From assembly GCA_051382305.1 (NCBI GenBank), contig JBBCAV010000111.1, positions 1 through 11,506 of the forward strand: a DNA stretch of 11,506 bases, in the 5' to 3' direction. Within the stretch, counting starts at the first letter, position 1. Every line of letters starts with the position of its first letter. The stretch is from Bdellovibrionota bacterium FG-2. Lineage in GTDB: Bacteria > Bdellovibrionota > UBA1018. The position numbers were made by a program, and so were the translations under genes. Below are positions 1-11,506 of this stretch, in pieces. The notes below the pieces were generated by a model. The model was not told where the DNA came from. It searched no databases and saw nothing but the letters and a program-made list of their open reading frames with translations.

Positions 1-80
1 GGAAAGGTTGTTGCAAATGAACTCACCGCGGCGATTGCTCAAGCAGATGCCGCGGTGAGTTCATTTGCAACAACCTTTCC
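1..80. repeat. Perfect 32-bp inverted repeat (fold-back) with a 16-nt spacer at the window edge
   Basis: 1-32 GGAAAGGTTGTTGCAAATGAACTCACCGCGGC is the exact reverse complement of 49-80. The spacer 33-48 is GATTGCTCAAGCAGAT. The repeat duplicates the 3' end of the TlpA-like gene. Confidence 0.97.
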
Positions 81-530
81 ACGCCATTGGTGGAGAAGTT
101 GTCGGTTTTTTCCAAGCAGAACTGTTAAAGGTATTGTTGCTTCCGGCGAAAAAGTGGCCAGGGAAGCAAGGAATGCGCGATCGGGCAACCACTGCTCATA
201 TTTAGGCTTGAAGTGGTCGACGAAAGCCTGAATTTCGCGCGTGCGACTTTGAATAGGAATTCCCAGTACGGCAATTTTATTTTGAGAAGCTTTTGGGGAT
301 TGGAGTAGAGCATTAAGCTCTGTTACCTCCTCTGAACAGGACTCACAAAAAGGACTCCAGATTTGGAGGACGACATAATCAGAAGAAAGTTCTGACAACT
401 TCTGATGAAAAGGCGAAGACCATTTACTGATTTCTAAAAAGTCTCGGTTTTCCGGAGAAGCGAATGCAGGCCATGAGGCCCCATTGGCAGCGAAGATCAT
501 TGATATGATGCAAAGCTGATGCAGCCGCAT
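39..530 (-). CDS. TlpA/ResA-like thioredoxin-fold disulfide reductase (redoxin), exported
   Basis: WSPFCESC matches the WxxxCxxC active site, and IPLTVLLGKN..LLHQWRG matches the cis-Pro region. There is an N-terminal signal peptide (..WPAFA). The ATG at 530 overlaps the upstream TGA (TGATG). The C-terminus lies inside the fold-back and is uncertain. Confidence 0.85.
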   Translation of the reverse strand: MRLHQLCIISMIFAANGASWPAFASPENRDFLEISKWSSPFHQKLSELSSDYVVLQIWSPFCESCSEEVTELNALLQSPKASQNKIAVLGIPIQSRTREIQAFVDHFKPKYEQWLPDRAFLASLATFSPEATIPLTVLLGKNRQLLHQWRGKVVANELTAASA

Positions 531-1492
531 CAATACCCTCCATAAGTCAGCCCAAGCGCGACGGATTGAGCGTTAGGTTGATTTGCAAGATAGCGATAAA
601 AGGGAAAAACAGTTTCGTAATTCATGGAAAGTGCCCATGCAGCAGTCGGAAAATAATTCAAGCTTGCAAGACTCGAAAAAAGCCTCTGGGCGGAACCATC
701 TACTGCATTCTTATTAATTGAATCTTGAAGAACCCAAAGCTGACGCATTCCAAGCGTTCCACTCCAACGTTGATTTACAAGGTAGGATGCGCTCTCATTT
801 AGCTGAAACCGATTTCCAGCGCGGTACTGGTATGGGCTACTGATCGGGGCACCTCGCATACTGTCTACCGTTCGCGCGATGGGATAAAAGTATGCGCCAT
901 CTATGGACGCCCGCAAGGGACGATAAAGTTTTGCTGCCGTGAATCCCGCATGAATGTGTGTGGTGCCGTCACTTACTGAATCTAAGCCGTAAGGATCGGG
1001 CGAATCATAAACTGTTTTACCAAACGGTAATCGAACTCCGCTATAGAATGTTAGCTGAGGGCGAAAGGGTAAAAATGCCAGATCCTCCCAAAATGTGTAG
1101 CGTGCCTCGACTGTGGGATCGCCCATCCCAGTTGTGTTTAGTGCCTTTCCCGAAAAGGTGCGATGATTTGAAATAACCGGAACACTTACCCCGGCTTGCC
1201 AGTCCTCTCCTAGTCGGTAAGCGCCGCCCACAACGGTGTTAATTTGGTAATACGAGCTTGAATCTTTGTTGGCTGTGTAATTCCCATAAGGATCAAACTC
1301 TCCCGTAATGGCTCGAAAGCTTGTCGTCACCCCTATTTCATATCTCTGCTCGGAGGGGAGCACGCACAGAGATTGGCCCCCGCTTCCCGCGCAGCAACTT
1401 GCTGCGAGCGCAATTAAAGGCCGGGTCGTGAACACGGCGAAGACCGCAAAAACCAGACCTAATTCAAATCTTAGTTTCAAAGACATACTCAT
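530..1492 (-). CDS. Putative outer-membrane beta-barrel 'transporter' (MetA/SphA-like) with N-terminal CC-x9-C motif
   Basis: The signal peptide ends LALA and is followed by ASCCAGSGGQSLC. It contains GMGDPTVEARY and GVRLPFG motifs, alternating hydrophobic beta strands and an aromatic C-terminal strand (VALGLTYGGY). An alternative start is at 1486. Confidence 0.65.
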   Translation of the reverse strand: MSMSLKLRFELGLVFAVFAVFTTRPLIALAASCCAGSGGQSLCVLPSEQRYEIGVTTSFRAITGEFDPYGNYTANKDSSSYYQINTVVGGAYRLGEDWQAGVSVPVISNHRTFSGKALNTTGMGDPTVEARYTFWEDLAFLPFRPQLTFYSGVRLPFGKTVYDSPDPYGLDSVSDGTTHIHAGFTAAKLYRPLRASIDGAYFYPIARTVDSMRGAPISSPYQYRAGNRFQLNESASYLVNQRWSGTLGMRQLWVLQDSINKNAVDGSAQRLFSSLASLNYFPTAAWALSMNYETVFPFYRYLANQPNAQSVALGLTYGGY

Positions 1493-1940
1493 CCTGACTG
1501 CTTCCGTCTTGAAGCTTAACTGTCATATGCCATAGGCCCGACATCCCAAAAAACAGCGATACCAAATAAGTTCCATCGCTTTGGCGAATTGCCGCGGCTG
1601 TATCGGTGCCCATATCGGGCATTTCCGGCATTTCATAGGTGACGTCAATTTTCATTTGCTCCGATACGCCACTAAGATTGTCGGCATGAACGCAGCGGAT
1701 GAGATAAACGTTATCGCCGACTTCAGCTGAGGTCGTTGCCGATCCGTTTGAACTTTGAAGCGAAGTATAGACGAGAAACGTATTGTTTTTGGAGCTAATT
1801 TTTGACTGAGATGTGGAATCCTGTATGCCGATTACGGGGTTACTTGAATCAGTTTTCTTTTCCTGATTCATGGGGCCACAGCCCATCCCGATTCCGATCA
1901 ATGTTACAATTGCAAAAATTGCTCGATTCATATTGCGCAT
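1464..1940 (-). CDS. YtkA/FixH-like Met-rich lipoprotein (putative copper chaperone-like)
   Basis: The likely start is ATG 1940, after the SD-like GGAAAGGA; the ORF-track extension to 2084 overlaps the NosL-like gene. It has a lipobox (IGMG-C) and YEMPEMPDMG...GTYLVSLFFGMSGLWHMTVKL, typical of the YtkA-like domain. Confidence 0.75.
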   Translation of the reverse strand: MRNMNRAIFAIVTLIGIGMGCGPMNQEKKTDSSNPVIGIQDSTSQSKISSKNNTFLVYTSLQSSNGSATTSAEVGDNVYLIRCVHADNLSGVSEQMKIDVTYEMPEMPDMGTDTAAAIRQSDGTYLVSLFFGMSGLWHMTVKLQDGSSQDEYVFETKI

Positions 1941-1965
1941 CCCGATATCCTTTCCATTAGAACTC

Positions 1966-2430
1966 TTACTTAAGAGCATTTTCGAAACCCTCGACAACGA
2001 CACCGTCGCCATATTTTGTCCTTGCGGCTTCGGCTTCTTTTTTGGTTTGAAACCCGGCGATAAGCGGAGGCATCGCCATTTCACCCATATCTGATTTAAT
2101 GTTCTGACTTTGAATCAGAAAAAAGGCTTTGTTCCCAGAAAGGAAACTGTCAGGATGATTGAAATCGGCGACTTCGGACTTTGAAAGTTTTGGATCATTC
2201 TTACGGATTTTGCGCGCACATGATGCGGAACAAATGTGGTAGCCTTTTGCACTTGAATCACTCCCATGGAGAACGATATGATTCTTGGCATGTTCAGGAA
2301 TGATCATCCCACAAACATCACAGTGATTATCTGACGCCCAAACAGCGATGGAAAGTGACATTAGGGTCAGAGCCAAGAGTGGTCTCAAGTTCTTAATGCC
2401 CTCCAACCACGCCTTGTTCAATTTACTCAT
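1966..2430 (-). CDS. NosL-family copper-binding protein
   Basis: CDVCGMII (CxxCGM), ICSASC, a 'VADF...AFFLIQS..MGEMAMPPLIAGFQTKKEAEAARTKYG.G.VV' NosL-like C-terminal half, a signal peptide (AVWA) and the SD AGGGGG. Confidence 0.8.
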   Translation of the reverse strand: MSKLNKAWLEGIKNLRPLLALTLMSLSIAVWASDNHCDVCGMIIPEHAKNHIVLHGSDSSAKGYHICSASCARKIRKNDPKLSKSEVADFNHPDSFLSGNKAFFLIQSQNIKSDMGEMAMPPLIAGFQTKKEAEAARTKYGDGVVVEGFENALK

Positions 2431-2785
2431 AAATCCCCCTCATGCGAGCAGTCATAGACGGTTTCACATAGTCTGTAAAGTTACGCATCTTAGTGAACGC
2501 GTGTTTTCGTGTAGAGAATTGAAATGAAATAAAAAAACACTTCGGATGTCACATTCTTTGGGGTTCGTGCGTATATACTTTCCGGGCTGAAGAGGTGATC
2601 CCGTTCAATAACTGATGAATAAAAAAGAGTACCCATCCTTGGCGATGCTCTCAACGCAGTCATATTTGATCTGAAGGTGTGTTTGAGTGATTTGATGCGT
2701 CGCGCTATGTCCTAGGGGATTGGAGAGCTGACATGAAGGCACGGAGGGGGATCGGGGCACCTGTTATTCCGCCGGAGAGGATGAG

Positions 2786-3436
2786 TTACAACAACGAGCC
2801 CTTTGACCCAAAATAAAAATGAAGGTTGCCACCGATGCCCCAAAGGATGACTCGTGGGAGCGGGTCTGTCCCGTTGACTCTAGAGAAATACTCGTAGGTT
2901 CCTTCCAATCCAAAATCGATGTTGCGTTCAATTTCGCAATGATATTCTGCAGCTATTTGTGTTGCAAAATTAACGCTTACGGTACCTTTTTTGGAGGACA
3001 TCATCCATCCTGTAGACTGAACGGCGATTCCCGGTGCGAGGCTCACTGAGAGGTTTCGCGTGGCGAAATCCGGTGGAAAAAGAAAGAGCCGAACGCGCGG
3101 AAAATAATGGACCATGCGAAGCGGTGTTCCGACGACTCCAGCGATTGAAAACTGATCACCAGATATCGGGACTGCCATCTGGTAACCGATACCAATACGA
3201 TTATTCTCCCCCAAGAGAAGCTCGCCGCCAACGTTTAATCGAAAGGGAATCGAGTTCTCGTTTGCAACGAGAACCCCGCTTCCAGCTCCGGCCCAGACGC
3301 CAAAACGGGGTTGGGGATCCGCCCCTTGGGCGCTTGCCCCACTCAAAAACAAAAATGCACCGGGAGTCAGTAGCATCAAGAGAAACGGGATATAGGCATT
3401 CAATGTTATCTTTTGCATCTTCATCATCTTCATCAT
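2786..3436 (-). CDS. Hypothetical exported protein, probable small outer-membrane beta-barrel
   Basis: It has a signal peptide (..ASAQG), Gly/aromatic alternating strands (RFGVWAGAG, DFGLEGTYEY, WGIGGNLHFYF) and the SD-like GAAAAGGT. Confidence 0.6.
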   Translation of the reverse strand: MMKMMKMQKITLNAYIPFLLMLLTPGAFLFLSGASAQGADPQPRFGVWAGAGSGVLVANENSIPFRLNVGGELLLGENNRIGIGYQMAVPISGDQFSIAGVVGTPLRMVHYFPRVRLFLFPPDFATRNLSVSLAPGIAVQSTGWMMSSKKGTVSVNFATQIAAEYHCEIERNIDFGLEGTYEYFSRVNGTDPLPRVILWGIGGNLHFYFGSKGSLL

Positions 3437-3515
3437 CTACCTTTTCAGCCGTACCTATGTAAATGAGGTCTCCGTGGTGTACATCGCGACTTCAAAAGAT
3501 GGACCTTGGGGCACT

Positions 3516-3803
3516 TCACACCAAAGTCATTCGGTGCAAATAAGATTGAGCAACTTCGTCCTCAGGCAGACGCAAGACTCTCGCAATTTGAGCAATCCGA
3601 GCCCTTGTGTAAGCAGGCGCGGGTAGGCTATCAAAACTATCAGCTTCAATAAGCTCGATAAGACTCGGCCGAATATTGGTCAAGGCAGACAGGTCTGTGA
3701 CGGATATGGCCAATGCTTCTCTCGCGTATCGTAGCGAAGCTCCCGACCATTGAGGTGGACTGAGTGAGCCGGAATCGCTGCTTGTCCCAATCTGTTCCTG
3801 CAT
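3516..3803 (-). CDS. XRE/RodZ-N-like (HTH_25) helix-turn-helix protein
   Basis: GASLRYAREALAISVTDLSALTNIRPSLIELIEADSFDSLPAPAYTRARIAQIARVLRL matches the RodZ N-terminal HTH pattern. There is no transmembrane or periplasmic part. Confidence 0.85.
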   Translation of the reverse strand: MQEQIGTSSDSGSLSPPQWSGASLRYAREALAISVTDLSALTNIRPSLIELIEADSFDSLPAPAYTRARIAQIARVLRLPEDEVAQSYLHRMTLV

Positions 3804-3810
3804 GATCCCA

Positions 3811-4161
3811 CTAATTCATCAATTGCTGATGGGGTGGCTGATGAGGATTATCGCCATCAAATTTGGCAAACTCAGCCGCCATCTTTGCCTGGATGTACCC
3901 CGAGTAAGTTCCGTCACCGTGGCGGATGATTTCCTTTAGCAGATCAACTGAAGGCTGAGTACGACCGTTACGCTCTTTTTCATACATGAGCTGGGTCAAA
4001 GCGGTCGCAGTAATGTCGTTCTTCGATTTGTTATCGATGACTCGCACATCTCGCCCCGACTTGAGCGTCTTATCCAGTTGATCGAGCGTGACGTATTTTG
4101 AGTCTTCTGGATCGTAGAGCTTGCGGTTCTGATAACGTTTAATAATTTTCGCTTCGATCAT
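3811..4161 (-). CDS. PhaR-like (PHB accumulation regulator) DNA-binding domain protein
   Basis: IIKRYQNRKLYDPEDSKYVTLDQL...GRDVRVIDNKSKNDITATALTQL is the PHB_acc_N signature. The SD is GAGG. Confidence 0.88.
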   Translation of the reverse strand: MIEAKIIKRYQNRKLYDPEDSKYVTLDQLDKTLKSGRDVRVIDNKSKNDITATALTQLMYEKERNGRTQPSVDLLKEIIRHGDGTYSGYIQAKMAAEFAKFDGDNPHQPPHQQLMN

Positions 4162-4305
4162 AAGTACCTCTTTCCCGTGCGATGCTTTATATCCTTCAAC
4201 GGCTTCCCTGCTGCAAGGTTTTTCGATTAATGCCTAAAAACGAATAATATCACACCGCATAATCAGTCTTTTTAGTCGAAAAATGTCGAGGCGACTTGGT
4301 TTTTC

Positions 4306-4334
4306 TTGCGTATGGCTATTGTTTTCCGTACTTT
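4306..4334 (+). promoter_or_regulatory. Candidate sigma70 promoter for the HU-family gene
   Basis: TTGCGT (4306-4311), a 17-bp spacer and TACTTT (4329-4334), about 30 bp upstream of the ATG at 4366. Confidence 0.4.
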
Positions 4335-4365
4335 TTTTAAATCCCAACAAGGAGAGGGACAATCT

Positions 4366-4713
4366 ATGGCTAAAACTAAATTCCATTTCATTAACCAACT
4401 TCACGAGCAGATTCTGAAGACCGTCACGACCACTAAGCAGGGTCAAATCAGACTCAAACGCGCTGACCTCAAGAAGGTTCTCGAAAATACGCTCATGGCG
4501 GGCGCCAAAGCTGCGGCCGGGGGTGAGCGTGTTCGCTTGCCAATCGTCGGTGCTTTACTGCGCAAAGAAGTAAAAGCTCGTAAGGCAGGCAAAGGTATCA
4601 ATCCCTTCACCAAAGAGGAGATCACGATTAAAGCGCGTCCTGCTTCAAAGAAGCCAAGGTGGAGTTTCCCCAAAAGTCTGAAGGAAACTTTCGCAAATAA
4701 AAAACACTGGTAA
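4366..4713 (+). CDS. HU/IHF-family histone-like DNA-binding protein
   Basis: GERVRLPIVG...KARKAGKGINPFTKEEITIKARPASKKPRWSFPKSLKE is the HU arm motif (GxNPxTxE). The SD AAGGAG precedes ATG 4366. The protein is 115 aa. Confidence 0.92.
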   Translation: MAKTKFHFINQLHEQILKTVTTTKQGQIRLKRADLKKVLENTLMAGAKAAAGGERVRLPIVGALLRKEVKARKAGKGINPFTKEEITIKARPASKKPRWSFPKSLKETFANKKHW

Positions 4714-4745
4714 GTTCTTGTCACTTTCTTGTCACAATGACGAGA

Positions 4746-4786
4746 TCCCCGCCCGTCTCACCTTCAGCGGGCGGGGAATATTTTTT
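4746..4786 (+). terminator. Rho-independent terminator after the HU-family gene
   Basis: A 10-bp GC-rich stem TCCCCGCCCG (4746-4755) / CGGGCGGGGA (4768-4777) is followed by ATATTTTTT. Confidence 0.8.
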
Positions 4787-5107
4787 GGCATAGAGGCTTG
4801 AGTTCCATAAATTCGATGTGAGAATGACGAAAATATCAAAGCATGTCCTCATTTACAGCGACACCTGAGATCCATCTCAACCTTTAAACGGTTTCATCTA
4901 CGCCAGGGCGGCTGAAGAGCTTTTCTTTCAATAAAGCTGAATACCCTTGATTGATGGAAACGGCGTTTCCCTTTTTGCGCGTTCTTTCAATCCAAGCATA
5001 AGCTGCCACGGCCATCAGGGCGTGTCTTTCCGACGATTGTTAATTTCGACCCGCCCTCCGCGAATGAGTCTTTTGCTCCGATGGAGCCCCCGCAACCAGC
5101 CCGTTTT

Positions 5108-5170
5108 ATGCCCCCCCTTTTTAAGGGGGCATCCGCTGACCCCTTTTCAAAAAGTTTGAAAAACCGGGGT
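5108..5170. repeat. Two adjacent inverted repeats in the non-coding leader of the conjugation-like operon
   Basis: ATGCCCCC (5108-5115) pairs with GGGGGCAT (5125-5132). ACCCC-TTTTCAAA (5139-5151) pairs with TTTGAAAA-acc-GGGGT (5155-5170). Confidence 0.7.
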
Positions 5171-5408
5171 TTCTACAAAAAACCGTCTACTCCCTCCAAA
5201 TGACTACGAATTTCGCCCTCACTTTTCAGGAAACTTGAAAGGTTTCCGCTTTTCTCCGGGCCGAAAAAAACACCATAAAATAGTTTTTCCCATTCGGCCC
5301 GCGCACTTGTCTCACGTTGGCACGATCCCGCAGTTTTCTTGCAATTTAAGAAGTGAGGGGACCGAAACAATTCGGTTCTTAAACAAACAATCGCAGGAGG
5401 ATTTGGCG

Positions 5409-5588
5409 ATGGATTCTTATTCTGATGTTCCACAATTTTGTAAGTGCCCACGGTGCAACACTCGCAGCTACGAAAGGTTCAGCACTCATAGTTACTGCAT
5501 CGAGTGCAATTACAGCCCCGTCATTGAGGACAGCAGTTCGGAAGCTCAAATTCCGGACTGGGCGCTCAAGGCTGCAGGTTTCGTATGA
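5409..5588 (+). CDS. Small zinc-ribbon protein (59 aa)
   Basis: A perfect SD AGGAGG precedes ATG 5409. CPRC-x13-CIEC gives two CxxC knuckles. Confidence 0.75.
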   Translation: MDSYSDVPQFCKCPRCNTRSYERFSTHSYCIECNYSPVIEDSSSEAQIPDWALKAAGFV

Positions 5589-5953
5589 ATGACAGGACAA
5601 GCAAAGTTTGGAGCGAATTTTCAACACAACCACTTAATCAGGAGAATGCAATGTCAAACTATAACGAAGTAAAATGGCCCGGAAAATGGAATGCAATTGA
5701 GGATAACACTAACCCCTATCAGATTATAGGACTCACTCACCCAGCACTTTGGCAATGCCTTTGGTCCCGCTTGAGAATTTTTCTCGCTCAACTAAGAGCG
5801 CTTAGCCTCATTCTAACAATGACGGTGAAGAAGACTCTCTCACGACTGAACCGCCGATGGGAGCTGGCAGCGCAAATGGACCAAAGAGTCTGCGATGCCC
5901 GAGCTCAGCATTTTCAAAGCCACTGGATGCTGGATCGAACCAATCGAATCTAA
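5585..5953 (+). CDS. Hypothetical protein
   Basis: It overlaps the zinc-ribbon gene by ATGA. An alternative start at 5651 has the strong SD CAGGAG (MSNYNEV.., 100 aa). Confidence 0.6.
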   Translation: MNDRTSKVWSEFSTQPLNQENAMSNYNEVKWPGKWNAIEDNTNPYQIIGLTHPALWQCLWSRLRIFLAQLRALSLILTMTVKKTLSRLNRRWELAAQMDQRVCDARAQHFQSHWMLDRTNRI

Positions 5954-5988
5954 CCAAGTAACAAACTACTAATAGAGAGGAACAGATC

Positions 5989-6141
5989 ATGAAAACCTAT
6001 TTAGCCCTGATAATTTTAGGAACCTGCCTCATGCACCTGGGATGCACCACCACCAATCCTAGCACGGGATCGAAACAAAAGCGTTTTCAGGACGCCGATT
6101 ATCCAATGCTCAATCACGTCGGCCGCCCCGGGCGTTTTTAG
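5989..6141 (+). CDS. Small lipoprotein (50 aa)
   Basis: SD GAGAGG. MKTYLALIILGTCLMHLG-C is a signal peptide with a lipobox, followed by a polar/basic tail. It is below the ORF-track size cutoff. Confidence 0.65.
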   Translation: MKTYLALIILGTCLMHLGCTTTNPSTGSKQKRFQDADYPMLNHVGRPGRF

Positions 6142-6161
6142 GCCATTCTAAGGAGACAATT

Positions 6162-6332
6162 ATGCAGGAAACTACTTTAGAAATGTCCCCCAGTGAAGCC
6201 TTAAACCAATTGAAACTGGAATTCTTCGAATGGTGTGGGCTGCTCTCGATCGATGAAATTGTTTCAAATGCAAATCTGATTCGAGTCATCGAACGGTTGG
6301 AGCGAATGCTTCTCGCAGCGGGCGGCGAATAG
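6162..6332 (+). CDS. Small hypothetical protein (56 aa)
   Basis: SD AAGGAG. The sequence MQETTLEMSPSEALNQLKLEFFEWCGLLSIDEIVSNANLIRVIERLERMLLAAGGE has an amphipathic helical pattern. Confidence 0.6.
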   Translation: MQETTLEMSPSEALNQLKLEFFEWCGLLSIDEIVSNANLIRVIERLERMLLAAGGE

Positions 6333-6365
6333 AAACCAATAAAACAAAAAGGGAGAATATAACGA

Positions 6366-6596
6366 ATGAACAACGACGAAAAAAGATCAGGCGGAATCGA
6401 AACCATCCAAGACTCAACGCTCTTTGAGGAAGTGGCCTCAAGATTGCGAAAAGTCTATCACAGGCAGCACGGCATGGAGTTTCTCTACGGCTGCTTTGAG
6501 TTCGTCTTTCACGAGGGAAGATTTCAAGGCATTGAGGATCGCCCCCGTTACAAACGCTACAAAAGCCCAGCCCGACTGACCACTGTTCCCACCTAA
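6366..6596 (+). CDS. Small hypothetical protein (76 aa), weak resemblance to YezD/DUF2292
   Basis: SD GGGAG. FLYGCFEFVFHEGRFQGIE resembles the 'yGsv.i.vhdG.v.qIe' pattern by eye only. Confidence 0.55.
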   Translation: MNNDEKRSGGIETIQDSTLFEEVASRLRKVYHRQHGMEFLYGCFEFVFHEGRFQGIEDRPRYKRYKSPARLTTVPT

Positions 6597-6615
6597 TACG
6601 AGAGGACAAAATATT

Positions 6616-6786
6616 ATGATCCTACCAATCGAAACCGGAATTGAACAACTCACTCGTGCGCTCTCAGAGAACGAGAAGAAAACCAATATGAGACTGATGA
6701 AACAAATGGCGAAAATGAAGCAAATGCTTTGCCTTTTTCGCGAAACGCTTGCGCCAAAACGCGTGAAGCAAGAAGGAGGTTACTAA
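6616..6786 (+). CDS. Small hypothetical helical protein (56 aa)
   Basis: SD GAGGA. The sequence runs MILPIETGIEQLTRALSENEKK...KQEGGY. Its stop overlaps the next start (TAATG at 6784-6788). Confidence 0.55.
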   Translation: MILPIETGIEQLTRALSENEKKTNMRLMKQMAKMKQMLCLFRETLAPKRVKQEGGY

Positions 6787-9700
6787 TGGTAAACGGCCAA
6801 AGCCAACCAAGCACTCAGGATACCCCCCCCGTCCTTGCCTTGATTGGGCTCGGCCTGGTCGTGGGAGCTTATGCGTATTTTGAGTCTCCCACGACCTTCT
6901 CTTTCATTCAAAAAGGGGCTGATCGTTACGTCAACGCTCATGTTAATTTCCTTTGCGTCACCCTTTTCTTCCTATCAATGAACGTCGTCTGGCTCTACTC
7001 GATCATTGCTCGAATCTTCGGCTTTCAAAAACAAGGGAGTAGACTTGAGTTTCTCACCGGAAAACGTCCCGATGACGGAGGTGCCACAGGAGCCTCCGGC
7101 GCCACAGGCCTCGTTGGCGCGACCGGCGATTCATGGAAGGCTGCGCTCGTGTCTTTGGCGATAGGCCTATCGACCTATGGGGTGCTTGCGCTATTTTCAT
7201 TTCCGGGCAACTCCGAACTCACTCCTCTTCTATTTTCACCCGGGGCTCGTGATCACATCTTGAATCTCCTTCGTATCAATATAGGGATGTTTGCCTTTGT
7301 CGTGGCCTTCGTACTAGGTCGAATGCCTCTTTGGAAGCGCCTGAGTCAACTGGGCCTGCGCGGACTATTTAGGGGCCGGGGAATCCCAGAAATGCCAAAG
7401 CCCGAAAACGGAATTGCCCTAGGCACCGTTGGCGAAGACAGCCCAAATGAAACGCCAGAATGGGCGGTTATGAATCGACGCGCGCTTAACGGGAACATCA
7501 TCGCTACAGGAAGCCCCGGCACCGGAAAGACCCAAGGTTTCATCCTCTCATCGTTTGACCAGATTCTTGGAAACTTTAAACTGCGCCCCTCAATCCTTGC
7601 GATTGATCCCAAGGGCACCTTTATCCCCGAAGCGCTCAAGATCATTGAAAGGCACGGTCTCAGTGAACACGTTTTGCATTTACGCCTCGGAGGAAACGTC
7701 ACGTTTAATCCGATCTTTAACCTCAATCCACTCAAGGGGGCTCGTTTCCTGGATACTGCCCAAATGATCAGGGCCGCCGCCGTAAACTTCATGGGGAAAA
7801 ACTTTGATTCACCCTTCTGGGAACTTTCATCCTTTAATCTGATCAAGAACTGCCTGGTTCTTTGTGGAGCAAAATACCTGAAAGCTGATTTTAATCTAAA
7901 CAACCTTTACAATGAAATGATCGTCGCCTCGAAAGATGCCAAAGAGGCAGCCAAAGCCCTTCGCGACCTGGCCCCAGACCTGATCCATGAAAAGCAGTTT
8001 GATGACGAAGAGCGATTCAACATTGAATGCGCCGCAAAGTATTTTGAGGAATTTGAGCAATTAGACGACAAGGTCAGGACCGGTATTCTTGCCACTTCGA
8101 CGGCTTTCCTAAATCAATTTCAAGAGTATCAGGCAAGCCGGATTTTCTGCCCAAAAAACGAACAAGCCACAATCAAAAGCATGGATGAGGTTATTGATAA
8201 CGGAAAAATCATCCTCTTTGATGTCGCAAGTCCGGCACTCGCGCGCTCAATGGGAACATTCATCAAACTGCATTATGAGCAATCGATCTTAAACCGCCTA
8301 GCGGACACAAAACGGGGCAAAGACCGAACGGCGTTTCTCATCATCGACGAATACCAAGACGTTGTATCCACAGGGGGCGGCTCGGCCCTTGGCGATGACC
8401 GATTCACTTCAAAATCGCGGGAAGCCAATGGCTCATTAATTGTGGCTACGCAAAGCCATAGTTCATTGAAAAACTCTATCGGCAAGGATGACGCCGCCAA
8501 GGAGCTGCTGCAAAACTTTCGAACTGTTATTGCTTGTCACTCGACAGACATAACGACCATCAAGAATTTTCAGGAGCTTGCGGGCCAAGAAGATCGGAAA
8601 CGGTATTCACACAGCGTTTCAGAAAATTCCCATCGCCCAAGCCGCAATCTCATGCTCGGGGGATTTGAGAGCAATGACGCCAATATCAGCGAATCAGTGA
8701 GCACGAGCGAGCACAAGGAGTATTCGGTAACCGGCAAGGAATTCTCGCGGCTGACGGCTTTTGAGGCTTTTTCGCTACTTTATGACGGCATTCAAAATCG
8801 CTATAAGAAGTTGTTCCTGAAACCCTATTATCTGAAAAAGAAAAACACTACGCATAAAGTGATCCTCACTCACTTAAAAGCGGCGGTTCTAGGTGCCGCG
8901 CTGTCTCTCATGGTAGTCACATCAAGCTTTGCCTTTCCAAACGTGTGTACGGTAGTTAATACCTCCGAGTTCAATTCTTGCCTGAGTTTCGAGGTCGGTA
9001 CCTGCATGTGCGGCTTTCCTGTCCCACGTCCTTGCGCCAACTTCTCGTATTATGTTCCCCAGACGTTTATCGAAGTGTTTCCCAACCCTAAAAGCTCGTA
9101 CTTTGGAGACTTACCGGGGGCGGCTGTGCAATTATCGACTTTAGGCTCGCTCCCGGTTCCATTTGGCGCAGAGGCCGACGACGACACGCAGAGTTTTCAC
9201 GCTCACGCTCTGGGTGTGCCGCTTGCGATGATTCCCTTTTCGACCCTACCCTGCACCAGTGCCCGGGTAGAGCAAACCTGTTTTGATGCAATGAGTGAGC
9301 ACCTGGGCTCCAATTGGAGTACGGGCGGTGCGGATCTCTTGCAACCAAACTTCATGGCATGGAGTCTGAGCCCCAAGGCGTGTCTGCTAAAAGGAGCGGC
9401 AACCTCCCTGGCAGGTGAATTAGAGCCAAATCTAGGTGGCGCAGGCGCCGGTTGCAGCATTCCGATGGGTTGGCTCCCAAAATATCCACCCTCGACTCAT
9501 TCGGCCTGTACTGGCTGGGGAACGTTTTATCCCCGCTCGGGGGTCTATCATGGCCCGAGTCAAACGACTGGCGCACTTATGGTTGCCTCCCGCATGAAGA
9601 GTCTGGGCGGTGATGTATTTCACACCACCCCCGCCTCGATTGATGAGGTTTGGCAGATGATTACGCCGCAATCGTCTTCGTGTTTTAGAGAGGGCCAGAA

Positions 9701-9887
9701 TGTCGGAGTCCTAGATACGATTAAGAACGTCCGAGAACTTGGCCGACTCACCTCCGGGAAACTAACGGGCTATCTCTTCACCGTGTGGTCAAAAGTGAGC
9801 TGCTGCCGCGATCTGGCGCTTGTGCCGGCCGCCTATATCGCACTTGAAGCGATGAGTGTTGCTTGCAAAGGAGCGGGCTCACTATGA
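6786..9887 (+). CDS. Type IV coupling protein (VirD4/TraD-like ATPase) fused to a C-terminal TraU-like domain, 1033 aa
   Basis: The SD GGAGGT precedes ATG 6786. There are four N-terminal hydrophobic segments, Walker A GSPGTGKT (7509-7532), IDPKG, FNP, SPFW, Walker B FLIIDEYQ (about 8334-8357), SREA and VATQS. After a hydrophobic segment (8880-8933) comes a 14-Cys domain with the TraU-like motifs CMC..PVP..SYYVPQTFIEV, GWGTFYPRSG, WQMITP..SSC and YLFTVWSKVSCC. Confidence 0.85.
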   Translation: MVNGQSQPSTQDTPPVLALIGLGLVVGAYAYFESPTTFSFIQKGADRYVNAHVNFLCVTLFFLSMNVVWLYSIIARIFGFQKQGSRLEFLTGKRPDDGGATGASGATGLVGATGDSWKAALVSLAIGLSTYGVLALFSFPGNSELTPLLFSPGARDHILNLLRINIGMFAFVVAFVLGRMPLWKRLSQLGLRGLFRGRGIPEMPKPENGIALGTVGEDSPNETPEWAVMNRRALNGNIIATGSPGTGKTQGFILSSFDQILGNFKLRPSILAIDPKGTFIPEALKIIERHGLSEHVLHLRLGGNVTFNPIFNLNPLKGARFLDTAQMIRAAAVNFMGKNFDSPFWELSSFNLIKNCLVLCGAKYLKADFNLNNLYNEMIVASKDAKEAAKALRDLAPDLIHEKQFDDEERFNIECAAKYFEEFEQLDDKVRTGILATSTAFLNQFQEYQASRIFCPKNEQATIKSMDEVIDNGKIILFDVASPALARSMGTFIKLHYEQSILNRLADTKRGKDRTAFLIIDEYQDVVSTGGGSALGDDRFTSKSREANGSLIVATQSHSSLKNSIGKDDAAKELLQNFRTVIACHSTDITTIKNFQELAGQEDRKRYSHSVSENSHRPSRNLMLGGFESNDANISESVSTSEHKEYSVTGKEFSRLTAFEAFSLLYDGIQNRYKKLFLKPYYLKKKNTTHKVILTHLKAAVLGAALSLMVVTSSFAFPNVCTVVNTSEFNSCLSFEVGTCMCGFPVPRPCANFSYYVPQTFIEVFPNPKSSYFGDLPGAAVQLSTLGSLPVPFGAEADDDTQSFHAHALGVPLAMIPFSTLPCTSARVEQTCFDAMSEHLGSNWSTGGADLLQPNFMAWSLSPKACLLKGAATSLAGELEPNLGGAGAGCSIPMGWLPKYPPSTHSACTGWGTFYPRSGVYHGPSQTTGALMVASRMKSLGGDVFHTTPASIDEVWQMITPQSSSCFREGQNVGVLDTIKNVRELGRLTSGKLTGYLFTVWSKVSCCRDLALVPAAYIALEAMSVACKGAGSL

Positions 9888-11506
9888 AATTTGGTGAACA
9901 CCTCCTAAGCACCGGCAAGATCACCTCCGAAGCCCTTCTCGAAGGCCTCGATATCCAGCGATTTCGCCCCCTCAAGCTCGGGCGATTGCTCCGTGACCTG
10001 GGTCACCTCTCTCAAGCGGAGTTAAACCGGCAGCTTCATGTTTTTAAACTCGCCGCAGGGTCAATGAAGGAGTTGTCCGCCAAGACTTTGGGAAGTGAAT
10101 TGAAGGCCAAAGTGACAGCGGGACTTCTCACAAGTGAGATCATGATTTGGGCTAACAGCAATGGTTGGGTACTTTTCAATGAATCTAATGAATCTGATGG
10201 AGCCGTTGAGTTTTTAGGCGAATCGTACCAAGACGAATTACTCGAACAGGCTGAGGATCGCTTTAAGAAGGCTGCAACCCTCGTTGTTGTAAGTGCAGAC
10301 GCCCTCAATCACGTTCGGCACTTGGCGGGCCTTATAATGCCCGGTTCGCCGGATTCGGGGGGATCGCGAGATTCAGGGGCATCACACCTCAGGGTCGAAA
10401 GCAAAGCGACGGACGAGCAAAAGATTGGGGCATCTGACCCCTATACCTCCCTATTTCGGGATACGATCCTGGCTGCTCGAACGCTCGGCGCAAGTGACAT
10501 CCATATTCAGCCGTCTCGCGACGGATTAGACATCCGTTTTCGGGTTAATGGTGACATGAGCACTTGGAAAACTTTGTCTCTTGAGCATCGCAGGTCCTTT
10601 ATCAATGAGGTAAAGCGACTCACAAATCTTTCGATTGCGATTAGTGGACGCGCCCAAGATGGGCGCACTTCGTTTAAGTCCTGGCAGCTTGATCTGCGGG
10701 CGAGCCTTCTGCCTTCACAATATGGCGAAAAAATAGTTTTGCGTCTTCTCGATCTTACCAGAAATTTCGATCTCTCAAGCCTTGGATTTGATCCCGAAAC
10801 TCACAATGATCTCTTGCAAGCTCTTCAATCTAAGAACGGGGTTATCATTATTTCGGGGCCTACCGGGAGCGGCAAAACCACGACGCTCTATACGCTCCTG
10901 TGCGCGTTGGATCGCTCGACGAGAAACATCATTACACTAGAAGACCCGATTGAATACGGGATCGAAGGACTGACCCAAGTTCAAGTCAGTCCAAAACTGA
11001 CTTTTGCAGAGGCGCTGCGATCCGTGCTCCGACAAGACCCTGACGTAATCTTGGTCGGAGAAATCCGCGACGCAGAGACCGCCGATCTTTGTATCAAAGC
11101 GGCATCGACGGGGCATCTTGTTTTGTCCACCTTGCACGCAAACGGCGCCGCTGAAGTGGTGGGAAGACTCATCAACCTGGGCATTGACCCCTATATGCTC
11201 AAGTCGGTTCTGAGATTCACCTCGGCGCAGCGGCTCGTCAAACGCCTTTGTCCGTCATGCTCCATCCCTGGGACTTGCGACGCAGGCAAGTTCTTCGAAA
11301 AAGCTTCAGACTTGAAGCTCCGCGCTGGCGCTGGAATAGATTATCGAAAGCGCGAACCAAACGGTTGCCCCCAATGCCAATCGGGAATCAAAGGACGCGT
11401 GCCCGTGCTTGAGTACATGCGTGCGCAACACATCAAATCCTACCTTGAAGCCCCACCCACGGAGCGGCCGCAGCTCACCGTATCGCTCCAAGAAGCTTGT
11501 TTGAGA
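9884..11506 (+). CDS. GspE/PilB/MshE-family assembly ATPase with N-terminal MshEN domain (3' end beyond the window)
   Basis: The frame opens at ATG 9884 (ATGA overlap) and is absent from the ORF track because no stop falls in the window. Motifs are ASDIHIQP, AQDGR, YGEKIVLRLL, Walker A GPTGSGKTTTLY (about 10856), TLEDPIEY, LRQDPDVILVGEIRD, TGHLVLSTLHAN, QRLVKRLCPSC and GCPQC (Zn tetracysteine). Confidence 0.95.
   Translation, partial: MKFGEHLLSTGKITSEALLEGLDIQRFRPLKLGRLLRDLGHLSQAELNRQLHVFKLAAGSMKELSAKTLGSELKAKVTAGLLTSEIMIWANSNGWVLFNESNESDGAVEFLGESYQDELLEQAEDRFKKAATLVVVSADALNHVRHLAGLIMPGSPDSGGSRDSGASHLRVESKATDEQKIGASDPYTSLFRDTILAARTLGASDIHIQPSRDGLDIRFRVNGDMSTWKTLSLEHRRSFINEVKRLTNLSIAISGRAQDGRTSFKSWQLDLRASLLPSQYGEKIVLRLLDLTRNFDLSSLGFDPETHNDLLQALQSKNGVIIISGPTGSGKTTTLYTLLCALDRSTRNIITLEDPIEYGIEGLTQVQVSPKLTFAEALRSVLRQDPDVILVGEIRDAETADLCIKAASTGHLVLSTLHANGAAEVVGRLINLGIDPYMLKSVLRFTSAQRLVKRLCPSCSIPGTCDAGKFFEKASDLKLRAGAGIDYRKREPNGCPQCQSGIKGRVPVLEYMRAQHIKSYLEAPPTERPQLTVSLQEACLR

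Follow-up and report, generated by a model that had tools for sequence, protein, structure and literature searches.

One gene in the window, the whole 11,506-nucleotide stretch of Bdellovibrionota bacterium FG-2 DNA analysed here (contig JBBCAV010000111.1), joins a type IV coupling protein (T4CP) to a TraU-like domain through what is probably an internal Sec signal peptide. The arrangement is read, with moderate confidence, as that of a polyprotein comprising a coupling ATPase and an exported TraU, which would be cut by signal peptidase I and made in a 1:1 ratio. From the ATG at position 6786 to the TGA at 9885-9887, the forward strand holds a single reading frame of 1033 codons without an internal stop, as the original prediction had it (Table 1). 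That prediction also held that the two proteins are separate in F-type and genomic-island-type systems. This is confirmed for characterised examples by the F plasmid (NC_002483), in which about 11 kb lies between the individual genes traU and traD, and by ICEclc, for which IceU and IceD4 are described as separate proteins.

Table 1. Positions in the window of the fusion gene, its parts and its neighbours.
Feature	Position	Strand	Evidence
Small Cys-rich ORF, family F10; start uncertain	5235..5588	+	No Pfam match
Shine-Dalgarno-like AGGAGG, 6 nt 5' of the ATG	6774..6779	+	Sequence
Whole ORF, T4CP - signal peptide - TraU-like domain	6786..9887	+	Translation, Pfam matches
N-terminal membrane module, aa 1-220, four hydrophobic helices	6786..7445	+	Hydropathy, alignment, AF2
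VirD4/TrwB-type coupling ATPase, ~aa 225-680	7458..8825	+	Pfam, Foldseek on AF2 model
Walker A GSPGTGKT, aa 242-249	7509..7532	+	Motif; G245, G247, K248 invariant in 69 sequences
Walker B FLIIDE, aa 517-522	8334..8351	+	Motif; D521, E522 invariant in 69 sequences
Internal Sec-type signal peptide (predicted), aa 684-716	8835..8933	+	Alignment pattern, AF2
Mature TraU-like periplasmic domain (predicted), aa 717-1033, starts FPNVC	8934..9884	+	Pfam, hhalign, AF2
GspE/PilB-like T2SSE ATPase; ATG overlaps the fusion TGA (ATGA); open at window end	9884..11506	+	

On the combined evidence of sequence profiles, Walker motifs, predicted fold and membrane anchor, residues ~225-680 are a type IV coupling protein. 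The assignment to the VirD4/TraD type, made in the original prediction, is upheld by three Pfam T4CP families that score above their cut-offs, TrwB_AAD_bind (PF10412, 29.4 bits, cut-off 20.5), TraG-D_C (PF12696, 29.8 bits, cut-off 22) and T4SS-DNA_transf (PF02534, 22.8 bits, cut-off 20.1), and by the fold. Foldseek searches with the AF2 model return Cagbeta (8dol, E 1.2e-13), TrwB (1e9s, E 7e-11, TMt 0.64-0.67) and DotL (6sz9) as top matches, each with a probability of 1.00. The NCBIfam equivalog conju_CD1115 scores 80.5, under its cut-off of 250. Of the 120 homologues listed, 114 carry the strict Walker A pattern. By sequence, neither the single protein nor a profile of the C-terminal domain matched any PDB chain; a profile of the full length yielded just two rows, both at chance level (E 0.38 and 0.66).

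Kyte-Doolittle windows place hydrophobic segments at residues 14-32, 56-74, 119-137, 158-182 and about 699-717, the first four falling in an N-terminal module that is weakly conserved and forms a separate ORF in some relatives. The AF2 model of the full-length protein has a pLDDT of 87 and a pTM of 0.61, the latter making it uninformative on the mutual placement of the domains. By hydropathy and AF2 the proposed topology, with a cytoplasmic ATPase and a periplasmic TraU part, is self-consistent, as had been anticipated.

The C-terminal domain appears to be a remote relative of TraU. Its proposed identity is borne out by a match to the TraU family PF06834 (29.5 bits; cut-off 26.5) and by an hhalign comparison of the C-domain profile with F TraU, which aligns 223 columns to F TraU residues 69-328 (E 6.8e-5, probability 63%); the similarity is remote. 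Among the matches listed, a precomputed PF06834 match is found in 79 of 120 homologues and in none of the other 41. Fourteen of the 20 Cys residues of the protein lie within this domain of 317 residues; across 119 homologues the domain has a median of 14 Cys (range 10-15), and in an alignment of 69 sequences 10 Cys positions never vary. The AF2 model of the domain reaches a pLDDT of 90.6. A Foldseek search with it gave zero matches at E <= 0.001, and VIA-align over 48,161 chains reached a best Z of 3.5; neither search turned up a TraU chain or a clear relative among solved structures, results which mean that no known fold was found and are not proof that the TraU-like fold is new. With tblastn, the domain gave zero matches at E <= 0.01 in 72,556 plasmids.

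The fifth hydrophobic segment had been taken for a plain transmembrane segment, a description that has to be revised, given that its position-specific pattern is that of a canonical cleavable Sec signal peptide: a basic n-region, an h-region at residues 699-711 and a c-region ending in SFA. Among the matches listed, Ala, Gly or Ser occupies position -3 in 103 of 120 homologues and position -1 in 98, yet position -2 in just 34 and position -4 in 22; Pro is never found at +1 (0/120), and the junction is Leu-rich at -10 to -8 and rich in Pro and Ser at -6 to -4. Otherwise the sequence of the segment is unconserved, while the -3/-1 pattern persists, and divergent fusions retain AXA-type sites. The 22 of 120 listed homologues that lack Ala, Gly or Ser at -1 in the fixed register belong mostly to a subclade with Ile at +1, in which the cleavage site may be shifted. 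The hydrophobic run has a median length of 13 residues in 123 fused forms, compared with 11 in 41 stand-alone signal peptides, and in the AF2 model a helix spans 690-709, after which residues 710-714 are disordered (pLDDT below 50). Immediately C-terminal to the segment stands the invariant FPNVC motif, which in stand-alone relatives directly follows the N-terminal signal peptide. Because it combines the cleavable-Sec pattern with a place matching that of the stand-alone N-terminal signal, the segment is more than a transmembrane linker; it is probably a Sec signal peptide retained from pre-TraU, at which signal peptidase I is predicted to cleave after A716. A lipoprotein signal was considered and rejected, as the residues F-P-N-V precede C721 and no lipobox-type residue is present.

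The own genome assembly is fragmented (433 contigs, 85% completeness), which might favour the view that two genes were joined into an artefact or pseudogene by an indel from sequencing or assembly, or by a stop loss confined to this genome. This view is refuted. The Logan assembly of run X1 contains a contig that spans 7420-9555 and shows 0 differences from the window; run X2, which belongs to another study, contributes a contig spanning 8691-9487, in which there are 42 substitutions but 0 gaps. Both bridge the junction at 8800-8950 without an indel; run X2 has no cover at 8240-8680, a gap that proves nothing. The fusion is also widely shared. A homologue search gave 221 matches, of which 98 of the 120 listed are at least 950 residues long, and all 120 listed keep the junction, with the FPNVC motif after the T4CP part. 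Near-complete stop-free frames cross the junction in 18 of 301 Bdellovibrionota genomes under 11 family codes (17 genomes besides this one), and partial frames cross it in 5 further genomes of the 301. Together with the invariance of the Walker residues and of 10 Cys, this conservation in other genomes, which the original prediction had proposed to look for, excludes a one-off stop loss.

Fused homologues are 45-78% identical to the window protein. On clustering at 50%, at least 15 fused representatives (>=800 aa) stand against 2 full-length stand-alone forms at E <= 1e-30, and on a tree of 167 rows the fused or stand-alone state changes only 4 times. The stand-alone TraU of the own genome, on contig C107, nests within the fused clade and has a short T4CP-tail-like stretch directly upstream, in frame; a tblastn search over ~40 kb around it for further T4CP remnants gave nothing below E 0.3. 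Stand-alone TraU relatives are not two-gene versions of the fusion protein, since their clusters lack a T4CP: in 3 of 3 examined, neither a T4CP nor a relaxase match was present.

In the mechanism that would best account for these observations, the fusion ORF is the first gene in the mating-apparatus operon of a Bdellovibrionota integrative conjugative element, and its product is a polyprotein of four parts: a 4-helix membrane module, a cytoplasmic coupling ATPase, a Sec signal peptide and a Cys-rich TraU-like domain. While the chain is being made, this signal peptide would insert in an N-in/C-out orientation and the TraU part would be exported; signal peptidase I would then cut, most likely after A716, freeing a periplasmic TraU of ~35 kDa that starts with FPNVC and leaving a coupling protein of ~79 kDa that has gained a further membrane anchor at its C-terminus. 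Both products would arise in a 1:1 ratio, at one and the same place on the membrane. The signal-peptide pattern at the junction makes this the best reading, and a permanent tether is possible. Were the fifth segment to stay uncut as a signal anchor, each ATPase subunit would carry a periplasmic TraU domain, and the cytoplasmic DNA pump would be physically linked to a periplasmic mating-pair component. Such a tether is the less likely reading, even though it would suit the self-consistent topology, the conservation of the fusion across its range of sequence identity, the stability of the fused state on the tree and a hydrophobic run of at least 18 residues, enough for a stable anchor, in 13 of 123 junction segments. 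Against it, the -3/-1 small residues, the bulky -2 residue, the Pro/Ser c-region and the short h-region have all been kept, a pattern that selection for signal peptidase cleavage would maintain and that an anchor does not require. Where the original prediction left the pump either covalently tethered to, or co-synthesised with, its periplasmic partner, the same pattern makes co-synthesis the likelier and the covalent link the less likely. Very improbable is a scheme in which TraU comes mostly from an internal start just 5' of the signal peptide, full-length protein being a minor product: an in-frame GTG does lie a few codons ahead of the h-region in the window, but no Shine-Dalgarno-like motif precedes it and the alignment columns there conserve amino acids and not a start codon, and on these grounds internal initiation was rejected as the main route.

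The cleaved polyprotein may nonetheless carry less meaning than its architecture suggests. If adjacent T4CP and traU genes had merged by stop loss, and the fusion had lasted solely because cleavage at the retained signal peptide made its product equal to that of two genes, the mechanism would be as described above and the meaning alone would differ, in that the fusion would hold no information on a partnership between T4CP and TraU. The intact signal peptide is compatible with such a neutral history, as are the TraU-alone clusters, which do without a T4CP and so imply that TraU has a role not tied to a coupling protein, and the C107 TraU with its T4CP-tail-like remnant inside the fused clade, from which it follows that the link can be lost. 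We regard a neutral origin as a lesser, though real, possibility, given that fused forms dominate the diversity of the subfamily and that reversals are rare. The opposite interpretation, in which the fusion acts as a Rosetta stone and identifies TraU as the protein that partners the coupling ATPase from the periplasmic side of the DNA-translocation channel, attached or handed over in cis, is speculative and quite unlikely; if it were true, the hexameric DNA pump would have a matching periplasmic TraU ring, and TraU would be placed in the substrate pathway and not in pilus assembly.

In its T4CP Pfam families, Walker A and B motifs, N-terminal membrane anchor and association with relaxase and T4SS genes, the coupling part resembles TrwB, Cagbeta/VirD4, F TraD and DotL. 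It differs from known T4CPs in its four predicted N-terminal hydrophobic helices (two are reported for ICEclc IceD4), in the detachable nature of this module and in a C-terminus that runs into an apparent signal peptide and exported domain. The TraU part shares with F TraU (330 aa) and ICEclc IceU (315 aa) the PF06834 family, a Cys-rich composition (F TraU has 10 Cys; PMC10939261) and TraE/K/B/C/G/F-like neighbours, and it is likewise predicted to have a Sec signal and to be periplasmic; unlike in those stand-alone proteins of about 315-330 residues, the putative Sec signal is internal and TraU forms the C-terminal third of a coupling protein. Two T4SS subunits encoded as one polypeptide are also seen in the VirB3-VirB4 fusions of some T4SS, which are described as indicating that the subunits are functionally linked (PMC4027160; PMC12624023). 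In those, however, the small membrane protein and the cytoplasmic ATPase that are joined share one side of the membrane, whereas the T4CP and TraU parts are predicted to lie in different compartments and are joined by a cleavable-looking signal peptide. Similar to the proposed processing are viral glycoprotein precursors, in which an internal signal sequence is described as exporting the next part and signal peptidase as cutting there, and the cytochrome b/c1 precursor FbcH of Bradyrhizobium japonicum, a bacterial polyprotein cut at an internal signal peptide. In both of these cleavage was shown by experiment, whereas for T4CP-TraU it is deduced from the sequence pattern alone; if it occurs, the junction would represent a rare bacterial polypeptide that supplies an enzyme to the cytoplasm and a protein to the periplasm by way of an internal signal peptide.

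In a search of published main texts, no description came to light of a T4CP-TraU fusion or of a Bdellovibrionota conjugative-element family with this fusion. Profile building in PMC4027160 is described as having dropped over-long proteins as likely artefacts, and T4CP-TraU fusions may thus have been lost at that step. Efficient F-type transfer requires TraU, whose function is described as unclear (PMC10018362; PMC10939261). In F-like systems deletion of TraU strongly reduces transfer, and heterologous TraU restores DNA transfer and not pilus production (PMC10939261). The conserved natural fusion to a coupling ATPase suggests that TraU may have its role in the DNA-transfer step, a hypothesis open to testing that would fit the restoration of transfer but not pili.

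The genomic context is in keeping with a conjugative function. The fusion gene looks to be the leading gene of an ICE-like T4SS cluster, either F-type (MPF_F) or GI-type (MPF_G), with the gene order T4CP-TraU, GspE-like ATPase, TraF-like, TraE, TraK, TraB, TraC, TraG_N, relaxase, integrase. A Pfam scan of one such cluster (G149) identified TraE/VirB8, TraK, TraB/VirB10, TraC/VirB4, TraG_N/VirB6-like, TraF-like and TraU together, and its ORFs of families F7, F12, F13 and F14 were without a Pfam match. The order is repeated in 8 other clusters and on the own-genome contig C60, and in all 6 of the fused clusters examined the downstream genes include a relaxase and an integrase. Contig C60, which we infer to follow the window, carries the matching remainder of the cluster, and it is through this contig alone that the relaxase and mating genes of the own genome would be linked to the fusion. 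The fusion gene would mark a family of conjugative elements in the predatory Bdellovibrionota. The small Cys-rich F10 ORF recurs in related clusters, again upstream of the T4CP-TraU or TraU gene.

The ATPase-TraU fusion is encoded by a single open reading frame of 1033 residues that runs without interruption from an ATG at window position 6786 to a TGA at 9885-9887, with an AGGAGG six bases 5' of its start. Reading of the ORF, a hydropathy scan and Pfam searches located every feature described in the original prediction at the coordinates it gave, and 14 of the 20 cysteines fall within the last 317 residues.

Coordinates of features in the window, in the fusion protein and in sampled Bdellovibrionota genomes (G000, own genome; C, contig; L, locus)
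Feature	Location	Strand	Remarks
Envelope genes unrelated to the T4SS	window 39-2430	-	thioredoxin-like, MetA-pathway-type outer-membrane protein, YtkA-like, NosL-like
HTH_25 protein	window 3516-3803		
PhaR-like regulator	window 3811-4161		
HU-like protein	window 4306-4713		
Hydrophobic segments of fusion protein	residues 14-32, 56-74, 119-137, 158-182, 699-717		hydropathy scan
Walker A of fusion protein	residue 242		GSPGTGKT
Walker B of fusion protein	residue 517		FLIIDE
GspE/PilB-like T2SSE ATPase, full-size	window 9884-11506	+	Pfam 314.7 bits
Locus L033	G000:C60, 19,894 bases	one strand	TraF-like (cut at contig end), TraE, TraK, TraB, TraC, TraG_N, relaxase, integrase
Loci with separate N-terminal module	G159:C49:10210-13183; G149:C6:199045-202012; L017 (G094:C2)		

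The proposed identities of the two halves, a type IV coupling protein (T4CP) ATPase and a TraU-like domain, are borne out by Pfam matches to three coupling-protein families and to TraU, each exceeding its curated cut-off (29.5 versus 26.5 bits for TraU); the closest NCBIfam model, a VirD4-like family, scores under its cut-off. The best solved structural neighbours of the AF2 model of the whole protein (pLDDT 87, pTM 0.61) are coupling proteins, namely Cagbeta (8dol, E 1.2e-13), TrwB (1e9s, E 7e-11, TMt 0.64-0.67) and DotL (6sz9). Furthermore, the Walker residues and ten cysteines of the C-terminal domain are invariant across a 69-sequence alignment. Modelled alone, the C-terminal domain adopts a confident fold (pLDDT 90.6, pTM 0.90), for which sequence and fold searches found no solved relative. 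Its profile aligns with F-plasmid TraU over 223 columns (E 6.8e-5, probability 63%), and the TraU assignment is thus remote yet consistent.

An assembly or sequencing artefact at the junction is ruled out by gap-free contigs (contigs rather than raw reads were compared) from two sequencing runs. A contig from X1, possibly the source sample, matches 7420-9555 with 0 differences, and one from X2, a lake-water metagenome of a different study, matches 8691-9487 with 42 substitutions and 0 gaps; the frame has therefore been maintained in a diverged strain.

Nor is the fusion a one-off. A database search gave 221 matches, and all 120 of those listed have a T4CP part ahead of the conserved beginning of the C-terminal domain; 98 of these 120 have at least 950 residues, 19 have 800-949 and 3 are fragments, a precomputed TraU Pfam match being present in 79 and absent from 41 (counted by hand). 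Where named among the matches listed, the sources are Bdellovibrionota lineages. Among 301 sampled Bdellovibrionota genomes, 30 contain a match, a patchy 10% distribution that fits a mobile element. A near-complete stop-free frame spans the junction in 18 of the 301, from 11 family codes and with the own genome included; partial frames cross it in 5 further genomes, and in 9 a TraU-like ORF stands alone, with 335-414 codons. Searched against 1.84 billion representatives, the C-terminal-domain profile recovered 127 proteins at E <= 0.001 and 38 at E <= 1e-30, the strong full-length matches comprising at least 15 fused forms (800 aa or more) versus 2 stand-alone ones. T4CP and TraU Pfam matches also occur together in P0248, P0253 and P0255, which are more divergent. 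The representatives also include two further TraU-domain fusions, P0323 and P0330, one of 673 aa in which TraU follows a polysaccharide lyase 14 domain and the other of 897 aa with an unassigned N-terminal part of ~630 aa before TraU.

The fifth hydrophobic segment, which the original prediction took for a transmembrane helix exporting TraU, is unconserved in sequence and variable in length, and its pattern is strict. In the 120 listed homologues, with positions numbered backwards from an invariant F/I-P-N-V-C motif, A, G or S occupies -3 in 103 and -1 in 98, the corresponding counts being 34 at -2, where most homologues have a bulky residue, and 22 at -4. Leu predominates at positions -10 to -8 and Pro and Ser are concentrated at -6 to -4; no homologue has Pro at +1. 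AXA-type sites are retained in divergent fusions, and the stand-alone relatives have an ordinary N-terminal signal peptide, the end of which abuts the same FPNVC motif. Hydrophobic runs have a median length of 13 residues in the fused forms (n = 123) versus 11 in 41 stand-alone forms, the same measure giving 15 for the N-terminal membrane helices; runs of 18 or more occur in 13 of the 123. In the whole-protein AF2 model, a helix (690-709) and a disordered stretch (710-714) lie shortly ahead of residue 717. The junction is thus built like a signal peptidase I substrate, and we read the ORF as a T4CP fused to pre-TraU.

Strongly basic stretches occur after helix 4 and before the fifth segment. 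By the positive-inside rule, such stretches stay cytoplasmic, which would put the ATPase on the cytoplasmic side and the TraU part outside, in agreement with the topology first proposed. The original interpretation is supported in part: the fusion is real and conserved, but the segment that joins the two parts is, by its -3/-1 pattern, a cleavable-looking signal peptide. A permanent tether between ATPase and TraU is the main rival explanation and we consider it rather unlikely. Because the linker looks cleavable, co-synthesis followed by cleavage is the best reading of the fusion, and a moderately probable one: T4CP and pre-TraU would be made as one polypeptide, with a predicted cut after A716.

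After removal of 8 truncated or ambiguous rows, a FastTree phylogeny was built from 167 C-terminal domains, of which 123 are fused and 44 stand alone; it requires only 4 changes between fused and stand-alone states, compared with a shuffled mean of 39 and none of 500 shuffles so low. The stand-alone rows fall into two clades, of 38 and of 4 members, plus two singletons that nest within the fused forms; the tree is unrooted and gives no direction for the main change. One of these singletons is the second TraU copy of the own genome, on contig C107 (L014), which shares 65% identity with the window's domain and has directly upstream of its start, at ~9740-9800, an in-frame, stop-free stretch resembling a T4CP C-terminal tail. 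This stretch and the nested position together suggest that the ATPase part was secondarily lost there.

The stand-alone copies do not represent the fusion gene broken in two. The whole mating-apparatus order is kept in all three stand-alone clusters examined (G000:C107, L014; G094:C3, L022; G225:C1, L023; downstream loci L030-L032), and tblastn with G149 proteins over ~40 kb, which misses other relaxase families, found no match to the T4CP part or relaxase in any of them. In addition, no T4CP Pfam match above cut-off occurs in the three genomes with stand-alone TraU only (G225, G194 and G285). By these searches, the clusters are T4SS-like and lack a DNA-processing module. T4CP and relaxase are gained or lost together and TraU remains with the apparatus; this joint presence links the ATPase part with the processing of DNA, and the stand-alone clusters imply that TraU is useful in the absence of a coupling protein.

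In the relative G149, and likewise in the other clusters examined, the genes run in the order N-terminal membrane module, ATPase-TraU, GspE-like T2SSE ATPase, TraF-like thioredoxin, an unknown ORF, TraE, TraK, TraB (TrbI family), TraC (VirB4), further unknown ORFs, TraG_N, MobA/VirD2-type relaxase and tyrosine integrase. In the window, the ATG of the T2SSE ATPase overlaps the TGA of the fusion (ATGA), indicating translational coupling, and its frame is still open at the contig end. To our knowledge, a T2SSE ATPase of this kind is unusual for F/G-type T4SS; it is present in all related clusters examined (as ORF family or tblastn match) and in most of them comes next after the TraU gene. Contig C60, which has the own genome's only match to this relaxase, probably continues the element of the window. 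The element as a whole is ICE-like and has an F/G-type mating apparatus. In some relatives the four-helix module is a separate ORF of ~200-217 codons with an ATPase-TraU ORF of ~805-830 codons directly 3', leaving the ATPase-TraU polypeptide without its own N-terminal anchor. Seven of the loci examined (L015, L017, L019-L023), though not the window, have a sigma-54 activator and a histidine kinase close to the T4SS cluster, possibly as a regulatory module conserved in the element; at L015 and L021 the pair adjoins an MFS transporter and a solute-binding protein.

T4CP and TraU are separate in F-type and ICEclc systems, as had been assumed: F has individual traU (330 aa) and traD genes, in contrast to the one fused ORF here, and in ICEclc, IceU (315 aa, signal peptide) is described as a protein distinct from IceD4 (728 aa, two TM helices) (PMC10018362). 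The T4SS literature records TraU homologues in MPF_F and MPF_G (PMC4027160) and names VirB3-VirB4 as a fusion (PMC4027160; PMC12624023). TraU deletions are reported to strongly attenuate transfer and piliation, with a swapped TraU restoring transfer and not pili (PMC10939261). In the literature, supplements aside, we found no published T4CP-TraU fusion and no Bdellovibrionota conjugative element with this gene; one paper on a Bdellovibrio genome goes no further than speculating about ICE-like insertions at tRNA genes (PMC3539863). In its architecture, the fusion is a new variant on two known families, and its host element apparently an ICE family of predatory bacteria undescribed so far. At the other end of the window, the envelope genes suggest a copper or redox-handling cluster.

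Follow-up and report, generated by a model that had tools for sequence, protein, structure and literature searches.

Coupling proteins of conjugation systems usually have two N-terminal membrane spans, and F-type systems are not known to have a VirB11-like third ATPase. A third cytoplasmic ATPase of the secretion superfamily is encoded inside the type IV secretion system (T4SS) in P-type systems (VirB11) and in MPF_I systems (TraJ/DotB of IncI R64 and Dot-Icm). According to PMC4027160, few systems outside MPF_T have VirB11 (19%), and TraJ of MPF_I is closer to PilT, being PilT-like rather than VirB11-like; TraJ would be a precedent for a secretion ATPase other than VirB11 in a T4SS. PMC4027160 also gives VirB3–VirB4 as a precedent for the fusion of T4SS subunits. 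Conjugative elements with accessory type IVb pili (R64 pil operon, IncK plasmid) carry a GspE-superfamily ATPase, and that of pECOED adjoins PilN, PilO2, PilP, a T2SS-F platform, a type 4 pilin, a transglycosylase and a prepilin peptidase, none of which occurs in the element described here. This element belongs to a family of mobile elements common in predatory Bdellovibrionota, whose transfer machine is F-plasmid-like but always has a pilus/secretion-type motor ATPase and has a fusion of the coupling ATPase (T4CP) to the periplasmic protein TraU. Literature searches found no report of a T4CP–TraU fusion and no description of an F-like conjugation operon with a PilB-class ATPase.

The window analysed here is an entire contig of 11,506 bp, and positions 6786–11506 are best explained as the 5' end of the operon for mating-pair formation in a family of integrative conjugative elements of Bdellovibrionota (Table 1). 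The ORF listing gives a plus-strand ORF from TTG (6729–9887), in which the ATG at 6786 agrees with the aligned N-termini of relatives, and a second, open-ended plus-strand ORF for the ATPase reaching 11506. The contig ends about 3–10 codons before the stop of the ATPase gene; a search of contig ends for overlap with the window end found none, and the downstream genes of the window copy lie off the contig.

Table 1. Positions of the features in the window
Feature	Position	Strand	Basis or remark
Small ORF, 117 aa, zinc-ribbon-like CxxC...CxxC	5235..5588	+	Conserved upstream of transfer operon
Small ORF, 76 aa, directly 5' of T4CP–TraU gene	6366..6596	+	Conserved
Fusion gene, coupling ATPase (T4CP) + pre-TraU	6786..9887	+	1033 aa from ATG 6786; TTG 6729 possible
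T4CP N-terminal membrane part, four hydrophobic segments	6825..7331	+	Kyte-Doolittle; helices in AF2 model
T4CP cytoplasmic nucleotide-binding domain	7374..8843	+	Pfam and NCBIfam matches
Internal signal-peptide-like segment joining T4CP to TraU	8859..8936	+	Hydrophobicity scan, sequence
TraU-like cysteine-rich periplasmic domain, 14 Cys	8937..9884	+	PF06834, conserved Cys columns
Coupling junction: AAGGAG, 10-nt spacer, ATGA overlap	9868..9887	+	Read directly
GspE/PilB-class ATPase, long form	9884..11506	+	541 aa read, 3' end cut; relatives 505–544 aa
MshE-like domain, residues 1–147	9884..10324	+	NF053729, motif conservation, AF2 model
ATPase core (N2 and C-terminal domain)	10439..11506	+	Invariant columns, EpsE alignment

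At the junction of the two genes, the ATG of the ATPase overlaps the TGA stop of the T4CP–TraU gene within the ATGA at 9884–9887, as the preliminary description had read it, and a Shine-Dalgarno-like AAGGAG (9868–9873) lies within the 3' end of the T4CP–TraU gene, 10 nt from the ATGA. Of 25 long-form relatives, 12 share the 4-nt ATGA overlap; the two genes overlap by 1 nt in one relative and are separated by 1–3 nt in 8 and by 34 nt in 3, with 1 junction unresolved. The ATPase gene directly follows TraU in 22 of 23 related loci with downstream DNA in the first locus set and in 77/77 loci with enough DNA in the larger set of 80. The proposal that the pair stays adjacent in other genomes and forms one conserved, tightly coupled conjugation operon is borne out by these adjacencies and junctions. 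The position of an ATPase of a clade of its own after TraU is unusual and conserved.

The fusion protein matches the Pfam families TrwB_AAD_bind (29.4 bits, cut-off 20.5), TraG-D_C (29.8, cut-off 22), T4SS-DNA_transf (22.7, cut-off 20.1) and TraU (29.4, cut-off 26.5). Relatives also encode T4CP–TraU as single ORFs of about 1020 aa, and T4CP-family proteins of 1020 aa form a cluster in the ESM Atlas whose commonest phylum is Bdellovibrionota. A hydrophobicity scan gives a topology of four transmembrane segments (residues 33–51, 72–97, 138–156 and 177–201 by Kyte-Doolittle), the nucleotide-binding domain, the signal-like segment and the 14-cysteine domain. The Walker A motif GSPGTGKT (7509–7532) and the Walker B-like IIDEYQD (8340–8360) fall in columns that are invariant in 20 sequences, the nucleotide-binding domain has a pLDDT of about 80–90 in the AF2 model, and the best Foldseek matches of the T4CP model are Cagbeta/VirD4 8dol (E 4.5e-13), TrwB 1e9s and the DotL complex 6sz9. 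The protein resembles VirD4/TrwB/Cagbeta coupling proteins in its Pfam scores above gathering level, its invariant Walker motifs and its fold. It differs from them in having four N-terminal membrane spans and, at the C-terminal end, a fifth hydrophobic segment followed by a periplasmic TraU domain. This joining segment runs from KKKNTTHK through a hydrophobic core to SSFA/FP, with a helix at residues 690–707 in the AF2 model, and stand-alone TraU homologues of 352–372 aa start at it; it is probably a fifth membrane span or a candidate cleavage site. Taken by itself, the TraU part reaches 36.7 bits on PF06834 (cut-off 26.5), 13 of 16 relatives also match this family, and the AF2 model has low confidence in this part. 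Since tblastn against 72,556 plasmids gave no match, the domain is a distant TraU.

The ATPase is, by its sequence, a member of the GspE/PilB clade, hexameric in type and of the extension-motor class. It matches T2SSE of Pfam (E 8e-94), and its profile scores are 335.8 bits for PilB and 330.3 bits for GspE, both below curated cut-offs, against 89.6 for TraJ (cut-off 368.3), 82.7 for DotB (463.3) and 60.8 for VirB11 (249.95). PDB sequences score 254 bits for EpsE/GspE, 243 for PilB, 116 for BfpD, 104 for PilT, 83.5 for DotB and 46.7 for VirB11, and the AF2 model (pLDDT 84.4) has GspE 4pht, PilB 5tsh/5zfr, PilF 5oiu and EpsE 1p9w as best Foldseek matches. Walker A (GPTGSGKT, 10856–10879) is intact, and a zinc-type tetracysteine of C456, C459, C495 and C498 (11249–11377), invariant in sets of 19 and 21 aligned relatives, aligns with the CxxC...CxxC of V. 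cholerae EpsE. The preliminary description was accordingly right about the class of the ATPase, its tetracysteine motif and its long N-terminus, which amounts to about 185 residues before the core. In the phylogenetic tree, the element ATPases form a single clade (SH-aLRT 99) from which PilB of the own genome and GspE references are separate (support 98), and PilQ of IncK and a pilus ATPase of a P. aeruginosa megaplasmid also fall outside; the suggested comparison with housekeeping PilB/GspE and R64-type PilQ thus places them with neither. IncI/IncK-type plasmid ATPases are about 33% identical to the element ATPase.

The MshE-like domain of the long form combines a helical bundle, which holds two tandem motifs, with an alpha/beta subdomain; a disordered linker (residues 151–173) comes after it. 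Residues 2–51 match NF053729, an MshE-related c-di-GMP motif, at 32.4 bits, below the cut-off of 38, and 21 of 21 long-form relatives match it at E<=0.001, with a best value of 9.1e-13; the match of the domain to the GSPII domain of T. thermophilus PilF is weak (E 0.047). The two tandem motifs at the extreme N-terminus are shared with MshE/PilF-type domains (MshEN, GSPII), but the element carries them on a T4SS-linked ATPase. In the second motif, what we take to be the final conserved glutamine is substituted in the window ATPase.

In the relatives, the ATPase gene is followed by genes for a TraF/TrbB-like thioredoxin, a VirB2-like pilin, TraL-like, TraE, TraK, TraB, a TraV-like lipoprotein, TraC/VirB4, a TraH-like protein and TraG_N. 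Domain matches are TraF/Thioredoxin_2, TraE, TraK_C, TrbI and TraC_F_IV, with TrbC/VirB2 and DUF3852 pilin-like matches for the pilin gene and, downstream, TraG_N, MobC/NikA, Relaxase PF03432, Phage_integrase and a weak TraH. F-type TraB scores 100.5 bits, and TraC-F-type is the best VirB4 model for TraC, at 198.9 bits versus 90.3 for ICE (G-type) TraC and 78.9 for VirB4_CagE; all F-type assignments lie below curated cut-offs except those to Pfam TrbI, TraC_F_IV and TraE. The genes from pilin to TraC stand in F order, and TraU, the thioredoxin, the TraH-like gene and TraG_N are also shared with the F plasmid (MPF_F). Unlike the F plasmid, the family has an invariant GspE/PilB-class ATPase, traU has moved to the front of the operon, in many cases as part of a fusion with the T4CP, the profile scores fall far short of the equivalog cut-offs, and TraN, TraW and TrbC were not identified. 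A match to a defined MPF class would, according to the preliminary description, count against an undescribed machine; the gene content and order of the operon are those of a divergent MPF_F. Of the T4SS and relaxase genes which that description suggested looking for 3' of the ATPase, TraC/VirB4, TraG_N, TraH-like and relaxase genes were found in relatives, and TraN was not. Because MobC/NikA, a MobA/VirD2-type relaxase and a tyrosine integrase directly follow the T4SS in two complete relatives (L040 and L041), the element is taken to be an integrative conjugative element; this linkage rests on L040, L041 and contig C60 of the own genome, not on the window copy. Contigs C107 and C60 of the own genome each carry another T4SS copy, and relaxase and MobC matches came only from the one on C60.

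These observations lead to a model that we hold to be probable, namely that the window carries the start of an operon by which an integrative conjugative element forms mating pairs, that the linker exports TraU, and that the PilB-class ATPase serves the T4SS, tuned by c-di-GMP in the long forms. The hydrophobic linker would act as the export signal of TraU, leaving the TraU domain in the periplasm and the coupling ATPase in the cytoplasm, and signal peptidase may cut it after SFA to yield equimolar T4CP and TraU. The ATPase would act on the T4SS itself, in the slot of VirB11 in P-type and of the PilT-like TraJ/DotB in I-type systems, as its position and conservation suggest; it differs from these in its extension-motor clade, its tetracysteine motif and the MshE-like N-terminus of its long form. 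As a third cytoplasmic hexamer docking at the base formed by TraC and the T4CP, it may power or control the assembly of the pilus and the transfer of DNA, and predicted binding of c-di-GMP to the MshE-like domain would possibly gate its activity in long forms. PilB/GspE motors act through PilC/GspF platforms, and the absence of a platform from the element counts against such service to the T4SS.

An ATPase of the extension-motor class with a zinc tetracysteine motif, invariably within the operon, is also what would be expected of the hybrid machine proposed in the preliminary description, where the ATPase would drive a type IVa/MSHA/T2SS-like filament that forms part of the T4SS and takes the place of the conjugative pilus. 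However, tblastn of 27+80 related loci found no PilC/GspF platform except in a housekeeping pilB-pilT-pilC cluster in L020, and PF00482 platforms of the own genome adjoin only housekeeping ATPases, on contigs C1, C3 and C40. No prepilin-type N-terminus occurs in the 28 loci (1,411 ORFs), a scan of operon genes of L017 and L012 gave no secretin or prepilin peptidase domain, and the gene at the position of F traA encodes a VirB2/TrbC-like pilin that has a signal peptide and a pair of hydrophobic helices. Nothing suggests a type IV filament in place of the conjugative pilus, and we regard the hybrid machine as highly improbable; of the undescribed DNA-transfer machine that had been envisaged, the absence of a published description stands, but the operon is a divergent MPF_F and the filament has no support. 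A PilB-class motor without its own platform would be explained if the ATPase were a spare PilB plugging into the base of the host type IVa pilus (or T2SS) rather than a T4SS subunit. A complete housekeeping pilB-pilT-pilC cluster is indeed present in the own genome, on contig C1 (PilB 692.6 bits, above cut-off), as is a second ATPase–platform pair, on C3. Host pili would then be redirected to mating-pair stabilisation, like R64 thin pili in liquid matings. We consider a spare PilB unlikely, since the element ATPases are a separate clade about 40% identical to host PilB, short forms without any N-terminal domains are found in 49/80 loci, and the gene always lies between traU and traF in the T4SS operon and co-varies with TraU (pairwise identities of TraU and ATPase core in 69 loci, Mantel r 0.89, 0/999 permutations as high, a descriptive value as kin are not independent).

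The T4SS might also be not, or not only, conjugative, and serve contact-dependent delivery or release of protein or DNA by the predators; the coupling protein would then recruit other substrates. TraU and the ATPase lack a VirD4-type T4CP upstream in 22/80 loci and neither relaxase nor T4CP was detected in the own C107 copy, and therefore not every member need be conjugative; in many relatives the operon has conserved neighbours, namely a sigma-54 activator, a histidine kinase and a solute-binding protein, which suggest signal-controlled use. Such a role is quite unlikely for the family, given the MobC/NikA–relaxase–integrase module of L040 and L041, the matches on C60, and a patchy distribution in which the TraU-like gene is present in 28/301 sampled genomes of the phylum, several of them multi-copy. 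Finally, the source is a genome bin fragmented into 433 contigs, with a completeness of 85% and a contamination of 4.4%, in which a housekeeping PilB/GspE could abut a conjugation gene by chance or misassembly, or a sequencing error could create the fused ORF. This explanation is refuted by the adjacency across loci: the same fused ORF and the same neighbour recur in dozens of independent assemblies, and the housekeeping PilB is elsewhere in the own genome, on C1.

Both small ORFs 5' of the operon, of 117 and 76 aa, gave no family in Pfam searches. The family of the 117-aa ORF (cluster 15) lies on the plus strand upstream of the T4CP–TraU gene in 15/28 loci, and its L017 copy matches the window at 5433–5576 by tblastn. 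The family of the 76-aa ORF (cluster 5) is present in 19/28 loci, each time immediately before the T4CP–TraU gene.

The start codon of the ATPase gene overlaps the stop codon of the T4CP-TraU gene in an ATGA sequence, as the preliminary description had it and as direct reading bears out, and an AAGGAG motif precedes this start with a spacer of 10 nt. The contig ends approximately 3-10 codons short of the ATPase stop codon (complete long forms have 505-544 aa), and so the continuation of the operon is read in relatives. The window is the whole of contig C111, in a genome bin fragmented into 433 contigs (4.34 Mb; completeness 85%, contamination 4.4%); no other contig end of the same genome shares the final 21-55 bases of the window, and contigs C116, C263, C277 and C60 are candidates for the downstream continuation.

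The pairing of the two genes, first noticed in the window, is conserved across related genomes. The fused protein as a query recovers 27 loci, nearly all in bins labelled Bdellovibrionota; 23 of them have downstream DNA, and in 22 of these the ATPase gene lies directly after the fused gene. In the exception, locus L020, TraU is truncated and the sole counterpart is a housekeeping pilB-pilT-pilC cluster at a distance of 4 kb; this locus may be a decayed element inserted beside pilus genes. An alignment of the TraU domain recovers 80 loci, most of them titled Bdellovibrionia, Bacteriovoracia or Oligoflexia, and an ATPase core is found no more than 1.5 kb past TraU in 77, the remaining three ending too early, so that the pairing holds in all 77 with enough DNA. 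Fused T4CP-TraU is combined with a short ATPase consisting of the core only in 47 of the 80 loci and with a long ATPase of the window type in 5; stand-alone TraU is combined with a long ATPase in 19 and with a short one in 2, while 4 loci are too short upstream and 3 too short downstream. The identities of TraU and the ATPase co-vary over 69 loci (Mantel r 0.89, with 0 of 999 permutations as high), a descriptive figure as kin are not independent.

Coordinates of features in the window and in three related loci
Sequence	Coordinates	Strand	Feature
Window	39-2430	-	Envelope/metal-handling-looking run: AhpC/TSA-thioredoxin-like, MetA-type outer-membrane channel, YtkA-like, NosL-like
Window	3811-4161	-	PhaR-type (PHB_acc_N) DNA-binding protein
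Window	4306-4713	+	HU-like protein
Window	6786-9887	+	T4CP-TraU, within the long ORF 6729-9887; the ATG at 6786 fits the N-termini of relatives
Window	9868-9873		AAGGAG motif
Window	9884-9887		ATGA overlap of stop and start
Window	9884-11506	+	ATPase; ORF open at the contig end
L012	19312-20434		HTH_17 and PIN-domain proteins (toxin-antitoxin-like pair) between the TraV-like gene and traC, in one subgroup
L017 (closest complete relative)	7392-8471		DUF4135 (lanthionine-synthetase-associated) protein, flanked by the kinase and by the small ORFs that precede the transfer operon
L020 (JBFWVL010000008.1)	7457-17735		T4CP-TraU gene cut in its TraU part, upstream of pilB-pilT-pilC

The ATPase belongs to the T2SSE family (E 8e-94). 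Its best NCBIfam models are PilB (335.8 bits; cut-off 675.65) and GspE (330.3 bits; cut-off 630.25), and with scores far below these cut-offs and a clade of its own it is neither PilB nor GspE at the equivalog level. Nor does it belong to the VirB11, TrbB, TraJ or DotB families by sequence, its scores being 60.8 bits with VirB11 (cut-off 249.95), 60.2 with TrbB (304.55) and, among the MPF_I-type models, 89.6 with TraJ (368.3) and 82.7 with DotB (463.3). Solved structures rank in the same manner, with EpsE/GspE at 254 bits, PilB at 243, PilF at 227 and BfpD at 116, followed by PilT (104), DotB (83.5) and VirB11 (46.7). Approximately 185 residues precede the core, and the tetracysteine residues Cys-456, Cys-459, Cys-495 and Cys-498 are invariant together with Walker A in two alignments of relatives. 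The profile scores and alignments thus uphold the original assignment to the PilB/GspE type rather than to VirB11, which was made from the long N-terminus and the tetracysteine motif. Among 31 sequences placed in a tree, the 22 element-borne ATPases group as a single clade (SH-aLRT 99), separate from another clade (SH-aLRT 98) containing the PilB of the same genome, the L020 PilB, a paralogue on contig C3 of the same genome and three GspE references, and also apart from the IncK PilQ-type and Pseudomonas aeruginosa megaplasmid pilus ATPases; the reference sampling is thin and includes no MshE, several branches are long, and the placement relative to PilB plus GspE is unsure. In this tree the ATPase hence falls neither with the housekeeping ATPases nor with those of the IncI type. 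Its identity is about 33% to the ATPases of IncI/IncK-type plasmids and about 42% to GspE. GspE-like matches on plasmids of Tateyamaria and Kozakia belong to ordinary plasmid-borne T2SS clusters and served as references alone.

The AlphaFold2 model of the window ATPase is confident (pLDDT 84.4) and has three parts, namely an N-terminal domain (residues 1-147) that combines a helical bundle with an alpha/beta subdomain, a disordered linker (residues 151-173), and a core with GspE, PilB, PilF and EpsE as the best structural matches. The N-terminal region contains two tandem MshE-type motifs conserved among 25 long-form relatives. All 21 long forms compared with NF053729 match it at E<=0.001, the window ATPase scoring 32.4 bits, below the cut-off of 38, and the sole PDB sequence match of residues 1-170 is a weak one to the GSPII domain of Thermus thermophilus PilF (E 0.047). 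MshE-type N-terminal domains bind c-di-GMP, and by analogy the MshE-like domain of the ATPase may do so as well.

The fusion protein matches three coupling-protein families and TraU, each above the Pfam gathering score. Its coupling-protein part is of the VirD4/TrwB type by domains, Walker motifs, N-terminal membrane anchor and fold; the AlphaFold2 model is good for the ATPase domain, and Foldseek matches to Cagbeta/VirD4, TrwB and DotL make the coupling-protein assignment sound. The TraU part alone scores 36.7 bits with PF06834 (cut-off 26.5), and 13 of 16 relatives match this family; most of this part is modelled at a pLDDT below 50, too poor for fold comparison. The TraU domain has no tblastn match among 72,556 plasmids, which points to a distant member of the TraU family. 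A hydrophobicity scan of the fusion protein reveals four N-terminal segments, the ATPase domain and a fifth segment (residues 711-736), followed by a TraU domain with 14 cysteines. Basic residues precede the fifth segment, and small-residue SFA and then FP follow it. Stand-alone TraU genes of the same genome and of relatives (352-372 aa) start at this segment, and the simplest reading is that the linker of the fusion protein would be the signal peptide of TraU itself. With four spans before the linker, the predicted topology would keep the coupling ATPase domain in the cytoplasm and bring the TraU domain to the periplasm, and signal peptidase perhaps separates T4CP from TraU at this putative internal signal.

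The order of the genes on the plus strand is fixed across 28 loci: small ORFs, T4CP-TraU, the ATPase, and then gene clusters 3, 4, 2, 6, 10, 9, 11 and 13, identified by family scans of L017 and L012. The clusters encode a TraF/TrbB-like thioredoxin (a weak match), a pilin resembling TrbC/VirB2 (DUF3852) that has a signal peptide and two hydrophobic helices, a TraL-like membrane hairpin assigned from shape and position alone, TraE, TraK, a TraB/TrbI protein (73.7 bits; 100.5 bits with F-type TraB), a lipoprotein in the TraV position, and TraC. The L017 TraC scores 81.8 bits with Pfam TraC_F_IV (cut-off 28.1); its best model is TIGR02746, F-type TraC (198.9 bits, below the cut-off of 567), followed by the TraC of G-type integrative conjugative elements (90.3 bits) and VirB4_CagE (78.9 bits). 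The F plasmid has the order pilin-TraL-TraE-TraK-TraB-TraV-TraC, and clusters 4, 2, 6, 10, 9, 11 and 13 reproduce it in relatives with enough DNA. Judged by its gene content and order, the system is MPF_F-like, and a match to a defined MPF class had been named in the preliminary description as evidence against its proposal; the other two outcomes named there, an adjacency that is not conserved and an ATPase grouping with housekeeping or plasmid PilQ-type ones, are not observed. Further downstream, a TraH-like protein is weakly matched (E 0.0041) and TraG_N reaches 34.2 bits, below its cut-off of 36.1; in two relatives these are accompanied by MobC/NikA, a MobA/VirD2-type relaxase and a tyrosine integrase. 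Among the components to be sought beside the ATPase, TraC, a TraG_N-like protein, a weak TraH and a relaxase are seen in relatives, and TraN, as well as TraW and TrbC, was not identified among the ORFs scanned there. T4SS, T4CP, relaxase and integrase genes occur together in the paired loci L017+L040 and L018+L041, and the window copy ends in the ATPase. Read from these relatives, the element is a putative integrative conjugative element whose mating-pair-formation module is of a divergent F type. An N-terminal extension of TraE was considered as an ATPase docking site and rejected; its first ~85 residues are poorly conserved and overlap a conserved small ORF, and the extension is probably an ORF-calling artefact.

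The preliminary description proposed that a filament of the T4aP/MSHA/T2SS type is integrated with the T4SS and replaces the conjugative pilus. The PilB/GspE class of the ATPase is the point in favour of this proposal, and its expected partners were sought in relatives. A search by tblastn with four PilC/GspF platform proteins finds none in related loci save in the L020 housekeeping cluster, and 0 of the 80 TraU loci match any of them. A heuristic regular expression run over 1,411 ORFs from 28 loci picks out no prepilin motif, and a Pfam scan of operon genes in L017, L012, L040 and L041, covering part of the small ORFs, finds no prepilin, prepilin peptidase or secretin domain. In contrast, the ATPase of an IncK plasmid lies among PilN, PilO2, PilP, a platform, a pilin and a prepilin peptidase, none of which is seen here. 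The integrated filament has little support and is quite improbable, ranking behind the two alternatives that follow. A foremost alternative is that the ATPase plugs into the type IVa pilus base of the host itself; in the genome of the window, PF00482 platforms are present on contigs C1, C3 and C40 alone, beside housekeeping ATPases, and the element ATPases are a clade distinct from the PilB of this genome, and this alternative is considered unlikely. Ranked after it, and rather less probable still, is a T4SS that serves another purpose in some copies. The same genome holds two more copies of the T4SS. Contig C107 carries stand-alone TraU (65% identical), a short ATPase, the full T4SS gene set and an integrase with no match to T4CP or relaxase, and contig C60 (L051) carries T4SS genes from TraF to TraG_N without a T4CP match, followed by a relaxase and an integrase.

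The more probable reading is that the PilB-class ATPase serves the T4SS itself, in the slot occupied by VirB11 in P-type systems or by the PilT-like TraJ/DotB in I-type systems. A bolder, still tentative, reading is that the element represents a distinct F-like sub-class in which a platform-less PilB/GspE extension motor has become an integral ATPase of the T4SS. Pilus dynamics or DNA transfer would then respond to c-di-GMP through the MshE-type domain in long forms; T4CP and pre-TraU would be synthesized as a single polypeptide, which would put the substrate receptor and a periplasmic transfer factor next to each other on insertion, perhaps to be split afterwards by signal peptidase. According to one study (PMC4027160), VirB11 seldom occurs outside MPF_T (19%), and MPF_I TraJ is closer to PilT, which provides a precedent for a T4SS with a superfamily member other than VirB11. 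A complex prediction for the T4CP nucleotide-binding domain (196-690 of the T4CP-TraU alignment A2) and the ATPase core (171-541 of the ATPase alignment A3) scores 0.00 and gives no answer either way.

The system is set apart from described F-type systems by the invariant PilB/GspE-class ATPase, the T4CP-preTraU fusion and the MshE-like domain of the long forms. No description of it was found in the open-access full-text literature searched, in keeping with the earlier suggestion that it may be undescribed. F-type systems are the textbook case of a T4SS whose pilus extends and retracts with no VirB11-like ATPase known. An entire lineage of F-like machines in which a PilB-class motor is invariably present and a platform protein absent would be a natural experiment both on the contribution of a third ATPase and on a PilB-type hexamer acting without PilC. 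The role of TraU in DNA transfer is poorly understood; the fusion ties TraU physically to the substrate receptor and offers a testable case of a putative internal signal peptide. Through the MshE-like domain, conjugation could be gated by a second messenger acting on the machine itself.

TraU-like genes at E<=1e-20 are present in 28 of 301 sampled genomes of the phylum (25 of 257 high-quality ones). Several carrier genomes have 2-3 copies, and the same-genus genome G001 has none. This patchy, multi-copy distribution is typical of an accessory mobile element. Predatory bacteria are being considered as living antibiotics, and the transfer range of this common, multi-copy carrier of gene flow among them is therefore of practical interest. 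Many relatives, and contig C107 (loci L049 and L050), encode a sigma-54 activator, a histidine kinase and a family-5 solute-binding protein next to the operon; the window lacks this conserved set. The sigma-54 promoter motif TGGCAC-N5-TTGC has 0 matches in the window with at most one mismatch, sigma-70 and terminator scans of 4700-6900 score no higher than shuffles, and Rfam returns nothing at gathering scores.

Positions 1-6750 of the window match G001 only at the PhaR-like and HU-like genes (3857-4714). These matches fall on several G001 contigs at 69-79% identity, so that neither an insertion site nor the left border of the element is definable and the pair may itself sit on repeated or mobile DNA. 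The metal-handling-looking run at the left end may be either cargo for copper handling or flanking chromosome. Some element-bearing bins bear other titles, namely Planctomycetales and Polynucleobacter among the TraU-domain loci and Altimarinota and Chlamydiae among the fusion-protein loci (L071, L130, L143, L144, L009 and L025), and these could reflect either mis-binning or transfer beyond Bdellovibrionota.
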